In this document: piece by piece, positions 1-58,299 of the stretch
Layout of the letters: each line of letters opens with the position of its first letter
How positions within the stretch are numbered: position 1 is the first letter of the stretch
Source: Candidatus Eiseniibacteriota bacterium
GTDB lineage: Bacteria; Patescibacteriota; Microgenomatia; Levybacterales; UBA12049
Direction of reading: 5' to 3'
Length of the DNA: 58,299 bases
Assembly (NCBI GenBank): GCA_035631115.1
Contig: DASQJJ010000051.1
Coordinates: forward strand, 1 to 58,299
The notes under the pieces: generated by a model
The model's database searches: none
Told to the model about the DNA's origin: nothing
The model's input: only the letters and a program-made list of their open reading frames with translations
Position numbers and translations under genes: made by a program

Positions 1-305
1 ACGAGAGAAATTTGTTTTAGGTAGCTTGGTACCCTTTCCCAAGGATCGTATTCCAATACTTCCACAAAGCCTGAGGTTGGATAAAGAAGGCCAGAAAGCG
101 TTTTAAGGGTCGTTGTTTTACCTGCACCATTTGGTCCAATAAATCCAATCAACTCGCCTTCTTCTATAGAAAATGAAATATCGTCTACTGCTCGCACTTT
201 CTCATATTTTCGAGAGATTAGAGATTTAACAGATCCTAAAAATCCCGGCTCTTTTTTATACACCGAGTATTCTTTTACAAGATGCTCAACGTTGATAATA
301 CTCAT
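1..305 (-). CDS. ABC transporter ATP-binding protein, N-terminal part (gene runs off window start)
   Basis: Own translation of minus strand from ATG at 305: [13 protein letters not shown]...[18 protein letters not shown] (Walker A). Frame stays open to position 1. Not on ORF track because it is truncated. Confidence 0.8.
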
Positions 306-324
306 AGCTTTCAGATATCAGCTT

Positions 325-696
325 CTAGCTTCCATTTTCCCTCATTTTCGTTTTCATAAAATTCAACATTCGCGCCACTTCCTGTAAAACAGCGTCTACC
401 TTTATATAGTCTTTCATCTGTGCAAACTTTAACTCTTTTGCAATGATTACTTGAGTTTCTAGTTCTAACGCTGATCCATAAGCAATTGAATAGAACTGTG
501 CATAATCCTTTAATGATTTTCTTCCAGAACCTTCTGCAATATTAGACGGAATAGATATCGCAGCTCGTCTCATCTGTGAAGTTAATCCATATATTTCTTC
601 TCTAGGAAATTTACTTGTTAAAATGTAAATTTCTTTTACTAGGTCTATGCCTTTCTGCCAAACTATTAGTTCTTTATAAGATTTTATGTAGGTCAT
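325..696 (-). CDS. four-helix-bundle protein (23S rRNA intervening-sequence protein family)
   Basis: YKELIVWQKGIDLVKEIY...RRAAISIPSNIAEGSGR...ALELETQ is typical of this family. Start trimmed to ATG 696 (MTYIKSYKEL) because the track extension to 762 reads through a heptad stop-array spacer. Confidence 0.75.
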   Translation of the reverse strand: MTYIKSYKELIVWQKGIDLVKEIYILTSKFPREEIYGLTSQMRRAAISIPSNIAEGSGRKSLKDYAQFYSIAYGSALELETQVIIAKELKFAQMKDYIKVDAVLQEVARMLNFMKTKMRENGS

Positions 697-807
697 AACT
701 AAGAGCTGATAGCTGACAACTGGTAGCTGTTCTATCGTAGCAAAAAGAGAGGCTCCATACAAACAAATTTGTAAAAAACCTCTCTTGCCTATTCAAGAAA
801 GCAATTA

Positions 808-1080
808 TTATCGCACTGCCTTTTTGAGTGTTTTTCCTGGAGTAAATCCTGGTGCTTTTCTAGCTGCAATGGTCAACTTTGCACCTGTCTTTGGATTTCT
901 TCCTGGTCGTGCTGCTCTTTTTCGTACACTAAATGTACCAAATCCTGTAAGAACAACTTTTTCTCCTCTTTTCAGAGAATCTCGTACTGCATTGAGTACT
1001 GCCTGAACACTTTCTCGTGCTGCCTTATTGGTAAGGTTGGCTTTCTTAGCAACGAGCTCTATTAAATCTCTTTTTGTCAT
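808..1080 (-). CDS. hup: HU-type DNA-binding protein
   Basis: MTKRDLIELVAKK...GFGTFSVRKRAARPGRNPKTG. GGAGGTG lies just upstream of ATG 1080. The track start at 1131 was rejected. Confidence 0.85.
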   Translation of the reverse strand: MTKRDLIELVAKKANLTNKAARESVQAVLNAVRDSLKRGEKVVLTGFGTFSVRKRAARPGRNPKTGAKLTIAARKAPGFTPGKTLKKAVR

Positions 1081-1228
1081 GTCTATTTCACCTCCTATCC
1101 GGGCAGAATGAAGATTAGGTCTACAATACAACGCAAGTGAAATTTCGTCAATGGAGCGTACTGTATCAATTTGTTTGTTAATGTTTTATTGTTAAGCTAA
1201 ATTAAATCAGGTATACTTTTTATACGCT

Positions 1229-1933
1229 ATGAATCAATATGTTGTTGGCCATAGGGGTGCTGCAGGACTTGCTCCAGAAAATACAATTAAAGCTTTTAAG
1301 ATAGGCTGCGAGAATAATGCTGACGTAGTAGAATGCGATATTCATCTTACTAAGGACGGGAAGCTTGTTGTCTTTCACGATGGCACTTTGGATAGAACGA
1401 CAAATGGCAAAGGATGGGTAAAAGACTATACCTTTGCTGAGTTACGAGAATTAAATGCTGGGGATGGAGAAAAAATACCAACACTTGAGGAAGTTATTGA
1501 GACAGTTATGGATTATAAGAAAAAACTTATTATCGAAATAAAAGCAGAGGATGAAATTATTGCGAAAAATCTAACCAACGCATTTTGCACTTTTCTTTCA
1601 GAGCATACCGAGATAATTCCCAATATTTACGTGCATTCTTTTTGGCATCATGTTGTAAAAGAAGTAAAGGAAAAATTTCCAGATGTATCAACATTTGTCC
1701 TCATGATGATTGGACTACCTCCTAAGGAAATGCTTCAATTTATTCTTGATGCAAAGGCAAACGGGGCATCCATAGAGCAGGATTATATTTCCCCAGAGTT
1801 GGTAAGGCTTGCCCATGAGAATAATCTAGAACTTAATGCTTGGCTACTTAATAATGAGAATGAATTTAAGAGAATGAAGGATTTAGGAGTGGATGGGTTA
1901 ATTACTAATTTCCCCGATAGATTTCACTTATAA
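1229..1933 (+). CDS. glycerophosphodiester phosphodiesterase family protein
   Basis: GHRGAAGLAPENTIKAF...ECDIHLTKDGKLVVFHDGTLDRTTNGKG are GDPD-family motifs. Confidence 0.75.
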   Translation: MNQYVVGHRGAAGLAPENTIKAFKIGCENNADVVECDIHLTKDGKLVVFHDGTLDRTTNGKGWVKDYTFAELRELNAGDGEKIPTLEEVIETVMDYKKKLIIEIKAEDEIIAKNLTNAFCTFLSEHTEIIPNIYVHSFWHHVVKEVKEKFPDVSTFVLMMIGLPPKEMLQFILDAKANGASIEQDYISPELVRLAHENNLELNAWLLNNENEFKRMKDLGVDGLITNFPDRFHL

Positions 1934-3163
1934 ATTTTCTCCAACAACTGCGCGGAATTCTCGAATTGCAGTAACTTTTACTTCTCCAGGAATTGCAAGA
2001 GATGCACTTATTTCATCCCGTAATTTTTTGGCAATAATAATTGTCTGAGCATCATCTAATTTTCCAGGATTTATAATAACACGTAATTCTCTCCCTGCTT
2101 CAAATGCATAGGCATCTTCTACGCCTTCATACTTTTTCGCCATATCTTCCATTTCCTTCAGTCTATTGGCATATTTTTCTACATCTTCATACCGTGCTCC
2201 TGGTCTACCACCACTTGCTTGGTCTGCAATATGTACAATGACTGATTCAACACTAGTAAATGGTTTATCCTCGTGGTGCTGTGCAACAGTATCAATGATG
2301 GCATCTGGAAGACCAAATCTTTTTAATACTTCTACGCCCAACTTTACATGACTTCCTTCTCCTTCTACAACTTTTCCAATATCATGGAGAAGTCCTCCAA
2401 GTCGTACTACATCGGCATCTGCACCGATTTCTTGTGCAATGCCAACGGCAATTTTACTTACTTCTAGAGAATGGGTAATAAGATTTTGTCCATATGATGT
2501 ACGGAACTTAAATCTTCCAAGCATTTTAATAAGGTCTACTGGCAACTTAAATACTCCTGCCTCATGAGCCAACTGCTCACCTTCCTGAAACATAATTTTA
2601 TCCAACTCTGCTTTTGTCTGATTAACAACTTCTTCAATTCTAAAAGGTTGAATGCGGGTATCCTTAAGAAGTACCTCGAGTGCACGTCTGGCAATTTCGC
2701 GGCGTACACTATCGAAAGATGAGAGACGAATAATTCCTTCTTCGTCCAAATCGATATCTACTCCTGTTGCGCTTTCGAATGCACGAATGTTGCGTCCTTC
2801 TTTTCCAATAATTCTTCCCTTAACATCTTCACTTTCTACACGAATAATAGAAACAGTAAATTCTGCAACATAATTAATTGCACCGTGCCGCATTGCCTCT
2901 ACAATTACTTCTTGTGCTTTTTTGTCTGCAGTCCTCTTTGCTTCTTCTTCTCTTTCGCGGATAAGTTTGGCAACACTTGATGCCTCGGATTTTTCTGTCT
3001 CATCAAGAAGCGCTTTCTTTGCTTCTTCCTCTGTCATGTGGGAGAGTTTTTGGAGCTTGTCTCTATATTCTTCTTTTTGCTTGTCTAAGCTTTCTTTTAA
3101 CTCGTCTAATTTTTCCTGTTTTTCAAGGAGTTTTTTTTCTAAATCTAATGCGTCTGATACCAT
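1928..3163 (-). CDS. rny: ribonuclease Y (short form, no N-terminal membrane anchor)
   Basis: Coiled-coil N-terminus, KH domain (GRIIGKEGRNIRAFE) and HD domain (LLHDIGK...AQHHED). An in-frame stop lies just upstream of 3163. Confidence 0.85.
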   Translation of the reverse strand: MVSDALDLEKKLLEKQEKLDELKESLDKQKEEYRDKLQKLSHMTEEEAKKALLDETEKSEASSVAKLIREREEEAKRTADKKAQEVIVEAMRHGAINYVAEFTVSIIRVESEDVKGRIIGKEGRNIRAFESATGVDIDLDEEGIIRLSSFDSVRREIARRALEVLLKDTRIQPFRIEEVVNQTKAELDKIMFQEGEQLAHEAGVFKLPVDLIKMLGRFKFRTSYGQNLITHSLEVSKIAVGIAQEIGADADVVRLGGLLHDIGKVVEGEGSHVKLGVEVLKRFGLPDAIIDTVAQHHEDKPFTSVESVIVHIADQASGGRPGARYEDVEKYANRLKEMEDMAKKYEGVEDAYAFEAGRELRVIINPGKLDDAQTIIIAKKLRDEISASLAIPGEVKVTAIREFRAVVGENL

Positions 3164-3254
3164 ATATGTGAAGACAATAGAGGGATTGGAGACTTATAGC
3201 TCCACTGCGATGCTCTTTACTTGAAAAGCACAACTCTTCATATTGTCCCCTGTA

Positions 3255-3791
3255 TTATACCATTTTCCCGAAAACCTGGTCAATTGCCCATTTAATATCG
3301 TCTAAGTCAAATCCACGCCTAGCAAGCATGGAGCCTGCTTTATTAAACCGCTCTTGCCTATCCATACTCTCATATTTTTTCTTTCTTTTCTCTAAAATCT
3401 CTTTTGCCAGTACCTTGTCATCCCGCGATTCGCCCGAGTGAGTCTTCTGATCTTCGTCAAAGGACAACAAGGCCTCATCGATAAGATCCTTACTAATACC
3501 TTTCTGTTTAAGCTCTAAGCGGATAAGTCTTTCTCCTTTTGGCTTAAACTCCGTACGAGAGCGTATCCACATTTTTGCAAATTCCAAATCATTCAGAAAT
3601 CTCTGCTTTTTGAGCTTATGAATAATAAGATCTGCCACATTGTCATCCTGAGTGGAACGAAGGATATATTCTTCGCTGCGTTCAGAATGACGGGAAAGAA
3701 TCTTTTTCAGATAATCCCGTATTTCCTTCTCGCTTCTTGGGCGGAAATTAAGGTATTTTAAAACGCGAAGATACAATGCATCAAAATCCAT
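3255..3791 (-). CDS. recX: RecX-like regulatory protein carrying an in-frame hairpin-repeat insertion
   Basis: YLNFRPRSEKEIRDYLKK...FLNDLEFAKMWIRSR...LKQKGISKDLIDEAL matches the RecX helical-repeat pattern. TATAGT lies 6 nt upstream of the ATG. Confidence 0.65.
   Translation of the reverse strand: MDFDALYLRVLKYLNFRPRSEKEIRDYLKKILSRHSERSEEYILRSTQDDNVADLIIHKLKKQRFLNDLEFAKMWIRSRTEFKPKGERLIRLELKQKGISKDLIDEALLSFDEDQKTHSGESRDDKVLAKEILEKRKKKYESMDRQERFNKAGSMLARRGFDLDDIKWAIDQVFGKMV
3642..3691. repeat. 50-nt near-palindromic element GTCATYCTGA...TCAGRATGAC, copy inside recX
   Basis: 43/50 identical to 32939..32988. The two halves are inverted repeats. It is translated in frame as ILSRHSERSEEYILRSTQDD. 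Confidence 0.7.
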
Positions 3792-3868
3792 AGGAATACT
3801 ATAGAATATCCAATGTCAAATATCCAATATCCAATGTTAAATAATTATTTGCCGTGTATAATGTGAAT

Positions 3869-4489
3869 ATGAAATTGTTTTTGTCTTCTTACCGTTTGGG
3901 AAATAATCCAGAGAAATTAGCAGAGTTTTTTGGAGAGAATAAAAAAGTAGCGGTTATTGTAAATGCAGTAGATTTTGAAACACCAGAAATACGAAAAGAA
4001 AAGTTGGATAGAGAGCTTGTTGATTTACACACATTAGGACTACAACCTGAGGAAATAGATTTACGGGAATATTTTGGAAAAGAAAGTACGCTAAGAGAAA
4101 AATTGCAGGAATTTGGAGGAGTATGGGTACGAGGAGGTAATTGTTTTATATTAAGACGCGCAATGGAGTACAGTAGATTTGATAAAATTTTGAATGAGTT
4201 ACAACACAATAAAGATTTTGTCTATGCAGGCTACAGTGCAGGGGCTTGTATACTTTCTCCTAATATGAAAAGCTTGGATGCAATGGATAACCCAAATATT
4301 ATTCCAGAAGGATATAAGAAAGAAATTATTTGGGAAGGCTTGAATCTTTTACCTTATCTTCTTATTCCACATTACCAATCTGTTCATCCAGAAGCCCAGG
4401 GAGCGGAAGTATCTGTACAATATGCAAAAGAAAATAACATTCCTTACAAAACGCTTAAAGATGGGGATGTGATAATTGAGGAAATTTAA
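3869..4489 (+). CDS. peptidase S51 (dipeptidase E-like) family protein
   Basis: KVAVIVNA...VWVRGGNCFIL...YAGYSAGACIL shows S51-type GGN and SAG motifs. ATG 3869 is preferred over GTG 3854, and TATAAT lies 6 nt upstream. Confidence 0.6.
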   Translation: MKLFLSSYRLGNNPEKLAEFFGENKKVAVIVNAVDFETPEIRKEKLDRELVDLHTLGLQPEEIDLREYFGKESTLREKLQEFGGVWVRGGNCFILRRAMEYSRFDKILNELQHNKDFVYAGYSAGACILSPNMKSLDAMDNPNIIPEGYKKEIIWEGLNLLPYLLIPHYQSVHPEAQGAEVSVQYAKENNIPYKTLKDGDVIIEEI

Positions 4490-4499
4490 AATTTGATTA

Positions 4500-4766
4500 T
4501 CAATATCTGTCGGGACGACCTTCAGCTCTTGGTTTTTGAACTAAAACTCTATCTCCACTCGCATCAGGAATATATAGGACTCCACCCTCTGCAGTTTCCA
4601 CTCTTACTCTATATCCATCGGGATGCTCTCCTCTTTTCCTTTTTCTGTATGTTACATGATCTCCATTTGCTAATCCTATGGAAAAGCCTGGTTTTCCGGG
4701 TTCAAGAATTAATTCACCATCTGTTTCTGTTATATATGCAGGTAGCGATCTTGATCTTCTTGCCAT
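4500..4766 (-). CDS. hypothetical 88-aa basic protein directly coupled to recA
   Basis: ATG 4766 lies 2 nt after the recA stop (4769..4771). The protein is Arg/Gly/Pro-rich with no motif I recognise. Confidence 0.5.
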   Translation of the reverse strand: MARRSRSLPAYITETDGELILEPGKPGFSIGLANGDHVTYRKRKRGEHPDGYRVRVETAEGGVLYIPDASGDRVLVQKPRAEGRPDRY

Positions 4767-4768
4767 AT

Positions 4769-5866
4769 TTAAACAACAGCTGGTTCTAGGACTTCTTCTC
4801 CATTGTCTTCTTTTCCAACTTCCATTGGGGTGCGGGTTTGGGATTTTTCTTTAATTTGCTTTACAATTTCTGCTTCTAACTTTTTATCTTCTTTGAGTGT
4901 CTCCATTGCAGCTGCTCTTCCTTGTCCAAGCATTTGCTCGCCATATCTCAGAAATGCTCCAGACTTGGAAATAATTCCCAATTCTATTCCTACATCCAAA
5001 ATTCCACCTTCTCTGGAAATACCATCTCCAGACACTTCGAATTCTGCAATTCTAAACGGCGTACTTACTTTATTTTTAACAATCTTTACTCTGTGTCTGC
5101 TACCTACCACTCTGTCTCCATCTTTAATGGTCTCAATTTTTCGTACATCCATTCGGACAGATGCATAGAATTTAAGAGCAAGTCCTCCTGTTGTTGTTTC
5201 GGGATTACCAAACATTACACCAATTTTTTGTCGCAACTGATTGGTAAAAATTAAGACAGTTTTGGACTTAGAAATAACTGCTGTTAATTTTCGAAGAGCT
5301 TGGGACATAAGACGAGCCTGAAGTCCCATCATTGAGTCTCCCATTTCTCCTTCTATTTCAGCCCTAGGAACAAGTGCTGCAACAGAATCTATTACCAACA
5401 CATCTACTCCACCACTTCGAATAAGACTTTCTGCAATTTCTAATGCTTGCTCTCCTGTGTCTGGTTGTGAAATAAGCAACTCATCTAATTTAACGCCAAC
5501 TTTTTCTGCCCATATTGGATCGAGTGCATGCTCTGCATCGATAAATGCAGCAACACCACCATGTTTTTGTGCTTGTGCAATAACAGACAAAGAAATAGTT
5601 GTTTTACCAGATGCTTCTGGTCCATAAATTTCGACAATTCTTCCTCTTGGCAATCCACCAACTCCGAGTGCTATGTCTAAGGGAAGCGATCCTGTGGAAA
5701 TAACGGAGATATCTAATTTACCAGCTGCTTCTCCAAAGCGCATAATAGACCCACGTCCATATTGCTTTTCGATAGCATCCATTGCCATGCGGACTGCATC
5801 CATTTTATGTGCTTGGTCTGCATCTGCAGCTGCTTCTATTTTTTTGGGTGTTCCATTTTTCGCCAT
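4769..5866 (-). CDS. recA: recombinase RecA
   Basis: [12 protein letters not shown] (Walker A), [10 protein letters not shown] and [22 protein letters not shown]. Confidence 0.95.
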
Positions 5867-5956
5867 AATTGTGTACCTATAATAAGCAACTTTATGCTAA
5901 AATACAATATATCTTTCTATCTCAATAGTATCGTAAGAAAAGAGTAATAAAATTTC

Positions 5957-6027
5957 CGGGGACTAGTTTAACGGTAGAATGCGCGGCTGGGGGTCGTGCG
6001 GCTGGGGTTCGACTCCCCGGTCCCCGA
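5957..6027 (+). tRNA. tRNA-Pro (anticodon GGG)
   Basis: Hand-drawn cloverleaf. Acceptor stem is CGGGGAC/GTCCCCG. Anticodon stem is CGCGG/TCGTG with two G-U pairs. Loop CTGGGGG puts GGG at 5989..5991. T arm is TGGGG-TTCGACT-CCCCG, the discriminator is A, and no CCA is encoded. Confidence 0.8.
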
Positions 6028-6277
6028 CTTATGGTAGAAAATTTAATTCATCAAGAACGAGAAATTAATAGAGACCTTGTAAGAAGAAAGAGCAACTCTT
6101 GTTGCCCATATGCAGCAAGCACATGGTGGGAGACGTGCAACAGCTTGCCATAATTGTATGCTTTATAGCGCAACTATAGAAGCAATAACATATCAACTTG
6201 CAAGGGTACGAAAAGAACTCAAAAAATATCAACAATAACAAAGTGTTCTCCAGGAAATATCAAAAAGAGGCGAATTT

Positions 6278-6493
6278 TTATAGTGGTCTTACCGTATCTT
6301 GGCCTGCTGGAATTGGTGTAATTCTGACACGTCTTTTCTGTGTACTACCACCAGGGACATGTCCAAAATCTTCCTCTAAATAATGTTGTCCCCCATCTCT
6401 TGTCATTATTGCTCTCAAAACAGGTGTTGTAGTGTTTGGCAATAATTCCCTTGATGGATCTGGTCGTACTGCTCCTTCAAATAAATCACTCAT
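6278..6493 (-). CDS. hypothetical small protein (71 aa)
   Basis: ORF track only. It lies 44 nt downstream of the surface-protein gene and is Arg/Pro/Gly-rich. Confidence 0.35.
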   Translation of the reverse strand: MSDLFEGAVRPDPSRELLPNTTTPVLRAIMTRDGGQHYLEEDFGHVPGGSTQKRRVRITPIPAGQDTVRPL

Positions 6494-6537
6494 TATTCCA
6501 GAATATATACCTGTTTTAAAAAAATTGCAAGAGATAA

Positions 6538-7974
6538 TTATTGGCAGGCAAATTGGATAGAGGGAGAAAGTGGGGAAAAAGTATTTCCATCGGTACTGTA
6601 TGCATACTGTGCATAATACGTTGCACCAGACGAGAAAATAAATGTTGTGGTAAGATTTTGTGCTGTTGTTGGATTTGAAGGACTCACTGTTGTATTAATT
6701 ACTTGATTATTCTGACTTGCCAATGTTGCAACAATATTAAATGACTTAGCATTAGGTAAATTCCCTTGTGTGTTGTAATTAATTGTTGCTTGGAAATTAC
6801 CATTTTGCTGTGCTCCACAACTTACATTAATGGTGCTACTGCTTGGCGCCTGGAGCGGTTGCTGTGCATTAATGGTAAGTGAATCGAATGTAGATGGAGC
6901 AGTAACAGTAATTATATTCGATGCAGCATACGGCTTACTGTTGGACCATAAATATGCTTGCACATCGTACTGTTGTCCACTAGACGCAGCGTTCCAAGAA
7001 AATCCTACGCCATTGGTCGCATTAATATTACTTGCAACTTGATTGAATGTTGTTGTCCCGCTAACTCTTGTGGCAAGAGTTATGTAACTACTTGGAGGAA
7101 TATTTCCATTAATAGTAATTATCCCGGAAATTCCTGTAACAGTTGGTGTAGGAGGCTTAGCTGTAGAATAGACATTGAGTAACTCATTACTCGTTGGTGC
7201 TGTTGCTGTATCAACATCTCCCGTAGAAATAACAGTATTATTTGCATCAACAAGTTGTGCTTTTATAAGATATGTTGTCCCAGACGTTGCATTTGCCCAA
7301 CTCCATGCCGCATTGTCTGAGGGCACAATTCCCTTTGCAACTTGTTGGTAGGACGCTGCATCTACTGTTTTGGTCCATACTTGCAGTGTCGAGCCACTTG
7401 GTGCATATCCATCAAGATTTATTTGCCCACCAATGCTTGTTGTTACTGGCGTTGGCGGCACTTGTTGACTACTCATATTCAAAACAACTCCTGTTGCCGG
7501 TGCAGAAACATCAACTATTGGGGATTCTTGAAGTGTTTTGCCTTGTACTTTGAGAAGTGCTTTTATAAGATAATTTTGCCCACTGGTTGCATCTGTCCAA
7601 TTCCAATTAATAGATCCATCAATTGGCGTAAGTCCAGTAACAACTTCTTTATACTGCTGGGTCCCTTCTGTTTCATTTTTTTCTGCCAAAGAAATATAAG
7701 CGCCTTCTGGAATATATCCTTCAAAAGAGACAACACCATTCATACTTACTGCCTGTCTTTGGGTACCAGTAACAACTGGCGTAGTGCTGGAAGAAGGACT
7801 TTTTACAAAAAGGAAAATACCAAGCGTTGCAAGCACCACAACAACAGCAATAGACAAGACCATGAGTAATGGCTTAACCCAAGGACTAGGTACCGCAGGT
7901 TGTTCACTGGGTGGCTGCTGGACAGTAACTTCCAAAGAAGGTGGTACTTGTTGATTTTGCTGGGTAGAGTCCAT
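6538..7974 (-). CDS. membrane-anchored surface protein with three tandem ~95-aa repeats
   Basis: Start set at ATG 7974 (MDSTQQNQQ). TM segment is LLMVLSIAVVVVLATLGIFLFV. Three repeats share G-x-[IV]-x-x-x-G-x-x-P...SW/NW...TSG..Y.[IV][KQ]A. The C-terminal domain has two Cys. Confidence 0.75.
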   Translation of the reverse strand: MDSTQQNQQVPPSLEVTVQQPPSEQPAVPSPWVKPLLMVLSIAVVVVLATLGIFLFVKSPSSSTTPVVTGTQRQAVSMNGVVSFEGYIPEGAYISLAEKNETEGTQQYKEVVTGLTPIDGSINWNWTDATSGQNYLIKALLKVQGKTLQESPIVDVSAPATGVVLNMSSQQVPPTPVTTSIGGQINLDGYAPSGSTLQVWTKTVDAASYQQVAKGIVPSDNAAWSWANATSGTTYLIKAQLVDANNTVISTGDVDTATAPTSNELLNVYSTAKPPTPTVTGISGIITINGNIPPSSYITLATRVSGTTTFNQVASNINATNGVGFSWNAASSGQQYDVQAYLWSNSKPYAASNIITVTAPSTFDSLTINAQQPLQAPSSSTINVSCGAQQNGNFQATINYNTQGNLPNAKSFNIVATLASQNNQVINTTVSPSNPTTAQNLTTTFIFSSGATYYAQYAYSTDGNTFSPLSPSIQFACQ

Positions 7975-8026
7975 ACATAAATCATGGCAGGTGGAAATTG
8001 TTGAGTCAAGGTTATATACTAGGACT

Positions 8027-8656
8027 ATGAAAATATCCAAACATGTCCATTCCTGTCTTCTAGTTGAAGAGAAAGGAAAAATTGTACTAGTTGACCCAGG
8101 AAATTATTCCTATGATGCAAAAGCACTTGACATACCATCTCTTTCTTCTCTGGATGCCATTGCCATAACACACGAACATATGGACCATATATATCTTCCT
8201 TTTTTAAAAGAAATTCTTGCCAAATTTCCCAATACTCCCATTTATACAAATGAATCTGTTAAAAAACTTTTGGAAAAAGAAAATATAGAAAATGCTATGA
8301 CAGAAGGAAATGAGTACATCACTTTACACTCTGTACCTCATGAAAAAATTTGGTTTGGGACTCCTGTAGAAAATAGCATGATTACTCTTTTTAAAAAGTT
8401 TGCAACAGTTGGTGACTCACTAAGCTTTACCGAAAGTCCAGATATTTTAGCACTTCCTGTCACTGCTCCGTGGGGTAGTACAACAGCTGCAGTTGAAGTA
8501 GCTCTACAAGTAAAACCAAAAGTAATTTTTCCTATTCATGATTTTATGTGGAAGGATGATGTGCGAATGGGAATATATCAAAGACTCAAAGACTTTTTTG
8601 GACAACATGGAATTGACTTTAAAGCTGTCGAAACAGGAGAAGTAGTAGAAATATAA
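8027..8656 (+). CDS. MBL-fold metallo-hydrolase
   Basis: Contains the AITHEHMDH (HxHxDH) motif. ATG 8027 has TATACT 6 nt upstream. Confidence 0.7.
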   Translation: MKISKHVHSCLLVEEKGKIVLVDPGNYSYDAKALDIPSLSSLDAIAITHEHMDHIYLPFLKEILAKFPNTPIYTNESVKKLLEKENIENAMTEGNEYITLHSVPHEKIWFGTPVENSMITLFKKFATVGDSLSFTESPDILALPVTAPWGSTTAAVEVALQVKPKVIFPIHDFMWKDDVRMGIYQRLKDFFGQHGIDFKAVETGEVVEI

Positions 8657-8658
8657 GT

Positions 8659-9096
8659 ATGGATCAAAAAGTTATTAATTTTCTTACCAAGCACAGAGTT
8701 GGCGCACTTACCGTTGTTAATATTAATGGCACACCTCACGCTGCAGTAGTCCACTATGCCCATACAACAGATCCATTAAGAATATATATTCTTACAGAGA
8801 AAAGCTCTAAGAAAGCGCAAGGGCTTCTTCTTGGAGAGACACAAAGAGCGGCATTTGTTGTGGGATTTAGTGAGGAAGAATGGGTAACATTTCAGGCAGA
8901 GGGAAATATAAAAATGGTATTAGGAGAAAAAGCTCTTCAAGACGCTCAAGCAATCTATTACCTAAAATTTCCCAATGCCAAACATATAACTACCAATTCA
9001 AATCTTATTCTTCTGGAATTTACAACTACCTGGTGGCGTTATTCCAATCTTAATCCTTCACCATGGGAAGTTATTGCTTCGCATCAGGAGCAGTAG
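8659..9096 (+). CDS. pyridoxamine 5'-phosphate oxidase-like FMN-binding family protein
   Basis: N-terminus FLTKHRVGALTVVNINGTPHAAVVHY is typical of the split-barrel family. It starts 3 nt after the upstream stop. Confidence 0.55.
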   Translation: MDQKVINFLTKHRVGALTVVNINGTPHAAVVHYAHTTDPLRIYILTEKSSKKAQGLLLGETQRAAFVVGFSEEEWVTFQAEGNIKMVLGEKALQDAQAIYYLKFPNAKHITTNSNLILLEFTTTWWRYSNLNPSPWEVIASHQEQ

Positions 9097-9100
9097 CTGT

Positions 9101-9871
9101 CTAATAGCCTACAAAGTAAGTAACTTTTGCTTTTTTCTGTAAGTCTGCGACAAATGTTTGGGTTTTTTCCTGTAATTGTTGTTGCTCCAATTGAGTTTTT
9201 ATTTGTTTTCGTAAATCTTCTTCAGACAAATCTTGTGGAAGACTATCTTGGTTTTTATCGATGTACGCTTGCACATCATCATCGGTTACTTTTACCGATG
9301 CACCAACCATTTTATCAAGCATTTTTTGTAATTTTATTTGGTCTGTTAAATCCTTTTGTGTAAGACCACGAGCTGCGAGTGCATCTTGCAATGTTACTCC
9401 CTGTCCTTTTAGTTGGTCTTCAATTTTTTTAATTTCGCTATCTACATCTGCTTGACTTACACTAACTCCTCTTTTTTGTGCTTCTTGAAAAACAAGAGTC
9501 TGCACAACTAAATTACCAAGAGTCTGTTTACCATTTTGTTTTTCTAATTGATTTACTACCTCTAGTCTACTAATAGGTTGTCCATTAACAACTGCTGCCA
9601 CAAATAATCCTTTGCATGCATATACCAATACTGCCAATACAACAACTGTTACACCAACCCATAATCGTGGATTTTTAAGGTATGTCTGTTGCACAGTTGC
9701 GGTTGTTGATGGTGTTGATGAAGAATTTTTTTGTGATGCTCTACTACTTTGTGTTTTTCTTGCTAGAGCTGGACGCGTCGATCGTGATGGTGTTGTGCGT
9801 GCTGCTAATACAACTGGAGTTTTTCGTGATGCGAGTTTTCTTATTGAAGTTGCCTTCTTTCGTTCTGCCAT
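9101..9871 (-). CDS. SurA N-terminal-domain (chaperone/PPIase-associated) membrane protein
   Basis: Basic S/T/R-rich N-terminus, one TM, then VNGQPISRLEVVNQLEKQNGKQTLGNLV...VTDDDVQAYIDKN, which is SurA_N-like. Confidence 0.6.
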   Translation of the reverse strand: MAERKKATSIRKLASRKTPVVLAARTTPSRSTRPALARKTQSSRASQKNSSSTPSTTATVQQTYLKNPRLWVGVTVVVLAVLVYACKGLFVAAVVNGQPISRLEVVNQLEKQNGKQTLGNLVVQTLVFQEAQKRGVSVSQADVDSEIKKIEDQLKGQGVTLQDALAARGLTQKDLTDQIKLQKMLDKMVGASVKVTDDDVQAYIDKNQDSLPQDLSEEDLRKQIKTQLEQQQLQEKTQTFVADLQKKAKVTYFVGY

Positions 9872-9959
9872 AGGGATTATTATAACATCAGTTTTATTCT
9901 TCGCAAGGGGTCAAAACGAATTCAAATAGAAGTCCAAGAGTTTTTACTATACTCTTAAT

Positions 9960-9988
9960 TTGACAAAAAAAATAAATTATTTTATAAT
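9960..9988 (+). promoter_or_regulatory. consensus sigma70-type promoter TTGACA-N17-TATAAT
   Basis: TTGACA at 9960..9965, an exact 17-nt spacer, then TATAAT at 9983..9988. Confidence 0.55.
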
Positions 9989-9994
9989 AACTTT

Positions 9995-10103
9995 CATGAC
10001 AAGCAGACAAGCAATGATGGCTATGATGATGACCTCCTTAAGTGGGGCTGTTTCGTAGTATTCATTTTTGCCTTACGAACACCCCGCTAAGCGGGGTTTT
10101 TTT
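9995..10103 (+). ncRNA. candidate ~108-nt transcript: sRNA or leader with a Met-rich 20-codon ORF (9996..10058)
   Basis: Bounded by the consensus promoter and an intrinsic terminator. The ORF reads MTSRQAMMAMMMTSLSGAVS. ACCTCCTTA at 10032..10040 equals the 16S rRNA 3'-end (anti-SD) sequence. Confidence 0.35.
10082..10103 (+). terminator. rho-independent terminator
   Basis: CCCCGC-TAA-GCGGGG hairpin followed by TTTTTTT. Confidence 0.7.
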
Positions 10104-10132
10104 GTGGCATACAGAGTAAAAAATATTCAATG

Positions 10133-10212
10133 ATCTCCTTCTCCTTTTGGGAGAAGGTAGGGATGAGGGGAAGCCCTCACCTCAATCCTCTCCCGTGACC
10201 AGGCGAGGAAGA
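10133..10212. repeat. GC-rich double-hairpin element (CTTCTCC-TTTT-GGGAGAAG; GAGGGG-AAG-CCCTC)
   Basis: A local GC-rich island in an AT-rich spacer with two adjacent stem-loops. It resembles widespread GGGAGAGG-type intergenic hairpin repeats. Confidence 0.4.
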
Positions 10213-10251
10213 TCAAGGTTAAGTTACTAATATGGAAAGGAGGTGACATAT

Positions 10252-10440
10252 ATGTCAGAACCAAAAACGAGATACGACTTTAATTTACTTTTACCACCAG
10301 CGCCAGGAAATGGAAAACAAACGCGGTTTCGAGGAGAGAATGTTTCTAGAGAATTTACTTCTGCGGCTATACAGGTTTTTGCTAACGAAGTACTAGCTCG
10401 CAGACGAGAACAAGCGCAACAACCTAAGCGAGAAGAATAA
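10252..10440 (+). CDS. hypothetical small protein (62 aa)
   Basis: AAAGGAGGTGA Shine-Dalgarno lies 8 nt upstream of ATG 10252, which is preferred over track GTG 10243. Confidence 0.5.
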   Translation: MSEPKTRYDFNLLLPPAPGNGKQTRFRGENVSREFTSAAIQVFANEVLARRREQAQQPKREE

Positions 10441-10488
10441 AACCTTTGAAAAAAAATTAGGAAAATTAGCTTGTGATATACTCACAAT

Positions 10489-10728
10489 ATGGCTGATGTT
10501 TTATCGGGTGTATATAAACACTATAAAGGAAAATTTTACCTTGTCTTAGGTGTTGCAAGGCATACTGAGACAGAAGAAAAATTTGTTGTTTATGTTCCGT
10601 TGTATGCAAGGGAAGGACCACGAATGTCTTTAAGACCATTCGAGATGTTTTTTGAAGACGTAGAGGTTAATGGCAAAAAACAAAAAAGATTTGAATATAT
10701 TGGGTCTGAAATGCCAGAGGAAGCTTAG
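10489..10728 (+). CDS. DUF1653-like protein
   Basis: YKHYKGKFYLVLGVARHTETEEKFVVYVPLY...RPFEMF. TATACT lies 6 nt upstream of the ATG. Confidence 0.6.
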   Translation: MADVLSGVYKHYKGKFYLVLGVARHTETEEKFVVYVPLYAREGPRMSLRPFEMFFEDVEVNGKKQKRFEYIGSEMPEEA

Positions 10729-11189
10729 CGCTTTGGTGACTGCTTTTTCCTTCTCGCTTTACCACCAGTACCAACTTTTCGTCTTTCTCGTACCCGTGCG
10801 TCTACTTTAAGAAGTTTTTTTGCTTTTAATACTCCTCTATTTTTATCTCTATTTACCAATGCGAGTGCTCGAGACAATCCCAAAATAATTGCATCCAATT
10901 GTCCTGCTTTTCCGCCGCCTTCTACCTTTATAGTTACTGCATATTTTCCAACTGTATTGGTAAGCATAAGAGGCAACATATATCGTGCCTTGGCTAAAGG
11001 ACCTGGGAAGTATTTTTCTATTGGCATGCCATTAACCAATATTTGATCTTTACTTACTGCAACATCTCCCCATACTTGCCCTTCTTTAACAGAAGAGTAC
11101 AACCGCACTCGTGCAGAAGACTGCTTGCGTCTTCCAACTGCATAGGTATAATCTTGTTTTTGTTTTTTTGTAATTACTTCGTCTATCAT
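10725..11189 (-). CDS. rpsI: 30S ribosomal protein S9
   Basis: YAVGRRKQSSARVRLY...GGGKAGQLDAIILGLSRAL...SPKR. Start set at ATG 11189, 1 nt after the rplM stop. Confidence 0.9.
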   Translation of the reverse strand: MIDEVITKKQKQDYTYAVGRRKQSSARVRLYSSVKEGQVWGDVAVSKDQILVNGMPIEKYFPGPLAKARYMLPLMLTNTVGKYAVTIKVEGGGKAGQLDAIILGLSRALALVNRDKNRGVLKAKKLLKVDARVRERRKVGTGGKARRKKQSPKR

Positions 11190-11190
11190 A

Positions 11191-11619
11191 TTATTGTACC
11201 TTTCCAAACTTATCTGTATATTTGTGCTCTTCTGCTGCAAAGACGTGAAGTCTCTTGAGCATTGTAGCCCTTAATTTATTCTGTGGCAACATACCTCGCA
11301 CCGCATGCATAATAATTTCTCCCGGACGACGGGCAGACAAATCTTTAAAAGCTTCTTCCTTTAATCCACTGGTATATCCAGAATTATGGCGATACATTTT
11401 GTCTGTAGATTTTTTACCTGTTATTGCAACTTGGGATGCATTCACAACCACAACATAATCTCCACAGTCTAAATTTCTAACAAAATAAGGCTTTTTCTTT
11501 CCCATGAGCATATGGGCAATTTCTACAGCTACTCGTCCCAATACTTTTCCTTTGACATCTACTAATTGCCATTCTCTTTTAATGTCTTTTGCTTTTGTTG
11601 CTGGTGTTGCTGTATTCAT
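11191..11619 (-). CDS. rplM: 50S ribosomal protein L13
   Basis: REWQLVDVKGKVLGRVAVEIAHMLMGKKKP. Confidence 0.95.
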   Translation of the reverse strand: MNTATPATKAKDIKREWQLVDVKGKVLGRVAVEIAHMLMGKKKPYFVRNLDCGDYVVVVNASQVAITGKKSTDKMYRHNSGYTSGLKEEAFKDLSARRPGEIIMHAVRGMLPQNKLRATMLKRLHVFAAEEHKYTDKFGKVQ

Positions 11620-11665
11620 AAATTAGTTATTAGCTGCTAGCTACTAGTTGCTAGTTATATTTGAA
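11620..11665. repeat. heptad TAG array spacer
   Basis: TAG at 11624, 11631, 11638, 11645 and 11652, exact period 7. Confidence 0.8.
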
Positions 11666-12157
11666 CTACTTACTAGATGCTGACGCACGTCCTTTCTTTG
11701 TTTTCACTTCTTTTTTTACTTCTACTTTCTTAACAGGTTTCTTTGCAACTACTGCTTTAGCTACCTTAACTTTTTTTTCTGCTACTGGCGCAACTGCTGC
11801 ACTTGTTTTGTCTACCCATTCAATTATAGCCATTTTTGCATTGTCTCCAAATCGTTGTCCTACTTTTACAATTCTTGTGTATCCGCCTGGTCTATCTGCA
11901 AATCTTTTTGACAAGTCATTGATAACTTTCTTATATGCAACAACAGAAAGATATGGCTGCAGTAAAGATTCTGCATTTTCACCTTTTCTTTTTGCTTTTG
12001 TTACTAATTTTTCTACCTGACCTTTTATTGCTTTTGCCTTTTCCTCTGTTGTTTGGATTGACTCCTTTAGAACCAAATCAGTCATAAGCCCTTTTAACAG
12101 AGCTTTTCTTTCGTTTGCATCTCTTTTAAATTTTCTTCCAAATACTTGCTTTCTCAT
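11666..12157 (-). CDS. rplQ: 50S ribosomal protein L17 with K/A/V-rich C-terminal tail
   Basis: GRKFKRDANERKALLKGL...GGYTRIVKVGQRFGDNAKMAIIEWV. Confidence 0.9.
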   Translation of the reverse strand: MRKQVFGRKFKRDANERKALLKGLMTDLVLKESIQTTEEKAKAIKGQVEKLVTKAKRKGENAESLLQPYLSVVAYKKVINDLSKRFADRPGGYTRIVKVGQRFGDNAKMAIIEWVDKTSAAVAPVAEKKVKVAKAVVAKKPVKKVEVKKEVKTKKGRASASSK

Positions 12158-12244
12158 AATCTAAATAAAAAGAAAAGCGCCCACCCGCAACCCTATTTTC
12201 TATGCGAGCTGGTCGCTTCTACTGATTGGGTGATATTCCCAAAA

Positions 12245-13171
12245 CTATATATTGAGTGAAATACCTTTTTCACCTAATTTTTCTTCTATAATTGCAATGG
12301 ATTTTGCTCCCATATTTCTCATAGAAATAAGGTCTTTTCTAGGAGTACTGAGTAAATCTGCAATTGTTTCTACTCCACCATTTCGAAGACTATTGTAGAT
12401 TCGTGTTGGTAAATCTAATTCATCTACTGTTAATTTGAGTAAATCTTCAGAAATAGAGCCTGCTAAAGGAGATGCAGATTCTGACATTTCCCCTGCTGTT
12501 GGCTCGTATATTTGCTTGAAGTAATTAGATAACACTTTTGCAGACTCTTCTACTGCTTCTTTTGGAGTTACCGATCCATTTGTCCATACCTGTAAGACTA
12601 ACTTATCCATATTGGTCTTTCGTCCAACGCGGGTTGCTTCTACTGTATAGTTAACTCTTTTAACAGGAGTAAATACTGCATCTGTTAAGATAACACCGAC
12701 TTCTTCAGAAGATCTTTCTTCTGCTAAGGAATATCCATATCCTCTTTCGATAGTTATTTCCATTTCCAATTTTGCCTTTTCTCCAGAGAGAGTACCCAAG
12801 TAGTGGTCTTTATTTACAACCTCTACACCATCGGTAACTTCAATTTGTGCTGCAGTAATTTCTTTTGATCCTTTTACAGAAAGGGTAACTGTTGCACTGT
12901 CTCGTGAAGGTGCTAATGTAAAACTAACTCCCTTAAGATTGAGAAGAAAATCAACAACTGTTTCTTTAAGACCCAAAACTGTGGAAAATTTATGCTTAAC
13001 ACCGGAGATTCGAAGAGAGGTAACTGCTACGCCTGGAATAGATGAAAGAAGGATTCGTCGAAGTGCATGGCCTAATGTGTAGCCATAACCAGGCTCAAGA
13101 GGCTCCATGAAAAACTCTGCAAATGTTGCATCTGCTGTTGTTTCTTTAACTTTAAAATTAGGCTGCATCAT
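12245..13171 (-). CDS. rpoA: DNA-directed RNA polymerase subunit alpha
   Basis: GYGYTLGHALRRILLSSIPG, with C-terminal domain LDLPTRIYNSLRNGGVETIADL. Confidence 0.95.
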   Translation of the reverse strand: MMQPNFKVKETTADATFAEFFMEPLEPGYGYTLGHALRRILLSSIPGVAVTSLRISGVKHKFSTVLGLKETVVDFLLNLKGVSFTLAPSRDSATVTLSVKGSKEITAAQIEVTDGVEVVNKDHYLGTLSGEKAKLEMEITIERGYGYSLAEERSSEEVGVILTDAVFTPVKRVNYTVEATRVGRKTNMDKLVLQVWTNGSVTPKEAVEESAKVLSNYFKQIYEPTAGEMSESASPLAGSISEDLLKLTVDELDLPTRIYNSLRNGGVETIADLLSTPRKDLISMRNMGAKSIAIIEEKLGEKGISLNI

Positions 13172-13183
13172 AAACGTTTATGT

Positions 13184-13212
13184 ATTATACCAGCTATCAA
13201 GGCTGGTTTCAA
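13184..13212 (-). promoter_or_regulatory. candidate internal promoter TTGAAA-N17-TATAAT upstream of rpoA
   Basis: Read on the minus strand: TTGAAA (13212..13207), 17-nt spacer, TATAAT (13189..13184), 12 nt before ATG 13171. It could be a chance match in AT-rich DNA. Confidence 0.3.
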
Positions 13213-13224
13213 CAAGGAATATGA

Positions 13225-13839
13225 CTATCGTGAGTAGTACTCAATAATCATCTGAACATCAAAAGGTACCTCGATATCTTCCTTCTTAGGAAGCCGTACC
13301 ATCTTGCCTACTGTTGCTTTTTTCTCTAAAAATGGCAATAATGCCTTTTCTTCAGCTAGCAATTTTACTACATCTGGATTTTTTTGAATCTTTTCTCCCA
13401 AAGCAACAACATCACCCTCTTTTACTGTATACGATGGGATATTTAGCTTTTTTCCATTTACCAAGACGTGATTATGCGAGACAAACTGTCTTGCCATAAA
13501 TCGGGATTTTGCAAAACCCAATCGGTATACAATGTTATCAAGTCTTTGCTCAAGTCTGGCAACAATCTGCTCTGAGGTGTCACCCTTTGCTTTTTGCACA
13601 TCCCGCACTAAATTACTGAATTGCTTTTCCAAAACACCATACATATTCTTTGCTCGTTGTTTTTCTCGAAGCTGCTGGCCAAATTCAGATAATTTTCGAG
13701 CCCTTTTTGCCCCATGGACCCCAGGCTTCGCATTCAGTCTTTTTGCAAGATTTGCTGCCTGATTACCGTCTGTTTTGTCGATAAGGTTAATACCCTCTCG
13801 TCGTGCTAATTTATGTTTTGATTTTGTATATCGTGCCAT
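13225..13839 (-). CDS. rpsD: 30S ribosomal protein S4
   Basis: MARYTKSKHKLARREG...RLDNIVYRLGFAKSRFMARQFVSHNHVLVNGKK. Confidence 0.95.
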   Translation of the reverse strand: MARYTKSKHKLARREGINLIDKTDGNQAANLAKRLNAKPGVHGAKRARKLSEFGQQLREKQRAKNMYGVLEKQFSNLVRDVQKAKGDTSEQIVARLEQRLDNIVYRLGFAKSRFMARQFVSHNHVLVNGKKLNIPSYTVKEGDVVALGEKIQKNPDVVKLLAEEKALLPFLEKKATVGKMVRLPKKEDIEVPFDVQMIIEYYSR

Positions 13840-13921
13840 ATATTCCTTTCAGTCAAAATTAAAGATGAAAAATTAAATCTAAAAATATTTTTGAGATCTC
13901 ATTTTTGATTTCTAATTTATT

Positions 13922-14359
13922 TTACACCCTCCTCTTTTTCTTTGCCCGTGGACCATTATGAGGGACAGGCGTTAAGTCTGCAATAAGAAGAATAGAAAGT
14001 CCTGCAGCTTTAATTGCCCGCAGGGCACTATCTCTTCCCGATCCTGGACCTTTCACAAAAACCTCAACTGCTTTTAAGCCCTTCTCTACTGCTTTTTTAC
14101 ATGCATCTTCTACAGCGAGTCCTGCTGCATATGGGGTTGATTTTCGTGCACCCTTGAATCCTTTTGCTCCACTAGAACTCCATGCGACTGTTTCTCCTTT
14201 GTCATTGGTTACTGTGACAAGGGTGTTGTTGAAGGTTGCAGAAATAAATATCTTTCCATTCTGACTTACTGCTGCTGTAGATTTTTTCTTGCTAGAAGAA
14301 CCCGTTTTTACGGTCTTTTTAACAACTACTGACTTTGCTTTTGTTTTTGCTTCTGCCAT
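13922..14359 (-). CDS. rpsK: 30S ribosomal protein S11
   Basis: [39 protein letters not shown]. Confidence 0.95.
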
Positions 14360-14360
14360 A

Positions 14361-14780
14361 TTATTTCTTTGCTGGAGCTGCCTTTGCCGCCGCGCCTGCT
14401 TCCATCTTGGTTGCTAATTCTTTCTTAATAGCACCAATGGTCATTCTCTTACCTCTTTTTGTACGTGCATTACTTCGTGTTCGTTGTCCTCTTCCTGGAA
14501 GTCCTTTTGTATGACGAGATCCTTTATACGAACCAATTTCCTTTAATCTTTTAATATTTCCTGTTACTTCTGCCCGCAAATCTCCCTCTAATTTGAATTC
14601 CTCTAAAATCTTCGCAATGGTCTTTTGCTCTTCATCGGTAAGATCTTTCATTCGTTTTGCGCGATCTACCTTTGCTCTCTCCAAGATAGCAACAACATTA
14701 CTTCTTCCAATTCCATAGAGATAGGTAAGAGAAATATCTACTCTTTTGTCGTCTGGTAAGGTAATACCTGCAACTCTCAT
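14361..14780 (-). CDS. rpsM: 30S ribosomal protein S13
   Basis: [27 protein letters not shown]. Confidence 0.95.
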
Positions 14781-14845
14781 ATTTTTAGTTATCAGTTTTC
14801 AGTTTTCAACTTTCAGTTAACTGAGAGCTGACAACTGGGCGCTGA
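14781..14845. repeat. bipartite heptad stop-codon array spacer
   Basis: Minus-strand TAA/TGA at 14785, 14792, 14799, 14806 and 14813. Plus-strand TGA at 14822, 14829 and 14843, with TGG at 14836. All are on a 7-nt period. Confidence 0.8.
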
Positions 14846-14959
14846 TTAGCCCTGTCTTTGCTTATGTCGTGGGTTCTCACACACTACACGAAGCACTCCT
14901 TTTCTTTTAATCACTTTGCACTTTGCGCATCTTGGTTTTACACTTGCTTGTACTTTCAT
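14846..14959 (-). CDS. rpmJ: 50S ribosomal protein L36
   Basis: Own translation gives [37 protein letters not shown] (37 aa). It is below the ORF-track length cut-off. Confidence 0.9.
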
Positions 14960-14960
14960 A

Positions 14961-15179
14961 TTATCTTCCTCTATATACTATTCTACCTTTTGTTTTGTCA
15001 TACTCGGTCATTTCGACTTTTACCTTATCTCCTGGTAAAATGCGGACAAAATTAAGGCGCATCTTCCCTGCTAAATGACACAAAACGACACTTCCGTCAG
15101 CGAGCTCAACCCTGAATAACGTATTAGGAAGGGATTCTTTGACGATCCCTTCCACCTCATAGGACCCTTGATGTGCCAT
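14961..15179 (-). CDS. infA: translation initiation factor IF-1
   Basis: [34 protein letters not shown]...RIVYR. Confidence 0.95.
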
Positions 15180-15224
15180 TTACTCTGAGTATTATATCAG
15201 GTTGAGACTGAATCGGCAATAGCC

Positions 15225-15992
15225 TCAAGGAGTAAGAATACGATGCCCTGTAGCTGTAACAGCCACTGTACGCTCAAAAAGTCCCGACAAACTCCCATCT
15301 CTACTCTTAATCGTCCAGTCGTCCGTACCTGCAAAGGCAATTTCCTTCTTGCCCATATTGTAGATAACCTCGACCGCAATAACCATACCCTCAACCAGAA
15401 GAGGGGTCTTTTCGAGCCTACGAGATAAATATCCAGGTACAGGTGGATCTTCATGAAGTTTTTTCCCAACACCGTGTCCAATAAGCTCTCTCGTAACCCC
15501 ATATCCTCCATCTTTTTCAACAATTTGCTGGATTACCTGAGAAATATGCCCTATTCTATTGCCTGGTTTTACCTGTGCAAGTGCCTCTTCGAGGGCTTTC
15601 TTGCCTGTTTTGAGGAATTGCACTACCTCTTTTGATGCTTTCTCCTCTCCTCCTACAATAACCGTTTCTGCCATGTCTGTATGAAATCCATCAAAAAGCA
15701 CCCCACAGTCAATGCCAAAAACATCTCCACTACGCAACGCATAGGAAGTTGGAATTCCATGGACCACAACGTCGTTGGTAGAGGCACAAATAGTATGGTG
15801 ATACCCTCGTACTGCCTTAAATCCTGGCTTGCCCCCCATGGAAAGAATATGCTTTTCTGCCAACGCATCTATTTCCAGCTCCGTTACGCCTGGCTTAACG
15901 TGCTTAAGCACTTCCCACATAGTTGAGGACAAGATTTTTCCTCCTTTTTTCATTGCTTCTAGTTCTTGGGGTGTTTTTATATGAATCTTCAT
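15225..15992 (-). CDS. map: type I methionine aminopeptidase
   Basis: GIDCGVLFDGFHTDMAETV...GHGVGKKLHEDP. ATG 15992 overlaps the cmk stop (ATGA). Confidence 0.9.
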   Translation of the reverse strand: MKIHIKTPQELEAMKKGGKILSSTMWEVLKHVKPGVTELEIDALAEKHILSMGGKPGFKAVRGYHHTICASTNDVVVHGIPTSYALRSGDVFGIDCGVLFDGFHTDMAETVIVGGEEKASKEVVQFLKTGKKALEEALAQVKPGNRIGHISQVIQQIVEKDGGYGVTRELIGHGVGKKLHEDPPVPGYLSRRLEKTPLLVEGMVIAVEVIYNMGKKEIAFAGTDDWTIKSRDGSLSGLFERTVAVTATGHRILTP

Positions 15993-16675
15993 TGCACTTT
16001 CTCCCATTCTTGCATAACCTCTGCAACTGTTTCTTCTTCTGTCATATCAGAATTATCCAGCACTACATATCCATATTCTTTGGGATTAGATACTAAAGGA
16101 GACGCTGATCGGTGAATATCTTTATAGTCCCTATCATTCGTATCGGCAAGAATTTGATCAAATGTAATTGTATGATTATTTTTACCCCCCATTTGCTCAT
16201 AGCGCCTTTTTGCCCGTACTTCGGGTCGTGCAGTTAAAAAAAGCTTGAGCTTTGCATCTGGAAAAATTTTTGTCGCAGCATCACGTGCATCTATAAGAAC
16301 AACAAATCCCTTTTCAATCATTTTAAGCCCAATTTCTCTCTGTCTTTTCACCATCTCTGCTCTCACCTCGGCAATGGCAGCAACTTTTGGAACAAGCTGA
16401 TTTACATCATGTTTCCTAATGCGTTCAGTTACATCAACACCATTAAGACTAACGCTGGTATTATCGAGGTCAAACCGAGTTTGGGAAAGCGCTTCTATTA
16501 CTTCTTGCTTATTTTGAGTGTTTACATTGTGCTCAAGGCAGTAAAGAGCTAAGCATCGATACATCGCGCCTGTATTAAGATGGAATCCATTGAGTCTTTT
16601 ACTAAGAAGTGAGGCTATTGTCCCTTTTCCTGCTGCAACGGGACCATCAATTGCGATTGCATGAGTTTCTTGCAT
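15989..16675 (-). CDS. cmk: cytidylate kinase
   Basis: IAIDGPVAAGKGTIASLLSKRL. It sits between adk and map. Confidence 0.9.
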   Translation of the reverse strand: MQETHAIAIDGPVAAGKGTIASLLSKRLNGFHLNTGAMYRCLALYCLEHNVNTQNKQEVIEALSQTRFDLDNTSVSLNGVDVTERIRKHDVNQLVPKVAAIAEVRAEMVKRQREIGLKMIEKGFVVLIDARDAATKIFPDAKLKLFLTARPEVRAKRRYEQMGGKNNHTITFDQILADTNDRDYKDIHRSASPLVSNPKEYGYVVLDNSDMTEEETVAEVMQEWEKVQ

Positions 16676-16677
16676 AC

Positions 16678-17232
16678 CTACTCACTTTTCTTTACCCTTT
16701 CAAGGTAGGTAAGAATCTCTTTTGAGATTTCTTCAATAGATTTTTCTCCATCAACCTCAAAAAGCATACCGTTTTTTCGATAATAATCCAAAACAGGCTC
16801 TGTAAATTTATGAAAGAGCTCGATACGCTTTCGAATGGCTAAAAGCGTCTCGTCTTGTCTATCTCCAGAATCTCTAAAAGAAAGTCTCCATAATGCCTCT
16901 CTGTCAGAAACATGCAAATAAATAACAGCGTCTACTCCATTCTTAAATTGCTTTGCTTGACCAACGGTACGGGGAAATCCGTCCATAATATATCCTTTTT
17001 CATATTCTGGGCGCGATAAGTATTCACTCACCACTTCCAATGTCTTTTCATCGGGAATAAGAAATCCTGCATTCATAACTTCTTTAATGTAGCGACCCAT
17101 TGGGGTTTTTTCCATTGCAATGGTGCGAAAAATGTGCCCTGTCGAAAGATAGGGAAGGCCTAATTTTTTGGAGAGGATATTCCCTTGCGTTGATTTTCCT
17201 GCTCCTTGAATACCAATTAAAATAAGTTTCAT
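16678..17232 (-). CDS. adk: adenylate kinase (short, no zinc lid)
   Basis: [32 protein letters not shown]. Confidence 0.9.
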
Positions 17233-18515
17233 TGTACAAACCTTTCGTAATTACGCATAACAAGCTGCGCCTCTATTGCCTTAACAGTCTCTAATACTAC
17301 ACTAACAACGATTAAAATACCAGTGCCTCCCAGTAAAATTGTCTGCACGCTGGTGAAAGACCTGGCAATGGTTGGGAAAATAGCAATAATACCCAAAAAA
17401 AGAGCACCTGCAAGAGTAATTCTTGTTAAGACATAATTAAGGTATTTGGAAGTAGGCGAGCCTGGGCGAATGCCTGGAATAAATCCACCATATTTCTGAA
17501 TATCTTCTGCGATTTTCGTTGGATTAAAGATAACTGCTGTATAAAAATAGGTAAATCCAACAACGAGAAGAAAATAAGACACATTATAAATCCAGCCTGC
17601 TGGATTAAACCAAACAGTAAGATTCTGAGCAACCTGAGAAAGTGCAGGATTTTTTGTTGCAGTAAGAAAATTACCAATAAGAGAAGGCACCAACACAAGT
17701 GATACAGCAAAGATAATTGGAATAACCCCTGCCTGATTTAGCCTGAGAGGCAAATGAGTTGATTGTCCTCCATAGACTTTATTTCCTCGTACCTGCTTTG
17801 CATAAAAAATAGGGATTTGTCTGGTTGCCTCGTTGGTAATAACAATTGCCGCAATAACCATAAGCCCGAGCGCAGCAAAAAGAAGAATACTTGTTAGATT
17901 TTCGGCACTTGTTGTAGTAATAGTCTGAGTAAAGGCAATGGGGAGTCTGCCAATAATTCCCGCAAAAATAAGAAGAGAAATACCATTACCAACCCCTTTT
18001 TCTGTAATCAACTCTCCAAACCATACCAAAAGCATTGTCCCGGCAGTCATGGTTACGACAAGTCCTGCAATTTGGATAGGACTAAATCCTCCAACAATTC
18101 CCTGACTTCTTAAAAGCAGAAACATACCAAATGCTTGCAGAGCTGCCAATGGAATTGTAAGAAGTCGTGTGTATTGATTGATTTTTTGCCTTCCCGATTC
18201 TCCTTCTTTTGAAAGCGCCTCGAGACTTGGGAAAACCATAGTAAGAAGTTGGAGAATAATTGACGCGTTAATGTATGGATTAAGACCCAACGCCATAATA
18301 GAGAAATTGGCAAGGGTACCTCCAGAAAAAATATCTAAAAGTCCTAAGAATTGATTTTGAGAAAAAAGGCTTTTAAGAGCTGCAACATTAACGCCACTTA
18401 CCGGAATATGAGCAAAAAATCTAAAAACTACAAAAACAACAGCTGTGAAGAGGATTTTTCCACGGATATCTGGTGTTTGAAAGCTCTTTCTAAAAAGTGA
18501 AAGAATATTATTCAT
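17229..18515 (-). CDS. secY: preprotein translocase subunit SecY
   Basis: 428-aa polytopic membrane protein in the canonical position between rplO and adk. Contains [16 protein letters not shown]. Confidence 0.95.
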
Positions 18516-18518
18516 CTA

Positions 18519-18959
18519 CTATAGAGATTCTACTGTGCCCCCTGCTTTCTCTATTTTTCCTTTTGCTTGGTTGGAAACAGGAATTTTGACGGTAAGGGCA
18601 ATCGTCAATTCCCCATCTCCTAACAACTTTACCCCATTTTTCTTAACTTCTCTTTCTTTGACAACCTTTTGCTTTACCAACGAAGCAACATCAACAACTG
18701 CTCCTTTAGAAAAAGAGGAAAGATTGTCTAGATTAATAATAACAGGATTTTTGGTAAAAGGATTATTTCTATTTTTTCCGCGGAGAAATGGCATTCTTTT
18801 AATAAGTGGGAGTGCTCCTCCTTCAAAGGATAATGCAATGGTTCTTCGTGCTTTTTGACCTTTTGTACCACGACCTGACGTCTTACTTCGTCCAGATCCA
18901 TGACCAAGGCCAAGTCTTTTCTTAGGTCTTTTAACAATTTTTATGAGTGTATTAAGCAT
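18519..18959 (-). CDS. rplO: 50S ribosomal protein L15
   Basis: GHGSGRSKTSGRGTKGQKAR. Its start overlaps the rpsE end, leaving no room for rpmD. Confidence 0.9.
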   Translation of the reverse strand: MLNTLIKIVKRPKKRLGLGHGSGRSKTSGRGTKGQKARRTIALSFEGGALPLIKRMPFLRGKNRNNPFTKNPVIINLDNLSSFSKGAVVDVASLVKQKVVKEREVKKNGVKLLGDGELTIALTVKIPVSNQAKGKIEKAGGTVESL

Positions 18960-19467
18960 TTTTTTCTCCTTTTTTTAATTCCATTTTTCTATACATATCT
19001 CCAACTTGTTTTAATGCCTCTAATGCTGCATACACATTACTTGCCTTATTCCCACTTCCCAGTACTTTAGATGAAATATTATGTATTCCTGCTGCACTCA
19101 CAACACTTCTCACAGATCCACCTGCAATAATACCAGAGCCTTGTGGAGCTGGCTTAAGCATAACTCGAGCAGCACCCAATTTAACAGTAACATTAAAAGG
19201 AATTGTTCCATTAACCGTTGGGACTGCAATCATATGCTTTTTTGCTGCAGAAACAGCTTTTCGAATTGCTGCTGCAACGTCTGCTGCTTTTCCATGTCCT
19301 GCTCCAACATTTCCCTTTTTATCTCCAACAACAACCAATGCTGCAAAACTTACTTTATTTCCACCTTGTGTCTTCTTGGAAATTCTATTAATAAGCACAA
19401 CATCCTCAACCATATCTGATTGTGGTCTGTTGAATTGATTTTGATTTTGATTCTTATTGAATGCCAT
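18952..19467 (-). CDS. rpsE: 30S ribosomal protein S5
   Basis: RISKKTQGGNKVSFAALVVVGDKKGNVGAGHGKA. Confidence 0.95.
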   Translation of the reverse strand: MAFNKNQNQNQFNRPQSDMVEDVVLINRISKKTQGGNKVSFAALVVVGDKKGNVGAGHGKAADVAAAIRKAVSAAKKHMIAVPTVNGTIPFNVTVKLGAARVMLKPAPQGSGIIAGGSVRSVVSAAGIHNISSKVLGSGNKASNVYAALEALKQVGDMYRKMELKKGEKNA

Positions 19468-19808
19468 TAGAATTGTAATCCTCCTTCTCTTGCTCCTTCT
19501 GCCAGTGATTTTACTCGACCATGATATCGATACATTCCTCTATCAAATATTGCTTTTTTTACTTTTGCGTCTAATGCTTTCTTTGCGAGTAAAAGTCCTA
19601 ATGCCTTTGCTCTCTCTGTTTTGGTTGCTTTTTCTTTACCTAATTCTTTTTCACTGACACCAAGAATTGTCACTGCTTTATCATCATTAATAAGCTGCGC
19701 ATACATATGACTACTGCTTCTATGAATAGAAAGTCGTGGCATTGCTGCAGTTCCATGCATTTTTGCTCGTACTCTTTTTTTAATTCTTTGTGTTGCTGTA
19801 CTTTTCAT
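19467..19808 (-). CDS. rplR: 50S ribosomal protein L18
   Basis: RLSIHRSSSHMYAQLINDD...RGMYRYHGRVKSLAEGAREGGLQF. Confidence 0.9.
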   Translation of the reverse strand: MKSTATQRIKKRVRAKMHGTAAMPRLSIHRSSSHMYAQLINDDKAVTILGVSEKELGKEKATKTERAKALGLLLAKKALDAKVKKAIFDRGMYRYHGRVKSLAEGAREGGLQF

Positions 19809-19809
19809 A

Positions 19810-20361
19810 TTATTTTGCTCCTACTGCCTTTGCTGCTTTTCCGGCTTTCTTTCGAATAACTTCTCCAACATACTTGATACCTTTTCCCTTGTAAGGCTCT
19901 GGTGGTCGTACCGCACGTACTCGAGATGCAATAAGCCCAACAACTGCCTTGTCTATACCACTTATGGTAATAACATTATCTGCAACAGTAAATGTTGTAC
20001 CAGCTGGCGCACTAATTTTTACTGGATGAGAAAATCCAACAGAAAGCGTTAAATCCGATCCTGCTGCTTGTGCTCTGTATCCAACTCCAGTTAATTCTAA
20101 TTTTTTCTCTATTCCCGTTGAAACCCCTGTTACCATATTTGCAAGAAGCGCACGAGTTAAGCCAAAAACGTCTCTTGTTGTCTCCCGTGTTGCTAATTCT
20201 TGACCTACTTGCAATTTGTCATTTTCAACAACAACAGTAATTCCTGCTGGAATAGGGAATGTCAGTGTCCCTTTAGGGCCAGTCACTGTTGCAACATTAT
20301 TCACAACTGTTACTGTTACTCCTTCTTTTAATGTAATTGGTAATTTTCCTATTTTACTCAT
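19810..20361 (-). CDS. rplF: 50S ribosomal protein L6
   Basis: MSKIGKLPITLKEGVTV...LTGVGYRAQ. Confidence 0.95.
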   Translation of the reverse strand: MSKIGKLPITLKEGVTVTVVNNVATVTGPKGTLTFPIPAGITVVVENDKLQVGQELATRETTRDVFGLTRALLANMVTGVSTGIEKKLELTGVGYRAQAAGSDLTLSVGFSHPVKISAPAGTTFTVADNVITISGIDKAVVGLIASRVRAVRPPEPYKGKGIKYVGEVIRKKAGKAAKAVGAK

Positions 20362-20362
20362 G

Positions 20363-20752
20363 CTACCAAATCTTAAAGAGGACTTCTCCTCCTACACCTT
20401 TCTTGACAGCTTCTCGTCCTGTCATAACACCTTGATTTGTTGATACAACTGTTGTGCCAAGACCTCGTCCAACAAGTCCAACAGTATCTGTTGCGCCTGC
20501 ATAGACTCGAAGAGATGGCTTTGAGATAACAGCAACATCGGTAAATGCCGCCAAACGCTTTTCAAAGACAATTGTTGCAACGAGAGATTTCTTCCCATCT
20601 TTACTTTCTTCCTTAATACTTCCCAACATATGCTGCTTTACCAAAACCTGTCCTATTGCCTTATTTAATTTTGAGTATGGCAACACAACTTCTCTTCGGC
20701 GAGCGAGTGCTGCGTTTTTTAACCGTATAATAAAATCTGCTACTAAATACAT
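20363..20752 (-). CDS. rpsH: 30S ribosomal protein S8
   Basis: DFIIRLKNAALARRREV...GGEVLFKIW. Confidence 0.95.
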   Translation of the reverse strand: MYLVADFIIRLKNAALARRREVVLPYSKLNKAIGQVLVKQHMLGSIKEESKDGKKSLVATIVFEKRLAAFTDVAVISKPSLRVYAGATDTVGLVGRGLGTTVVSTNQGVMTGREAVKKGVGGEVLFKIW

Positions 20753-20826
20753 AATAATCAGTTACTAGTTTCTAGTTACTAGCTTCTAGTTCATTAAGAA
20801 CTGAAAGCTGACATCTGAAAGCTATT
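20753..20826. repeat. eight-unit heptad stop-codon array spacer
   Basis: TAG (within CTAG) at 20766, 20773, 20780 and 20787. TAA at 20795. TGA at 20802, 20809 and 20816. Confidence 0.8.
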
Positions 20827-21012
20827 TTACCAGGTTGCCTTTAGAACTCCTGGTAATTCTCCTTTCTGTGCTAATTCTCTAAAACACATTCTGCAAAGTC
20901 CAAATCTTCTCATGTACGAGCGCGCTCTTCCACAGATTTGGCATCTGTTTCTGTCTCTAGATGTAAATTTTTGTTTGTGTAAAAATTTTACGACACTTGA
21001 TTTTTTTGCCAT
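20827..21012 (-). CDS. rpsN: 30S ribosomal protein S14, zinc-binding type Z
   Basis: CQICGRARSYMRRFGLCRMCFRELAQKGELPGVLKATW. Confidence 0.9.
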   Translation of the reverse strand: MAKKSSVVKFLHKQKFTSRDRNRCQICGRARSYMRRFGLCRMCFRELAQKGELPGVLKATW

Positions 21013-21018
21013 ATATAA

Positions 21019-21558
21019 TTACTTTTGAAAAGGCATTCCTAATGCCCGCAAAAGCGCTACTCCTTCCTCTTTTGTCTTACCTGATGTTGTAATTGTTACT
21101 TGAAGTCCTTGGACTTTATCAAATTTACCTGGGTCAACTTCTGGAAAAACAGTAAATTCAGAAATTCCAATTGTGTAATTTCCTCTGGTATCAAAGCTAT
21201 CTTTTCCAACTCCTCGAAAATCTTTTAATCGAGGCATGACAACATCAACCAATTTTCCGTAGAAATCATACATGCGATTTCCCCGCATGGTTACGACCAG
21301 GCCAATTTTATCACCTTCTCTAAGCTTAAAGCTAGAGATAGATTTTTTGGCACTGGTTACTTTTGGTTTTTGTCCAGTAATCAATTCCATAACTTTTGTT
21401 GCAACTTCTATATTTTTCTTGTCTGCAACTGCATTTCTTACACCCATATTAATAACAATTTTTTTCAATTTTGGTACTGCCATGATATTTTTAATTTTTA
21501 ATTCTTCTTGTAATTTCTTTACTACCTCTTTGAGATATTTTTCTTGTATATATGTCAT
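21019..21558 (-). CDS. rplE: 50S ribosomal protein L5
   Basis: Canonical position. Contains PKLKKIVINMGV...FRGVGKDSFDTRGNYTIGI. ATG 21558 lies 1 nt after the rplX stop. Confidence 0.9.
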   Translation of the reverse strand: MTYIQEKYLKEVVKKLQEELKIKNIMAVPKLKKIVINMGVRNAVADKKNIEVATKVMELITGQKPKVTSAKKSISSFKLREGDKIGLVVTMRGNRMYDFYGKLVDVVMPRLKDFRGVGKDSFDTRGNYTIGISEFTVFPEVDPGKFDKVQGLQVTITTSGKTKEEGVALLRALGMPFQK

Positions 21559-21559
21559 C

Positions 21560-21889
21560 TTATATTTCCTTTCCACATTTTCTACAGACTCGTACTTTTC
21601 GTCCAGAGGACGATCGGCCTTTGGCCGATACTTCTACTTTGTAACCTACTCGTGTTAATTTTTTACACTTTGGACAAATAAGCTGCACATTTGCAACAGG
21701 AAGTGGCTTGGTAATTGTAATAATTTCTGACCTTGTATTACCCATTCCGCCTTTTTGATGTCTTTTGTATTCATTAACTCCCGCAACCAATACTTTGTTT
21801 GTTTTGGAGTAAGACACTTCAACTTTTCCAGTCTTCCCTTTATCTTTTCCTGCTACAACCTTTACTTCATCACCTTTAATAAGTTTCAT
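21560..21889 (-). CDS. rplX: 50S ribosomal protein L24 with C-terminal CxxC...CxxC insert
   Basis: MKLIKGDEVKVVAGKDKGKTGKV, then CPKC...CRKC. ATG 21889 is preferred over the TTG at 21901. Confidence 0.85.
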   Translation of the reverse strand: MKLIKGDEVKVVAGKDKGKTGKVEVSYSKTNKVLVAGVNEYKRHQKGGMGNTRSEIITITKPLPVANVQLICPKCKKLTRVGYKVEVSAKGRSSSGRKVRVCRKCGKEI

Positions 21890-21893
21890 AATT

Positions 21894-22268
21894 TTATACA
21901 ACTTCTACTGCCATAGAGGCAATTTTTGCAAATCCTGCATCTTTTACTTCTCTTGCTATTGGTCCAAAGATACGAGTACCCACTGGATTTTTATCTTTTA
22001 TAGTATCAATGACAACACCTGCATTGTCGGAAAATCTCACATATGACCCATCTTTTCTTTTTGTTTCTTTTCTTGCCCGTACCAATACTACTTTAACAAT
22101 TTGGCTATCCTTTACTGTACCTGTCGGAGATGCTACTACCACAACACAATTTAAAATATCTCCAATATAGCCAAATTTTCGTCTAGAGCCGCCAAAGATA
22201 TGAATAACCCGCAAAACCTTTGCTCCAGAATTATCTGCTGCTACAAGCATACTTCTGTGCTGAATCAT
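21894..22268 (-). CDS. rplN: 50S ribosomal protein L14
   Basis: [17 protein letters not shown]. Confidence 0.95.
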
Positions 22269-22269
22269 A

Positions 22270-22530
22270 TTATTTTTTGCCTCCTTCTTGCCCTGAACTC
22301 GCTGAACGGGTCACTGCAAAATGCTTATTGCCAGCCATTTTTCGAGTTTCAACAAGTGTTACCTCTTGGCCTTCTTTTACATCCACGCCTCGACTATCTG
22401 CAATATATTTTTTACTTCTTGTAATAAGCTTTCTGTACAATGGATGAGGCGTTTTACGAGTTACCTCGACTGTTACACTTCCTACCATTTTTGTTGATAT
22501 TACAATTCCTGTTAATGTTTTGTGTGCCAT
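22270..22530 (-). CDS. rpsQ: 30S ribosomal protein S17
   Basis: [29 protein letters not shown]. Confidence 0.9.
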
Positions 22531-22757
22531 TATTTTTGCTCCTCCTTTACACTACTTTTTTCAAGAAATTTTACCATATTCATTTTTGTTAAAAGTCTTG
22601 CCAATTCGTCTTTTTTTGTTCGCATACTGGTTGTATTTTTTAATTGTCTTTTTGCATTTTCCATTGCAAGCTTATTTATTTCAGCTCGCAAATCTGCAAT
22701 TGCAACCTGCATTTCATCTGTACTTTTCTCTGTTGTTGGTTTTTTTACTTTTGCCAT
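22530..22757 (-). CDS. rpmC: 50S ribosomal protein L29
   Basis: 75-aa helical protein between rplP and rpsQ. Contains LRAEINKLAMENAKRQLKNT. Confidence 0.85.
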   Translation of the reverse strand: MAKVKKPTTEKSTDEMQVAIADLRAEINKLAMENAKRQLKNTTSMRTKKDELARLLTKMNMVKFLEKSSVKEEQK

Positions 22758-22760
22758 ATA

Positions 22761-23171
22761 TTATTCACCTTTCATAACAAATTTTGTCTTGACCGGTAAT
22801 TTATGTGATGCCAATCGCAATGCTTCCATTGCAATAGCTTTTGTTACTCCACCCATTTCAAAAAGTATTCTTCCTGGCTTTACCACTGCTACGTATTCAT
22901 GGATATCTCCTTTTCCAGATCCCATTCTTACTTCTGGTGGCTTTTTAGAAATTGGCTTATCTGGAAATATTTTAATCCAAACTTTTCCTCCTCTTGCAAT
23001 GTAATGAGTAATTGCACGTCTTGCTGCCTCTATTTGACGACTCGTTACCCATGCTGACTCCAATGTCTGAATTCCAAAATCTCCATTGGAAAGTGTTGTT
23101 CCACGAGATGCAACACCTGTTCTGGTCCCTCTCATTTGTTTTCTATATTTTACTCGTCTTGGTACTAACAT
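22761..23171 (-). CDS. rplP: 50S ribosomal protein L16
   Basis: [15 protein letters not shown]...[20 protein letters not shown]. Confidence 0.95.
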
Positions 23172-23173
23172 TG

Positions 23174-23836
23174 TTATATTCCTTTCACTTCTGGCTGATT
23201 AATCCATACTTTTACACCGATATATCCTTTTTTTGTGAGAGAAGGATAACTTGCATATTCTATATCTTCTCTAATTGTTGACAATGGTACCTTGCCAACC
23301 TGAATCTTTTCTCGTCTTCCAATTTCTGAGCCATTAATTCTTCCTGACAAAACAATTCGGACTCCCTTTGCTCCTGCTCCCATAACTCTTTCTGCATTAC
23401 TATTTAAGACTCTTTTAAAGGGAAGTCTCTTTATAAGCATTTCTGCAACATTTTTTGCAACTAAAAAGGAGTTAAGATTTGGCTCTTTAATTCCTTCAAC
23501 TCGCAAATCAACTCGTGGCGCATTTTTTCCTGCTTTTTTTCCATCAAGTGTTTTGAAAAGCTGCATAACATATTTTTTTAAATCCTCAAGACCTGTACCT
23601 GCTCGTCCGATAACCATACCTGGCTTACTAACATTTATAAGTAATTTAACGCTATTAATAGATCTTTCAATTTCTATTGAAGCAACTCCTGCAAATTTTA
23701 ATTTTTCCATGAGTGCTTTTCGCAATTTATAATCTTCCAAAAGTGTTCCTTTATAATTTCTTTCGTTAAACCATCTGGATTCCCAGTTGTATACTGTACC
23801 AAGTCGTAATACTTTTGGATTGATTTTTTGTCCCAT
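23174..23836 (-). CDS. rpsC: 30S ribosomal protein S3
   Basis: [13 protein letters not shown]...[18 protein letters not shown]. Confidence 0.95.
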
Positions 23837-24231
23837 TATTTAGTTTCTCCTTTTTTATCGTCCAAAGCTTTAGCGTCGGACGACTTCTTTTCTTCTGTTT
23901 TCATGTCGCTTACAATTATTCGCACATGAGTACTTCTTTTTGTGTATGCTCTCATGTGACTTCTCGACCCTACATGCATTCTTCGCAAGGTTGGTCCACC
24001 ATCAACTTCTATCCCAACTATTTGCAAGCTTGCCTCGTCTGCTCCTTTTTGTACTGCATTCGCTACTGCACTTTTAACTGTTTTGAGCAAAATACTTGCT
24101 CCATGCTTTGGCGTTGTAGACAGAAGCTGCAATGCCTTTGTTACGGACATATTGCGAATTGCATCTGCAACCAGCCTTACTTTTCGTGTACTTATTCTGA
24201 CTCCTGTTGTTCGTGCTTGTGCTTGTGTCAT
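23836..24231 (-). CDS. rplV: 50S ribosomal protein L22
   Basis: VRISTRKVRLVADAIRNMSV...RRMHVGSRSHMRAYTKRSTHV. Confidence 0.9.
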   Translation of the reverse strand: MTQAQARTTGVRISTRKVRLVADAIRNMSVTKALQLLSTTPKHGASILLKTVKSAVANAVQKGADEASLQIVGIEVDGGPTLRRMHVGSRSHMRAYTKRSTHVRIIVSDMKTEEKKSSDAKALDDKKGETK

Positions 24232-24235
24232 AGGC

Positions 24236-24520
24236 TTATGTCTTACTTATTTCTCGTGCAACAACTCTTCCGTGACTTCTAAAGGTTCTGGTTGGTGCAA
24301 ATTCACCAAGTCTATGACCTACCATACTTTCAACAATGTATACATTTACAAATATCCGTCCATTATGTACTCCAAATGTGTGACCAACGAATTCGGGAGC
24401 AATCTGGCATGCTCGAATCCACACCTTAATCACGCCTCTGTCTCCAGATTCTTTCTGCTTTAATACTTTCTGCATGACTCTTTTATCTACGTATGGTCCT
24501 TTTTTTGCACTTCTACTCAT
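24236..24520 (-). CDS. rpsS: 30S ribosomal protein S19
   Basis: MSRSAKKGPYVD...VGHTFGVHNGR. Confidence 0.95.
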   Translation of the reverse strand: MSRSAKKGPYVDKRVMQKVLKQKESGDRGVIKVWIRACQIAPEFVGHTFGVHNGRIFVNVYIVESMVGHRLGEFAPTRTFRSHGRVVAREISKT

Positions 24521-24522
24521 AT

Positions 24523-25269
24523 TTATTGACCTCTTTTATTCTTTCTTTTTTGTAAAATATATTTGTTGGAATATTTCTTTGGATGTCGTCTTTTTCCAAC
24601 TGCAGTTCTTCCTGCATATGTCTTAGGACGCTTAAGTCCAATTCCGCTTCTTCCTTCTCCTCCTCCGTGAGGGTGAGAGCGAGGATTTTGAGCAACTCCT
24701 CGTACTGTTGGACGAATACCCATGTGTCTTGCTCGTCCTGCTTTTCCAATAACTTCATTCTTATGTCCAACTCGTCCAACTTGACCCACTGTTGCCATTC
24801 CATCTACCGGTACTTTTCTTACTTCACCACTTGGCATCTTAAGATGAGCATATCCTCCCTCTCTTGCTGCCAATGTTGCGCTAACACCTGCTGATTTTGC
24901 TAATTGTCCACCTTTCCCTGGTGTCAATTCGACATTATGAATAAATGTACCAACGGGAATCTGGGACATTGGCATTGCATTGCCAACTTTAATTTCTACA
25001 TTTTGTCCTGCAACGACGCTATCTCCTACTTTTAATCCCTCAGGACAAAGGATGTATCTTTTTTCTCCGTCCGTGTATTGTATCAAAGCTATGTCACAAG
25101 TTCTATTAGGATCATATTCTATTGCAGCAACTACTCCCGCAATAACCTTATCTCTTTTAAAGTCGATTGTTCTATGAAATCGCTTCTCTCCACCGCCTTG
25201 ATGTCGTACGGTTACTTTTCCTGAATTATTTCTTCCTGAATTTTTCTTTCTAATTTGTTTTAATTTCAT
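24523..25269 (-). CDS. rplB: 50S ribosomal protein L2
   Basis: [19 protein letters not shown]...[13 protein letters not shown]. Confidence 0.95.
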
Positions 25270-25270
25270 A

Positions 25271-25564
25271 TTATTTTTTCTTTTCTCCTAAATCGAATGC
25301 ATCAATTTTTTGTCCTTTTTCGAGTCTTATTATTGCTTTTTTGTATTTTCCTAAGAGTTTTTCTGTTCTCTTTTTTCCAACTCGTTTTCCTTTTCCTTTT
25401 ACAACTACTGTTGCAATATCGAGCACTTTCACACTATATGCAGCTTCTACTGCTTTTTTTATTTCGTCTTTACCAACAGATAGCCCAACAATAAAAGTAA
25501 ATCGACTATTATCTGCATCATTCATGGATCTTTCTGTAAAAACAGGTCTAATTAATGTATTCAT
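25271..25564 (-). CDS. rplW: 50S ribosomal protein L23
   Basis: [22 protein letters not shown]...KKAIIRL. Canonical position. Confidence 0.9.
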
Positions 25565-26334
25565 TATTTGCTCTCCTTCTTAAACTGCTTCTCCAGTGCA
25601 GCGAGTGTCTCCTGCATAACAACGAGTGTTCCTGCATTAAGAATGTCGTATGTTGTGAGTAAGCTTGCCCTGGCAACCTTTACTCTGTCTATATTTCTAT
25701 ATGCTCGAAATACTATGTCCATATGCTCTGGCATAATAACAAGTGCTTTCTTGCCAGAGAGTCCCATACCAATAAGTGCTTTCGCTGCTAATTTTGTCTT
25801 TGGCTCTACAGACGAAAGTCCTGCGACTACTTTTACATTACCTTCTTTTGCCATTGCAGAAAGAGAAGACAATGTTGCTGCTCTTTTCATTTGGGAAGAC
25901 AATTGCAATGAATAATCTTTTGCTTTTGGTCCGTGTGCTGTACCTCCACCAACAAAAATTGGTGCAGACTGAGCTCCATGTCGTGCTCTCCCTGTGCCTT
26001 TTTGTCTATACCACTTTGCTGTTGTTAAGGTAACCTCACTTCGTGTCTTTGTGACTGCTGCGCCCATGCGCTGATTGGCTAAGTACACTCGTACTGCTTG
26101 AGCCATAAGAGGCTTATTAATTTTTGCCCCAAAGACTGCTTCTGGTAATTTTACTGTACCTGTTTCTTTTCCTGTTGCATCGTATAAGACAACAGAAAGA
26201 GTAGCTGCTACTTTTACAACTGGCTTAACAGGTGCTTTTACAACCACCTTTGCTATAGGTTTTGCAGCCTTTTTAACAACTGGTTTCGCTGCTGCTTTCT
26301 TTACTATTTTTTTAACTGTCTTTTTTTCTACCAT
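25564..26334 (-). CDS. rplD: 50S ribosomal protein L4 with K/A/V/P-rich N-terminal extension
   Basis: RQKGTGRARHGAQSAPIFVGGGTAHGPK. Confidence 0.9.
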   Translation of the reverse strand: MVEKKTVKKIVKKAAAKPVVKKAAKPIAKVVVKAPVKPVVKVAATLSVVLYDATGKETGTVKLPEAVFGAKINKPLMAQAVRVYLANQRMGAAVTKTRSEVTLTTAKWYRQKGTGRARHGAQSAPIFVGGGTAHGPKAKDYSLQLSSQMKRAATLSSLSAMAKEGNVKVVAGLSSVEPKTKLAAKALIGMGLSGKKALVIMPEHMDIVFRAYRNIDRVKVARASLLTTYDILNAGTLVVMQETLAALEKQFKKESK

Positions 26335-26337
26335 AGG

Positions 26338-27378
26338 TTATTTAGCCTCCTCTTCTTGTCCTGAGCTTGCCGAAGGATCCTTAGGTTCTTCCTTGGATTC
26401 TTCAGCTACTTCTGCTACTTCTGGCTTCAATTCTGGTGCTTCCTCTTTTGCTTCAGCTGCAACTTCTTCAACTGGCTCTTCTTCTTTTACTTCTGGTGCT
26501 ACCTCTGCTGGTGCTTCTGTCTTTGGCTCTTCAACAGGTGCTGCTTCTGCTGCTGCTTTTGCAGACTCTTCAGCTTGTTTCTCTGCAGACGCTTCAGCCA
26601 GAGGCTGATCGTCCTCTGGACGAGCTTTTTCTGCTTCCTCTGCGGCTTGCGCTGCTACTTTTGCCTCTTCTTCTGCAATTCGTGCTACCTCTGCATCAGC
26701 TGCTGCTTGCTCTTCTGGAGTCTTTAAGACCTCAACAAACTTTTTATTTTTCTTTCCTGTTGGAGACAATACTACTACTGCACCAATTGGTCCAGGCACA
26801 ACACCTTTTACCCAGACAAAATCTTCTCCTACCTTTACAACTTCTAAATTCTTCAGAGTTGTCATGTCATTACCCATTTTTCCAGCCATTCTTTTTCCTT
26901 TATATACTCTTCCGGGAGTTGTACCAGAGCCAATAGATCCTGGTGCTCTATGTCTATCTGACTGACCATGAGTCTTTGGACCGCCCCTAAATCCATATCG
27001 CTTAACACCTCCAGCAAATCCTTTTCCCTTGGACTTACCTCGTGCATCGATAATGTCTCCTGGCTCAAGGACAGTACTTGCTAAAATTAAATCTCCCTGC
27101 GTTGGGAGATTTGCTGCTTCTTTTTCTGAAAATCGTGCTTCTGCAATAAAAATAGGCGCCTTGTCTAATTGCGCCTTTTTTGCATGTCCCATTTGTGGCT
27201 TATTGGTATTTTTTCGTGCTCCATATCCAAGTTGGACAGACCAATATCCTTCTTTGTCTTGGGTCTTCGTCATCATGACAGTATTCCCAGGGGTAGATAC
27301 GACTGTCACAGGAATTCGTGTCCCATTAACGAGAAACTTTTGTGTTTGTCTTGCTTTTGTACCAATTACTGCTAACAT
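26338..27378 (-). CDS. rplC: 50S ribosomal protein L3 with ~130-aa acidic E/A/K/P-rich C-terminal extension
   Basis: KGKGFAGGVKRYGFRGGPKTHGQSDRHRAPGSIG. The core ends near aa 216, and the tail is encoded at about 26341..26730. Confidence 0.9.
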   Translation of the reverse strand: MLAVIGTKARQTQKFLVNGTRIPVTVVSTPGNTVMMTKTQDKEGYWSVQLGYGARKNTNKPQMGHAKKAQLDKAPIFIAEARFSEKEAANLPTQGDLILASTVLEPGDIIDARGKSKGKGFAGGVKRYGFRGGPKTHGQSDRHRAPGSIGSGTTPGRVYKGKRMAGKMGNDMTTLKNLEVVKVGEDFVWVKGVVPGPIGAVVVLSPTGKKNKKFVEVLKTPEEQAAADAEVARIAEEEAKVAAQAAEEAEKARPEDDQPLAEASAEKQAEESAKAAAEAAPVEEPKTEAPAEVAPEVKEEEPVEEVAAEAKEEAPELKPEVAEVAEESKEEPKDPSASSGQEEEAK

Positions 27379-27405
27379 ATTTAATACTTATTTGAAATTG
27401 CCAAC

Positions 27406-27428
27406 AAAAAAGTGGCTACCAGGCCACT
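27406..27428 (-). terminator. terminator-like hairpin just upstream of rplC
   Basis: Minus strand reads AGTGGC-CTGGTA-GCCACT followed by TTTTT, about 25 nt before the rplC ATG. Confidence 0.55.
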
Positions 27429-27583
27429 CTACTCTTGAGGGTAACTGAAGCTACTTTTACGATCGATCCGTTTTCTTAAGTCGAATCATGTTGACAAAAC
27501 ATTAGTATTGTATCAGAAAGGACTAAGGCACGCAATAGGCAGGGGTATCTGTCAAAAATTGGTCATTTTCCTGACAAATCTTT

Positions 27584-27826
27584 ATGTTGACCAAAAGAAA
27601 AAAGATAGTAGAATGGGATTCTATGATTATAGAAGATGAAAAAGAAGACCAAAGCACCCAACCTGCATCGTCTCCTTCCTCCAAAAAACAACCTAAAAAT
27701 CAGGGACAGGCAGAACAACCCTGGCAAGAAAGAGTAAATGGACAGCCTCAAGTACCGTGGAATGGAGACAGTCTTGGTAGAGCAAGAGGATTTCACCCAG
27801 CCCGCGGAAATCCCCTTAGGAGATAG
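27584..27826 (+). CDS. hypothetical Q/P/R-rich small protein (80 aa)
   Basis: ORF track only. No clear promoter or SD. Its 3' end overlaps the convergent phosphatase gene. Confidence 0.3.
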   Translation: MLTKRKKIVEWDSMIIEDEKEDQSTQPASSPSSKKQPKNQGQAEQPWQERVNGQPQVPWNGDSLGRARGFHPARGNPLRR

Positions 27827-28454
27827 GCACTTTTTTCTCTATCCCAACTGTTTTGACTACCTCAAATTCAACACCATCAGATTTTATTATCATATAGCCG
27901 GTGTTTTTTACCGATTCCGAGGGTAGTTCCTGAGGCGTTGCATAACCTAAGTGCATAAGAAATGTCCGCATAATATTACCGTGAGTTATAAGTAATACAT
28001 TTTTATTGGGGTAGGCAAGTGCAATCTCACGAAGAAAAGTAATAAATCTCCCCATCATTTCCTTATCTGATTCCATTCCTTGAGCAAACTTAACGCGATA
28101 TTTTTCCTTATATGATAGCTTGTTGTATGCATCACGTGCTTCTCTGAGTGCTCCCTGAAGATTTTTCTTGCTTTGTCCTTCCAATTCTCCCCACATGCGC
28201 TCTTTCAGAGCGTCTGTTGCCTGGATAGCAATTTCATCATCAAGAAGTATAAGCTTTGCTGATTCCTGCGATCTCATATAATTCGAGGAAAAAGCCGCAC
28301 TAAATGAAATATTTTTAAACTCTTCACCACGTTTTTGTGCCTGTATCCTACCATTTTCACTAAGATTTGGATTTTTGCTGCCTGAAGTTATGCCCTTCAA
28401 ATTATCTTCTGATTCACCATGTCTTACAATATAGAAAGTACAAAAATTATTCAC
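27816..28454 (-). CDS. histidine phosphatase (phosphoglycerate mutase-like) family protein, paralog 2
   Basis: FYIVRHGESEDN (RHG motif) and LLITHGNIMR. It is a tandem paralog of the upstream gene, with near-identical 3' ends at DNA level. Confidence 0.75.
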   Translation of the reverse strand: MNNFCTFYIVRHGESEDNLKGITSGSKNPNLSENGRIQAQKRGEEFKNISFSAAFSSNYMRSQESAKLILLDDEIAIQATDALKERMWGELEGQSKKNLQGALREARDAYNKLSYKEKYRVKFAQGMESDKEMMGRFITFLREIALAYPNKNVLLITHGNIMRTFLMHLGYATPQELPSESVKNTGYMIIKSDGVEFEVVKTVGIEKKVPIS

Positions 28455-29080
28455 TATTTTTTCTCTATCCCAACTATTTTAGCTATCTCAAATTCTACTC
28501 CATCTGACTTAAGCACAATATAGCTTGCATTAGCTGCACTAGTCGAGGGTAACTCCTTAATAGAAGCAAAGCCCAAATGAGCAAGAAGGGACCTCATCGA
28601 CCCTCCATGGGATACTATCAATAGTGTTTTATTTGGGTATGCCAAGGCTGTTTCCCTAAGAAACGTAATAAATCTACCCGCTGTCTCCTCTAGGCTTTCC
28701 ATACCCTCTACTGCTTTATGGGTCCACATTGCATCTGCATCCAGCGCATGATACACGTCCATTTTTTTCCTTATGTCTTCTTCTAATTCATCATGCCTTT
28801 TCCCTTCAACAATACCATGTGATTTTTCGCGAAGGAGTTTTTTTGCAACTACTGCAACAGTGTGCTCATTGGCAATGATTTGCGCTGTATTATACGAACG
28901 AGATAAGTCAGATGAGAATGCTGCGTCAAAATGAATATTTTTAAATTGCTTTGCCATTTCCTGAGCCTGTAAATGCCCATTTTCTGTTAATGGTGCGTCG
29001 AAATTGCCAGCATATCTTTTTTGAATATTTGCCTCAGACTCTGCATGCCTCACAATATAAAAAGTACAAGGATTATTCAT
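28454..29080 (-). CDS. histidine phosphatase family protein, paralog 1
   Basis: FYIVRHAESEAN and LLIVSHGGSMR. Confidence 0.75.
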   Translation of the reverse strand: MNNPCTFYIVRHAESEANIQKRYAGNFDAPLTENGHLQAQEMAKQFKNIHFDAAFSSDLSRSYNTAQIIANEHTVAVVAKKLLREKSHGIVEGKRHDELEEDIRKKMDVYHALDADAMWTHKAVEGMESLEETAGRFITFLRETALAYPNKTLLIVSHGGSMRSLLAHLGFASIKELPSTSAANASYIVLKSDGVEFEIAKIVGIEKK

Positions 29081-29104
29081 GAAATGATTATAGCAGAAGG
29101 CATT

Positions 29105-29124
29105 AAAAAACCGCCTGGTGGCGG
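29105..29124 (-). terminator. rho-independent terminator after rpsJ
   Basis: Minus strand reads CCGCC-ACCA-GGCGG-TTTTTT. The 23-mer at 29102..29124 is identical to 31366..31388. Confidence 0.7.
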
Positions 29125-29159
29125 GTATTTCTGAATTTCTGAATTTCTGAGTTCCCGAA

Positions 29160-29468
29160 CTACATTTTTATTTCTATATCCACACCTGCTGGGAGCTCAA
29201 GGTGGGTCAAGGAATCAATGGTTTTTTCTGTTGGGGAAACAATGTCGATGAGTCTTTTGTGGATACGGATTTCAAAATGGTCTCGGTGATTTTTTTCTAT
29301 GAAAGGGGATTTGTTAACTGTGTAGACACTTCTATCTGTAGGAAGAGGGATAGGTCCAACAACCTTTGCGCCAGTCCTTATGGCGGTATCTAGAATTTGC
29401 TGACAGGTAGAGTCTATTACTCTCGCGTCATAACTTTTTAATCTAACTCGAATTCTTCCTTTAGGCAT
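29160..29468 (-). CDS. rpsJ: 30S ribosomal protein S10
   Basis: RIRVRLKSYDARVIDS...HKRLIDI. Confidence 0.95.
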   Translation of the reverse strand: MPKGRIRVRLKSYDARVIDSTCQQILDTAIRTGAKVVGPIPLPTDRSVYTVNKSPFIEKNHRDHFEIRIHKRLIDIVSPTEKTIDSLTHLELPAGVDIEIKM

Positions 29469-29495
29469 ATGTCTTTTAAAGAACTAATGAATGTA

Positions 29496-29524
29496 ATTAT
29501 ACTATAACTGACTTAGCTTGTCTA
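29496..29524 (-). promoter_or_regulatory. candidate rpsJ promoter TAGACA-N17-TATAAT
   Basis: Minus strand: TAGACA (29524..29519), 17-nt spacer, TATAAT (29501..29496), 27 nt before the ATG. Confidence 0.45.
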
Positions 29525-29527
29525 GGC

Positions 29528-30517
29528 TTATATCTTCCAGTTCCACATTTCGAAAAGCTTTAGCATTTTTAACGATTGGTCATGCCAATTTCTTGTTTCC
29601 TCACTAGTGTCACCAAATTTAAGAAGAACGGATGTTTTGAGTAGATATGCAGCATAGGAAGCTTGCACAAGCATAGGTAGTACTACCAACTCTTCTTGAG
29701 AAAGAGGGTTAATCTTTGTATATTCTTTCAAAATATCTTTAATTATTTCATCTTTTTTGTCCCATGTCTCCTCGCCAAGACAAAACCAAGCAAGAAAGAT
29801 AGACAAATCAAATACCTTAGCATCTTTTCGTATGCAACCCATATCCAAGAGACAATAAGCACCCTCTTTGCTTTTCAACACGTGCTTTCTTTGTAAGTCA
29901 CCATGAATTATTCCTTTACTAAAAGTTGATATATCCAACTTTTTCATTTCTTGAACAATTGGAAAAATAATTTTTTGTATGTCTTCAGATACATGATTTC
30001 CATTCTCAGCATATTCTCTAACCAAATTTTTACTTCCCCATGAATCATATGAATCAACAATTGGGATATCTAGCTGATTAAATTTGGCAAGAATTTTTAC
30101 AACATCTCGCATTTCACTCAGATAGGGTGTATAAAATACAAGACTTTTACCATGGAAAAAAATAGTAAGATAATAATAGATTGTTGTATTTTTGTGCGTA
30201 AAAGTACTTAAATATCCTTGATTTCCTACCTCTAATTCTGTTAAGGGGAGTTTTCTTTTCTTTGCTTCTTGCAAAACATCTGCATAGCTTTTTACTTGAT
30301 CGAATGTCTTCTCCCTTGCAAAGATTTTTAAGACATACTCACCTTTTTCCGCAGAAAGCCGTATATTTGCGTCTTCATAACCCTCGAGAATAGGCGCATA
30401 AGAGTAAATTTTTCCTAGATTATACACTTCACCGACTACTTTAATAAATTCTTCAAAAGGAATCTTAAGGTCTGTTCGCTCAAGAAGTTTTGCTAAATCT
30501 TTGGGTCCAAAAGTCAT
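29528..30517 (-). CDS. aminoglycoside/homoserine-kinase-type phosphotransferase (APH-fold kinase) family protein
   Basis: IIHGDLQRKHVL (HGD catalytic loop), CLLDMGC (metal-binding D) and an N-terminal VLKIF lysine segment. Confidence 0.6.
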   Translation of the reverse strand: MTFGPKDLAKLLERTDLKIPFEEFIKVVGEVYNLGKIYSYAPILEGYEDANIRLSAEKGEYVLKIFAREKTFDQVKSYADVLQEAKKRKLPLTELEVGNQGYLSTFTHKNTTIYYYLTIFFHGKSLVFYTPYLSEMRDVVKILAKFNQLDIPIVDSYDSWGSKNLVREYAENGNHVSEDIQKIIFPIVQEMKKLDISTFSKGIIHGDLQRKHVLKSKEGAYCLLDMGCIRKDAKVFDLSIFLAWFCLGEETWDKKDEIIKDILKEYTKINPLSQEELVVLPMLVQASYAAYLLKTSVLLKFGDTSEETRNWHDQSLKMLKLFEMWNWKI

Positions 30518-30571
30518 AACTTGTATTATAACAAATACAATTACAAACCCATGGAGACGTTTTATTAAAAA

Positions 30572-31309
30572 TTACTCGTGGAGCCAGGTTACACTGAAGT
30601 CAGTATTATTGGTAAGTGTAGATGTTGATGCTTTGGTATAACTACTATCACTACTCACCATATCTATTTTATCTGTTGCAAGTCCACTTGCCCCAACTGC
30701 AACACCATTTACCAAAGAATTACTCAATGATAGTGTGCCAAAATTGGCAAGTGGCAAGACACCACCACTCCATGGTGCCTCAACAACCCATTCAGCAGAC
30801 GACCTTGCTGCTTTATTGTTTCTTTGGACCGTAGAATAGCTTTTACCAGTAGTTGTATTTTGCAACGTGAGAGTAAATTGTCCTTTTGTATTGCTATACA
30901 CAACTTCTGCAGTAATACTGTCTCCTGCTTTTACTACTAAAGGCACCTTATATCCAGGCTTAGGGTACATTTCGTACCATGCATAATAACTTGACGCACC
31001 ATTACTGCAATCATGCTCTGTACCCGTTTGCTCAACAGTACTATTGCTATATCCATCCATACCAACCCATGCAGAGGAATAGGCACTTGTTGCTCCACAG
31101 GTAAGTGTTGGGACAACCCAACTCCCTTTTACACTATTTACCACATTTGCTTGTGGATTAAGAAGGCTGGTAAGTGCTGCAAAGCCTGCCCAGTTAGTAC
31201 TTGTACCCTGTCGTACCCGAATAAGTGGACCATGGGAAAATGCGAGAGATTGAGCGGGTAGTGCTAAAAGAGTTACTGCAACAAAAAGCACAATAAGTAA
31301 TTTCTTCAT
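30572..31309 (-). CDS. secreted peptidase G1/A4 (eqolisin-like glutamic peptidase) family protein
   Basis: Signal peptide MKKLLIVLFVAVTLLALPAQSLA, then TNWAGFA, SAWVGMDG...VEQTG and AEWVVEAP motifs. Confidence 0.6.
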   Translation of the reverse strand: MKKLLIVLFVAVTLLALPAQSLAFSHGPLIRVRQGTSTNWAGFAALTSLLNPQANVVNSVKGSWVVPTLTCGATSAYSSAWVGMDGYSNSTVEQTGTEHDCSNGASSYYAWYEMYPKPGYKVPLVVKAGDSITAEVVYSNTKGQFTLTLQNTTTGKSYSTVQRNNKAARSSAEWVVEAPWSGGVLPLANFGTLSLSNSLVNGVAVGASGLATDKIDMVSSDSSYTKASTSTLTNNTDFSVTWLHE

Positions 31310-31368
31310 AGTAAAACTATATAATTATCTATTATTTTTTGCAAGAGTGAGTATGGTCCGCAGGTATT

Positions 31369-31388
31369 AAAAAACCGCCTGGTGGCGG
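31369..31388 (-). terminator. rho-independent terminator after the tuf/small-ORF unit
   Basis: Same CCGCC-ACCA-GGCGG-TTTTTT sequence as at 29105..29124. Confidence 0.7.
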
Positions 31389-31416
31389 CATCTCCTCAAT
31401 AATGGACGATTAATTA

Positions 31417-31605
31417 TTACCCATTAGAAGGTCTTGGGGTTGCTGGAGTTGCAACAATTGTAGATCTTCCTCTACCATGTCCATTTCCGTGACTATCGTT
31501 ATTTACATCTGCGGCTGCTCTGACTCTTGCAAGTACCGCATCTCCTGATCCAGATACATCCTTCATTACAAATGGCTTACCTGATGTTGTTTTCTCTGCA
31601 CTCAT
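31417..31605 (-). CDS. hypothetical small protein (62 aa) downstream of tuf
   Basis: ORF track. ATG lies 11 nt after the tuf stop and the terminator follows. Gly/His/Arg-rich tail. Confidence 0.45.
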   Translation of the reverse strand: MSAEKTTSGKPFVMKDVSGSGDAVLARVRAAADVNNDSHGNGHGRGRSTIVATPATPRPSNG

Positions 31606-31616
31606 ATATTTAGAAG

Positions 31617-32804
31617 TTATTTGAGGATTTTGGTGATAACACCTGCTCCAACTGTCTTTCCACCTTCTCGGATAGCAAATCGTACGCCATCTTCAAGAGC
31701 AACTGGTACAATAAGCTCGACTGTCATTTTTGTATTGTCTCCTGGCATAACCATTTCTGTTCCTGCTGCGAGCGTTACATTACCAGTAACGTCTGTTGTT
31801 CGGATATAAAATTGTGGTCGGTATCCATTAAAGAATGGTGTGTGTCGTCCGCCTTCTTCTTTAGCAAGTACGTACACTTCTGCTTCAAATTGTGTGTGTG
31901 GTGTAATACTTCCTGGCTTAACAACAACTTGTCCTCTTTCTACATCATCTTTTTCTACTCCTCTAAGTAAAAGTCCTACATTATCTCCTGCCATACCACT
32001 ATCTAATTGCTTTCGGAACATTTCTACTCCGGTAACAACTGATTGCATGGTTGCTTTCATTCCAACGATTTCAACAGGCTCATTAACTTTTACTTCTCCT
32101 CTTTCAATTCTTCCGGTTACAACTGTTCCTCGACCTTTAATAGAGAAAACGTCTTCAACAGGCATAAGGAATGGTTTTGCTGTGTCTCGGACTGGATCTG
32201 GGATGTAACTATCTACTGCATCCATAAGCTCGAGAATTTTTGTCTTGTATGCTTCGTCACCTTCTAATGCTTTAAGAGAAGATCCTCGAATAACAGGTAC
32301 ATCGTTTCCTGGATATTGGTATTTTGTAAGAAGCTCTCTTACTTCCATTTCAACTAAATCAAGAAGTTCTGGATCTTGTACCATGTCGCACTTGTTAAGG
32401 TAAACAACAATTGCAGGTACACCAACTTGTCGTGCAAGAAGAATGTGCTCTCTTGTCTGAGGCATTGGACCATCTGCTGCACTAACAACCAAGATAGCAC
32501 CATCCATTTGTGCTGCTCCGGTAATCATGTTCTTAATATAATCAGCATGACCTGGAGCATCGATGTGTGCATAGTGTCTTTTCTTTGTTTCGTATTCAAT
32601 GTGGGAAATGTTAATGGTGACTCCGCGTGCTTTTTCTTCTGGGGCATTGTCAATTTGGTCGTAAGCTTTTGCTTCTGTTGCTCCGAATTCTGGATGTTGT
32701 GCCAAAACGGTTGCAATTGCTGCTGTTGTTGTGGTCTTACCATGGTCGACGTGACCAATAGTTCCGATATTTACGTGTGGTTTGTTTCGTTGAAATGTTG
32801 CCAT
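31617..32804 (-). CDS. tuf: elongation factor Tu
   Basis: [18 protein letters not shown] and NKCD. Confidence 0.97.
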
Positions 32805-32818
32805 AAATAAATTATTTT

Positions 32819-32872
32819 GGGCCAGAGGCCCATCAGCCTTTGGCTGAAAAAAGTCTCAACTTTCGTGAGACT
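32819..32872 (-). promoter_or_regulatory. structured tuf leader: 5'-proximal terminator-like hairpin plus two short GC hairpins
   Basis: Minus strand reads AGTCTCA-CGAAAGT-TGAGACT followed by TTTTT (32872..32847), then CAGCC-AAA-GGCTG (32846..32834), then GGGCC-TCT-GGCCC (32831..32819). Confidence 0.45.
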
Positions 32873-32879
32873 GAATATT

Positions 32880-32908
32880 AGTATACAGCATGAAAAAAAC
32901 TTCGTCAA
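32880..32908 (-). promoter_or_regulatory. candidate tuf promoter TTGACG-N17-TATACT
   Basis: Minus strand: TTGACG (32908..32903), 17-nt spacer, TATACT (32885..32880). The predicted start falls at the first base of the hairpin. Confidence 0.5.
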
Positions 32909-32938
32909 TACCCTTTTTTAAATTCCGACAGTAATTTT

Positions 32939-32988
32939 GTCATTCTGAGTGAAACGAAGAATATATCCTTCACTTCGTTCAGGATGAC
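32939..32988. repeat. 50-nt near-palindromic element GTCATTCTGA...TCAGGATGAC, intergenic copy
   Basis: 43/50 identical to the recX copy. It ends 3 nt before the TACAAT box of the methyltransferase gene. Confidence 0.7.
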
Positions 32989-33004
32989 ATGTACAATAGT
33001 ACTC

Positions 33005-33862
33005 ATGAACATTCTTAGTACTCCCGGGTGGAAAGATTATGAATTACTCGATAGCGGTCATGGCATGCGCTACGAAAGATTTGGTCCATACACAACAGTG
33101 CGTCCAGACCCACAAGCAATTTGGCAACCAAAAGCATTACAAGAATGGCACAAAGCAGATGTGCAATTTATTAGGACGCAACAAGATAAGGGTACATGGA
33201 AATTTAAAAGAGCAATTCCAGAAAAATGGAAAATGACTTGGAAAGATTTGTCTTTTTGGGCTAGGCTTACTTCTTTTAAGCACACAGGCGTATTCCCCGA
33301 GCAAAGTCTCCAGTGGGAATTTATGCAAGAGAAAATAAAACATGCCAATAGGCCAATTAGCGTCTTAAATTTATTTGCCTATACTGGCATTGCCAGTCTT
33401 GCAGCAGCCGCTGCCGGAGCACAAGTTACTCATGTAGACGCATCTAAGCCTTCTATTTCTTGGGCAAGAGACAATCAAATTATCTCTGGACTAGAAAAAA
33501 AGCCAATTCGCTGGATACTGGATGATTGTCTAAAATTTGTAGAAAGAGAAGTAAAAAGAGGCAATACGTACGACGCAATTATTATGGACCCACCCGTCTA
33601 TGGACATGGAGCCGAAGGACAAATTTGGAAATTTAACGAGAATTTTCCCAAGCTTTTAGAAAAATGTGCTCAAATCTTAAGTGCAACTCCTTTATTTATA
33701 GTTGTTAATGCATATGCAATTTCTTCGTCCAGCATTATGCTAGAAAATGTCCTGAAGGATTTTCTGCCTAAAGGAAATGTAGAAGTTGGTGAATTATGTC
33801 TAGAAGAAACACTTGGAAAAAGACTTTTATCTACAGGCATATACGCAAGATGGAGTGCCTAG
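33005..33862 (+). CDS. class I SAM-dependent (rRNA-type) methyltransferase
   Basis: VLNLFAYTGIASLAAAAAGA (SAM motif I) and YDAIIMDPPVYG (motif IV). ATG 33005 has TACAAT 7 nt upstream. Confidence 0.65.
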   Translation: MNILSTPGWKDYELLDSGHGMRYERFGPYTTVRPDPQAIWQPKALQEWHKADVQFIRTQQDKGTWKFKRAIPEKWKMTWKDLSFWARLTSFKHTGVFPEQSLQWEFMQEKIKHANRPISVLNLFAYTGIASLAAAAAGAQVTHVDASKPSISWARDNQIISGLEKKPIRWILDDCLKFVEREVKRGNTYDAIIMDPPVYGHGAEGQIWKFNENFPKLLEKCAQILSATPLFIVVNAYAISSSSIMLENVLKDFLPKGNVEVGELCLEETLGKRLLSTGIYARWSA

Positions 33863-34920
33863 AAGTATCCATTTGCCCAGAAGCCAATTTTAGAAATACC
33901 ATTTTGCTGTAGTACTTCTTCTTTTCTTTCCACAGAAGACAAATCTTCAAACCACACTTCGTGCTTTTCTTTATCTACATCAATATATGTTGCCTGTGTT
34001 TCAAAGAATTTATTTGAATTAATTTCACAGCTTTTAAAGTTACATGTGCCAATAAATTTTTTCAAAGCCTCATTTGTTGAAAGACTCGTTGCGCTACCAA
34101 TAGATCTACCCTTATCGTCCACTACCCAATCGTACCCAAACATACCAAAAGTAATTATTAATTTTTCTTTTGGCACATCTTTGGAAAAATCACTCAACAT
34201 TTGTAAAAAAGTGTAGTCTGAATCTGCGCTTTTACTCATGGGAAAATTTGGCCCTGGAGTGCCATTTGCTTTATGAAAATCATACGACAGCACAAAAATA
34301 CCATCTACTTGTTGTGCAATGTCCTTTACATTGTATGGTCGGGCTAAATAAAATGTGTCTCCATAGAGCACTTGATAAAATGACAAACTACTTCCATGCG
34401 CTTCTTTGGCAAATTTTATAGAAAAATCTGTAATAGATTTTGTAACCGTTGGAAAAGCAAGTCCACTATATTCCAAATCCAAAACAATTCCATCGAATCC
34501 ATTATTACTTGCTACTTGCAACGTATTGCGAATAATTTTTTCCTGCATATCCTCATCCTGGAATAGTCTTGAAGAAAATGATGTGTCCAACATTCTTAGT
34601 GTTAGAAGTGTTTTGTGTCCTTGAGTCTGGACAACAAAAGATGGAATGCCTTTATATCCTTCGTCTGTTGTATCTATACCCTTTTCAGTGGGCGATATAC
34701 CAAAATAAATGTATTCATCGTAATTCCTAGCAAGAGAATCTAGTGTCCAGTAGGGGACAAATAATGTAGATTGAGAAATTTTTACTGCTTGAGAAGATTT
34801 TTTAGTTGGTGTTGCGAGCGCTGTATGTGGTTGACCTGATTGAGTCCTATTTCCCCAGATAAAAATAAAAAATAATACTACACCAATGCAAAGAAATAAA
34901 AACCCTAAGATTTTTTTCAC
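33859..34920 (-). CDS. membrane-anchored glycosyl hydrolase family 18-like protein
   Basis: N-terminal TM, then FDGIVLDLEY, which matches the GH18 DxxDxDxE motif. Confidence 0.55.
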   Translation of the reverse strand: MKKILGFLFLCIGVVLFFIFIWGNRTQSGQPHTALATPTKKSSQAVKISQSTLFVPYWTLDSLARNYDEYIYFGISPTEKGIDTTDEGYKGIPSFVVQTQGHKTLLTLRMLDTSFSSRLFQDEDMQEKIIRNTLQVASNNGFDGIVLDLEYSGLAFPTVTKSITDFSIKFAKEAHGSSLSFYQVLYGDTFYLARPYNVKDIAQQVDGIFVLSYDFHKANGTPGPNFPMSKSADSDYTFLQMLSDFSKDVPKEKLIITFGMFGYDWVVDDKGRSIGSATSLSTNEALKKFIGTCNFKSCEINSNKFFETQATYIDVDKEKHEVWFEDLSSVERKEEVLQQNGISKIGFWANGYF

Positions 34921-34954
34921 CGATTGATTATAGCATTTAAAAGGTTTTATACTA

Positions 34955-35221
34955 ATGCTAATGACCCAACTGGATACTGTCCATAGATTCTATGGAGTTC
35001 CTCAGCCAGAACAACAGGAAAGTCCACCTCCAAAAAAAAGACGTAAGCCTGGTCCCCAACCACCCAAGAATGGTCCACGCCCATTAAGAATGCACGTAGA
35101 TAGTGGTGGTCACATGGTAGTACCCTATGGACTGCAACAAGAAAAACCTCCCAGAAGACTCAGAAAGCATGGAAAACCTCGCCAACAAAGAAGAAGTAGG
35201 CCTGGAAGGGAAAGGGGGTGA
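34955..35221 (+). CDS. hypothetical basic Pro/Arg/Lys-rich protein
   Basis: ORF track. TATACT at 34948..34953 favours the second ATG (34961) as a leaderless start. The SD for the next gene lies in its 3' end. Confidence 0.45.
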   Translation: MLMTQLDTVHRFYGVPQPEQQESPPPKKRRKPGPQPPKNGPRPLRMHVDSGGHMVVPYGLQQEKPPRRLRKHGKPRQQRRSRPGRERG

Positions 35222-35228
35222 GAAATAA

Positions 35229-35633
35229 ATGAATTATGTAGCAATTGTAGTAGCTGGTATTTTTAATATGGCTTTAGGATTTTTATGGTATGGACCTGTC
35301 TTTGGAAAAATGTGGATGGAATTTAACGGATACACAAAAGACTCCATGGAAAAAGCAAAAAAAGATGGCAGCATGGGAATGAAGTACGGCATGATGTTTG
35401 TGTCTGCATTGGTACTCGCATATTTTATGAATTGGTTGGTGAATGTAACAGGCGCAAGCAATTGGATGACAGGTGCACTCATTGGAGGAATGGCTTGGCT
35501 TGGATTTACTGCAACAACACAATTTGGTAATTGGATTTTTTCTGGTAAAAAATTTGGTGCATTTCTTATAGACACTGGATATTTCTTAGTAAGTTTTGCA
35601 GTATTTGGCGCCCTTTTCGCTGTATGGAAATAG
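35229..35633 (+). CDS. DUF1761-like membrane protein
   Basis: MNYVAIVVAGIFNMALGFLWYGPVFGKMW and four TM segments. GGGGGTGA SD upstream. Confidence 0.6.
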   Translation: MNYVAIVVAGIFNMALGFLWYGPVFGKMWMEFNGYTKDSMEKAKKDGSMGMKYGMMFVSALVLAYFMNWLVNVTGASNWMTGALIGGMAWLGFTATTQFGNWIFSGKKFGAFLIDTGYFLVSFAVFGALFAVWK

Positions 35634-35692
35634 TCTAAGAGTGAAGGGTTAAGGGTTGAAACCTATGATGTATCGTAGGTAGTTTTAATTTA

Positions 35693-35864
35693 CCATCCGT
35701 TGCATTATATATGCAGACAGCAGGCTATTCCCAATTCTCAGGTGAATTGGAATTCGATGTGCAACTATTTTGCTTTATTCAAACCAATCGGTAATCGAAT
35801 TACATTTAGCGAGTCCCTCCCGAGCGTCACCCTGAAATTGGGTAGACTGGTGGCTGCAAGGAAG
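35693..35864. repeat. 172-nt structured non-coding element, copy 1
   Basis: The 160-nt core (35701..35860) matches 43367..43526 at 154/160. It has no long ORF, contains mutually exclusive helices, and lies 14 nt after the stop of a minus-strand gene. Confidence 0.8.
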
Positions 35865-35878
35865 TGGTAGGCAAGCTG

Positions 35879-36214
35879 TCACTTGGAGAGGTTGCCCAAG
35901 AAGGAATTAACAATAGACAAAACTATACTAAATGCCAAAGCCCACCAAAATCCCTCTACAACAAATCCTGGCACTATATGTGCAGCAAGAAGTACCAAGA
36001 GCGCATTAATAACAAAAGTAAGAAGACCTAAAGTAAGAATATTTATGGGAAGGGTAAGAAGAAGAAGGATAGGCTTAAGAATGCTATTAATTACTCCCAA
36101 AGCAACTGCAGTAATAAGTGCTGTAAGAATATTGGCAATATGTACCCCAGGCAATACATAGGCAGTAACAAGAATAGCTAAAGCAGAGACCAGCCAGGAC
36201 AACAAGATTTCCAT
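35879..36214 (-). CDS. DUF360 / phage-holin-family-4-like membrane protein
   Basis: MEILLSWLVSALAILVTAYVLPGVHI...LGLLTFVINALLVLLAAHIVPGF. Start set at ATG 36214. The track extension to 36289 reads through a repeat half-site. Confidence 0.6.
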   Translation of the reverse strand: MEILLSWLVSALAILVTAYVLPGVHIANILTALITAVALGVINSILKPILLLLTLPINILTLGLLTFVINALLVLLAAHIVPGFVVEGFWWALAFSIVLSIVNSFLGNLSK

Positions 36215-36260
36215 ATAATCTATCGTAGCAAATGTAAGAAAGATTGCAAGCTTTCCCCAC

Positions 36261-36287
36261 GTCATCCTGAACAAAGCGAAGGATCTC
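36261..36287. repeat. half-copy of the GTCATCCTGA...GCGAAGGATC element
   Basis: GTCATCCTGAACAAAGCGAAGGATCTC matches one arm of the 50-nt palindromic element. Confidence 0.4.
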
Positions 36288-36377
36288 AACAGGGGAAATT
36301 TTTAGGGGCTAGCCCATATTAACATATTTTTAAAAAAATCAATAGACTTGTTTTTTATTTTGTACTTTGCGATAGTA

Positions 36378-36713
36378 ATGCGGATGGGGCAAGCAGCAGA
36401 AAGACATGACGATCGTCATTCCTCAAGAGGAAGAGATTTTCGTCCTCAGCCTTTAAGAGGAGGAAATACGCGTCTTAGTCCTTCAAGACCAGAGTCTATG
36501 CGAAGCGCAGCTGACGAGAAAGCTACAGATGATGCCCTCCAAAAAGCCGTCAATCGTGAAACTTATCTTGCAGATCCTTCTCAGGCGCGCCGTCCAATCA
36601 TGAGAGATATGGGACACGGAACTATGTCTGTAAAATACCACATTCCTGGTTTGGACGAGCCTGTAACTATTATGCAAGCCAAGGATGAAAAGGGAAGACC
36701 AATGGACGAATAG
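36378..36713 (+). CDS. hypothetical charged Arg/Asp-rich protein (111 aa)
   Basis: ORF track, trimmed to ATG 36378 (MRMGQAAERHDD). First of three same-strand small ORFs. Confidence 0.5.
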   Translation: MRMGQAAERHDDRHSSRGRDFRPQPLRGGNTRLSPSRPESMRSAADEKATDDALQKAVNRETYLADPSQARRPIMRDMGHGTMSVKYHIPGLDEPVTIMQAKDEKGRPMDE

Positions 36714-36768
36714 CAACTTCTTTTAAATTCTTCTTGCTTTCCCTCTAAGAAATCTCTATAGTACTCCC

Positions 36769-37050
36769 ATGGCAACAGACAGAAAAGACGCAACATCAAA
36801 TCAGGTTAAAACAGTTTTAGCGGGTGACGGAGTTGAAGAAGTATATACGCCAACTGCTAGGGAAATACGCGAGCAGATGTCAAGAGAAGCTGCAGCACGA
36901 AGAAAAGAATACCCATCTGCAATAGAAGTAAGAGACCGCGAGGCAGATAGACGAAGATTAAGAAGGCAAACCATACAACAGCTTTATGACGAATTAGGAC
37001 ACCTCCCAAGTCGAAGACAAGTAAATCAAAGACTTAATCAGCAAAGATAA
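36769..37050 (+). CDS. hypothetical charged Arg/Glu-rich protein (93 aa)
   Basis: TATAGT lies 6 nt upstream of the ATG. The N-terminal region resembles the next ORF (VKTVLAGDG...TPTAREI versus LKVITTADG...ATPNEV). Confidence 0.55.
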   Translation: MATDRKDATSNQVKTVLAGDGVEEVYTPTAREIREQMSREAAARRKEYPSAIEVRDREADRRRLRRQTIQQLYDELGHLPSRRQVNQRLNQQR

Positions 37051-37135
37051 CTATAATTTTAGTTTTTCAAAATAGTATTAGCTTATTCTCATTAACTCTC
37101 TTGTTATTTATATAAAAACCATCTATAGTTTCTCC

Positions 37136-37426
37136 ATGCCAGATGGACCAAAATTAAAAGTAATAACAACCGCAGACGGAAAAGGACTTCGTATTGTTCA
37201 AGACGTACGCCAAGCAACACCCAATGAGGTTAGCCAACAAATTCCACTAAGAAGAGCTTTAGAACAAGAAGTTAGAACAAGACTAAGAGATAGAGAAGGA
37301 AGAGCTCCTAGGGCAGGAGATGTACGAGAGGGAGTAAGAGATGCATTGGACGATCAAAGAGCAGAAGTAAGAGCAGAATTAAAAAGAAAAATGCTAGCAA
37401 AAATGAAAAAAGAAGGCTTGTTATAA
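37136..37426 (+). CDS. hypothetical charged Arg/Glu-rich protein (96 aa), probable paralog of 36769..37050
   Basis: TATAGT lies 6 nt upstream of the ATG. The promoter/start context CTATAGTnnCTCCATG(G/C)CA is shared with the previous ORF. Confidence 0.55.
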   Translation: MPDGPKLKVITTADGKGLRIVQDVRQATPNEVSQQIPLRRALEQEVRTRLRDREGRAPRAGDVREGVRDALDDQRAEVRAELKRKMLAKMKKEGLL

Positions 37427-37454
37427 ATTCCAATTCCTAAGAATCATTTAATCC

Positions 37455-37985
37455 TTATGGAGATTTTTCATCATCGTAAGCTCGTGTCCAAACGTCTTCC
37501 TCTTCTCTTTGAGGTGGCCTTTTATGAGCAGGAATAGGACCATCACCATCTCTTTTTTTCAATTTTCTTGCACCCTCTCTTACGCCTGGACTCTTACTCT
37601 GTGCATGGAGTGCTAGTCTTCTTTGATACATATCTCTTAGACGATCATGAAGATCAAGCGCTTCATCACGGTTTACATCGATCACATGATTTGGACCTGC
37701 TGGAATAGTAATGCGTACACCTGTCCAATCTCCTTCCCTCTCAACCTCCACAAAACCAGCTGCAGTAGCCATTGCTTTCTCCAAAAGTATCTTGCGATCC
37801 CTTAATCGCTGAGTTCCATGAAAATGATCTGTCTCCGCAGAACTTGCACCCTGTAACCTATCTTTTCTTCTCCTATCAGGCTTTGGACTTCTTGAATTCA
37901 AAGAATTACCAAGCTTTCCCTCTCCACCACTACCGGCTTTTCTTGGTTCTCCGTCTTGAGGCATATCTATAGTTCTACTAGGCAT
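37455..37985 (-). CDS. hypothetical charged protein (176 aa) downstream of fusA
   Basis: ORF track. It starts 80 nt after the fusA stop. R/E/D/K/P-rich with no recognised motif. Confidence 0.55.
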   Translation of the reverse strand: MPSRTIDMPQDGEPRKAGSGGEGKLGNSLNSRSPKPDRRRKDRLQGASSAETDHFHGTQRLRDRKILLEKAMATAAGFVEVEREGDWTGVRITIPAGPNHVIDVNRDEALDLHDRLRDMYQRRLALHAQSKSPGVREGARKLKKRDGDGPIPAHKRPPQREEEDVWTRAYDDEKSP

Positions 37986-38065
37986 ATGATAGTGTCATTT
38001 ATACATGAGGCGTTTTCTCTTTGCAATAAGAAATATAAGTCCTACGATGATTGTCTATCGAAGCA

Positions 38066-40204
38066 TTACTCTACTCTTCCAGTAAAGGTGGATTTGGCAA
38101 GAAGGTCTTGGACAATATTTCGTGGTACTGGCTCGTAATGACTTGGCTCCATGTAGTACGATGCACGACCCTGAGACATACTTCTAATTTGTGTTGCATA
38201 TCCAGAAAGCTCTGAAAGTGGCACCATAGCCTTAATAATTGTTGCTCTACTTCTCTCTTCTGTACCAGAAATTTGTGCTCTTTTACTAGACAAATCTCCA
38301 ATAATATCTCCCATAAATTCACTTGGAGTAGTGACTTCAACCAACATGATAGGCTCCAAAAGTTGCATATCGGCTTTCTTGGATGCATTTTGGAAAGCCA
38401 TAGATGCAGCAATCTTAAAGGCAACATCGGAAGAATCAACATCATGATACGATCCGTCATACAGTGTAACTTTGGTATCTACAATTGGATAGCCCAAAAG
38501 CACACCATTTTCTTCTGTTTCCTTAACGCCTTTTTGAACAGAAATAATAAATTCTGCTGGAATTGCTCCTCCTTTAATAGCATTTACGAATTCGTTTCCT
38601 TCTCCTCGTGGCTTTGGCTCCAGCTTAAGATAGCAGTGACCATATTGTCCTCGTCCTCCGGATTGTCGAATATACTTGCCTTCTGCAGACGCTTCTTGTC
38701 CAATAGTCTCTTTGTAAGCAACTTGTGGTGCGCCAACATTAGCCAAGACGCCAAATTCGCGCTTCATTCTGTCTACCATAACTTCCAGCTGCAATTCTCC
38801 AATTCCAGAAATAATGGTCTGGTTGGTCTCGTGATTGGTCTTAACAGTAAAGGTTGGGTCTTCTTCTGTTAAGCGCTTTAATGCTAAGCCTAATTTTTCT
38901 TGGTCTGCTTTTGTCTGAGGCTCAATTGCCAAAGAAATAACAGGCTCTGGGAAAGTAATTTTTTCAAGGACAATTGGGGATTTATCATCACACAAAGTAT
39001 CTCCTGTTATGGTGTCTTTAAGTCCTACAAGTGCGACAATTTCTCCTGCATATGCTTCTTTAATTTCTTCTCTGGTATTTGCATGCATAAGAAGAATACG
39101 ACCAACACGCTCAGTAATATTTTTTGTAGAGTTATAAATATAACTTCCTGCCTCTACTTTTCCAGAATACACTCTAAAGTAGGTAAGTTTTCCAACATGT
39201 GGGTCTATTTGGATTTTAAATGCGAGTCCAGACAATTTTTCTTCAGGGACTAATTTTCGTACTTCTGGAGCTTCTGTCTTAGGATTAATTCCCTTAAGCT
39301 CTGCCAAATCCATTGGAGAGGGTAAATAATCAACAACAGCATCAAGAAGTGGTTGTACTCCTTTATTTCGAAGGGATGTACCTGCATAAATTGGTACTAA
39401 TTTATATGCAATAACTGCTGCGCGAAGCGCTTTTTTAAGCTCATCTACTGTTGGCTCTACACCACCAAGATATTTTTCCAAAAGCACATCGTCTGTTTCT
39501 GCAATTTTTTCTATTAATTTTTGTCTATATTCCTCTACCTGGGCCTTCATATCCTCTGGGACTTCATCTGTTGTGTCAAATGATGCACCTAAATCGTCTG
39601 AGTGCCATTTTAAAGAAGTCCTGGTAAGTAAATCCACATTACCAACATAGGTATTTTCTGACCCAATTGGGAGTACCATAATTGCAGGATTTGCACCAAG
39701 TCTATCCTCGATAGATTTTACTGTTGCCAAAAAGTCTGCACCCAACTTGTCCATTTTATTTACAAAACAAATTCTTGGTACTTTATATTTGTCTGCTTGT
39801 CTCCAAACAGTCTCTGACTGTGACTGCACACCTTCTTCTGCATCTAAGACAGTAATGCCACCATCGAGGACTCTGAGAGAGCGCTCTACTTCTGCAGTAA
39901 AGTCCACATGCCCTGGTGTATCGATAATATTAATTCTATACTGATTTTCCTGACCAGCTTTGTCTCCCGTATGAGTCCAGAATGCAGTGGTGGCAGCAGA
40001 CACAATAGTAATACCTCTTTCTTTTTCCTGCTCCATCCAGTCCATTTGGGTATTTCCTTCGTCGATGTCTCCAATTTTGTAGGTACGTCCGGTGTAGTAG
40101 AGGATTCTTTCTGTTGTGGTTGTCTTGCCTGCGTCAATATGCGCAATAATACCAATATTACGAATCTTGTCTAGTTCTGCGTGTCGGTTAGCTGAATCGG
40201 CCAT
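38066..40204 (-). CDS. fusA: elongation factor G
   Basis: [37 protein letters not shown] and NKMD. Start set at ATG 40204. The track extension to 40261 was rejected. Confidence 0.95.
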
Positions 40205-40274
40205 AAAAGTAAAAAATTCTAAGCTCCAAAAACCAAATCCCAAACAAATCACAAGTACCAAAATTCAAAATGTT

Positions 40275-40298
40275 TAGGGTTTAGAAATTAGGATTTAG
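40275..40298. repeat. heptad TAG array upstream of fusA
   Basis: TAG at 40275, 40282, 40289 and 40296. Confidence 0.7.
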
Positions 40299-40344
40299 GA
40301 TTTACAACTTTAGTATACCATAAATTTTGAAGAGAGAAAAGAAG

Positions 40345-40686
40345 CTAGAATTGTCTTCCTCTTCGTTCATGAAGAGAACCACCTGTATCACGACTTGCTG
40401 TTGCCAACGTTAGTGCACCTGTGTTGTGTGTTACCTCTGGTTGGAGTGATGAATGTCGACGACGGGCACGCTCTGCTTGCTCTTCTAATTGCTTGCGAAG
40501 TAGTTCCTCAAGATTAACAGCTGATGCTTGCGACGTTGCATACTCTGGAGCTTGAGCAACATACTGACTTGCGGGAGCGTTTTTAACAAATGGTGAACCA
40601 CGAAGCGGAAGATCTCCTGGGCCGCCTCCATGACCAATCCGCACATCATGTCTTGATCCCATTTCTCGTTGCACTGCTACTGTCAT
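40345..40686 (-). CDS. hypothetical protein (113 aa) with REMGS N-terminal motif
   Basis: ORF track. It lies 6 nt after the stop of a 51-aa ORF that shares REMGS and EL..KQ.E....E..RRR.S motifs. Confidence 0.5.
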   Translation of the reverse strand: MTVAVQREMGSRHDVRIGHGGGPGDLPLRGSPFVKNAPASQYVAQAPEYATSQASAVNLEELLRKQLEEQAERARRRHSSLQPEVTHNTGALTLATASRDTGGSLHERRGRQF

Positions 40687-40692
40687 ATAAAT

Positions 40693-40848
40693 TTATAAGT
40701 GACCGGCCTCTTCAGCCGATGGCGCTGGCCCACTGCGTCTTCTGTTTTCCTCAACATGTTGTTCTATTGCCTGCTTTTCCAATTCCTGACCTCTCACAGT
40801 CCATTGCCCTGCTTCAGACTGAGAACCCATTTCTCTTGATTGACTCAT
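40693..40848 (-). CDS. hypothetical 51-aa protein, short paralog of 40345..40686
   Basis: Own translation gives MSQSREMGSQSEAGQWTVRGQELEKQAIEQHVEENRRRSGPAPSAEEAGHL. It is below the track cut-off. Confidence 0.4.
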   Translation of the reverse strand: MSQSREMGSQSEAGQWTVRGQELEKQAIEQHVEENRRRSGPAPSAEEAGHL

Positions 40849-40929
40849 AGTTATAGGACAGTTTTACCACTTATTCACCAAATAGTCAAGTTGACGAAGT
40901 CCTTCCCACTGTGTGCTATAATCCCTTGT

Positions 40930-41568
40930 ATGGAAAAGGTTATTCTCTTTGTTATGATTCTGGGAGTTGGAGTAGCAAGCGTTATTCTGCTTCTGAGTAA
41001 GTCTTCCCAACCTACCAGTACTGCACTCGACCTCCTTAATGCCACGCCTACTGTGAGTGCCCTCGAACAGCAGCAACAGGCAGCTCAACAGCAACAACAG
41101 CAGGCACAACCCAAGACTCAGCCAATTGGTCCTGTGGAGGTCCTAGCCCCCAAACAGGCAACTATTTCTACCAGTAAAGGCGATATTACTGTCCAGCTGT
41201 ATGCGACCGAGGCAGCCCAAACAGTCAATAATTTTGCACAAAGAGCAAAAGCTGGATTTTATAAGGGTCTTATTTTCCATAGAGTTGAAGATTGGGTTGT
41301 CCAAGGAGGAGACCCCCTAGGGAATGGCACAGGAGGAGGACAAATGGCAACCGAAATCAATAACGAGCCTTTCGAGGTAGGCTCGTTGGGAGTAGCAAGA
41401 GGCAACGATATTCAAATATCCAACGATTCCCAATTCTTTATAACTAAAACAGCAGCTTCCTGGCTTAACAATCAATATACGAATTTTGGCAAAGTGACAA
41501 GTGGCATGAGTGTGGTAAATAAATTGCAAATTGGAGATAAAATCCTAGGAATTACTACCAGTAATTAA
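40930..41568 (+). CDS. membrane-anchored cyclophilin-type peptidyl-prolyl isomerase
   Basis: GFYKGLIFHRVEDWVVQGGDPLGNGTGG. N-terminal TM plus Q-rich linker. TGcTATAAT lies 7 nt upstream of ATG 40930. Confidence 0.8.
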   Translation: MEKVILFVMILGVGVASVILLLSKSSQPTSTALDLLNATPTVSALEQQQQAAQQQQQQAQPKTQPIGPVEVLAPKQATISTSKGDITVQLYATEAAQTVNNFAQRAKAGFYKGLIFHRVEDWVVQGGDPLGNGTGGGQMATEINNEPFEVGSLGVARGNDIQISNDSQFFITKTAASWLNNQYTNFGKVTSGMSVVNKLQIGDKILGITTSN

Positions 41569-41608
41569 TCTTGAAAAAGCTCGCCCCATAGGGTAAAATA
41601 TTCCTCTT

Positions 41609-41764
41609 ATGACAAGATATGCATCCAAGCCCAGTTTTGATAAACACAGAAGAGTAAAAAGAAAAAAAGCAAGGGAAGCAAAGCATGAAGCAGCAGAATC
41701 AGAACCTACCTTGACAGCTGCTCAGAAAGCAAAACAGAGAGCTGAGTGGAGACCAAAGGAGTAA
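41609..41764 (+). CDS. possible 51-aa Lys/Arg-rich protein
   Basis: Own translation gives MTRYASKPSFDKHRRVKRKKAREAKHEAAESEPTLTAAQKAKQRAEWRPKE. TAAAAT lies 9 nt upstream. No other support. Confidence 0.3.
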   Translation: MTRYASKPSFDKHRRVKRKKAREAKHEAAESEPTLTAAQKAKQRAEWRPKE

Positions 41765-41776
41765 TAGTACTTTTCC

Positions 41777-42826
41777 CTACTCTTTCTCCTTTATCTCCCC
41801 AACCAAGCTTTCAATAATATCTTCTATGCTCACAATGCCCACCATTGCTTTAGCATTATTCACAACAATTGCTAAGTGGACTCCTTTTTCCTTCATAAGC
41901 GTTAATACATCGTCAATTCTTTTCCCATCCGGAATAAAAATGGTTTTGCGGATAAGATCTGTTTGGTTAACTGGCGAATATTGTGCAAGCGTCTTTTCGT
42001 ATACATATATATCTGTCACAGCAACATACCCAACGATTTCATTTAAAGAATCTTTATACACTGGGAAGCGGGTGTGGAGATTTTTCTTTGTAATTTTTTT
42101 TGCAATTTCGAGTATTGCAACATCGTAGGGAAATGCAACAACTTCTTTTTTTGGCACCATAATCCGCGAAATTGGCAAATCTCCTATTCGAAAAAGTCTA
42201 TTAATTATTTCTACTTCTTGCTGGTCTATTTCTCCTCCCTTTGCACTTTGCATAAGAATAATTTTTATTTCTTCTTCTGTATAAATAGATTTTTTAATAT
42301 GCGTTGAGATGCCAAAAATGCCTAGAATAAATCCTGCAGTCACGCTTAACAGCCACACAAAAGGCCTAAAAATAGTAGTAAAAACCATAAGAGGAATAAT
42401 AATTATGGTTGCTATTTTTTCTGGCTTTTGCAGTGCTGTGGTCTTTGGAGCCAACTCTCCAAAAACAATTTGTAAAAAGGTAATAACAAAAAAGGAAATA
42501 GTAAGAGCAACTATGTGTGAGGAGACTAAAAGAATAGTTGGGGGCATATGTGGCTCGAGAAAGTCTCCAAAAAAATGAGCTAATGCAGGCTCGCCAAGCC
42601 ATCCAAGGGCGAGAGATGCTAAGGTAATACCAAATTGTGTTGCAGAAATATAGGTAGACAGTGAATTGTATGCCTGCAGGACAAGATTTGCTGTTGAATG
42701 CCCTTTACTTGCCATTGCTTCCAATTTGCTTCTTCGTGAGGAAACAAGGGCAAATTCCGACATAACAAAAAATCCATTCAGGAAAATAAAGAGAAAAATA
42801 AGAAGAAGTTGAAAAAGCAGATCCAT
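41777..42826 (-). CDS. CNNM/HlyC-CorC family transporter (DUF21 + CBS pair, no CorC C-terminal domain)
   Basis: LNGFFVMSEFALVSSRRSKLE...GELAPK (DUF21), followed by a CBS pair. Confidence 0.8.
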   Translation of the reverse strand: MDLLFQLLLIFLFIFLNGFFVMSEFALVSSRRSKLEAMASKGHSTANLVLQAYNSLSTYISATQFGITLASLALGWLGEPALAHFFGDFLEPHMPPTILLVSSHIVALTISFFVITFLQIVFGELAPKTTALQKPEKIATIIIIPLMVFTTIFRPFVWLLSVTAGFILGIFGISTHIKKSIYTEEEIKIILMQSAKGGEIDQQEVEIINRLFRIGDLPISRIMVPKKEVVAFPYDVAILEIAKKITKKNLHTRFPVYKDSLNEIVGYVAVTDIYVYEKTLAQYSPVNQTDLIRKTIFIPDGKRIDDVLTLMKEKGVHLAIVVNNAKAMVGIVSIEDIIESLVGEIKEKE

Positions 42827-42850
42827 CTACCAGTAGTATAGCAAATATTC
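42811..42850. repeat. 40-bp direct repeat A (promoter and first codons of the CNNM gene)
   Basis: GAAAAAGCAGATCCATCTACCAGTAGTATAGCAAATATTC matches 43271..43308 at 34 of 40 aligned positions (4 substitutions plus a 2-nt gap). Confidence 0.65.
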
Positions 42851-42869
42851 GCTTTTTGATTTGAAAAAT

Positions 42870-43241
42870 TTATTGATCTTTTTTATCCAAATCATCTAAG
42901 AGTCTATCTGCTCTATCACCAAGCTTATCATGAAGAATATCTCTAGCTAGATCCCTGTTAATATCTCCGTCATTTTTGCCTCCTATTCCTGCTTGTCTGT
43001 ACGCATCAGTGAGTCTTTTCCCATGTGTAGGTAAATGAGTACCATCCTCCAGTTTTCTCCAATCGTTGGCCCCAAGAGGTGGTACAGGATCCTTAGGATC
43101 GTTACTGGGATAACCATTATTGTTAATTGCATCCGCAGCATCAAAAGGATCCATCCTAGAAGCTTTTCTACCTCGCTTTAAATGATCACCAAATTGCCTA
43201 CTTCTCTTTGGATTATCTCTCTGAGATCTTTCTTGTACCAT
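42870..43241 (-). CDS. hypothetical charged protein (123 aa) bracketed by the 40-bp duplication
   Basis: ORF track. TAGAAT lies 6 nt upstream of the ATG. Confidence 0.5.
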   Translation of the reverse strand: MVQERSQRDNPKRSRQFGDHLKRGRKASRMDPFDAADAINNNGYPSNDPKDPVPPLGANDWRKLEDGTHLPTHGKRLTDAYRQAGIGGKNDGDINRDLARDILHDKLGDRADRLLDDLDKKDQ

Positions 43242-43270
43242 AGAAGAATTCTAGCAAAATTTTATATATA

Positions 43271-43308
43271 GAAAAAGCACGTCCATCTACCATTAGTGTA
43301 GCAAATTC
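43271..43308. repeat. 40-bp direct repeat B (orphan copy of the CNNM promoter/start)
   Basis: Minus strand reads TACACT-aatggtag-ATGGACGTGCTTTTTC, followed by a stop after 11 codons. Confidence 0.65.
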
Positions 43309-43357
43309 GAGAATCTTAAATTGCTAAATTGTTATATTGTTCTTGGGTTCTCCTTCG

Positions 43358-43530
43358 CCATTACGCTGCATTATATCTGCAGACAGCAGGCTATTCCCAA
43401 TTCTCAGGTGAATTGGAATTCGATGTGCAACTATTTTGCTTTACTTAAGCCAATCGGTAATCGAATTACATTTAGCGAGTCCCTCCCGAGTGTCACCCTG
43501 AAATTGGGTAGACTGATGGCTGCAAGAAAG
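43358..43530. repeat. 172-nt structured non-coding element, copy 2
   Basis: Same orientation as copy 1. It lies between the rpsG stop and the next minus-strand gene. Confidence 0.8.
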
Positions 43531-43534
43531 AAAG

Positions 43535-43557
43535 ATTCTGGACAAGCCAGAATGACG
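43535..43557. repeat. hairpin element ATTCTGG-ACAAG-CCAGAAT-GACG
   Basis: 21/23 identical to 55197..55219. The two differences are paired stem positions. Confidence 0.55.
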
Positions 43558-43568
43558 GGGATAAAAAC

Positions 43569-44042
43569 TTACCAACGGAAGTGGGCGAAGGCTCTATTTG
43601 CTTCTGCTTGTCTGTGTGTATTATCTCTTTTCTTAATTGCCTCTCCCTTACCCTCTAGGGCATCCATAAATTCTGCAACTAATTTTTCTGAGAAGGTATG
43701 GAATTCTTTATTTGGTCGTGCTGCTGCTGCCTCGAGTAACCACCTAATTGCAACTGCATATTTTCTATCTCCTCGTACTTCTGTAGGGACCTGGTAATTT
43801 GCTCCACCGATTCTTCGAGCTTTAATTTCTACTTTTGGTGCAATTGCTTCTAATACTTTTTGGAATAAATCGAGTGGATCTTGTCCTTTTGCCTTGAGCA
43901 AATCAAATGCATTGTAGACTACTTTTTCTGCGATGGTTTTTTTACCATCCCGCATAACATTATTAATAAATTTAGCAACCAAAACACTCCCGTATAATTG
44001 ATCTGGTTCTGTTGTCCTTTTCGTAACTTTTGCGTGTCTCAT
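43569..44042 (-). CDS. rpsG: 30S ribosomal protein S7
   Basis: DQLYGSVLVAKFINNVMRDGKK...ANRAFAHFRW. Confidence 0.95.
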   Translation of the reverse strand: MRHAKVTKRTTEPDQLYGSVLVAKFINNVMRDGKKTIAEKVVYNAFDLLKAKGQDPLDLFQKVLEAIAPKVEIKARRIGGANYQVPTEVRGDRKYAVAIRWLLEAAAARPNKEFHTFSEKLVAEFMDALEGKGEAIKKRDNTHRQAEANRAFAHFRW

Positions 44043-44045
44043 AGG

Positions 44046-44516
44046 TTAGGCTGCAGGTGCTGCTGCGGCTGGTGCTGCTGGCTTCCCTCCTGCTTTTGCT
44101 GGTCCTCCTTGGCCTTTTTTAGTACCATACTTACTTCGAGATGATTGTCGTCCAACGACTCCTTGTAAATCAAATTTTCCTCGCACAATATGGTATTTTA
44201 CTCCTGGTAAATCTTTTACACGTCCGCCTCTTACTAAGACAATACCGTGCTCTGCTAAGCTGTGTCCAACACCTTGAATATATGCAGTAACTTCTGTCCT
44301 ATTGGAAAGCTTGACTCTTGCAACTTTTCTTAAAGCAGAATTTGGCTTTTTGGGTGTCATGGTCTTAACCAACGTAACAACTCCTCTTTTCTGTGGAGAA
44401 GCAACATTTGTGTATACTCGGTCTTTTGCATTATACGATCTGCGAAGACCAGTGGACTTCACCTTTTTCATTTTTTTGGCTCTTCCTCTTTTAACTAATT
44501 GCGATAATGTTGGCAT
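44046..44516 (-). CDS. rpsL: 30S ribosomal protein S12 with Ala/Pro/Gly-rich C-terminal tail
   Basis: [12 protein letters not shown]...[19 protein letters not shown]...[19 protein letters not shown]. Confidence 0.95.
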
Positions 44517-44525
44517 AGCAGTCTA

Positions 44526-47500
44526 TTATACCTCAACAACTGTTCTTTCTTCAATAAGCTCTGGGGTAGCATCTGTAGTAATAGCCTCAGCTGCAGCTAC
44601 TTCATCTTCAAAAACCAAGCCTTCAACTGGGATAAGACGCCCAATAATAACGTTTTCCTTAAGACCAATAAGTCTATCTTCTCTTCCTTCAAGTGCTGCA
44701 TCGGTAAGGACTTTTGTTGTTTCTTGGAATGATGCTGCAGAAAGCCATGAATCAGAGAATAATGCAGCTTTGGTAATACCCAAGATAACTTGTCGTGCTG
44801 TTGCAGGTTCTCCGCCTTGAGAGAGAGTCTCTGCATTCATTTCCTCAAATCTATTTTGTGTAATAAAGTCTCCTGGAATAAGTGGCGTGTCGCCAACAGT
44901 CTCCACAATTACCTTATCAGACATTTTTCTAATGATTGTTTCAAAATGCTTATCATTAATTGCAATTCCTTGAGATTCATACACTTTTTGTGCCTCTGAC
45001 AAAATATATGCTTGTGCTGCTCGTACACCTCGCACCTTAATAAGCTCTTTTGGATCCAAATATCCTAGTGCCAAAGGTGCACCTGTTGTTATTTCCTGAC
45101 CATCTTTTACTGCAAGCTCGGATGCGAGTGGGACAAAGTATTCTTGCACTTCAACAGGCTTAATTTTTGTATTTTTAATAACAATTTTATATCCTTCATC
45201 TGTTGTCTCAATAGATACTTTCCCTGTTATTTCTGCAACAGGAGAAAGATTTTTTGGTGTACGCATTTCAAAGAGTTCTTCAACTCTAGGCAGTCCATGA
45301 GTCACGTCTTGCATAACAGCTCCTGCAACATACCTGGTACGCATGGTAAGCTGTGTTCCTGGCTCTCCAATAGATTGTGCAGCAACAACACCAACTGGCA
45401 CACCATTATTTACAACCAGCTTCGTTGAGAAATCCCATCCATAACAAAGCTTGCAAATACCTTGCTGCAGCTTGCAAAGAAGTGGAGATCGTACCATTAT
45501 TTCTGAAAGGTCTGAATTTTCAATTTCTTTTGCCATTTCTGGAGTAATAAGCGTATTTGCCTCTGCAAATGTCTTTTTATGAATAGTTACTTTTTCTGCA
45601 ACATATCGGCCGATAAGTCTATCGCCAAATGCAGCTGTACGCTCTCCATCATTTCGAAGCACAACTATTCCCTCTGTACTCCCACAGTCATCTTCTCTTA
45701 CAATAACATCATGAGATACGTCTACAAGACGTCGAGTGAGGTATCCTGCGTTTGCTGTCTTAAGAGCAGAGTCGGTAAGTCCTTTTCGAGATCCTCTTGC
45801 TGATGCAACATATTCAAAAATACTCAAGCCTTCTCGGAAGTTGGATTTAATTGGTAATTCAACAATTCGCCCCAATGGATCAAGAATAAGTCCTCTCATT
45901 GCAGAAAGCTGCTTAAGCTGTTCTTTTCCGGCCCGTGATCCTTCGGAGTTAATAATTGTTTTTAAGATACTGGTCTCTTTCAGAGACTTCCAAGTTAAGT
46001 CTGCAATTTCTTCTGTTGTCTTAAGCCATACGTCATTTTGAAGTCTTTTCTTCTCTTCAATAGTAATAAGTCCTTGCTGGTATTCTTCTTCTATGTCCGC
46101 AACTTTTTTCTCTGCAGTAGCAATCATAACGTCTTTTCCTACAAGCATTTCGTTATCAAAAACAGAGACAGAAATACCAGATTGGGTAGATCCATAAAAT
46201 CCGAGACTTTTAATTCTATCAATAAGGTCTGCTACTTCGTCTGCTGTGTATGTGAGAAGACTTGCCGTAATAAGCTTTTTAATTCCGGATGCCTTTACTG
46301 CTTCATTACTAAATGCCATACCTGGAAGAAGGCTTTCATTGAATTTAAGTCGGCCAACGGATGTCTCGACTACTTCTGCCTTACCATCATTAACAACCTT
46401 TACCATGATTGGCTGTCTCAGTGTCACTTTCTTCATTCCGAATGCTAAAAATGCTTCTGTGCTATCTGCAAATGCTGGCATATCTTCTCGTCTTTTTGTT
46501 TCGTCCAAAGAAGTTAGATAGTAAATACCAAGTGCCATTTCCTTATTTGGAAGGGTAATTGGACTTCCATCTGCAGGCTTAAGGAGATTGTGTCGAGGCA
46601 TCATCAACTCGATTGCTTCTTGCTGCGCTTTTTTAGAAAGTGGAATGTGTACAGCCATCTGGTCTCCATCAAAGTCTGCATTGTATCCACTACAGACGCA
46701 TGGATGCAGAGCAATTGCACTTCCTTCGATAAGTCGTGGGAAGAATGCTTGGATACCTAATTTGTGCAAGGTTGGAGCACGGTTTAAGAGTACTGGATGA
46801 TTTTTGGTAATTTCTTCCAAAATATCAAAGACTTCTGGTGGACGCTTTTCTATAAATCGCTTTGCACTCTTAATATTTGGCGCAAATCCTCGCATAATTA
46901 CTTCTCGCAAGACAAATGGCTTAAACATTTCGAGAGCCATTTCTTTTGGAAGTCCACATTCAGATAACTTAAGATCTGGTCCAACAACAATAACAGATCG
47001 TCCAGAATAATCTACCCGTTTTCCGAGCAAATTCTGTCTAAATCGACCTTGCTTTCCTCGAAGCATGTCAGAAAGACTTCGTAATGGTGAAGCAATTGCC
47101 TGTGCGCCTCTTTGGGATGCGTCAATAAGTGCATCAACAGATTCCTGAAGCATTCTTTTTTCGTTTCGAAGAATAATTTCTGGTGCACCAAGACTCATAA
47201 GATGCTTAAGTCTATTATTTCTGTTAATAACTCTTCTGTATAAGTCGTTAAGATCTGAGGTTGCAAATCGTCCTCCTGCTAATTGGACCATAGGACGAAG
47301 GTCTGGTGGAATAACAGGAAGTGCTGTCATAACCATTGCCTTTGCATCAATTTGTGCTTTCTTCATGGACTCAATAAGTCGAAGTCTTTTAATAAGCTTA
47401 AGATATCGCTGTCCGCCTGCTTTTTCCAACTCTACTCGAAGGTCTGCAATCATCTTATCGAGATCGTATTCCTTCATGAGGTCTAAAATTGCCTCAGCTC

Positions 47501-48311
47501 CTGTTTTCATAGAGAAGAAGACTGGTATGTCGTATTCTAAGATTTTAAAGTATTCATCCTCAGACAACACAGAAGATACCTTAAGACTCTTAAGAAGATT
47601 GCTCAAGGCAGTTGCAATTTCTTCGATTTTTTTACTTTCCTCTTCAACTCGCTGATTAAGTCGTGCAATTTTTTGTCTCTTCATTAATTCCAACTCTTGA
47701 CCAATAAGCTTTTTCTGCTCTGACTTCATTTTTCCATCTTCTTTTTCTCCAGTGTCTTCCTGAATTTTCTTTTCCTCTTCTTCTTTATCCTTTACTAAAG
47801 CAAGTTTTCGAGCCTCAATGGTGCTATGTAAATTGTCGAGTGCCTCTTTTTTCTTATCTTCATCAATGTGAACAACCAAATGAGATGCGTAGTAAATAAC
47901 AGACTCCAAACTCTTCTGAGATATATCTAAGAATGTTGCAAGTGGACTGGATGCACCCTTAAAAAACCATACGTGAGCAACAGGAGATGAAAGACTAATA
48001 TGTCCCATTCTTTCTCGTCGTACTCGAGAAAGTGTTACTTCTACACCACATTTATCGCAGACAATACCCTTGTATCGAATTCTCTTGTACTTTCCACAAT
48101 AACATTCCCAGTCTTTGGTTGGTCCAAAAATGCGCTCGTCGAAAAGTCCATCTTTTTCTGGTCTTAATGTGCGATAATTAATGGTTTCTGGCTTTGTTAC
48201 TTCTCCAAAAGAAGAAGAAAGAATATCATCTTTTGAAGCGAGTAAAATTCGCAACGCTTTAAAATCCACAATAGTCACGTCTTTTAATTTTTTCATATTT
48301 TTGTTATCCAT
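44526..48311 (-). CDS. rpoC: DNA-directed RNA polymerase subunit beta'
   Basis: Zinc motif CYCGKYKRIRYKGIVCDKCGVEV and catalytic NADFDGDQMAVH. The ATG overlaps the rpoB stop by 1 nt. Confidence 0.97.
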   Translation of the reverse strand: MDNKNMKKLKDVTIVDFKALRILLASKDDILSSSFGEVTKPETINYRTLRPEKDGLFDERIFGPTKDWECYCGKYKRIRYKGIVCDKCGVEVTLSRVRRERMGHISLSSPVAHVWFFKGASSPLATFLDISQKSLESVIYYASHLVVHIDEDKKKEALDNLHSTIEARKLALVKDKEEEEKKIQEDTGEKEDGKMKSEQKKLIGQELELMKRQKIARLNQRVEEESKKIEEIATALSNLLKSLKVSSVLSEDEYFKILEYDIPVFFSMKTGAEAILDLMKEYDLDKMIADLRVELEKAGGQRYLKLIKRLRLIESMKKAQIDAKAMVMTALPVIPPDLRPMVQLAGGRFATSDLNDLYRRVINRNNRLKHLMSLGAPEIILRNEKRMLQESVDALIDASQRGAQAIASPLRSLSDMLRGKQGRFRQNLLGKRVDYSGRSVIVVGPDLKLSECGLPKEMALEMFKPFVLREVIMRGFAPNIKSAKRFIEKRPPEVFDILEEITKNHPVLLNRAPTLHKLGIQAFFPRLIEGSAIALHPCVCSGYNADFDGDQMAVHIPLSKKAQQEAIELMMPRHNLLKPADGSPITLPNKEMALGIYYLTSLDETKRREDMPAFADSTEAFLAFGMKKVTLRQPIMVKVVNDGKAEVVETSVGRLKFNESLLPGMAFSNEAVKASGIKKLITASLLTYTADEVADLIDRIKSLGFYGSTQSGISVSVFDNEMLVGKDVMIATAEKKVADIEEEYQQGLITIEEKKRLQNDVWLKTTEEIADLTWKSLKETSILKTIINSEGSRAGKEQLKQLSAMRGLILDPLGRIVELPIKSNFREGLSIFEYVASARGSRKGLTDSALKTANAGYLTRRLVDVSHDVIVREDDCGSTEGIVVLRNDGERTAAFGDRLIGRYVAEKVTIHKKTFAEANTLITPEMAKEIENSDLSEIMVRSPLLCKLQQGICKLCYGWDFSTKLVVNNGVPVGVVAAQSIGEPGTQLTMRTRYVAGAVMQDVTHGLPRVEELFEMRTPKNLSPVAEITGKVSIETTDEGYKIVIKNTKIKPVEVQEYFVPLASELAVKDGQEITTGAPLALGYLDPKELIKVRGVRAAQAYILSEAQKVYESQGIAINDKHFETIIRKMSDKVIVETVGDTPLIPGDFITQNRFEEMNAETLSQGGEPATARQVILGITKAALFSDSWLSAASFQETTKVLTDAALEGREDRLIGLKENVIIGRLIPVEGLVFEDEVAAAEAITTDATPELIEERTVVEV

Positions 48312-51300
48312 TATACAATTTCCTCCTCTTTTGGTGCTTCTTCAGGACCTGCATTATCTCCTATTACGTCTGTTTCTTCAACCCCAGCTGTTTCCTCGGA
48401 AGCACTATCTGCAACATCTTCTGCTCCCAATGCTTCTTCCATTTCCTTCACTTCTCCTTCTACTTTTTCCTCTGCAGCATTTACCAAATCACTTGCTGGA
48501 GCAATTGCCTCGTCTACCTTTACCTGCATTTCAACAGGATCTATACGAAGACCAAGTGCTTGTAATTCTTTTACCAAAACCTTAAATGATTCTGGTACGC
48601 GTGGTGTTGGGATATCGGTACCCTTAACAATTGCCTCGAAAGCTTTTGTACGGCCAACAACATCATCTGATTTGTAGGTAAGCATTTCCTGAAGTACATG
48701 CTGTGCTCTATGAGATTCAAGTGCCCACACTTCCATTTCTCCAAGTCTTTGTCCTCCCATTTGTGCTTTTCCACCAAGTGGCTGTTGAGTAACAAGAGAA
48801 TATGGTCCGGTACTTCGAGCGTGTGCCTTATCCTCAACCATATGGATAAGCTTCATAACATATTCAATACCAACAACAACTGCATTTTCATATGGTTCGC
48901 CTGTTCGACCATCGTATAATTTAGATTTTCCATCAATTGGGAGTCCTGCTTTTGTCATAAGATCGGTTATATTTTCTTCACTGATTTTTTCAAATGCTGG
49001 TGTTGCAACTTTCATGCCTAATTTTCGTGCTGCATACCCAAGATGTGCTTCCAAAAGCTGTCCTAAATTCATACGAGCCAGCACAGAAATTGGAGAAATA
49101 ATAATGTCGACTGGTGTACCATCTTCTAAATATGGCATGTCTGACATTGGGAGAATGCGAGAAATAACACCTTTATTTCCGTGTCGTCCTGCCAATTTAT
49201 CTCCAACGACAACATGTCTAAATTGTGCAACTTCAACCAAAATCTTTCGAATGGTACCTGGCTCCAATTCGTCACCCTTCTTTCGATCTAAGATTTGAAC
49301 ATTTACTACTGTTCCACGCTCTCCATGAGGAATTCTCAAAGAGGTATCTCGTACTTCTCGTGCCTGTTCTCCAAAGATTGCTCGGAGAAGACGCTCTTCT
49401 GCTGTCAATTCTGTCTCACCTTTTGGTGCAATTTTTCCAACCAATATGTCCCCAGGTCCTACTTCTGCTCCAATGGTAACAATACCATCTTCGTCCAAGT
49501 TGGCTAAATCTTCTTCAGATACATTTGGGATATCTCGTGTTGTTTCTTCTGGTCCTAATTTGGTCTCCACAACTGCTGCTTCGTATTTTTCGATGTGAAT
49601 AGAAGACAACACGTCTTCCTTAACCATTCTTTCAGAGATAACAATAGCGTCTTCATATCCAAGACCTTCAAATGCTGCGTATGCAATAACTAAATTTTGT
49701 CCAAGTGCTAATTCTCCACCTTGGGAAGCTGGTCCATCAATAAGAACATCACCCTTTTTAACAATTTGGCCTGTAAAAGCAACTGTTTTTTGGGTATATG
49801 CTGTGGTGTTGGAGGTTCTGTGGAATGTTTGAAGAGGAAATGTTTGCTTTCCTTCCTTACCTTCTACGGTAACACTTCGTGCATCTGCATGGGTAACTTT
49901 TCCATCAAATGGAGCTTTGACAACTCGCCCCATTACCTCTGATATCTTGCCTTCCATACCTGTTCCAACTACGGGAGACTCTGGTGCAACAAGAGGCACT
50001 GCCTGACATTGCATGTGTGTACCCATAAGGGCACGGTTTGCCTCGTCATGTGCAACAAAAGGAATAAGGGAAGCACTTGAGCCAACGACTTGCTGTGGCA
50101 AAACGTCTACAAAAGCAATCTTTTCTTTTTCTATTTCCAAGAATTCTCCTCTAAACCTTACTGGCACACGATCTGCAACAATCTCATCATTTTCGTCCAA
50201 GACTCCTGCATGTGTAATGTATTGCTTCTGCTCGTCTTCTGCATCTATATAGACAATTTCACTCGTTGCCTTTACTACTGATTTTTTACCATTTTTTATT
50301 ACTTCTACTTTTCTGTATGGAGCTTCTAAGAATCCATATTCATTCACTCGTGCATATAATGATAAATAGGTAACTAAGCCAATATTTGGCCCTTCAGGAC
50401 TACGAATGGGACAGACCCTACTGTATTGTGAGGCATTGATATCTCGGATAGAGAAAGCCGCTCTTTCTCGTGAGATACCGCCTGTTCCCATGACGGTGAG
50501 ACGATTAAGGTTGTCTATTTCTGCAAGTGGGTTGGTTTGGTCAAGAATGGTGGAAAGTTGGGAGGTTCGGAAGAATTCGTTGAGCGCGGCCATAATTGGT
50601 CGTGCATTAATAAGATTACTAATAGTAGAAGGTAAATCTGTCTGCATAAGAGACATTCTTTCTTTAATACTTCTTTCAAGTCGAAGTACTCCAACTCGGA
50701 ATGCAGTTGTTGCAACTAATTCTCCAACACTTCGAATACGTCTATTTGCCAAAGAATCAATATCATCAATAATGCCATCTCCTGCAACGAGCTTCATAAG
50801 GTATGCAATTGTGCCAACAACATCATCTACTGTGAGTACTCTTTCTTCTGCTGGTCTAAAACCTTGCGTATCTGCAAGCTTTTTATTCATCTTATATCGA
50901 CCAACAGCCCCGAGGTCATATCGTCTATTATTAAAGAAAAGCCCGTTGAGTGATTCACGGACTTTTTCGAGGACTACTGGCTCGCCAGGATGCATCTTCT
51001 TAAAAATTTCAATCATAGCCTCTGCCTCGGATGTTGTTTCATCTTTTTGAAGCGTATTGTCGATAAATCCTTCTTTATCTGCAACTCCAGTAAATCGTCC
51101 CCTAATATCTTCATTACTAGAAAGTCCAATTGCACGAAGGAATGTAGTAATAGGGAATTTTCTTCGTCTATCAATTTTTACGGTCATTGTACCGTGTCGT
51201 GTGGTAGAAAATTCTAACCAGGACCCGTGGACTGGACGTATTTCTGCTGTATACAAAGGCTTACCAGTAACTGGATCTACATTAACCGTAAAAAATACGC

Positions 51301-51721
51301 CTGGTGAGCGTACTAATTGGTTAACGACACTTCTTTCAATTCCGTTAACAACAAAAGTTCCTCTGTCGGTCATTTGTGGAATATCTCCTAAAAAGATTTC
51401 TTGTGCTTGTTGCTCGTTGGTTTTTTTATTGGTGAGGGTTGCTTCTACATAAAGTGGGGCATCGTAGGTAACTCCTTTAATCATTGCTTCTTCTGGAGCA
51501 TAATTAGGCTTTCCCAGCCGATAATGTCCAAAAGAAAGGGACCAATTCTTCTCGGTAAAATCAGAAACTGGAGATATTTCTTGTAAAATTTCGCCAATTG
51601 CGTGCTCGCGGAACCATGTATAGGATTTTTTTTGAATTTCTAATAAGTCTAATTGCGGTACGATAGAATAATCTCTTCCCCAATTTTGTCTTGTAAGTGG
51701 TAGATCAGTTTTTTTAGGCAT
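48311..51721 (-). CDS. rpoB: DNA-directed RNA polymerase subunit beta with acidic C-terminal tail
   Basis: GRHGNKGVISRILP, GGQRLGEMEVWALE and FFRTSQLS. Confidence 0.97.
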   Translation of the reverse strand: MPKKTDLPLTRQNWGRDYSIVPQLDLLEIQKKSYTWFREHAIGEILQEISPVSDFTEKNWSLSFGHYRLGKPNYAPEEAMIKGVTYDAPLYVEATLTNKKTNEQQAQEIFLGDIPQMTDRGTFVVNGIERSVVNQLVRSPGVFFTVNVDPVTGKPLYTAEIRPVHGSWLEFSTTRHGTMTVKIDRRRKFPITTFLRAIGLSSNEDIRGRFTGVADKEGFIDNTLQKDETTSEAEAMIEIFKKMHPGEPVVLEKVRESLNGLFFNNRRYDLGAVGRYKMNKKLADTQGFRPAEERVLTVDDVVGTIAYLMKLVAGDGIIDDIDSLANRRIRSVGELVATTAFRVGVLRLERSIKERMSLMQTDLPSTISNLINARPIMAALNEFFRTSQLSTILDQTNPLAEIDNLNRLTVMGTGGISRERAAFSIRDINASQYSRVCPIRSPEGPNIGLVTYLSLYARVNEYGFLEAPYRKVEVIKNGKKSVVKATSEIVYIDAEDEQKQYITHAGVLDENDEIVADRVPVRFRGEFLEIEKEKIAFVDVLPQQVVGSSASLIPFVAHDEANRALMGTHMQCQAVPLVAPESPVVGTGMEGKISEVMGRVVKAPFDGKVTHADARSVTVEGKEGKQTFPLQTFHRTSNTTAYTQKTVAFTGQIVKKGDVLIDGPASQGGELALGQNLVIAYAAFEGLGYEDAIVISERMVKEDVLSSIHIEKYEAAVVETKLGPEETTRDIPNVSEEDLANLDEDGIVTIGAEVGPGDILVGKIAPKGETELTAEERLLRAIFGEQAREVRDTSLRIPHGERGTVVNVQILDRKKGDELEPGTIRKILVEVAQFRHVVVGDKLAGRHGNKGVISRILPMSDMPYLEDGTPVDIIISPISVLARMNLGQLLEAHLGYAARKLGMKVATPAFEKISEENITDLMTKAGLPIDGKSKLYDGRTGEPYENAVVVGIEYVMKLIHMVEDKAHARSTGPYSLVTQQPLGGKAQMGGQRLGEMEVWALESHRAQHVLQEMLTYKSDDVVGRTKAFEAIVKGTDIPTPRVPESFKVLVKELQALGLRIDPVEMQVKVDEAIAPASDLVNAAEEKVEGEVKEMEEALGAEDVADSASEETAGVEETDVIGDNAGPEEAPKEEEIV

Positions 51722-51849
51722 TCAATAAGATCAAGATGATGGCAGGCGATTCGTCCCGCTGAGGCGGGATACCACGAAAAAAAAGGAAAAAGGCGTTCAA
51801 CCCTTCCCTTTTCTTAGCTAAGGTAATACCTTTATATCAAAGAATTGGC

Positions 51850-52323
51850 CTATTTGTCAAGGACTTTTTCTAAGTGGAGAGTATCTGGGATGCATCCAAT
51901 TCTCTGGTAAAATTTAATTGCCCCATCATTTGTTGCATATGCAGCAATCATCACCCGCTCCATACCCAAAGATTTTCCCAAGTCAAAAACAGCTTGGGCT
52001 AATTTTTCCCCAATTCTTTGCCCCCGATACTTCTGTGTAACAATAAGATTCTCCATCTCAAGTCTTTTAACAGGCCTCCATGCATGGACAGGTAAGGTAC
52101 TTCCCGATGCATATCCAATAATTTCTCCATCTATCTCGGCAACAAAACAGAATTTATCCTCGTCCATAATCCTGGTTGTAAAACTTTTTTCTCCTTCTGG
52201 ACTATATGTCCAATCGACATTAAGAAGGGGGTCATTTGAATAATCAGAGAAAAAAAGCTCTTGAGAAAGCTCTTGGACTCTTTTTAAATCCTCTATCGTT
52301 GCTTTTCGAATAGTTACATCCAT
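51850..52323 (-). CDS. GNAT family N-acetyltransferase
   Basis: VTQKYRGQRIGEKLAQAV (acetyl-CoA motif A). ATG 52323 has TATACT 7 nt upstream. Confidence 0.75.
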   Translation of the reverse strand: MDVTIRKATIEDLKRVQELSQELFFSDYSNDPLLNVDWTYSPEGEKSFTTRIMDEDKFCFVAEIDGEIIGYASGSTLPVHAWRPVKRLEMENLIVTQKYRGQRIGEKLAQAVFDLGKSLGMERVMIAAYATNDGAIKFYQRIGCIPDTLHLEKVLDK

Positions 52324-52378
52324 AAAAGATAGTATAGCAAATTCCAATTCCTGTGCAGCTTTGTGTATAATAGTATCC

Positions 52379-54211
52379 ATGACTGCAAAGACTATTATTG
52401 ATATCTATCTCTCTTTCTTTGAAAAAAGAGGACACAAAAAAATTGCAGGAGCTGCCTTGGTACCATTAAATGACCCAACAACACTGTTTACCTCTAGTGG
52501 TATGCAGCCACTGCTCCCGTATCTTTTAGGTGAACCTCACCCAAGTGGCAAACGACTTGTTGATGTGCAAAATTGTTTTCGTGCACAGGATATAGATGAA
52601 ATTGGCAATAATCGCCATACCACATTTTTTAGAATGCTTGGCAACTGGAGTTTGGGAGATTATTTCAAAGAGGAGCAACTCCCCTGGTTTTGGGAATTTC
52701 TCACCCAAGAGCTTAAGCTTGATCCCTCCAAATTGTATGTAACTGCCTTCGAGGGAAATTCTGATATTCCAAAAGATGAAACCTCTATTGCATTATGGAC
52801 TACGTTATTTAACAAAGCCAAATTAAATCCTGAGGAACGAATATTTACATACGGCGTTACAAAAAATTGGTGGAGTAGGTCTGGTACTCCAGATAAAATG
52901 CCTGTTGGCGAACCAGGCGGACCAGACAGTGAAGTCTTTTACGATTTTGGGGCAGACCTACAACTCCATGAGAATAGTCAATGGAAAAATGAGAAATGCC
53001 ACGTCAATTGCGATTGTGGACGTTTTATGGAAATTGGTAATTCTGTTTTTATGCAGTATAAAAAAGTGGAAAATGGATTTGAAGAGCTTCCCCAATTAAA
53101 TGTTGATTTTGGTGGAGGACTCGAAAGACTTATTGCTGCAACAGAAAACCAAGTAGATGTTTTTCAAACATCACTTTTTAAAAACATTATTGCTACTATT
53201 GAAAAAGCAACTTCCAAACCATACGCAGAAAATAAAGAGAGCATGCGGATTATCGCAGATCATTTCAGAGCAGGACTTTTTCTTGCAAAAGATGACGTTA
53301 TCCCATCAAATAAAGAACGAGGCTATCTTCTTCGAAGACTTCTCAGGAGAGGATTAGATCATTTGCATGGACTAGGTAGCAATACTGTCGAAGGAATTTT
53401 AGAAGCAATTGTTACCGAATACAAAGCAACAGATCCAGACTTAGTTGAAAGATACGAAACAATTAAAAATGTTGTTTTAGAAGAAGTACAAAAGTATGAG
53501 AGGACAAAAAACGAAGCAAAGCGCTTTATAGAAAAAAAGTATAAAAAAGTTGGAGACGAATTAATGGGCACTACAGAAATTACTCCGGATGATGCTTTTC
53601 TTTTGTACACAACTCATGGCCTCTCGCCAACCCAAATAAAAAGTCTTGGATACACTTTTGACGACCAAAAATTTGCAGAGAAAATGGAAAGACATCAAAG
53701 TCTTTCCCGCACTCAATCTGCAGGGAAATTTAAAGGTGGACTTGCAGATACACAGGAATTAACTATTAAGGGACACACGGCAACACATCTATTGCACCAG
53801 GCAATTCGAGACATGCTGGGAAAAGATGTTCACCAGACAGGGTCCAATATTACGACAGAAAGACTCCGCTTTGATTTTAATTACGATAAAAAATTAACTG
53901 ACCAACAGATAAAAGAATTAGAGCAAACCGTTAACGAAAGAATAAAGGAAGATTTGGTTGTGCATTATGAAATGATGCCACTTGCGAAAGCCAAAGATAT
54001 AGATGCTATTGGACTTTTTGGCGATAAGTACGAAGAAACAGTAAAGGTGTATATCATTGGCGGCTCGGGCAAAGATGGAGACTACAATGCATATTCTAAG
54101 GAATTATGTGGTGGCCCTCATGTACATAAAACTTCTGATATTAAATCGTTTAAGATTACTAAGCAGGAATCTCTTGGACAAAATCAAAGGCTCTATGCAG
54201 TGGTAAGTTAG
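52379..54211 (+). CDS. alaS: alanine--tRNA ligase, compact form (611 aa)
   Basis: IIDIYLSFFEKRGHKKI...DPTTLFTSSGMQP, plus editing-domain HTATHLLHQA and CGGPHV. TATAAT lies 7 nt upstream of ATG 52379. Confidence 0.9.
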   Translation: MTAKTIIDIYLSFFEKRGHKKIAGAALVPLNDPTTLFTSSGMQPLLPYLLGEPHPSGKRLVDVQNCFRAQDIDEIGNNRHTTFFRMLGNWSLGDYFKEEQLPWFWEFLTQELKLDPSKLYVTAFEGNSDIPKDETSIALWTTLFNKAKLNPEERIFTYGVTKNWWSRSGTPDKMPVGEPGGPDSEVFYDFGADLQLHENSQWKNEKCHVNCDCGRFMEIGNSVFMQYKKVENGFEELPQLNVDFGGGLERLIAATENQVDVFQTSLFKNIIATIEKATSKPYAENKESMRIIADHFRAGLFLAKDDVIPSNKERGYLLRRLLRRGLDHLHGLGSNTVEGILEAIVTEYKATDPDLVERYETIKNVVLEEVQKYERTKNEAKRFIEKKYKKVGDELMGTTEITPDDAFLLYTTHGLSPTQIKSLGYTFDDQKFAEKMERHQSLSRTQSAGKFKGGLADTQELTIKGHTATHLLHQAIRDMLGKDVHQTGSNITTERLRFDFNYDKKLTDQQIKELEQTVNERIKEDLVVHYEMMPLAKAKDIDAIGLFGDKYEETVKVYIIGGSGKDGDYNAYSKELCGGPHVHKTSDIKSFKITKQESLGQNQRLYAVVS

Positions 54212-54235
54212 ATCCTTCGCTAACGCTCAGGACAA
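54211..54235. repeat. degenerate half-copy of the GATCCTTCGC...CTCAGGA element
   Basis: GATCCTTCGCTAACGCTCAGGACAA is the reverse-orientation arm of the 36261 half-site. Confidence 0.35.
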
Positions 54236-54295
54236 TTTCGCAAAGCAAAATTGATTTGCACCATTGTGGCTCACGTGCTATGCTTTTCTTAGTTT

Positions 54296-56719
54296 ATGAA
54301 ACTTCCTTTTGCGAGTCTTTTTCAAAAAAAAGAACCTGCTGATTATTTTCTTGCGCTATTATTTCGAGACGAAGAAATTCATGCTGTTGTTTTTGAACAA
54401 ATCAACAATAGAGTACAGGTTGTTGGCCAGGGCAAAACAAAGCTTTCTACATCTCTAGATAGAGCATCTGACGAAATGTTGCTAGACAGCTGCGACCGCG
54501 CAATTAGCGTTGCCGAAGAAAGTCTTCCTAATGGAGTTACTACACACAAGACTGTCTTTGGCGTTAAGGAAACATGGGTAGAAGACACACATATTACGCA
54601 ACAGTATTTGTCCAGGCTTAAAACAATTAGCGAGCAATTAGACCTTAAGCCTATTGGATTTCTCGTATTTCCCGAGGCAATTGCCCATCTTCTTCAAAGA
54701 GAAGAGGGAGCACCAGTCTCTGCAATTCTTGTAGAGTTGGGAGCAAAGCAAGCAAGTATTACCCTTATTCGTGCAGGGCGAATTGTTGGCACAAAAGAAG
54801 TACAACTGGAAGAATCTGCAATGGCAACAGTAGAAAATGCATTAAGACAATTTGAAAATGTAGAAATACTTCCATCAAGAATTGTTTTATTTAATACAGG
54901 GGATAATAGTGTGGAGAAAAAATTTCTTACTCACAAGTGGAGTAAGTCACTTCCCTTTTTACACGTCCCGCAAGTTACCACATTACCTGGAGACTTTGAT
55001 ACACGCGCCATTCTCTTTGGCACTGCAACACAAATGGGTCTGGATGCAATAGATTTAGTAAAACAACCACTTAAAAAAGCAGAGGAATTTTTTGAAGAAC
55101 CTAGTGAAACAAAAGAACCAGAAGAAACAAAAGAAGAAGAAACCGTCATTCTGGGGAGTGAAACGACTCCAGAATCTACAAAAGAACTTGAAGAAGATGC
55201 TGGACAAGCCAGCATGACGAATGAAGACGAGCGACAGGCCCCCGCGTCTGAAGACAAAGAGAAAGAAGAACTGGAAGAAGTCTCTGGCAAAGACACATCG
55301 GAATACTTTGGATTTGTAAAAGGCACAGATATTGCCCAAAAAATAGACCATCCTCACACAACTTCCCTTCCATCCAAAGATATAGACGAGATAACAGCAG
55401 AAATTCCAGAAGAAGAAAAAGAAGAAGAGTTGGCAGGAAGTGCTCCAGGATTTAGTATGGCAGGACCAATTTTTGTAGAAGGTGCAAAAAAAGTATATGC
55501 TCAAGTAAGAAGATTTCTTCCAAGACAATTTACCCTCGCACCAGTTATGAATCTTTTTTCTGGACTCCCCAAAGGAAATGGAGGAATACCGAAGCTTTTT
55601 ATATTTGTACCACTTGCTATTGTTGTCGTAGTACTTCTTTTTCTATGGTATATTTTTTCTCTTCATGCAAAAGTAACAATTTTCCTAACCCCCAAAACAA
55701 TTTCCCAGGATAAGAGTGTTACTTTTACAACAACTGGGTCAACAGATGCTTCCAAAAATCTTATTGCTGCAGATAGTGTTACAACAACAGAAGATGGAAA
55801 AGTGTCGGGCAATGCAACTGGGACAAAAGATGTTGGCACTCCTGCAAAAGGGACGGTTACTGTATTTAATAGCGATGATTCTTCTCACACTTTGTCCTCT
55901 GGCACTACCATTACGTCCAGTAGCGGACCAAAATTTACTCTGGATAAAGATGTTACAGTTGCATCTGCATCCTCTGACCCATTTGAAGGAACCAAGCCTT
56001 CTACGGCAGACGTCCCAGTAACAGCAAGTAGTATTGGGACAGAATCCAATCTTCCTTCTAATACAAAATTCACAATTTCTGGGACTAGTGTATTAGCAGC
56101 AAAAAATGCAAATGCTTTCTCTGGTGGTACAAAAAAATCCATAACTGTTGTGAGTCAAAAGGATTTAGATACCCTAACAGCTCAACTAACCGACAACTTA
56201 AAAGATAAAGCAAAATCAGATTTACAAAGCAAGGTATCTGGAGATGCAGTAATTCTTCCAGACTTTACAAAAACAGCTCCAACCAAAACACTTTTCGATA
56301 AAAAGGTTGGGGATGAAAGCAGTAGTATTAATTTAGACGGCTCGATTACCTACACAACAATCTCGTATAAAAAGTCTGATATAGAGAATTACACAAAATC
56401 TGCATTGTCTGGACAGCTGCCAAGTGACCTTACGTTGTCTCAGGAAGGTATTACGTATTCTGTAAAAGATATGACAACAAAAGACGATACCACAAAAGCA
56501 ACGCTGAGTCTTAAGGCACTGCTTATTCCAACTCTCGATACCAAAACCTTAGCCTCTCAAATTGCTGGAAAATCGTTTGATCAAGCACGAGATATTTTAT
56601 CTGCAACGCCACAATTTTCGGATGTTACCACAACGCTTTCGCCCAATCTTTTCTTTTTGCCAAAAGTGCTTCCCCGACTCTCCGGGAATATTACCATTAC
56701 CATAGTTGCTCATGAGTAA
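54296..56719 (+). CDS. large bitopic membrane protein: actin-fold (FtsA/PilM-like) N-domain, acidic linker, TM, S/T-rich extracytoplasmic domain
   Basis: N-domain has SAILVELGAKQASITLIRAGRIVGTKEV. TM is LFIFVPLAIVVVVLLFLWYIFSL. The domain assignment is my reading only. Confidence 0.75.
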   Translation: MKLPFASLFQKKEPADYFLALLFRDEEIHAVVFEQINNRVQVVGQGKTKLSTSLDRASDEMLLDSCDRAISVAEESLPNGVTTHKTVFGVKETWVEDTHITQQYLSRLKTISEQLDLKPIGFLVFPEAIAHLLQREEGAPVSAILVELGAKQASITLIRAGRIVGTKEVQLEESAMATVENALRQFENVEILPSRIVLFNTGDNSVEKKFLTHKWSKSLPFLHVPQVTTLPGDFDTRAILFGTATQMGLDAIDLVKQPLKKAEEFFEEPSETKEPEETKEEETVILGSETTPESTKELEEDAGQASMTNEDERQAPASEDKEKEELEEVSGKDTSEYFGFVKGTDIAQKIDHPHTTSLPSKDIDEITAEIPEEEKEEELAGSAPGFSMAGPIFVEGAKKVYAQVRRFLPRQFTLAPVMNLFSGLPKGNGGIPKLFIFVPLAIVVVVLLFLWYIFSLHAKVTIFLTPKTISQDKSVTFTTTGSTDASKNLIAADSVTTTEDGKVSGNATGTKDVGTPAKGTVTVFNSDDSSHTLSSGTTITSSSGPKFTLDKDVTVASASSDPFEGTKPSTADVPVTASSIGTESNLPSNTKFTISGTSVLAAKNANAFSGGTKKSITVVSQKDLDTLTAQLTDNLKDKAKSDLQSKVSGDAVILPDFTKTAPTKTLFDKKVGDESSSINLDGSITYTTISYKKSDIENYTKSALSGQLPSDLTLSQEGITYSVKDMTTKDDTTKATLSLKALLIPTLDTKTLASQIAGKSFDQARDILSATPQFSDVTTTLSPNLFFLPKVLPRLSGNITITIVAHE
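55145..55176. repeat. hairpin repeat GTCATTCTGGGGAGT-GAAACG-ACTCCAGAATC embedded in CDS
   Basis: Stem ATTCTGG(GG)AGT/ACTCCAGAAT. It is translated in frame as VILGSETTPES within the acidic linker. Confidence 0.45.
55197..55219. repeat. hairpin element ATGCTGG-ACAAG-CCAGCAT-GACG embedded in CDS
   Basis: Second copy of the 43535 element, carrying a compensatory T-A to G-C stem change. It is translated as DAGQASMT. Confidence 0.5.
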
Positions 56720-57446
56720 ACACTACTATTACAGTAAAAAAAGGTTGTTAAGCCCAACTTTTTTTGTCCGTGCATTTGGATTTGTACTTTTTAGTCTTGG
56801 CGTCTGTGTAATTGTGTATATTTTTAGTCCACTGGTTATTTGGCAACTAACCCTTGCTCCTGCGTTTGCCAACTCTCAGATTACTGCCCCTATTCCACAA
56901 CGGTCCCTTCTTACTCCAATGACAATTAAAAGTCTCGTGACAACATCTTTACAAAATGTTGCAGGAGTAGACTATACAGATGCATCGAATTGGTTTCCTG
57001 GATATACCATAGGAAAAGGAGCACCAAGTGTCCCTTCATATTTTCTCAGTATTCCAAAGTTAGGAATTTCTAATGCGTATGTCTCAACTGGAGACATAAA
57101 TTTAGCAAGCCATTTAGTAAGTCTTGGCGGGACGTCAATTCCTCCAGAAAAAGGAAACACTGTTATTTTTGGTCATTCAACACTTCCCCAACTATTCAAT
57201 CCAAAAGACTACAAAACAATTTTTGCCAATATGTATAAAATGCAAATAGATGATACCTTTATGACGACAGTAAGTAATGTTGTGTACACATATAAGATTT
57301 TTTCCATAACAGTTGTCGACCCAGAAGATACATCGGTACTTGCCCAGACATATGATGATAGTTATGTTACGCTTATTACCTGTACTCCACCTGGTACTAT
57401 TTGGAAAAGACTTATCATAAAAGCACGATTACAGAAATTAAACTAG
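56706..57446 (+). CDS. sortase family transpeptidase
   Basis: N-terminal TM, catalytic FGHS, and VTLITCTPPG (TLxTC). It overlaps the upstream gene by 14 nt. Confidence 0.7.
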   Translation: MLMSKHYYYSKKRLLSPTFFVRAFGFVLFSLGVCVIVYIFSPLVIWQLTLAPAFANSQITAPIPQRSLLTPMTIKSLVTTSLQNVAGVDYTDASNWFPGYTIGKGAPSVPSYFLSIPKLGISNAYVSTGDINLASHLVSLGGTSIPPEKGNTVIFGHSTLPQLFNPKDYKTIFANMYKMQIDDTFMTTVSNVVYTYKIFSITVVDPEDTSVLAQTYDDSYVTLITCTPPGTIWKRLIIKARLQKLN

Positions 57447-57469
57447 ATTCAAGATTTAAGATTTAAGAA

Positions 57470-57567
57470 GGGGTGGCGCGAGTGGGGGACCCACGAAACC
57501 TTTCTGCAGTGAATGAAATGAACGAAGCAGGTTTTGGGGGTGACGAGTCGACAGGACCCCGACAATA
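57470..57567 (+). promoter_or_regulatory. GC-rich structured leader candidate upstream of the phosphorylase gene
   Basis: Two similar ~28-nt GC boxes (GGGTGGCGCGAGTGGGGGACCCACGAAA and GGGTGACGAGTCGACAGGACCCCGACAA) flank a central hairpin AAACC..TGC..GCAGGTTT. Confidence 0.35.
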
Positions 57568-57570
57568 TAT

Positions 57571-58299
57571 ATGGATGAGAAAACAATTGCAATAGATGCA
57601 ATCAGAAAAAAATTAGTCGGCAAAAATCTTACCTATAAAGAAGTTTTTGCAATTATGGATGAGATTGCACACAATAAGTTGGGTGATGTCCTCACGACCT
57701 ATTTTGCAGCTTCTGGGTACGCAAAAGGGTTTACCGATGAGGAGTTGTACTTTCTCACAAAAGCCATGGTTGAGACAGGAGAAAAAATAACGTGGCATGA
57801 GAAAATTGTTGCAGACAAACATTCTATAGGTGGTGTTCCGGGTACTCGCACAACAATGATTGTTGTACCAATTATCGCTGCTGCAGGATTTCTTATTCCT
57901 AAATCCTCTTCGCGTGCTATTACCACACCCGATGGTACAGCAGATGACATGGAAGTATTGTCAAAGGTGGAATTTAGCAGAGAAGAAATTAAGGAAATTG
58001 TTAAGGCAACAAATGGATGCATTGTCTGGGGAGGGAGCTTTAATATTGCACCAGCAGACGATGTGATGATTCATGTTGAAGCGCCTCTTTTATTTGAAAG
58101 TTATGACAAAATTATTGTTTCTATTATGGCGAAAAAGGTTGCTTTTGGCAGTAATCATGTTGTTATCGATTTGCCCTATGGCAAAACAGTAAAAGTCCAT
58201 AGACATGCAGATGCCGAAGTATTGCGAGATAAATTTTTATTTGTTGCAGAAAAATTTGGAGTAAAAATGCGTGTGTTAATTCACGAAACAGACGAGCCA
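57571..58299 (+). CDS. thymidine/AMP phosphorylase family protein (runs off window end)
   Basis: Own translation gives MDEKTIAIDAIRKKLVGKNLTYKEVFAIMDE...DKHSIGGVPGTRTTMIVVPIIAAAG...SSRAITTPDGTADDMEVL. The frame stays open for 243 codons to the window end. Confidence 0.8.
   Translation, partial: MDEKTIAIDAIRKKLVGKNLTYKEVFAIMDEIAHNKLGDVLTTYFAASGYAKGFTDEELYFLTKAMVETGEKITWHEKIVADKHSIGGVPGTRTTMIVVPIIAAAGFLIPKSSSRAITTPDGTADDMEVLSKVEFSREEIKEIVKATNGCIVWGGSFNIAPADDVMIHVEAPLLFESYDKIIVSIMAKKVAFGSNHVVIDLPYGKTVKVHRHADAEVLRDKFLFVAEKFGVKMRVLIHETDEP

Follow-up and report, generated by a model that had tools for sequence, protein, structure and literature searches.

A candidate methionine-sensing leader-peptide attenuator in a Patescibacteria genome

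The window analysed here, a stretch of 58,299 nucleotides of contig DNA, contains rpoB/C, ribosomal protein operons and a SurA-like gene whose relatives without exception belong to Patescibacteria, most of them under the label Microgenomates or Levybacteria. Between the SurA-like gene (9101-9871, minus strand), which is transcribed divergently, and the end of the rpoA-rplQ-rplM-rpsI operon lies a compact element in which a promoter is followed by a short methionine-rich open reading frame (ORF), a terminator and a small gene. What purpose might such an arrangement serve? The original prediction offered three answers, namely a stand-alone small RNA (sRNA) titrating Shine-Dalgarno (SD) sequences, a leader peptide coupled to an attenuator, and an anti-SD sequence masking the downstream SD in cis. 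We consider the second of these quite probable, with positions 9960-10103 acting as a ribosome-mediated leader-peptide transcription attenuator which would report the supply of charged elongator Met-tRNA. It draws support from conservation, from alternative RNA structures, and from the methionine-producing genes found downstream of the element in relatives.

Promoter, leader ORF and read-through region

The promoter (9960-9988, plus strand) is of the sigma-70 type and agrees with TTGACA-N17-TATAAT at 12 of 12 positions. Predicted to be the best promoter match of the window, it is the sole perfect one in the 58 kb, against 0.05 expected by chance, and a TTGACA -35 and a TATAnT -10 box occupy the equivalent position in relatives. 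Direct reading likewise confirms ATG 9996 some 7 nt past the -10 box, and transcription would begin about 7 nt past that box, at or adjoining the A of the ATG. With no SD and so short a distance to the promoter, the ORF is presumably read from a 5' end that is leaderless or nearly so. Approximately 16 of the 67 putative genes in the window have SD-less starts with a -10 box (TAnnnT) 5-10 nt before the ATG, including the SurA-like gene (TATAAT-7-ATG) and several operon-first genes, so that a leaderless start of the leader ORF would be in keeping with this genome. Operon-internal genes of the window carry AGGAGG-type SDs. A search for RNA-seq, Term-seq or ribosome-profiling runs containing the window sequence returned none, the sequence being found in soil DNA metagenomes only.

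The leader ORF (9996-10058, plus strand) comprises 20 codons and a TAG, and encodes MTSRQAMMAMMMTSLSGAVS. Its methionine-rich character was recognised at the outset, together with a count of seven Met codons; direct reading gives six of 20 (codons 1, 7, 8, 10, 11 and 12). Five of these fall within codons 7-12 and make up the putative regulatory run ATG ATG GCT ATG ATG ATG (10014-10031, plus strand). The pattern describing this run, ATGATGNNNATGATGATG, occurs once in the window, where 0.02 occurrences would be expected.

The terminator, foreseen at 10082-10103 on the plus strand, was recovered there both by direct reading and by a scan: CCCCGC (10082-10087), TAA, GCGGGG (10091-10096) and T7 (10097-10103), or, in structural terms, a 7-pair stem (six G-C) with a 3-nt loop and U7 at 10081-10103. 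As a class, terminator-like sites are not enriched in the region (3 found, 2.8 expected), and the weight of this one thus derives from its position and its conservation.

The anticipated SD-led small gene is also present. Designated orf62 (10252-10440, plus strand), it is the first gene behind the leader, a 62-codon ORF opening at ATG 10252 with a strong SD, AAAGGAGGT (10236-10244, plus strand, by direct reading), whose context is the same in two related loci, L213 and L214. Between the terminator and this SD, the read-through 5' untranslated region of the window contains a lineage-specific insertion of 107 nt (10127-10233, plus strand) lying outside the conserved switch. The insertion forms a long imperfect hairpin (-42.6 kcal/mol, z = -3.0) with AATAT direct repeats on both sides, and resembles a small palindromic element that has been inserted here; a search of the window and of the loci other than L213 and L214 revealed no further copy. 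Both of these loci lack it, and the SD of orf62 there follows the terminator by roughly 20-30 nt. The early description of a "self-contained" unit does not survive this comparison, since such spacing identifies the unit as the 5' leader of an operon.

Related leaders and the genes behind them

Comparison of the intergenic region by blastn with 80 syntenic loci from species-representative genomes yielded the first relatives, L005, L007 and L008. Their intergenic DNA is 72-81% identical to window positions 10013-10109, which extend from the Met run to the terminator, and their flanking SurA-like proteins are only 56-60% identical to that of the window. A covariance model derived from the window and these three relatives, together with contigs encoding closer SurA-like proteins, yielded further copies. 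Eight long-form copies score 60-107 bits with the model and two short-form copies 26-30 bits, and it had no match elsewhere in some 930 kb of other loci. L213 and L214 were reached by an exhaustive protein search with orf62. Altogether, contigs of related Patescibacteria provide 12 distinct leaders, each of which occupies the same genomic slot.

Searches for more distant relatives were less productive. Of at least 120 metagenomic stretches matching ATGAYGRCNATGATGATGWC, the 80 loci listed were chance matches, mostly in eukaryotic ATG/GAT-rich coding DNA, and none of these fits the covariance model. At Rfam gathering scores only the tRNA family passes in the whole window, for a tRNA-Pro located elsewhere. 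At E ≤ 10 no family was identified in 9850-10500, where Trp_leader (RF00513), with 24.1 bits, fell short of its gathering score of 41, in a match that is driven by the terminator. That the family is known from one narrow clade counts against the attenuator reading.

In 11 of the 12 leaders, TTGACA, a spacer of 17-18 nt and TATAnT are followed after 6-10 nt by an ATG with no SD, the case of L206a being less clear. The second leader of the same locus, L206b, has no promoter and starts 1 nt past the stop codon of the gene upstream, which suggests that it is translationally coupled to that gene. Besides the peptide of the window, the family encodes MTQKQAMMAMMMTPLRGAVS (L205/L214), MTQKQAMMAMMMTSLRGAVS (L213), MNKLSAKMMAMMMTPLRGNSL (L007), MIHEQIMMTMMMSSLRGSSL (L008), MVLSNKTMTAMMMSPFREVLS (L005), MTSTRKMMTMMMTPFGEVS (L206a), MIRKQSIMSMMMTSLREVLS (L210/L211), MKIQNITMTMMILLERGTSL (L206b), MTRAIYLSFMMMTS (L207), MTRAISLSFMMMSSL (L212) and MITRFMRMTNYPL (L208). 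Frame, Met run and in-frame stop are kept in all 12, and the clustered Met codons are the sole peptide feature that all have in common.

Conservation of the frame across 12 copies might also be expected of a functional Met-rich micropeptide for which the hairpins are merely a terminator. We find this scarcely credible, however, as the N-terminal part varies freely among copies, the tail is shortened to MMMTS* or MMMSSL* in two loci, and the codons of the tail coincide with RNA helices. A micropeptide would moreover give no role to a conserved alternative hairpin which consumes an arm of the terminator, and would leave the tie to methionine-producing enzymes unexplained.

This tie is apparent from the genes that follow the leaders. 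In seven loci (L005, L007, L008, L206, L207, L210/L211 and L212) the next gene encodes a BHMT-like homocysteine S-methyltransferase, a methionine-making enzyme. It measures 340 aa where complete, is cut by the contig end in L207, L211 and L212, matches PF02574 with E 3e-43, and has betaine-homocysteine methyltransferases as its best solved relatives (E 2e-52). The leader of L208 has diverged, and behind it stand a gene for a protein with a SAM_HAT_C domain (31.4 bits, cut-off 25.5) and then a DUF1653 gene. The SAM_HAT family cleaves SAM to adenosine and methionine; for the L208 protein the assignment consists of one Pfam match to the C-terminal domain, and no sequence relative was found in the PDB at E ≤ 0.01. 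The second leader of L206 is followed by a 101-aa ORF; in L007, an ORF with 69% identity to it comes after the methyltransferase.

While the genes behind the leader in relatives are linked to methionine (BHMT-like in seven loci, SAM_HAT_C in one), the cargo in the window is orf62 and a DUF1653 gene (10489-10728, plus strand; Pfam E 3.5e-23). An exhaustive HMMER search of 1.8 billion representative proteins gave two homologues of orf62 (63% and 51% identity), whereas a k-mer-indexed protein search gave none, and no Pfam or NCBIfam family matched. Both homologues, from L213 and L214, stand directly behind the same leader, so that three proteins of 62-66 aa can be compared; the residues EP..RYDF.L..PP.PG are invariant. 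The AF2 model of orf62 is a beta-hairpin with a long helix, of low confidence (mean pLDDT 68). DUF1653 also occurs behind the leader cargo in L213, L214 and L208, with an additional 63-codon ORF between orf62 and DUF1653 in L214. A TATACT box stands 6-7 nt before the ATG of DUF1653 in the window, where the distance is 6 nt, and in L213 and L214; the gene probably has its own promoter, and may be only partly dependent on the attenuator. The fact that orf62, the gene that would be under control in the window, has no known link to methionine weighs against the attenuator reading, as does the lack of a homocysteine methyltransferase gene in the 58 kb.

A BHMT-like gene follows the leader in the majority of the family, and a tblastn search of the 58 kb window found neither a homocysteine methyltransferase nor a remnant of one. 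Taken with the insertion in the downstream DNA, this could indicate that the element is a relic, left behind after loss of the methyltransferase gene and no longer regulatory in this genome. We regard such decay as very unlikely. The arrangement of leader, orf62 and DUF1653 is kept in three species, in which the leader DNA is 89-95% identical and that of orf62 approximately 72% identical; the leader is therefore under the stronger constraint. In addition, the promoter of the window is a perfect consensus, all four RNA segments described below are intact, and the switch works when modelled.

Alternative RNA helices and the pyrimidine-rich box

Four segments of the leader RNA, all on the plus strand, would take part in the attenuator. 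Segment 1 (10020-10037) is formed from the Met run together with a CCUCC motif at 10033-10037, and pairs with segment 2 according to RNAalifold and pair counts. Segment 2 (10042-10059) consists of GUGGGG and then UGUUUCGUAGU, contains the leader stop codon UAG (10056-10058), and can pair with segment 1 or segment 3. Segment 3 (10074-10087), UACGAACA plus CCCCGC, supplies both the 5' arm of the terminator and the 3' half of an antiterminator, and segment 4 (10091-10103, by direct reading and scan) supplies the 3' arm, GCGGGG (10091-10096), plus U7. The Met run (10014-10031) contributes to the 1:2 helix, and the stop codon is located inside segment 2.

Covariation is seen in the 1:2 and 3:4 helices. 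From the first four sequences, RNAalifold returned a long hairpin of the Met run and CCUCC with GGGG...UUCGUAG (1:2), together with the terminator. When 10 sequences were aligned to the covariance model, 90% of cells were paired, compared with about 50% after displacement of the partners by 1-3 columns. Both sides have changed in seven of the pairs, and none of 500 shuffles reached the observed percentage paired or covariation score. No copy lacks the terminator, and its arms show compensatory changes such as that from CCCCGC/GCGGGG to CCUCCC/GGGAGG in relatives. Segment 2 varies with the form of the terminator (GNGGGG or GGGAGG) and segment 1 does likewise (CCUCC-like or CUCCC-like), a joint change which is to be expected if the 1:2, 2:3 and 3:4 pairings all matter.

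For the 2:3 helix, column-wise pair counts were no better than controls in an alignment whose register follows the 1:2 fold, and the evidence for this helix accordingly comes solely from the separate folding of each sequence. Every copy has the capacity to form it. In the 11 copies folded, the isolated 2:3 hairpin ranges from -12.8 to -19.9 kcal/mol (z -1.5 to -5.1) and is stronger than the terminators (-8.8 to -12.4 kcal/mol); the window values are -18.0 kcal/mol (z = -3.1) for the 2:3 hairpin and -12.3 kcal/mol for the terminator hairpin. Furthermore, the helix is kept in three subfamilies that are unrelated in sequence over this part, as UGUUUCGUA/UACGAACA, GGUUGUCUCUU/AAGACAACC and GGAGGUAUUUUG/CAAAAUAUACCUCC.

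The effect of a ribosome was modelled by keeping unpaired an assumed footprint, which begins 15 nt ahead of the first base of the A-site codon and ends 11 nt beyond it. All 11 leaders form the terminator when the ribosome is placed at the stop codon; when the A site instead holds the run's first internal Met codon, none of the 11 does so, and a 2:3 hairpin appears in place of the terminator. A check by folding had been suggested with the original prediction, and mutually exclusive terminator and antiterminator pairings did emerge from it, while an anti-SD/SD pairing did not appear in the minimum free energy (MFE) or centroid folds of 9994-10260.

The mechanism which these models suggest would operate as follows. 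A ribosome would translate the 20-codon ORF while transcription of the leader was still under way. Were Met-tRNA plentiful, it would pass the five Met codons (7-12) and reach the UAG at 10056-10058; its position within segment 2 would leave that segment unable to pair with segment 3, segments 3 and 4 would combine into the CCCCGC/GCGGGG-U7 terminator, with release of an RNA of about 108 nt. Were Met-tRNA scarce, the ribosome would stall as it entered the Met run and cover segment 1, leaving segment 2 (10042-10059) free to pair with segment 3 (10074-10087). No terminator would then form, and the antiterminated polymerase would read through into orf62 (10252-10440) and possibly DUF1653.

Several aspects of the modelling sit less easily with the attenuator. 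Free RNA, folded with no ribosome, contains the terminator in 8 of 11 leaders and favours the antiterminated fold in the remaining three. Under the assumed footprint, the leaders of the window, L007, L005 and L206b can still form the terminator when the stall is at Met codon 11 or 12, and the model consequently needs stalling to occur early in the run. A further complication for simple trp-like logic is that a shortage of methionine also limits charging of the initiator tRNA, and should lower initiation on the leader.

The original prediction drew particular attention to a 9-mer, ACCTCCTTA (10032-10040, plus strand), identical to the 3' end of 16S rRNA and complementary over 8 nt to the SD of the downstream gene. 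The 9-mer, a part of segment 1, is indeed present, and the complementarity is evident on reading, with AAGGAGGT at 10237-10244. The resemblance itself does not exceed chance, given two occurrences in the window against 0.44 expected and equal or better counts in 11 of 100 shuffles. It had also been proposed to compare conservation of the box with that of the Met run; the run is retained in 12 leaders and the box is not, its position in relatives being occupied by ACTCCTTTG, ACCTCTTTG, ACTCCTCTG, TCCTCTTTG, TCTCCCTTC, ACCCCCTTT or ACTTCCCTT. The "16S mimic" is the pyrimidine arm (segment 1/1b) of the switch, varying together with its G-rich partners. Pairing with the G-rich segment 2, itself a mimic of segment 4, would require the box to be rich in C and U, and both its likeness to an anti-SD and its complementarity to any SD would follow from this need. 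As the box varies with compensating changes, the two readings built upon it are left unsupported.

In the first of these, the terminated RNA of about 108 nt would act in trans as an independent sRNA, its CCUCC box pairing with the SDs of other mRNAs. Such an RNA would be expected to accumulate when methionine is plentiful, a CU-rich segment 1 is found in every family member, and trans-activity of an attenuator-derived RNA has a precedent in rnTrpL of Sinorhizobium (PMC6614838). We nevertheless think it most improbable, given a 9-mer at chance frequency in the window which is not conserved even in the closest relatives (ACTCCTTTG and ACCTCTTTG), is part of a helix in every predicted fold and changes in step with its intramolecular partners; any CU-rich arm, besides, is trivially complementary to SDs. 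The proposed seed is, in short, neither conserved, nor beyond chance, nor exposed in the predicted folds.

The second would place the pairing in cis, with ACCUCCUUA of the read-through RNA binding AAGGAGGU at 10237-10244 and masking translation of orf62. The 8 nt of complementarity in the window are consistent with this, and segment 1 would be free once the ribosome had departed the antiterminated leader. Yet in the folds of 9994-10260 the box pairs locally, L213 and L214 combine the same SD with a different box and hence a weaker match, the seven BHMT-type loci have no such SD, and in the window the 107-nt insertion has altered the spacing while the leader remains intact. With the box not conserved and the pairing missing from the folds, masking in cis seems to us extremely doubtful.

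Known attenuators and biological implications

Attenuation by leader peptides is textbook biology, and the element resembles the trpL, hisL, leuL, thrL, pheL and ilv leaders of Proteobacteria (RF00513, RF00514, RF00512, RF00506, RF01859) in several respects. Like them, it has a short ORF rich in codons for the amino acid that would be sensed, 1:2, 2:3 and 3:4 pairings among four segments, an intrinsic terminator placed, as theirs are before biosynthetic genes, ahead of its cargo, and a stop codon positioned so that a terminating ribosome would block the antiterminator. On the strength of this trp/his/leu/thr/phe-type architecture and logic, the element would join the leader-peptide attenuators, with methionine as the amino acid sensed. 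Unlike its proteobacterial counterparts, it would sense methionine, shares no sequence homology with them, and has no SD before the leader ORF; its host belongs to the Patescibacteria, and the genes behind it encode a BHMT-like enzyme, a protein with a SAM_HAT domain or a small orphan protein.

The leaderless, SD-less start proposed for the leader ORF, with hairpins after it, has counterparts in leuL, trpL and ilvL of Actinobacteria such as Streptomyces and Corynebacterium (PMC8079986, PMC1262725), although the window element belongs to a different phylum and bears no sequence similarity to these. The actinobacterial leaders reported are for Leu, Trp, Ile/Val, Ala, Thr and Cys (PMC8079986, PMC1262725), and no conserved RNA structure was noted upstream of methionine operons in that phylum (PMC1262725). 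In Streptomyces lividans, a tentative leaderless leader, metL, has been proposed to act in a Met-dependent manner upstream of metNIQ (PMC8079986). The two internal Met codons of its peptide, MSTTSDRTPATEATTTPGARCMCRRMCAF, are scattered, and the authors note no typical terminator (PMC8079986); in the window family, by contrast, 3-5 Met codons form a run, the terminator is strong and the antiterminator is conserved across 12 copies.

Premature termination of methionine-pathway genes at adequate supply is likewise achieved by the Met T-box of S. aureus metICFE-mdh (PMC3771891) and by SAM riboswitches. The Met T-box also reads tRNA charging, as we propose for the window leader; T-boxes and SAM riboswitches differ in binding tRNA or SAM directly, without translation. 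No Rfam T-box or SAM family matched the window leader even at E ≤ 10, and the roughly 70 nt from Met run to terminator are too short for either.

According to Naville and Gautheret (2010), leader peptides were undemonstrated outside Proteobacteria and Actinobacteria before the Firmicutes cases that they reported. In the searchable literature, methionine control proceeds via SAM riboswitches, T-boxes or protein repressors; our open-access searches found no established Met leader-peptide attenuator, the tentative Streptomyces metL being the sole methionine case. None of the papers listed by a search on riboswitches, attenuation and leader peptides in Patescibacteria mentioned the phylum, and searches on Met leader peptides, DUF1653 and leaderless translation in the CPR found nothing decisive. 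Within the open-access literature, then, control of methionine by leader-peptide attenuation in uncultured Patescibacteria seems not to have been described before. We lean, with some reserve, towards regarding the element as an undescribed attenuator class, defined by methionine sensing through an AUG run, a leaderless start, restriction to one Patescibacteria (CPR) clade, and association with an orphan protein of 62-66 aa in three genomes.

Should the attenuator reading hold, the orf62 protein, and perhaps DUF1653, would be part of the cellular response to Met-tRNA shortage, and transcription and translation would be tightly coupled in these reduced bacteria. As the Met codon is also the start codon, the element would further raise the matter of how the demands of initiation and elongation are separated. 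A Met-codon attenuator would add an amino acid to the mechanism and a cis-regulatory RNA family to the CPR/Patescibacteria. Used as a functional tag, it predicts that the BHMT-like and SAM_HAT-like genes, orf62 and several small ORFs would be induced by methionine shortage.

Cargo and an internal copy of the methionine leader

The genomic slot common to the leader family holds a different cargo in one related Patescibacteria locus, L208. Its diverged leader (2139-2228, minus strand; ORF MITRFMRMTNYPL) retains the layout of the family, with the 1:2 pairing of leader RNA segments, the 2:3 antiterminator and the 3:4 terminator, and is followed by a gene whose 262-aa product carries a SAM_HAT_C domain (1342-2127, minus strand) and then by DUF1653.

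A second Met leader was found inside the operon of L206 (2596-2707, minus strand), where the leader, made up of the ORF MKIQNITMTMMILLERGTSL and a terminator, begins one nucleotide past the stop codon of the BHMT-like (homocysteine S-methyltransferase) gene. This copy lacks its own promoter and is followed by a 101-aa ORF that has a Shine-Dalgarno (SD) sequence. It is apparently an operon-internal attenuator supplied by translational coupling.

Small ORFs of 63-128 aa come after the leader-controlled gene in several loci. Those of L007 (1321-1635, minus strand), L206 (2276-2578, minus strand), L210 (1566-1949, minus strand) and L214 (605-793, plus strand) matched no Pfam family; the first two are 69% identical, and the others are unrelated. 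Many of the metagenome-assembled genomes with clearly Patescibacteria-type loci (L005, L006 and L008, among others) carry the public title 'uncultured Gammaproteobacteria bacterium', which is probably an artefact of submission labelling.

Start region of the BHMT-like genes

Between terminator and start, the BHMT-like genes of L005, L008, L206, L207, L210 and L212 lack a separate SD, and the sole purine-rich stretch before their ATG is the terminator 3' arm (GGGAGG or GCGGGG), which is single-stranded in the antiterminated fold only. This arm might also serve as the ribosome-binding site, although its distance from the ATG (9-16 nt) is irregular.

An insertion upstream of orf62

In the window, a GC-richer insertion of 107 nt (10127-10233), flanked on both sides by AATAT direct repeats, separates the attenuator terminator from the SD of orf62, a small conserved protein gene. 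L213 and L214, the two closest relatives, lack it, and a search of the window and of the loci compared from relatives other than these two gave no second copy. The predicted fold is a long hairpin with imperfect pairing (-42.6 kcal/mol, z = -3.0), and the insertion resembles a small palindromic element of the mobile or REP-like kind.

RNA genes and putative leaderless starts

The only RNA gene detected in the window by Rfam or ARAGORN is a tRNA-Pro (GGG) at 5957-6028. Many operon-first genes of the window carry a TATAAT, TATACT or TATAGT box 5-10 nt 5' of the start codon and no SD, as at 9871(-), 29080(-), 30517(-), 34920(-), 36769(+), 37136(+), 42826(-), 44516(-) and 10489(+); by a crude count, such starts account for 16 of 67 putative genes. 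AGGAGG-type SDs are present at operon-internal genes. Because the two kinds of start are distributed in this way, the sequence suggests that leaderless mRNAs are widespread in this Patescibacteria genome.

Follow-up and report, generated by a model that had tools for sequence, protein, structure and literature searches.

Heptamer repeats with the unit TAACTGA occur in marine Beggiatoaceae, some Cyanobacteria and Bacteroidetes, where they lie in forward orientation a few nucleotides from start codons that lack a ribosome-binding site (RBS), including those in ribosomal protein (r-protein) operons (MacGregor 2015, PMC4679880). BOGUAY has 169 direct sets and a single indirect repeat, and S1, Csp and CsrA have been put forward as candidate binders (PMC4679880). 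Xanthomonas genomes each carry 70-75 convergent pairs of GGGAATC heptamers capable of forming stem-loops or cruciforms, and GGGGA(C/T)T repeats are found in Nostoc (Rehm et al. 2015, PMC4692102). More generally, heptamers are reported to be the most abundant class of long simple sequence repeats in bacteria and have been ascribed to polymerase slippage (Mrazek 2007, as summarized in later work). In the case of the (ATCTTTC)n repeat of the Haemophilus influenzae hmw genes, which forms a hairpin in the 5' untranslated region, cleavage by RNase III raises expression (Rapun-Araiz et al. 2025); this is the only one of the systems compared here with an experimentally shown mechanism (PMC12721329). 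Thus, contrary to a preliminary description of the spacer analyzed below, which knew of no described function for spacers of this type, such spacers have been described (PMC4679880, PMC4692102, PMC12721329). In the literature searched, the coverage of which was incomplete, neither heptamer repeats nor repeat hairpins were described for Patescibacteria/CPR.

Several other families of elements invite comparison. The cyanobacterial STRRs reportedly consist of tandem 7-nt units in non-coding DNA, with few families per genome, among them STRR1 (CCCCAGT) and STRR3 (CAACAGT). The REP/BIME, ERIC and neisserial Correia/NEMIS elements are short, lineage-specific palindromic inserts within transcription units that form RNA hairpins, and some of them are RNase III substrates or mRNA stabilizers. 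In E. coli, the leader of the alpha operon, located upstream of rpsM, is an S4-binding pseudoknot (Alpha_RBS in Rfam).

The rpmJ-rpsM spacer and other heptad arrays of the window

The window, that is, the whole stretch of DNA analyzed here (58,299 nucleotides), comes from the genome of an ultrasmall bacterium of the Levyibacteriota/Microgenomates (CPR). The two arms of its rpmJ-rpsM spacer (Table 1) are mutual reverse complements in unit type, with the consensus NARCTGA/TCAGYTN, and thus form a convergent pair. The arm that follows rpmJ consists of TAACTGA-type units in reverse orientation, with an open sense strand and TGA codons on the plus strand, and the arm that precedes rpsM consists of forward units, with a TGA or TAA on the sense strand every 7 nt. 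Four nucleotides (AAAT) separate the latter arm from the rpsM ATG, and no Shine-Dalgarno (SD) motif is present between the two. TRF detected a period-7 array of 5.3 copies at 14782-14818 and another one at 14819-14845. The lag-7 identity of the spacer is 0.64 compared with 0.27±0.06 in 5000 dinucleotide-preserving shuffles (z 6.4; the shuffle maximum is 0.48, so that none reached the observed value), and along the whole window this value is matched by only 9 of the 58,234 segments of 65 nt, in three regions that are all intergenic. The spacer is identical in a separate assembly (locus L079; 99.98% identity over 11 kb), the sole other assembly that encodes exactly the same RpsM, and is therefore not an assembly artefact. 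With at least three head-to-tail 7-nt units beyond chance, in non-coding DNA and in several arrays, the spacer belongs to the known class of heptanucleotide intergenic simple sequence repeats (LSSR/STRR-type), of which the cyanobacterial STRRs, the TAACTGA repeats of Beggiatoaceae, Cyanobacteria and Bacteroidetes, and the GGGAATC repeats of Xanthomonas are also members.

Table 1 Features of the rpmJ-rpsM spacer and of the other heptad arrays in the window (arm sequences as on the mRNA strand)
Feature	Position	Strand	Description
rpmJ-rpsM intergenic spacer	14781..14845	minus	65 nt, nearly all of it two inverted heptamer arrays
rpmJ (ribosomal protein L36)	14846..14959	minus	Upstream cistron; PF00444, E 5e-19
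rpsM (ribosomal protein S13)	14361..14780	minus	Downstream cistron; PF00416
5' arm of the spacer	14820..14845	minus	TCAGCGC CCAGTTG TCAGCTC TCAGTTA; four TCAGTTA-like units after the rpmJ stop
3' arm of the spacer	14785..14819	minus	TAACTGA AAGTTGA AAACTGA AAACTGA TAACTAA; five TAACTGA-like units
Predicted hairpin	14787..14836	minus	50 nt, 19 bp; helices of 9+5+5 bp with 3-nt internal loops between them
Paralogous array, TAACTGA/TCAGTTA unit family	697..745	minus	21/24 bases as in 14820-14843; reverse orientation, up to the ATG (696)
S14-S8 spacer, second bipartite heptad spacer	20753..20826	minus	Lag-7 identity 0.60
L17-L13 spacer	11620..11665	minus	Forward units TAACTAG CAACTAG TAGCTAG CAGCTAA TAACTAA; 3 nt to the rplM ATG
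S11-S4 spacer	13840..13921	minus	Period 7/14 arrays around a central AAAAATATTTTT palindrome; lag-7 0.47, lag-14 0.51
fusA leader	40262..40344	minus	Extended -10-like TGGTATACT, then about five TAAAYCC-like units; lag-7 0.54
Divergent spacer, recX-like and peptidase S51 genes	3792..3853	plus	AATATCC-type heptads; lag-7 0.58

On the mRNA strand, the spacer is predicted to fold with a free energy of -24.3 kcal/mol (z -4.67), which was equalled by none of 200 shuffles. The base of the resulting hairpin begins 9 nt past the rpmJ stop and ends 6 nt ahead of the rpsM ATG; in the predicted fold, rpsM positions -7 to -15 are paired, while the stretch from -6 to +6 stays open (unpaired with P >= 0.88). 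RNase III substrates have a double-stranded stem of about two helical turns; the stem predicted here has 19 bp and is broken by two 3-nt internal loops. A transcript of the plus strand is predicted to fold at least as well (-25.1 vs -21.2 kcal/mol). The spacer is thus a genuine, non-random element, made of two inverted 7-base tandem repeats and predicted to fold as a hairpin.

We rejected an intrinsic (rho-independent) terminator because the hairpin is followed by AAAAAU on the mRNA strand and the terminator scan was blank at 14781-14845. The promoter scan of the spacer returned just a weak TTGAAA-17-AAAAAT in the 3' arm, with the -10 element abutting the ATG, and site counts were at the level of shuffles. 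The spacer lies immediately upstream of rpsM, like the E. coli alpha-operon leader; identity with Alpha_RBS was rejected given that there is no Rfam match at E up to 5, that the nearest relatives have no conserved counterpart of the spacer and that the structure is a repeat hairpin, not a pseudoknot. The Rfam search of the whole window at gathering thresholds produced a tRNA-Pro elsewhere as the sole match, and the search of positions 11400-21200 at E up to 5 found no RNA family in the spacer.

The rpsM-proximal arm shares with the TAACTGA repeats the unit family, the forward orientation, the proximity to the start codon and the lack of a canonical RBS. Forward heptad arms end 4 nt ahead of the rpsM ATG, 5 nt ahead of that of rpsH and 3 nt ahead of that of rplM; the r-protein operon sites lie upstream of S4, L3, S1 and fusA in BOGUAY and upstream of S13, S8, L13 and fusA in the window. 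In both cases, the forward orientation brings a stop into each frame, and the reverse orientation translates to a VSYQ-type peptide. Unlike the TAACTGA repeats, however, the window arm is degenerate (NARCTGA), with one exact TAACTGA instead of at least two tandem exact copies, and whereas the BOGUAY sets are direct, the window array has an inverted partner with which it can form a hairpin. Furthermore, the host belongs to the CPR/Patescibacteria, a lineage not listed in MacGregor's survey, and many other units coexist in its genome. As in the Xanthomonas pairs, the arrays are intergenic, typically with about four units, two of them being on opposite strands, and vary in length and sequence among close relatives. 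In contrast to the G-rich, G-quadruplex-capable units of Xanthomonas and Nostoc, the window arms are AT-rich, contain no G3 runs and do not follow the pattern GGGNATC; their placement from stop to start inside operons is a feature of the window that is absent from the description of Rehm et al. (PMC4692102). With hmw, the spacer (presumably transcribed) has in common a heptamer repeat that forms a hairpin arm upstream of a start codon; however, hmw combines phase-variable repeats with a non-repetitive G-rich right arm in the promoter/leader of a virulence gene, whereas both window arms are heptadic and show no copy-number variation between the window and L079. The STRRs, compared here on period and core alone, reportedly have the CAGT core in common with the TCAGTTN units of the window but belong to another phylum, and their arrays are said to be mostly direct and longer. 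The spacer resembles the REP and Correia elements in being a short palindromic insert between genes with a lineage-specific presence. Unlike these elements, which have a consensus, defined ends and no 7-nt tandem units, the window junctions do not share a common consensus element.

Altogether, the 58-kb window contains about eight period-7 spacers. The preliminary description had pointed to a 13-mer of the focal spacer that recurs within a second heptad array upstream of a four-helix-bundle gene, and we confirmed that AGCTGACAACTGG is present as exact copies at 711-723 and 14826-14838, within a wider ungapped match of 21 of 24 bases. The paralogous array and the focal 5' arm align either directly or with a one-heptad shift; a terminator-like hairpin lies upstream of the paralogous array in the same spacer, and the gene behind it (325-696) encodes a 23S-rRNA-IVS/bAvd-like four-helix-bundle protein. 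The S14-S8 spacer is likewise bipartite, with a 5' arm of TCAGATG TCAGCTT TCAGTTC and a 3' arm of GAACTAG AAGCTAG TAACTAG AAACTAG TAACTGA. The S11-S4 spacer keeps an SD motif (AAGGA), and the fusA leader (TAAATCC TAAATCC TAATTTC TAAACCC TAAACAT) has none. Unit families within the window include TAACTGA-like, TAAAYCC, AATATCC and AGATTTA. In the comparison of junctions, Pfam scans provided the labels S14, S8, S13, S11, S4 and L17, and precomputed Pfam hits those of RpoA, Adk, Cmk, Map and IF1; L5, L6, L18, S5, L15 and SecY were assigned from gene order and size. The TAACTGA/TCAGTTA unit family is found at four junctions of the window, with 21 of 24 bases identical between two loci, a recurrence that is a poor fit for independent slippage in situ and would be better explained by copying, by gene conversion or by a factor specific to the unit.

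Stop codons in the repeat arms

The stop codons are spaced exactly as initially described. On the minus strand, TAA, TGA, TGA, TGA and TGA occur at plus-strand coordinates 14785, 14792, 14799, 14806 and 14813, and on the plus strand TGA occurs at 14822, 14829 and 14843, with TGG at 14836. All six reading frames of the spacer are indeed closed, but the plus-strand array by itself covers only two of its frames: three heptad-phased TGAs close these two, and the third is closed not by the array but by a central TAA at 14818. As soon as a 7-nt unit holds a stop, closure of three frames is a matter of arithmetic, 7 not being divisible by 3.

This arrangement had raised the possibility that the spacer is a selected, frame-independent insulator that ends ribosomes in any frame and on any strand between tightly packed genes. 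Six-frame closure, which is seen in only 5.5% of non-heptad intergenic 65-nt windows, is compatible with such a function, and so is the orientation of the arms, given a tendency for sense-strand stops to lie in the start-proximal arm and for the stop-proximal one to remain open (Fisher p = 0.008, 56 arms), a bias that hints at some selection on orientation. However, the focal spacer is at most marginally rich in stops, with 12 compared with 8.4±2.1 in composition-matched shuffles, 6.3% of which get to 12 and 20% of which close all six frames. The null model of column-permuted heptad arrays, in which both composition and repeat structure are preserved, is equally unfavorable to the insulator: among 84 heptad arrays from co-directional spacers, 65% close all three frames on at least one strand, the same share as under the null (65±4%); counted on the sense strand, the values are 35% observed and 45±5% expected. 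Moreover, some arrays are free of stops on both strands, such as AATATCC at 3805-3835 in the divergent spacer, and close relatives function with spacers of 2-3 nt and no insulator. Thus, of the excess over shuffled controls that the preliminary description anticipated for both period 7 and stop phasing, the former is strong and the latter is not seen. Selection for an insulator is accordingly most improbable, and the stops in every frame are a by-product of the AT-rich 7-nt unit.

Heptad spacers in related genomes

To place the spacer in a broader context, we combined the window with 78 related CPR loci (1.32 Mb; genes of the related loci were called crudely, as the longest ORFs). Among the intergenic arrays detected by TRF, 110 have period 7, compared with 5, 13 and 9 for periods 6, 8 and 10, respectively, and shuffled spacers yielded no period-7 arrays; these 110, out of 138 period-7 arrays in all, fall in the non-ORF DNA that makes up 9% of the total. 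Folding with z < -2 is predicted for 61% of the heptad spacers and for 31% of the other spacers. In 33 heptad spacers, a single hairpin covers a median of 84% of the spacer, with a median stem of 28 bp that is placed 5 nt past the stop and 7 nt ahead of the start, so that the focal hairpin (9 nt, 19 bp and 6 nt) is in line with the layout in the clade. A general role in termination was rejected, since only 11 of these 33 hairpins have a T-rich tail.

The distribution among relatives is that of presence and absence rather than of unit number. In the two closest relatives (L001 and L002; RpsM identity 88% and 84%), the rpmJ-rpsM junction measures just 2-3 nt, and the S14-S8 and S11-S4 junctions measure 6-19 nt compared with 74 and 82 nt in the window. 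The more distant L003, L010, L011, L020 and L027 have heptadic rpmJ-rpsM spacers of 43-112 nt composed of different units, and L032 has a period-8 repeat spacer at this junction. With respect to the periodicity of orthologous spacers, which the first reading of the locus had named as a test, the outcome is divided: the nearest two relatives have essentially no spacer, and six farther ones have independent repeat spacers, five of them heptadic and one of period 8. Taken together, these sequence comparisons indicate that the heptad elements are recent and recurrent gains at the same junctions. Some of them appear to be long-lived and are possibly functional, as judged from the RpoA-L17 junction, where about eight Levyibacteria species have kept an orthologous heptad hairpin with a T7 run behind it.

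This case is one of the arguments for a selected intercistronic RNA hairpin that would act as an RNase III site or stabilizer parting spc-type from alpha-type transcripts, or as a gate that couples rpsM to rpmJ translation when the terminating ribosome unzips the base of the stem. The strong fold of the focal spacer, the predicted pairing of rpsM positions -7 to -15, the consistent stop-hairpin-start geometry over 33 spacers and the conservation at RpoA-L17 in a Levyibacteria subclade are all in accord with selection on the RNA; furthermore, L032 carries a repeat hairpin at nearly every operon junction, and a precedent is provided by the H. influenzae (ATCTTTC)n leader (PMC12721329). The same geometry, however, is equally expected if a palindrome is inserted into a junction of 5-10 nt, and the hairpin is absent from both nearest relatives. 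The sense strand is the more stable one in 28 heptad spacers and the less stable one in 25, and the focal spacer is more stable on the antisense strand, so that we rejected sense/antisense folding as a sign of RNA-specific selection; with no asymmetry, this test does not separate structure at the RNA level from that at the DNA level. Arrays are also similarly frequent per junction in co-directional (84/1636), divergent (11/190) and convergent (7/226) spacers. Finally, across the 9-nt gap a ribosome on the rpmJ stop would get no farther than the first bases of the stem, and no Rfam family matches the spacer. We therefore regard a selected hairpin as a possible but rather unlikely explanation. 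Because sense and antisense stabilities are balanced and the per-junction frequencies are similar across junction types, the data suggest an orientation-blind, DNA-level process behind the arrays.

A further alternative would be the burst insertion of a miniature mobile palindrome, analogous to MITE, Correia or REP elements, into tight operon junctions of this lineage, with the heptad structure of the arms being coincidental. Insertion would explain why four r-protein junctions of the window are expanded while the three of them that could be compared (L36-S13, S14-S8 and S11-S4) are tight in the nearest relatives, why two loci have 21 of 24 bases in common, and why L032 carries inserts of similar size (74-79 nt) at four consecutive junctions. 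Against this, inserts at different junctions of a single genome differ in unit family and period, the two arms do not mirror each other exactly at the level of units, neither conserved termini nor target-site duplications could be seen, and no gene for a transposase or RAYT-like protein is present in the 58 kb examined. A mobile palindrome thus appears very unlikely.

Another alternative is a binding array for a protein with a cold-shock domain or an S1-type OB fold, for example, each subunit of which would contact about 7 nt of single-stranded RNA or DNA. Through its forward (UAACUGA)n arm, such an array would bring ribosomes to the SD-less start or regulate it. SD-like motifs are nearly absent behind heptad arms (1/40, compared with 37% at tight junctions), forward arms end 3-5 nt ahead of the rpsM, rpsH and rplM ATGs, and a single unit family recurs at four junctions of the window genome. 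Furthermore, a metagenome scan with CCAGTTGTCAGCTNTCAG brought up arrays with heptads of this family in many unrelated organisms, and CAGYTNN units, often with an inverted partner, are found across phyla, on at least 119 metagenome contigs with GC contents of 0.25-0.70. Heptanucleotide sites are bound by the Bacillus protein CspB. The candidates named by MacGregor, who proposed such a role in Beggiatoaceae, are S1, Csp and CsrA (PMC4679880). On the other hand, the units vary widely both within one genome (TAACTGA-like, TAAAYCC, AATATCC, AGATTTA) and between genomes, the same family stands reversed directly before another ATG (697-745), and half of each bipartite element would be the non-binding complement. 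A scan of the small and unknown ORFs of the window for a heptad binder gave no match to CSD, S1 or KH domains beyond ribosomal protein S3, that is, no candidate binding protein was found in the window. We consider a binding array quite unlikely.

Origin and possible significance of the inserts

With moderate confidence, we favor the explanation that the spacer as a whole is a recently gained pair of inverted heptamer arrays, a hairpin insert in which the stop codons are incidental. The gain would have occurred at the DNA level, recently, in the Levyibacteriota lineage of the window, at an operon junction that otherwise measures 2-7 nt; as a likely route, units would have been added by slippage and duplicated in inverted orientation, or a paralogous array would have been copied. 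The earlier suggestion of a slippage-generated microsatellite is in keeping with the repeat class and with period 7 being by far the commonest spacer period in the clade, but active slippage is not demonstrated, given that no difference in heptad copy number exists between the two available assemblies of the organism (window and L079). We infer that the spacer is transcribed within the r-protein operon and that in vivo it folds into a 19-bp 'zipper' hairpin. With its base 9 nt past the rpmJ stop and 6 nt ahead of the rpsM ATG, the hairpin would take up the insert as a self-contained structure in which positions -7 to -56 are paired; positions -1 to -6, like the start codon itself, would stay single-stranded. 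The A-rich leader would then take the place of the SD motif, making initiation at rpsM SD-independent, and this initiation would probably still need ribosomes or helicases arriving from rpmJ for the stem to be opened.

A more far-reaching possibility, which we hold to be doubtful, is that heptad 'zipper' hairpins constitute a functional intercistronic module in some Patescibacteria that reaches from about 5 nt past one stop codon to about 7 nt ahead of the following start and sets the translational coupling or processing of SD-less r-protein cistrons, the start-proximal arm being the stop-rich one on the sense strand. Under this scenario, the presence of the CAGYTNN/NARCTGA family across phyla (CPR, Beggiatoaceae, Cyanobacteria and Bacteroidetes, as well as many high-GC metagenome contigs) would be due to a conserved factor that reads heptads, or to a mechanism dedicated to generating them, rather than to plain polymerase slippage.

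With regard to the stop insulator, the useful outcome is a negative one: stops in every frame result from arithmetic and AT-richness. Among the long simple repeats of bacteria, heptamer tandem repeats are the most over-represented. The window extends them to genome-reduced CPR bacteria, namely Levyibacteriota and other Microgenomates, where they take a stereotyped form, an inverted-array hairpin that spans from the stop of one r-protein gene to the next SD-less start and has been gained repeatedly at the same junctions. The tiny genomes of these bacteria, in which genes overlap or nearly abut, provide a clean background against which the cost of such repeats can be weighed against their benefit, and selfish DNA against expression modules.

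Sequence and predicted fold of the rpmJ-rpsM spacer

Two TAACTGA-type heptamer arrays in inverted orientation make up a real feature of the spacer between rpmJ and rpsM, one that belongs to a known but functionally unexplained class of repeats. On the mRNA strand, the rpmJ stop codon UAA is followed by a 5' arm of four reverse-type units (TCAGCGC, CCAGTTG, TCAGCTC and TCAGTTA) and a 3' arm of five forward-type units (TAACTGA, AAGTTGA, AAACTGA, AAACTGA and TAACTAA), and then by AAAT and the rpsM ATG. The 7-nt period noted in the preliminary description is borne out by the lag-7 identity (the share of positions matching the base 7 nt away), which reaches 0.64 compared with 0.27±0.06 in dinucleotide shuffles (z 6.4; none of 5000 as high) and is attained in just three regions of the 58-kb window, every one of them intergenic. 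An unchanged spacer is also present in a second, independent assembly, which shares 99.98% identity with the window over 11 kb. The TAA and four TGA codons on the minus strand (14785, 14792, 14799, 14806 and 14813) and the TGA (14822, 14829 and 14843) and TGG (14836) codons on the plus strand are all positioned as described. All six frames are indeed closed, but the phased plus-strand TGA codons reach only two of them, the third being closed by a TAA at 14818, in the centre of the palindrome. The 13-mer said to recur in the window has an exact second copy at 711-723, with similarity extending to 21 of 24 bases.

The complementarity suspected between the two halves is reflected in the predicted folding of the mRNA strand (-24.3 kcal/mol with flanks, z -4.67) into a 50-nt hairpin of 19 bp, the base of which, in context, would lie 9 nt past the rpmJ stop and 6 nt ahead of the rpsM ATG; because the arms are repeats, other pairing registers are possible. 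Positions -7 to -15 of the rpsM leader are predicted to be paired, with the six leader nucleotides nearest the gene (-1 to -6) and the start codon unpaired, and no Shine-Dalgarno motif precedes rpsM in the spacer. For the bare spacer, the plus-strand transcript would fold no worse than the mRNA strand (-25.1 vs -21.2 kcal/mol). A terminator was considered and rejected: the hairpin is followed by A5 rather than a U-tract, and a terminator scan reports none at the spacer. An Rfam search of the spacer yielded no match to known RNA families, including the S4-binding alpha-operon leader, which in E. coli occupies the counterpart position.

Other repeat spacers and signals in the window

Several other spacers of the window carry short-unit repeats (see the table). 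The array preceding the bAvd-like four-helix-bundle gene (PF05635, 23S-rRNA intervening-sequence protein) contains no stop in the frame of this gene and translates as ...VSYQLL...; because reverse-orientation heptads are open in frame, the longest ORF (325-762) runs through the array for 22 codons (…LPVVSYQLLV-M…). The gene probably starts at the ATG at 696, although an N-terminal extension of the protein through the array is conceivable. In the fusA leader, which has no Shine-Dalgarno motif, an extended -10-like TGGTATACT stands ahead of the units, whose reverse complement (GGRTTTA) resembles the plant-telomere-type TTTAGGG. The 113-aa ORF upstream of fusA has no Pfam match, so that rpsG does not directly precede fusA.

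Right behind rpsJ (S10), three period-8 units (TTCAGAAA) are followed by a GC-rich, terminator-like hairpin (ACCCGCC ACC AGGCGGT) and T6; an uncharacterized ORF of 208 aa and a gene for a histidine phosphatase separate rpsJ from rplC, which encodes an unusually long L3 protein (346 aa). Two near-consensus sigma-70-type sequences with TG-extended -10 elements point to possible promoters of rpoA and infA inside the long string of ribosomal protein genes.

Repeat-bearing spacers and associated features of the window
Feature	Position	Strand	Description
Focal spacer	14781-14845	minus	between rpmJ (L36, 14846-14959) and rpsM (S13, 14361-14780), both minus strand
Array before the 23S-rRNA-IVS/bAvd-like protein gene	697-745		period 7; focal unit family in reverse orientation, abuts ATG
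Divergent spacer	3792-3853		AATATCC-type heptads, stop-free on both strands
L17-L13 spacer	11620-11665		forward TAACTAG-type units, last 3 nt ahead of ATG
RpoA-L17 junction	12158-12244		GC-rich hairpin and T-run
Promoter-like sequence in the S4-RpoA spacer	13184-13212	minus	TTGAAA-17-TATAAT
S11-S4 spacer	13840-13921		period 7/14
Promoter-like sequence in the Map-IF1 spacer	15191-15219	minus	TTGCCG-17-TATAAT
S14-S8 spacer	20753-20826		bipartite; forward arm stops 5 nt short of ATG
Region behind rpsJ	29081-29159		period-8 units and hairpin
Weaker period-7 spacers	35634-35660 and 57447-57470
fusA leader	40262-40344		~five TAAAYCC-like units
ORF upstream of fusA	40345-40686		113 aa

Breadth of the heptamer repeat family

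Direct repeats of the TAACTGA heptamer have been described in Beggiatoaceae, Cyanobacteria and Bacteroidetes, mostly in the forward orientation, which stops all frames, and a few nucleotides from start codons without ribosome-binding sites, including those in ribosomal protein operons and of fusA; their function is unexplained (MacGregor 2015, PMC4679880). In Xanthomonas, 186 arrays of the GGGAATC heptamer include 70-75 convergent pairs capable of forming stem-loops (Rehm et al. 2015, PMC4692102), and heptamers are the over-represented class of simple sequence repeats credited to polymerase slippage (Mrazek 2007, as restated in PMC4692102). The (ATCTTTC)n leader of H. influenzae forms a long hairpin that RNase III cleaves (Rapun-Araiz et al. 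2025, PMC12721329), and a Nostoc preprint reports heptamers close to start codons with modest reporter effects. In the literature searched, which was incomplete, we found no report of heptamer repeats of this kind in CPR/Patescibacteria, and none of TAACTGA-type inverted arrays in the CPR host lineage.

A metagenome scan with 18 nt from the focal arm matched at least 119 contigs (GC 0.25-0.70), mostly inside CAGYTNN heptad arrays, at least 12 of which have an inverted partner; the unit family is thus widespread. Among these metagenome contigs (e.g., L087, L096, L103, L152 and L186), which include human-gut and peat/soil samples, CAGTTGN/CAGCTNN heptads are often accompanied by an inverted CAACTGN arm, and in L087 and L103 the array begins 6-8 nt past a co-directional upstream gene. 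This distribution suggests a cross-phylum unit family that has the CAGT core in common with TAACTGA and STRR1/STRR3. The cyanobacterial STRR, reportedly described by Mazel in 1990, are the oldest known example of such repeats.

Across 1.32 Mb comprising the window and 78 related loci, with crude gene calls in the relatives, TRF detected 138 period-7 arrays, 110 of them in spacers, although non-ORF sequence accounts for just 9.3% of the DNA. Periods 6, 8 and 10 yielded 5, 13 and 9 spacer arrays, respectively, and shuffled spacers yielded no period-7 array; the period-7 excess in spacers is strong. The units are varied and AT-rich, and in co-directional spacers the arrays lie right next to either the preceding stop or the following start. 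Fold z-scores below -2 were obtained for 61% of the heptad spacers vs 31% of other spacers. In 33 heptad spacers, a single hairpin spans a median 84% of the spacer length, with a median 28-bp stem lying 5 nt from the preceding stop and 7 nt from the following start; T-rich tails follow just 11 of the 33. SD-like 4-mers occur behind 1 of 40 heptad arms, vs 37% at tight junctions.

Origin and possible roles of the arrays

The RpsM relatives in the genome collection belong to Candidatus Levyibacteriota and other Microgenomates/Patescibacteria (top identities 88% and 84%). Periodicity at the orthologous L36-S13 junction is present in some relatives only: the junction measures 2-7 nt in most relatives, among them the nearest two (2 and 3 nt), whereas in five others (L003, L010, L011, L020 and L027) it spans 43-112 nt and is also heptadic, albeit with different units (CTAGCAA, GGTTTAG, AAAGTGA/TCACTTT and TCAGTTN/AACTGAN), and L032 has a period-8 hairpin. 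Operon junctions are tight as a rule (-4 to ~10 nt) and grow sporadically to 30-300 nt, with lag-7 identity of at least 0.42 in 51 of the 160 spacers that measure 30 nt or more. All comparable expanded ribosomal protein junctions of the window (L36-S13, S14-S8 and S11-S4) are tight in the two closest relatives, L001 and L002; the elements therefore appear to be recent in this lineage and recurrent in the clade.

L032 (JBGSIU010000064.1, 700-11400), a Patescibacteria MAG, has hairpins of 66-154 nt built from short tandem units, of period 7 and in some cases 8 or 10, at almost every junction of its ribosomal protein operon, with bases 0-9 nt downstream of a stop codon and 3-11 nt upstream of the following start codon; at four junctions in a row, the inserts measure 74-79 nt.

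The stop-codon insulator proposed in the preliminary description is not supported. At least one strand is closed in three frames in 65% of 84 arrays, the same as after column permutation (65±4%). The focal spacer has 12 stops compared with 8.4±2.1 in shuffles, 6.3% of which reach 12, and 20% of the shuffles close all six frames. As a residual signal, start-adjacent arms in the co-directional heptad spacers of L001-L073 and the window tend to hold sense-strand stops (12 vs 6), whereas arms by the upstream stop are usually sense-open and antisense stop-rich (15 vs 4); this bias (Fisher p = 0.008, small sample) persists for A-rich and T-rich first arms alike. Sense folds were not biased toward greater stability than antisense folds in heptad spacers (28 vs 25), and arrays are similarly frequent at co-directional (84/1636), divergent (11/190) and convergent (7/226) junctions, as predicted for an orientation-blind DNA process.

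A selected processing or coupling hairpin, or a protein-binding array, is a less probable reading, and the RpoA-L17 junction, where an orthologous heptad hairpin and a T7 run are kept in approximately eight Levyibacteria, points to function. This hairpin (~95-117 nt; 5' ATCTCAAATCT..., 3' ...TTTGAGAT) is found at ~12,370-12,610 in L005, L012, L018, L019, L020, L022, L023 and L024, is retained among species at 62-72% RpsM identity, in several of which it is followed by TTTTTTT immediately ahead of the rplQ start, and may act as an attenuator or terminator. Instead, a GC-rich hairpin with a T-run occupies this junction in the window and in L001, L002 and L014.

Taken over 58 kb of the host genome and crude gene calls in relatives, the sequence data best support a recent gain of the focal element at the DNA level. 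By folding up into a self-contained hairpin, the element would be tolerated within the operon, and its by-product would be an rpsM start codon without a Shine-Dalgarno motif and partly masked.

Follow-up and report, generated by a model that had tools for sequence, protein, structure and literature searches.

The 58,299-nt stretch of contig DASQJJ010000051.1 analysed here (hereafter, the window) is a Patescibacteria (CPR) chromosome segment, and its nearest public loci lie in Patescibacteria MAGs with an S8 identity of 57-96%. An S10-spc-alpha ribosomal-protein superoperon occupies its minus strand. Two spacers of this operon were the subject of a preliminary description, which named the flanking genes correctly (rpsH, rpsN, rplM and rplQ). 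Because all four are on the minus strand, expression runs from rpsN to rpsH and from rplQ to rplM:

20827-21012, minus strand: type-Z S14 (rpsN)
20363-20752, minus strand: S8 (rpsH), with its ATG at 20752
11666-12157, minus strand: L17 (rplQ), 163 aa
11191-11619, minus strand: L13 (rplM)

A look-up returned no exact-protein record for the S14 of the window. The C-terminal extension of L17 gives a partial, below-cutoff match to the “sunset domain” variant of L17 in NCBIfam. The genome is SD-poor: SD-like tetramers were found in 20 of 65 window genes, mostly embedded within the upstream ORF. In many genes that open a transcription unit, a TATAAT box stands only 6-12 nt upstream of the ATG (13172-13224, 15180-15224, 29081-29159, 29469-29527 and others), a distance that implies leaderless or near-leaderless mRNAs.

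The rpsN-rpsH spacer contains one copy of an imperfect palindrome built from heptads. On the sense strand it reads TAA-AATAGCT TTCAGAT GTCAGCT TTCAGTT-CTTAATG-AACTAGA AGCTAGT AACTAGA AACTAGT AACTGAT-TATT-ATG, with the following parts:

20753-20826, minus strand: rpsN-rpsH spacer, 74 nt; a single imperfect palindrome made of heptads, ARCTRRN family
20799-20826, minus strand: reverse (5') mRNA arm, AATAGCT TTCAGAT GTCAGCT TTCAGTT; three CTGA units on the plus strand
20781-20809, minus strand: central hairpin predicted by folding; 11 pairs, one 1x1 mismatch, 5-nt loop, AGCUUUCAGUUC-UUAAU-GAACUAGAAGCU
20758-20792, minus strand: forward (3') mRNA arm, AACTAGA AGCTAGT AACTAGA AACTAGT AACTGAT; four CTAG units and one exact TAACTGA

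The forward arm stops 5 nt short of the rpsH ATG (20752). All 13 stop triplets of the preliminary description are exactly where it placed them (TAG at 20766, 20773, 20780 and 20787, TAA at 20795, and TGA at 20802, 20809 and 20816 in this spacer; TAG at 11624, 11631, 11638, 11645 and 11652 in the rplQ-rplM spacer), and the four TAGs of the rpsN-rpsH spacer each lie within CTAG as claimed. The single eight-unit array that it saw here is, however, really two. Between 20787 and 20795 the spacing is 8 nt instead of 7, which indicates two arrays of opposite orientation (20758-20792 and 20799-20826) flanking a 6-nt centre (20793-20798). Read along the mRNA, three reverse units (nnnnCAG) precede five forward units (AACTAGN/AGCTAGN/AACTGAN). 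The plus-strand TGA units, formerly counted as stops, are antisense to the operon; the mRNA there reads CUUUCAG/AUGUCAG and has no phased stops. With the TAA unit, half of the stops claimed for this spacer are on the antisense strand. A mini-ORF of 6 codons in the spacer (ATG TCA GCT TTC AGT TCT TAA) was considered and set aside, as it is not conserved in a homologous copy in the related locus L018.

Short tandem repeats are classic misassembly sites and the source is a soil metagenome of low depth (about 5x), which speaks for an assembly or chimera artefact in this metagenome-assembled contig. Nevertheless, an independent Logan contig of the source run (X1) spans 20690-21039, including the spacer and both gene ends, with 0 differences, and related copies are present in other assemblies (L018). 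Since the independent contig agrees at every position, we conclude that the array is not an assembly artefact, and give that explanation next to no credence. A contig from a rhizosphere run (X2) contains the 32-nt array 20760-20791 with 1 mismatch, in an unrelated context and beside three AACTCGA units.

One sense-strand consensus, A-R-C-T-R-R-N, fits five loci of the window, namely the rpsN-rpsH spacer and the following four:

11620-11665, minus strand: rplQ-rplM spacer, 46 nt; forward units only, AACTAGC AACTAGT AGCTAGC AGCTAAT AACTAAT, then TT, ATG
14781-14845, minus strand: rpmJ-rpsM spacer, 65 nt; second palindromic ARCTRRN copy, with a predicted hairpin at 14792-14845
696-735, plus strand: ARCTRRN array in reverse orientation, AACTAAG AGCTGAT AGCTGAC AACTGGT AGCTGTT
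306-337, minus strand: ARCTRRN array, AGCTAGA AGCTGAT ATCTGAA AGCT and ATG, running up to the start codon (ATG, 305) of a gene for an ABC ATPase

Each unit keeps a 5-nt core and leaves 2 positions free to vary. The three-unit motif has 13 matches in the window, at these 5 loci, versus 0.01 expected, and a 19-mer is common to three of the five loci with at most 3 mismatches; the reverse arm 20799-20826 shares 17 of 19 bases with 14819-14837 in the rpmJ-rpsM spacer. The argument that unit sequences differ between loci and hence were not recently copied is not supported by this comparison: the two loci from which it was drawn share the consensus and the near-identical 19-mers with three others. 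The rpsN-rpsH spacer matches the family profile with E=8e-18, a value that includes its own contribution as one of the six sequences building the profile, and the rplQ-rplM copy matches with E=4e-5. In the latter, the first two TAGs (11624, 11631) lie in TTAG and the last three in CTAG.

ARCTRRN arrays end 0-5 nt before the ATGs of rpsH, rpsM, rplM and the ABC ATPase gene, and the starts preceded by ARCTRRN arrays have no GGAG, GAGG, AGGA or AAGG (SD) within the preceding 20 nt. The array at 696-735 is immediately upstream of the ATG (696) of a minus-strand gene for a four-helix-bundle protein, while the first unit of the array at 306-337 provides the TAG stop of the upstream gene (325-327).

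Folding predictions differ among the copies. For the rpmJ-rpsM copy, a long hairpin interrupted by internal loops at regular intervals is predicted (-19.7 to -21.2 kcal/mol, z -4.5 to -5.0). The fold of the whole rpsN-rpsH spacer is not significant (z -1.3 to -1.6 versus shuffles); dinucleotide shuffles yield weak z-scores where the arms are A-rich/U-rich. The rplQ-rplM copy lacks a second arm and any hairpin (fold z about 0). A search for a consensus hairpin with covariation in the six palindromic copies was set aside because their alignment proved too slippery; it gave only 10 pairs, 2 of them with compensatory changes.

None of the rpsN-rpsH, rplQ-rplM and rpmJ-rpsM spacers matches an Rfam family at the gathering score; by the same covariance models the sole match of the window is a tRNA-Pro (5957-6027). 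No ORF crosses the spacers, and the rpsN-rpsH spacer was checked on both strands. A consensus scan (sigma-70 hexamers, GC stem and T-run) gave no convincing promoter or terminator in the array spacers and nothing in 20753-20826. Its matches there are a 9/12 promoter-like sequence at 14809-14781 and a terminator-like sequence at 11636-11655 on the plus strand, antisense to the operon. Elsewhere in the window the same approach located strong promoters, at rpsJ, rpoA and infA.

Heptad periodicity is not confined to this family. The window has 8 period-7 regions (at least 19/28 identities at lag 7), whereas 100 dinucleotide shuffles average 0.17 (maximum 2); control lags of 4-6 and 8-11 give 0-2 regions, and lag 12 also gives 8. 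TRF reports period 7/14 arrays in the window as well. CTAG is under-represented (80 versus 175 expected), and 7 of the 80 fall within the rpsN-rpsH and rplQ-rplM spacers. Other heptad arrays are as follows:

13840-13921, minus strand: rpsK-rpsD spacer, 82 nt; a different heptad/14-mer palindrome, then a conserved SD-containing tail GACTGAAAGGAATAT-ATG
40205-40344, minus strand: fusA 5' region; TAAATCC-type heptad array (40267-40311) and a G/U-rich inverted partner
3795-3850, no strand assigned: heptad array of unrelated units (AATATCC/AATGTCA) between the divergent recX and peptidase S51 genes, with no in-phase stop triplet
57433-57472, plus strand: unrelated heptad array of AGATTTA type at the end of a sortase gene

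The mechanical ORFs at 38066-40261 and 325-762 have wrong starts. The correct initiation codons are ATG 40204 for fusA and ATG 696 for the four-helix-bundle (TIGR02436) gene; the additional N-terminal residues of both ORFs come from translation of heptad arrays (LPVVSYQLLV). Heptad inserts thus shift start-codon calls, which matters for annotation.

The tail of the rpsK-rpsD spacer recurs: (TTAC)GACTGAAAGGA(GTTT)-ATG, with an SD, follows variable heptad/octad palindromes in the window (13840-13921) and in the related loci L003 (11374-11464), L006 (1196-1300) and L018 (8182-8244). Inserts with the GACTGAAAGGA tail stand at four different ribosomal-protein junctions in four genomes, and the exact 11-mer is expected about 0.1 times in the DNA searched.

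We compared the three ribosomal junctions with those of 21 related loci, in which genes were delimited by homology. The rpsN-rpsH, rpmJ-rpsM and rplQ-rplM spacers of the relatives are 0-19 nt long, with the exception of L006 at rpsN-rpsH. The relatives whose S8 is 95-96% identical, with a 4-fold-site identity of 0.84, have 6-7 nt between rpsN and rpsH, and contigs from two other soil and rhizosphere runs have TACAGAT in place of the 74 nt. All remaining relatives have 4-19 nt except L006, which carries a 70-nt palindrome of different heptads (GTTATGA.../...CATAACT). The rpmJ-rpsM spacer is 2-12 nt and the rplQ-rplM spacer -1 to 3 nt in relatives, and both are expanded only in the window. Conversely, some junctions that are tight in the window contain inserts in the closest relatives, such as one of 54 nt at rpsH-rplF. 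No target-site duplication was apparent when filled sites were compared with empty ones. The 20 relatives compared refute the idea that stop phasing is conserved between orthologous junctions. The preliminary description had named two outcomes that would count against its reading. One is what we observe, as the spacers of relatives at these junctions are short and aperiodic; the other is not, as the periodicity lies far above the expectation for AT-rich DNA.

Further copies of the family were found at other junctions. Locus L018 (GCA_964598355.1, S8 84% identical) has four palindromic ARCTRRN copies, at rplB-rpsS, rplV-rpsC, rpsC-rplP and rplR-rpsE. All four of these junctions are tight in the window, and none of the 8 occupied ribosomal-protein junctions is common to both genomes. 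The rpsN-rpsH insert of the window and the rpsC-rplP insert of L018 are identical at 55 of 69 positions (about 80%, z 15.5), while 4-fold sites of the genes flanking the inserts are only 0.54 identical (floor 0.37). Among the loci searched, the ARCTRRN profile matches only the window and L018. A second example is the rpsN-rpsH family of L006, which recurs at another junction in L017 with 53 of 65 positions identical. Because a copy of about 80% identity is present at a non-orthologous junction and the junction is empty in close relatives, we conclude that the element was copied, and recently. No transposase or RAYT-like gene was seen in the 58 kb (50 window ORFs scanned), and the family core had no match in viral contigs. 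Given the lack of a transposase in 58 kb and of a target-site duplication, it is only the distribution of the copies that points to mobility.

Tandem heptads could also arise in place, by replication slippage of a 7-nt seed, a unit length that the polymerase would favour, with neither copying between loci nor function. Heptamers are reported to be the most abundant class of long simple-sequence repeat in most prokaryotic genomes examined, which was ascribed to polymerase slippage (Mrazek 2007, as related in PMC4679880), and the unrelated units of several arrays in the window and relatives (AATATCC, TTTAGGA, TTAGAAA) would be expected of such a process, as would near-perfect tandem units such as those at 6839-6893 of L002. 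Slippage alone, however, does not produce matched inverted arms, and it leaves unexplained both the identities between different junctions and genomes (17/19 and 55/69) and the shared 3' tails. Furthermore, the ancestral 7-nt spacer TACAGAT has no resemblance to the unit. We therefore regard purely local slippage as improbable.

Expanded, heptad-periodic junctions are general among the relatives. Junction lengths are bimodal, with 226 of 325 being at most 12 nt, and 78 unique spacers fall between 25 and 150 nt. The best period is 7 in 38 of these 78 (versus 10% under the null, P=1.5e-17), and 28 have a lag-7 identity of at least 0.5 versus 1.2 expected. Many consist, by inspection, of a unit block and then an inverted block, and half of the period-7 spacers of at least 40 nt fold with z<-2 versus shuffles. 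At orthologous junctions, heptad inserts are 79-90% identical (L017/L019/L021 at rpsS-rplV; L019/L021 at rpsC-rplP and infA-rpmJ; L001/L021 at rplC-rplD) in genomes whose 4-fold sites are saturated or nearly so (0.38-0.48, floor 0.37), which indicates constraint on the repeat sequence. Orthologous copies are no more similar than non-orthologous ones, so this similarity may reflect only a constrained family consensus. No clean 7-nt indels were seen among orthologous inserts of the relatives; comparison of the window with contigs of related strains showed presence or absence of the whole insert.

A different intercistronic motif, TTCGRCAAGCTCACTATAAAT, occurs mostly at rpsH-rplF (L003 10388-10443; L005 1014-1067; L011 2807-2860 and 500-526; L017 1517-1541 and 6430-6468). 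It is absent from the window, and 50 of 54 positions are identical between L003 and L011 though 4-fold sites are 0.44 identical. It may be a conserved regulatory hairpin or internal promoter.

The stop triplets themselves were central to the preliminary description, which argued for selection on phase and stop rather than recent copying. The 7-nt phase is indeed strongly non-random here and in relatives, and there is a weak signal of stop-keeping; the copying and its recency, and the fact that stops are not strictly kept, speak against the rest. As a barrier, a stop every 7 nt would cover all three frames (and both strands where it lies in CTAG) and halt read-through, frameshifted or antisense translation between cistrons. 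Consistent with this, the T-R-R position of ARCTRRN is TGA 23, TAG 17 and TAA 17 times, that is 57 stops, against 2 TGG where 8.1 are expected (Fisher P=7e-4, a value that ignores shared descent). Sense-strand stops in period-7 spacers number 271 versus 241±7 in shuffles, a 12% excess that other spacers do not have, and 30 of 38 period-7 spacers have stops in all three frames versus 24.9±2.6 expected; these enrichment statistics are inflated by the shared descent of units. One unit even serves as an actual gene stop (325-327). Against a barrier, the upstream genes already end in stops of their own, and spacers of 0-7 nt suffice in relatives. The rpsC-rplP copy of L018 has CGAG where the window has CTAG, which indicates that stops are dispensable and not conserved despite the kept period and flanks. 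On the mRNA, phased stops are missing from the 5' arm. The commonest phased triplets across all period-7 spacers are AAA, TTT, ATT and AAT, with several heptad families phased on AAA, TTT or ATT and not on stops, and control triplet sets score 23-25 versus 37. A stop barrier as the selected function is thus hardly likely. We read the stop triplets as making the element tolerable in any frame and not as its purpose.

Taken together, these results lead us to favour, with moderate confidence, a dispersed and tolerated repeat with side effects at the RNA level. The 74-nt rpsN-rpsH spacer is in this account a recent copy of a small dispersed intergenic repeat of about 45-75 nt, and the rplQ-rplM and rpmJ-rpsM spacers are further copies. 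A typical element comprises a block of reverse units and then a block of forward units of ARCTRRN heptads, together an imperfect palindrome. Copies may move between gene junctions by copy-and-paste or recombination, with slippage of units in addition, and would persist only where a handful of bases separates one gene's stop from the start of the next. The inserts thus belong to dispersed families that keep their consensus beyond neutral divergence while single insertions turn over. The phased stops would follow from the C-U-R-R of the unit consensus and be harmless in any reading frame, rather than the primary selected function.

The element is presumably transcribed inside the ribosomal-protein operon, and most likely it is a dispersed repeat co-transcribed as a hairpin and an SD-less leader; a search for RNA-seq runs found none. 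The mRNA would fold into a hairpin with small internal loops at regular intervals, and an A-rich, SD-less and unpaired tail would extend from it to 3-5 nt before the ATG. The insert puts 46-74 nt between the stop of the upstream gene and the start of the downstream one and would so break the usual stop/start coupling; in annotation, such inserts would mark places where translational coupling has been lost. At rpmJ-rpsM, the insert displaces the ancestral SD-like AAGG by 65 nt in comparison with relatives. As S8, S13 and L13 are essential, we infer that the A-rich heptad tail must itself support initiation. The hairpin might, more speculatively, stabilise the polycistronic mRNA or direct its processing; an RNase Y gene is present at 1928-3163.

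The conservation of the consensus above the synonymous rate and the avoidance of TGG could mean a sequence-specific function and not merely a tolerated repeat. In such a cis-regulatory RNA, the heptads would be a platform for a protein that reads single-stranded RNA in steps of about 7 nt and sets or regulates downstream translation. Candidate readers are a cold-shock-domain protein, S1 or a HutP-like reader of UAG-N4-UAG, with rRNA pairing as an alternative, and the hairpin would modulate access. A HutP-type antiterminator site consists of three or more UAG spaced by 4 nt on RNA. The UAG-N4 spacing of the arrays, which equals that of the HutP site, is found four times in rpsN-rpsH and three times in rplQ-rplM; the homologous L018 copy has GAG in place of UAG, and the scanned ORFs contain no HutP family match. 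Arrays that end 3-5 nt before the starts of SD-less genes, a unit with a conserved 5-nt core and two free positions, a family consensus about 80% identical while 4-fold sites are near saturation, and orthologous-junction inserts 80-90% identical in other relatives at a 4-fold identity of 0.38-0.48 all argue for this reading. It is also the favoured hypothesis for TAACTGA repeats (PMC4679880), and deletion of heptamer repeats altered reporter output in Nostoc (bioRxiv 10.1101/2022.06.06.494920). It is at odds with the closest relatives, which have no insert at any of the three essential-gene junctions, with the reversed array (696-735) before its gene, with the UAG to GAG change in L018, and with the analysis of the window, which identified no candidate binding protein. 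We consider dedicated regulation unlikely, though less so than a stop barrier or local slippage, and retain the tolerated repeat as the preferred account.

The closest known counterpart is the TAACTGA direct repeat of marine Beggiatoaceae, some cyanobacteria and Bacteroidetes (MacGregor 2015; PMC4679880). Those repeats are intergenic, forward and SD-less, end 1 to a few nt before starts, lie in part within operons for ribosomal proteins, and are missing at the same sites in close relatives; binding by S1, Csp or CsrA was proposed (PMC4679880). The window has TAACTGA at 20758-20764 and at the centre of the rpmJ-rpsM palindrome (14813-14819 on the minus strand, 14818-14824 on the plus strand), and its other units are the one-base variants TAACTAG, AAACTGA and TAACTAA. 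Its arrays are similarly intergenic, forward (one, 696-735, is reversed), near starts and SD-less, with stops in all forward frames, sites in a ribosomal-protein operon and empty sites in close relatives. The window contains no exact tandem TAACTGA and no tandem pair with <2 mismatches, and single TAACTGA occurs 7 times versus 10 expected. In contrast to the earlier repeats, the units here are degenerate and usually paired with an inverted array in a 60-75 nt palindrome (MacGregor reported 1 inverted set in 170), whole elements recur at non-orthologous junctions, and the Patescibacteria/CPR host is not on MacGregor's list (PMC4679880). The palindromic cassette form and the CPR host are new relative to PMC4679880, and a literature search found no report of such repeats for Patescibacteria. 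MacGregor saw no mechanism of spread for TAACTGA repeats (PMC4679880). Exact (TAACTGA)x3 occurs in 106 IMG/VR viral-contig stretches, and in one of these (L096, 3250-3425) a tandem array of about 25 copies stops 2 nt short of an ATG. Phages carrying the classical repeat could be a route of its spread.

Heptamers of the cyanobacterial STRR kind were reportedly described by Mazel in 1990. Like STRRs and other long simple-sequence repeats (Mrazek 2007, as cited in PMC4679880, for the latter), the window arrays are tandem 7-nt units, intergenic, of many unit types per genome and lineage-specific, and they consist of head-to-tail units of 5-11 nt longer than chance; such repeats are described, however, as plain direct arrays and not as palindromes that replace tight operon junctions. 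REP/REPIN elements (Bertels & Rainey 2011, PMC3116915) are short dispersed extragenic imperfect palindromes of two inverted halves, in species-specific families, often intra-operon and co-transcribed as hairpins. The rpmJ-rpsM copy (z -4.5 to -5) and the 11-bp centre of rpsN-rpsH are predicted hairpins of this type, while rplQ-rplM lacks a second arm. REPINs differ in that they are not heptad-built and are tied to a RAYT transposase (PMC3116915), of which none was seen among 50 window ORFs. The elements also differ from MITEs, which have terminal inverted repeats and a target-site duplication, as filled and empty sites here give no duplication. TIGR or CRISPR-like arrays (PMC12045711) were considered and rejected: the units are 7 nt, with no spacers and no Tas/Cas gene. 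Heptamer SSRs in the promoter/5'-UTR of Haemophilus HMW1A tune expression, with 5'-UTR RNA structure and RNase III processing being important (PMC12721329, PMC8262952), and a TTTTGAT heptamer SSR is found at Vibrio ctxAB (bioRxiv 10.1101/2021.05.14.444153). These share with the window arrays 7-nt tandem units upstream of genes, but they act through phase variation in copy number at the promoters of surface/virulence genes, whereas the window arrays lie between essential cistrons and no copy-number variation was observed.

It is possible, if doubtful, that Patescibacteria carry a hitherto undescribed class of junction-adapted plug-in heptad palindromes of 45-110 nt that hop between the stop/start junctions of essential operons. 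They would be tolerated because one end provides stops in every frame and the other an initiation-competent leader (SD-less in ARCTRRN, with an SD tail GACTGAAAGGAG in the second family), each genome having its own family and the consensus being held by a sequence-specific trans-acting partner.

Heptamer repeats close ahead of start codons have lacked an explanation since TAACTGA was described in 2015 and, for the cyanobacterial STRR, since 1990. A TAACTGA-type unit is now placed in a distant, genome-reduced phylum, organised in palindromic cassettes that are gained and lost at operon junctions between near-identical strains, with a family consensus that outlasts synonymous-site divergence. 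The 74-nt and 7-nt rpsN-rpsH junctions form a natural filled/empty pair before an essential gene, and such pairs make the effect of the repeat on translation and mRNA fate directly testable.

Several minor features were noted in the same DNA. Upstream of rplC, 27379-27815 is an unusually long non-coding stretch (437 nt) with a terminator-like hairpin at 27409-27430 and no Rfam leader. The spacer downstream of rpsJ (29081-29159) combines a period-8 array (ATTCAGAA x3), a clean terminator (CCGCCACCAGGCGG and T6) and a TATAAT 7 nt before the next ATG; its terminator stem is seen again at 31310-31416. Finally, L002 (CAYOZJ010000010.1), titled “uncultured Gammaproteobacteria”, has a ribosomal-protein operon whose S8 is 88% identical to that of the window, and its bin label is probably wrong.

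Follow-up and report, generated by a model that had tools for sequence, protein, structure and literature searches.

What kind of element is a short non-coding sequence that stands twice, in almost the same letters, among the ribosomal genes of a patescibacterial genome: an RNA gene, a regulatory site or a mobile repeat? We addressed this question for a stretch of 58,299 nucleotides (the window, meaning the whole stretch of DNA that was analysed), which covers the rpoBC/str/S10-spc ribosomal region and has a GC content of 39%. The organism is a patescibacterium, as the best named homologues of its S7 protein are assigned to the 'Patescibacteria group' and to Levyibacteriota. To our knowledge, very few non-coding elements have been described in Patescibacteria (CPR), whose genomes are tiny and streamlined.

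The repeat pair in the window and its wider family

A repeat search of the window returned positions 35698-35864 and 43364-43530 as one direct-repeat family of 167 nt, 95% identical and spaced by 7666 nt, and a 30-mer taken from the repeat occurred exactly twice in the window against 0 occurrences in 100 shuffles. The base-by-base comparison of copy 1 with copy 2 found 8 differences in 167 nt. Thus, the two direct copies, 7.7 kb apart, that the preliminary description had reported were borne out, and all six of its substitution positions (35711, 35778, 35780, 35783, 35825 and 35850) were confirmed, to which the comparison added 35700 and 35861. In the pairwise alignment, the similarity of the two copies faded to the left of about 35693/43358 and to the right of about 35864/43530.

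Comparison with nine homologues on other contigs showed that the conserved unit, about 145-149 nt, is shorter than the repeat. For copy 1 it spans 35713-35857 on the + strand, from the first to the last base of the closing stem P1 (165 bits and an E value of 5e-42 with the covariance model described below), and for copy 2 the equivalent unit spans 43379-43523 on the + strand (160 bits, 97% identical to copy 1 over the model). The pairwise alignment of the window copies also contains a left extension of about 20 nt (35693-35712, + strand; counterpart 43358-43378), which the window copies alone possess and which is not present in two 95%-identical copies on other contigs (L004 and L010). Read on the - strand, this extension places a TATAAT just beyond the edge of the element. 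Because the extra flank of about 20 nt is common to copies 1 and 2 only, their duplication must have exceeded the conserved unit and was not precise.

Copy 1 is flanked by a convergent pair of genes, DUF1761 (35229-35633, +) and Phage_holin_4_2/DUF360 (35879-36289, -), and copy 2 lies between rpsG (43569-44042, -) and a 123-aa ORF without a Pfam match (42870-43241, -). The view that the copies hold no credible ORF was upheld, as no reading frame was free of stops in all copies, type B (see below) had stops in six of six frames, and a 1-nt indel separates copies that are otherwise 95% identical. A 36-aa ORF preceded by an SD-like AGGTGA was considered as a coding candidate and rejected; it occurs in type A only, and its ATG is missing from types B, C and D.

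Pattern scans were then used to look for the element elsewhere. A 22-mer matched one of 185,579 GTDB species genomes, on contig CAYOZJ010000004.1 (L003) of a MAG labelled Gammaproteobacteria whose S7 protein is 91% identical to that of the window, and nine JGI metagenome contigs (L004-L012) had a match to a 20-mer. When the window is included, the total comes to 11 full copies, a copy truncated at a contig end (L005) and a 20-nt remnant (L011). All 11 full copies measure 149-150 nt between identical end points, and they fall into four types: type A comprises window copies 1 and 2, L004 and L010; type B comprises L006, L007 and L008, with the cut L005 copy; type C comprises L011, L012 and L009; and type D is L003. 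The search for further copies that the preliminary description had called for therefore yielded nine additional full copies on other contigs from GTDB and JGI.

The contig of L008 is 99.9% identical to window positions 56025-58299 and continues beyond the window end, which means that the genome of the window itself has a third copy. This copy is of type B, has the same orientation, lies about 2.5 kb beyond 58299 and is about 75% identical to copies 1 and 2, so this one genome carries at least three copies of two diverged types. The GC skew is negative on the window + strand, and all three copies in this genome have the same orientation; as three copies are too few, no inference about the replication strand was drawn.

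A covariance model (R1) was built from the 11 full copies. When the window, the ten element-bearing loci and twelve loci from relatives were searched with R1, no further full copy was found, and the only extra matches were the cut L005 copy and a weak match on the L011 remnant. The L003 genome had a single exact match to the 22-mer that is invariant in all 11 copies. Rfam 15 at the gathering score returned one tRNA-Pro for the whole window and nothing on the element, which agrees with the earlier statement that it belongs to no named RNA family; a permissive search (E<=10) of copy 1 gave three chance-level matches of 14-18 bits, and representatives of types A, B, C and D (L010, L006, L012 and L003) gave no match on the element. 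Scans of viral contigs with the invariant blocks gave 0 matches, a sensitive blastn search against phage and plasmid collections gave none, and exact-protein look-ups of the flanking genes returned the same strain only. A full-text literature search found no description of such an element in CPR. The window copies are members of a family that had not been described before, in a narrow clade of Patescibacteria from soil and the rhizosphere.

A fold common to all copies

RNAalifold, single-sequence folding and pair counting agreed on one structure common to all copies. On the + strand, this structure is a rod of about 31 bp, in which a variable, covarying closing stem leads into an invariant 15-bp helix with two bulges and from there into a three-way junction, and single-sequence minimum-free-energy (MFE) folds recovered the same junction. 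The near-palindromic rod also folds on the - strand. In the L008 copy the 5' side of the stem has a defect.

The closing stem P1 has its 5' strand at 35713-35727 (+ strand), pairing with 35843-35857. Of its 15 positions 12 are paired and three are purine·purine oppositions, at 35717·35853, at 35720·35850 and at 35724·35846, the last being G·A in 10 of 11 copies and A·A in L007. Within the fold, P1 is conserved least (copies are 33-100% identical there) and changes fastest of the paired regions, and its changes are compensatory (C-G to U·G to U-A; A-U to G-C), with stepwise paths visible at 11-141 (C-G to U·G to U-A) and at 9-143 (G·G to G-C). A UU bulge separates P1 from the invariant core helix, whose 5' strand lies at 35730-35745 (+ strand) and pairs with 35827-35842, with 15 of 15 pairs identical in 11 of 11 copies. 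This core consists of P1b (35730-35736 with 35836-35842), a bulged C at 35737, and P1c (35738-35745 with 35827-35835, base 35830 being bulged); its arms are 91-100% identical across types. The 3' strands of P1c, P1b and P1 occupy 35827-35857 (+ strand), and the block CCTGAAATTGGGTAGACT within them is invariant.

Beyond the core, short and mostly conserved joining strands lead to two local hairpins. P2 spans 35748-35804 (+ strand), with 35748-35758 pairing with 35794-35804 and a tip at 35759-35793. It contains the compensatory pairs 45-88 (UA 7, CG 4) and 48-85 (UA 8, CG 3), and at pair 40-93 a G·A has changed to A-U or G·U. The tip keeps its length of 35-36 nt, but its sequence is effectively random between types, at 25-50% identity. 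The hairpin P3 (GCGAG...CGAGC, 35809-35825, + strand) has a stem of G-C, C-G, G·A, A·G and G-C, with the tandem G·A/A·G inside it. P3 covaries: C-G becomes U-A in type C and G-C becomes A-U in L003, and the closing pair of copy 2 is G·U owing to the substitution at 35825. The sequence of P3 is about 50% identical between groups, and pairing is maintained.

Over the whole fold, standard pairs filled 97.1% of 451 pair cells, against 24-39% when partners were slid by 1-3 columns, and compensatory double changes were found at six pairs in 14 cells, against 3.0 and 4.0 in column shuffles, all of these counts being taken from a model-fitted alignment that leans slightly towards structure. Conservation is bimodal, with arms and junction 91-100% identical, invariant blocks of 36 and 18 nt, and about 60 invariant positions in total. 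On the + strand, G·U occurs in 5 cells and A·C in 1, all other oppositions are purine·purine, and the MFE is lower than on the opposite strand in 8 of 11 copies, by up to 17 kcal/mol. The G·U bias, the purine·purine oppositions and the lower predicted energy together point to the window + strand as the one that folds and is selected.

The preliminary description had held that the substitutions between the window copies avoid the helices, and the common fold bears this out in terms of pairing: three fall in the P2 tip, 35825 turns G-C into G·U, 35850 lies at a conserved G·G mismatch, and 35711 is outside the fold. Two of its three proposed helices also survived, since AATTCGAT/ATCGAATT is P2 with its two compensatory pairs and CCCAATT/AATTGGG is the invariant P1b. 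The third, ATTCCCAATT/AATTGGAAT, on which the idea of a switch or pseudoknot was based, was not supported: it shows no covariation, and the one pair in it that varies is disrupted in the three type-B copies. This helix can form in every copy and is a possible alternative or co-transcriptional conformer, and its dual pairing, if real, would help to explain the invariance of the 5' block. The same helix list did not include the 15-bp outer closing stem, P1c or hairpin P3.

Genomic placement and turnover of the copies

All copies seen are intergenic. A terminator-like hairpin with a T-run (35661-35680, +) stands at the end of the DUF1761 gene, 32 nt before copy 1, and another with a T-rich tail (43535-43553, -) stands at the end of rpsG, 11 nt from the right end of copy 2. 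The latter is of the AGAATGAC type, which likewise flanks the L007 and L010 copies. Where the signals are legible, the element sits in the gap between a terminator and the next promoter: copy 2 follows the rpsG terminator with a TATAAT ahead of the next ORF, the L012 and L009 copies lie between the rplT terminator and a canonical pheS promoter, and the L003 and L011 copies closely precede the extended -10 of an rsmB-like gene. The terminator-like sites are separate hairpins adjoining the element. Consensus scans found no conserved promoter or terminator belonging to the element, though weak copy-specific -10-like hexamers may be present, and neither strand has a T-run after P1 as an intrinsic terminator would. 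From the edge of the stem outwards, the flanks of different copies are unrelated.

The neighbours are likewise unrelated and include rpsG, DUF360, DUF1761, rpsF/guaA, rplT/pheS, rsmB, RmuC/EamA, CNNM and FtsE-like genes. No neighbouring protein recurs across loci, no transposase was found among the scanned ORFs of the window and the loci or in the precomputed gene tables, and none of the neighbouring ORFs scanned (58-kb window and locus fragments) matched Y1_Tnp. Orientation is mixed, with five loci co-directional with at least one neighbour and three antisense to both. A position after the stop of a minus-strand gene, as noted in the preliminary description, thus holds for both window copies but not for the family, in which other copies lie upstream, downstream or antisense of unrelated genes. 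As for the functions suggested there, a MITE-like or protein-binding element is the best match and a 3'-UTR element the poorest, given that the copies lie past the terminators of their neighbours; an omega-RNA or transposon-end relic found no support, because no TnpB, IscB or transposase is nearby.

Presence of the element varies among close relatives. In seven relatives with S7 proteins 84-95% identical (L013, L014, L017, L023, L024, L026 and L028), no copy was found in the portion of the rpoB-tuf region examined. In L023, the closest relative, only 14 nt lie between rpsG and the promoter region of the CNNM gene and the element is missing, whereas the same interval in the window is about 720 nt and contains a hairpin, the element, a spacer, a duplicated 36-mer and the 123-aa ORF. 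Because this whole interval of about 720 nt differs in L023, the exact insertion junctions are not readable, and no clean pair of filled and empty junctions was found. The 20-nt remnant in L011 derives from an arm of the A/B type, is inverted, and stands five bases away from a hairpin repeat of another, GC-rich family. This second family occurs in the same genomes and is unrelated to the element. Several short-read contigs (L002, L005, L008, L010 and L020) end inside the element, and the element and the second hairpin-repeat family explain the recurrent contig breaks in assemblies of these organisms.

Copies at orthologous sites are conserved far above the surrounding sequence. Between L012 and L009, only 2 of 179 nt differ over the element and the pheS promoter, although identity falls to 88.6% in pheS and the spacer upstream can hardly be aligned. 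Between L003 and L011, the arms are 93% identical and the flanking genes 72-74% identical in DNA and about 74% in protein.

Candidate readings and comparison with known systems

We tentatively read the element as a non-autonomous, duplicative structured repeat of the ERIC/REPIN/RPE/MITE kind, whose invariant helix would dock a putative protein encoded elsewhere, and we regard this reading as quite plausible, if still short of probable. New copies would arise duplicatively, without target-site duplication and not always precisely. The active form would be the single-stranded + strand, either as RNA or as ssDNA, on which the invariant bulged helix and the junction may serve as the docking site for a putative trans-acting protein encoded elsewhere in the genome; this protein could be an enzyme that mobilises the element or an RNA/DNA-binding factor of the host. 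After insertion, copies would be maintained under constraint, which would place the element closer to ERIC and REPINs than to a decaying MITE. Against a mobile repeat stand several results: no mobilising enzyme or target-site duplication was found in the loci analysed, conservation is lowest at the outermost bases, which is not the pattern of transposon ends, the ten pattern-matched loci from GTDB and JGI are all short units in which an autonomous parent is not visible, and the copy number is low. In addition, the conservation of orthologous copies in place would not be expected for a purely selfish relic, and the covariation of P2 and P3 together with a strand-specific fold is what a functional RNA gene would show.

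The copies might instead be paralogous genes for a stable structured sRNA of about 145 nt, trans-acting or serving as an RNP scaffold, which we consider possible but would not expect. The closing stem is predicted to shield the ends of such an RNA, the bulged helix and junction to bind protein, and the P2 tip to give copy-specific specificity. This would account for the strand-specific fold with its G·U pairs and purine·purine mismatches, for covariation in the closing stem and both local hairpins, and for a constant length in spite of unrelated tip sequences between types. The strong conservation of the core of orthologous copies in place, the one exact match to the invariant 22-mer in a related MAG (L003), and the location of copies outside the transcription units of their neighbours, as for independent genes, also speak for it. 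However, no promoter or terminator is conserved at a fixed distance and the flanks are unrelated up to the stem, copies are missing in close relatives, truncated remnants exist, both window copies have extra flank in common, and the range is very narrow, with the invariant 22-mer in 1 of 185,579 species representatives. The tips also lack convincing target complementarity: a search of the P2 tips for guide complementarity to the flanks or the window gave chance-level matches of 11-18 nt. The one exception lies in the type-B tip, where 11 nt of the 3' arm of the element itself, CATCCTGAAAT, recur.

A bolder form of the RNA interpretation would make the element a new structured ncRNA class of a Patescibacteria lineage, namely a protein-bound scaffold of about 145 nt with a programmable P2 tip; this we think doubtful. 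Such an RNA might act as a guide or adaptor for a putative effector, or it might be the RNA or ssDNA intermediate of a new hairpin-based mobile element, and paralogous types A, B and perhaps C would then stand together in one genome. The idea that the outer stem is a split target hairpin was rejected, because the stem is identical in copies of types A and B that lie in unrelated contexts and diverges gradually between types.

An improbable alternative is a cis-acting RNA module in the neighbouring mRNAs, working in either orientation as a UTR stabiliser, an RNase III/RNase E site, a terminator or an insulator. Cis action of near-palindromic elements has been shown for ERIC, REP and Correia elements, and here both strands can fold into the long, stable and nearly palindromic rod, the copies stand between genes and adjoin terminators, and both orientations occur. 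But the element follows the upstream terminator and precedes the next promoter in copy 1, copy 2, L012/L009 and L003/L011, and a UTR module is disfavoured because the copies thus lie outside the transcripts of their neighbours. Furthermore, no U-tract follows the stem, and the asymmetric junction and the G·U bias point to a single strand.

Still less credible is a double-stranded DNA site with two inverted protein-binding arms at fixed spacing, such as a paired operator, an insulator or a nucleoid-protein site. Both arms are indeed invariant without covariation, their spacing is fixed, and several copies abut -10/-35 boxes (L003/L011, L012/L009, and a TATAAT beside both window copies); yet duplex DNA would not explain why P1, P2 and P3 change by compensation or why the strands are asymmetric, and terminators are adjoined as often as promoters. 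Chance or neutral local duplication of intergenic DNA of no wider significance would fit the extra flank of about 20 nt common to the window copies, but it is refuted by the nine further copies, which lie in unrelated contexts and in a second species and keep the structure, and we give it almost no weight.

Several known classes of element were compared and rejected as identities for the repeat. OMEGA and bridge RNAs (TnpB, IscB, IS110) were rejected since no cognate nuclease or recombinase is a neighbour and the loci have no neighbour in common. A DGR template or variable repeat was rejected since the copies do not differ specifically at adenines, and since neither an RT nor a target gene was found. 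Hammerhead and other ribozymes, C/D-box K-turns, tRNA-like structures, 5S, 6S and Y RNA had no Rfam or motif support. Like Y RNA/YrlA and 6S RNA, the element has a stem that closes the 5' and 3' ends, a conserved bulged helix that may bind protein, and a branched distal module; unlike them, it has no Rfam match, shows by eye no Ro-binding or 6S central-bubble features, and is multi-copy, non-syntenic and without a promoter.

The likeness to integron attC sites such as VCRs lies in a strand-specific hairpin, conserved extrahelical bases, a variable terminal structure and repetition in one orientation. As an identity, attC was rejected: the ends read GCAGAC...GGCTGC without RYYYAAC/GTTRRRY R''/R' core sites, and neither a cassette array nor an integrase is nearby. 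Unlike the units of an attC array, the window copies are 7.7 kb apart, and essential genes such as fusA lie between them.

With MITEs (Correia/NEMIS, RUP and Nezha), the element has in common a length of about 100-200 bp, a non-coding and dispersed nature, terminal complementarity, sequence subfamilies, nested or truncated copies and breaks in assemblies. It differs in that target-site duplication is lacking and the terminal bases are unconserved and covarying. When the flanks of the 11 copies from 8 contexts were aligned by their ends, neither a direct repeat nor a common dinucleotide was found. A MITE of the TIR type was rejected, as the outer 9 bp at each end are the least conserved (33-100%) and change by compensation, while the invariant blocks lie in a subterminal position. 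Scans of GTDB and JGI for exact matches to 20-22-mers of the 5' arm, which would miss a diverged parent, returned 10 loci, and a parent IS carrying these arms was not among them. The Rickettsia palindromic elements (RPE) offer a further parallel, being about 100-150 bp long with a stable hairpin in a host with a reduced genome and with several families per genome, but RPE often lie in frame inside genes, whereas all copies here are intergenic.

REPINs are mobilised by RAYT transposases (Bertels & Rainey 2011). The element resembles them in having two conserved inverted arms around a variable spacer, a long single-strand hairpin, no target-site duplication, persistence at orthologous sites and, as proposed here, a dependence on a protein encoded elsewhere. 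The arms of a REPIN are equivalent short REP palindromes at its very ends, whereas the arms here are subterminal and variation is greatest at the ends. Either arm is able to fold by itself (the 5' arm by computation, the 3' arm by inspection), and the two hairpins use different registers. Also unlike a REPIN, the spacer holds two covarying hairpins, and a genome has few copies rather than tens to hundreds.

Another parallel in behaviour is ERIC. These repeats, also called IRU, are imperfect palindromes of 127 bp in enterobacteria and vibrios (Hulton 1991; Wilson & Sharp 2006; De Gregorio 2005). Like ERIC, the element is a small intergenic imperfect palindrome in either orientation at low to moderate copy number, it is conserved across species above the surrounding DNA with substitutions that keep the hairpin, and it has no known transposase and a slow or unclear mobility. 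The sequence and the host phylum are unrelated, and the likeness is meant as one of behaviour, without a claim of homology. Moreover, ERIC lies inside transcribed regions and these copies lie beyond terminators, ERIC is a plain hairpin and this element has an asymmetric three-way junction with a strand bias, and the TA flanks reported for ERICs of Yersinia are absent here.

On these comparisons, we would class the element as one that works like the ERIC/REPIN/RPE/MITE repeats, without assigning it to any of the named families. Should it prove to be an RNA gene, it would be a new RNA class. If it is a mobile repeat, it would be one without target duplication and without conserved termini that is apparently retained under selection, and it would add a CPR member to the poorly understood ERIC/REPIN/RPE group and point to a partner protein. 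In either case, the covariance model R1 can be used to map the clade and the element.

Variable islands of the str operon

The str operon is split in the window, of which 37455-43241 was compared with the rpoB-tuf region of seven relatives (loci L013, L014, L017, L023, L024, L026 and L028). The content of the rpsG-fusA and fusA-tuf gaps, made up of small hypothetical ORFs and accessory genes (CNNM, PPIase, AIR synthase, MFS and GH18), differs from relative to relative, and the two gaps are hypervariable islands within an otherwise conserved core region. Both window copies of the 150-nt element (35713-35857 and 43379-43523) were located in these islands of the split operon.

A 123-aa ORF (42870-43241) is flanked on both sides by a 36-nt direct repeat (42811-42846 and 43271-43306, 89% identical), which is the CNNM promoter together with the start of that gene. 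Because the closest relative, L023, carries a single copy of the 36-nt repeat and lacks the ORF, the 123-aa ORF looks like a separate insertion, with 36 nt duplicated.

Further repeats around the 150-nt element

A third copy of the 150-nt element in the window genome was located at 12-160 of the metagenome contig L008, about 2.5 kb past window position 58299. This copy is of type B, with an A-run and a deletion of 4 nt in the 5' strand of its closing stem. In type B, 11 nt of the 3' arm of the element itself (CATCCTGAAAT) recur within the tip of hairpin P2.

A second intergenic repeat family, GC-rich, about 95-105 nt long (GGGGTGGCG...GACAGGACCCC) and unrelated to the 150-nt element, was also observed, with copies at 57466-57570 of the window and, on metagenome contigs, at L009 1579-1683, L012 2146-2236 and L011 about 9930-10020. 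The window copy was 97% identical to the L009 copy, which lies in the pheS-pheT gap. A long hairpin was predicted, in which 7 of the 23 predicted pairs had compensatory changes, and the family had no match in Rfam.

On L011, 20 nt left over from a 3' arm of A/B type (10026-10045, inverted orientation) represent a truncated 150-nt element. They lie 118 nt upstream of the intact type-C copy, with the GC-rich repeat 5 bases away, in an intergenic region that is a hotspot of nested or decayed insertions.

Short hairpin repeats of the type GTCATYCTG...CAGRATGAC are dispersed across intergenic DNA (window 3641-3691, 32939-32989 and 43535-43553; flanks of L007, L010 and L004), and several of them act as or adjoin terminators directly beside copies of the 150-nt element.

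Gene calls and record labels

The DUF360/Phage_holin_4_2 gene (35879-36289) gave a strong Pfam match (E 2e-33). The ENA contig that is 99.9% identical does not list this gene in its table, and its product has no exact protein on record; probably another start was called there, or the gene was missed. Within the ribosomal-protein region, two tandem paralogous His_Phos_1 (histidine-phosphatase) genes (27816-28454 and 28454-29080) account for the 68-nt repeat D2 of the window repeat search.

The MAG GCA_964408485.1 (L003 and L013, contigs CAYOZJ01...) is titled 'uncultured Gammaproteobacteria bacterium' in its record. Its S7 protein was 91% identical to that of the window, and the order rpoB-rpoC-rpsL-rpsG-CNNM-PPIase is common to both. 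The MAG is very probably a mislabelled Patescibacterium.
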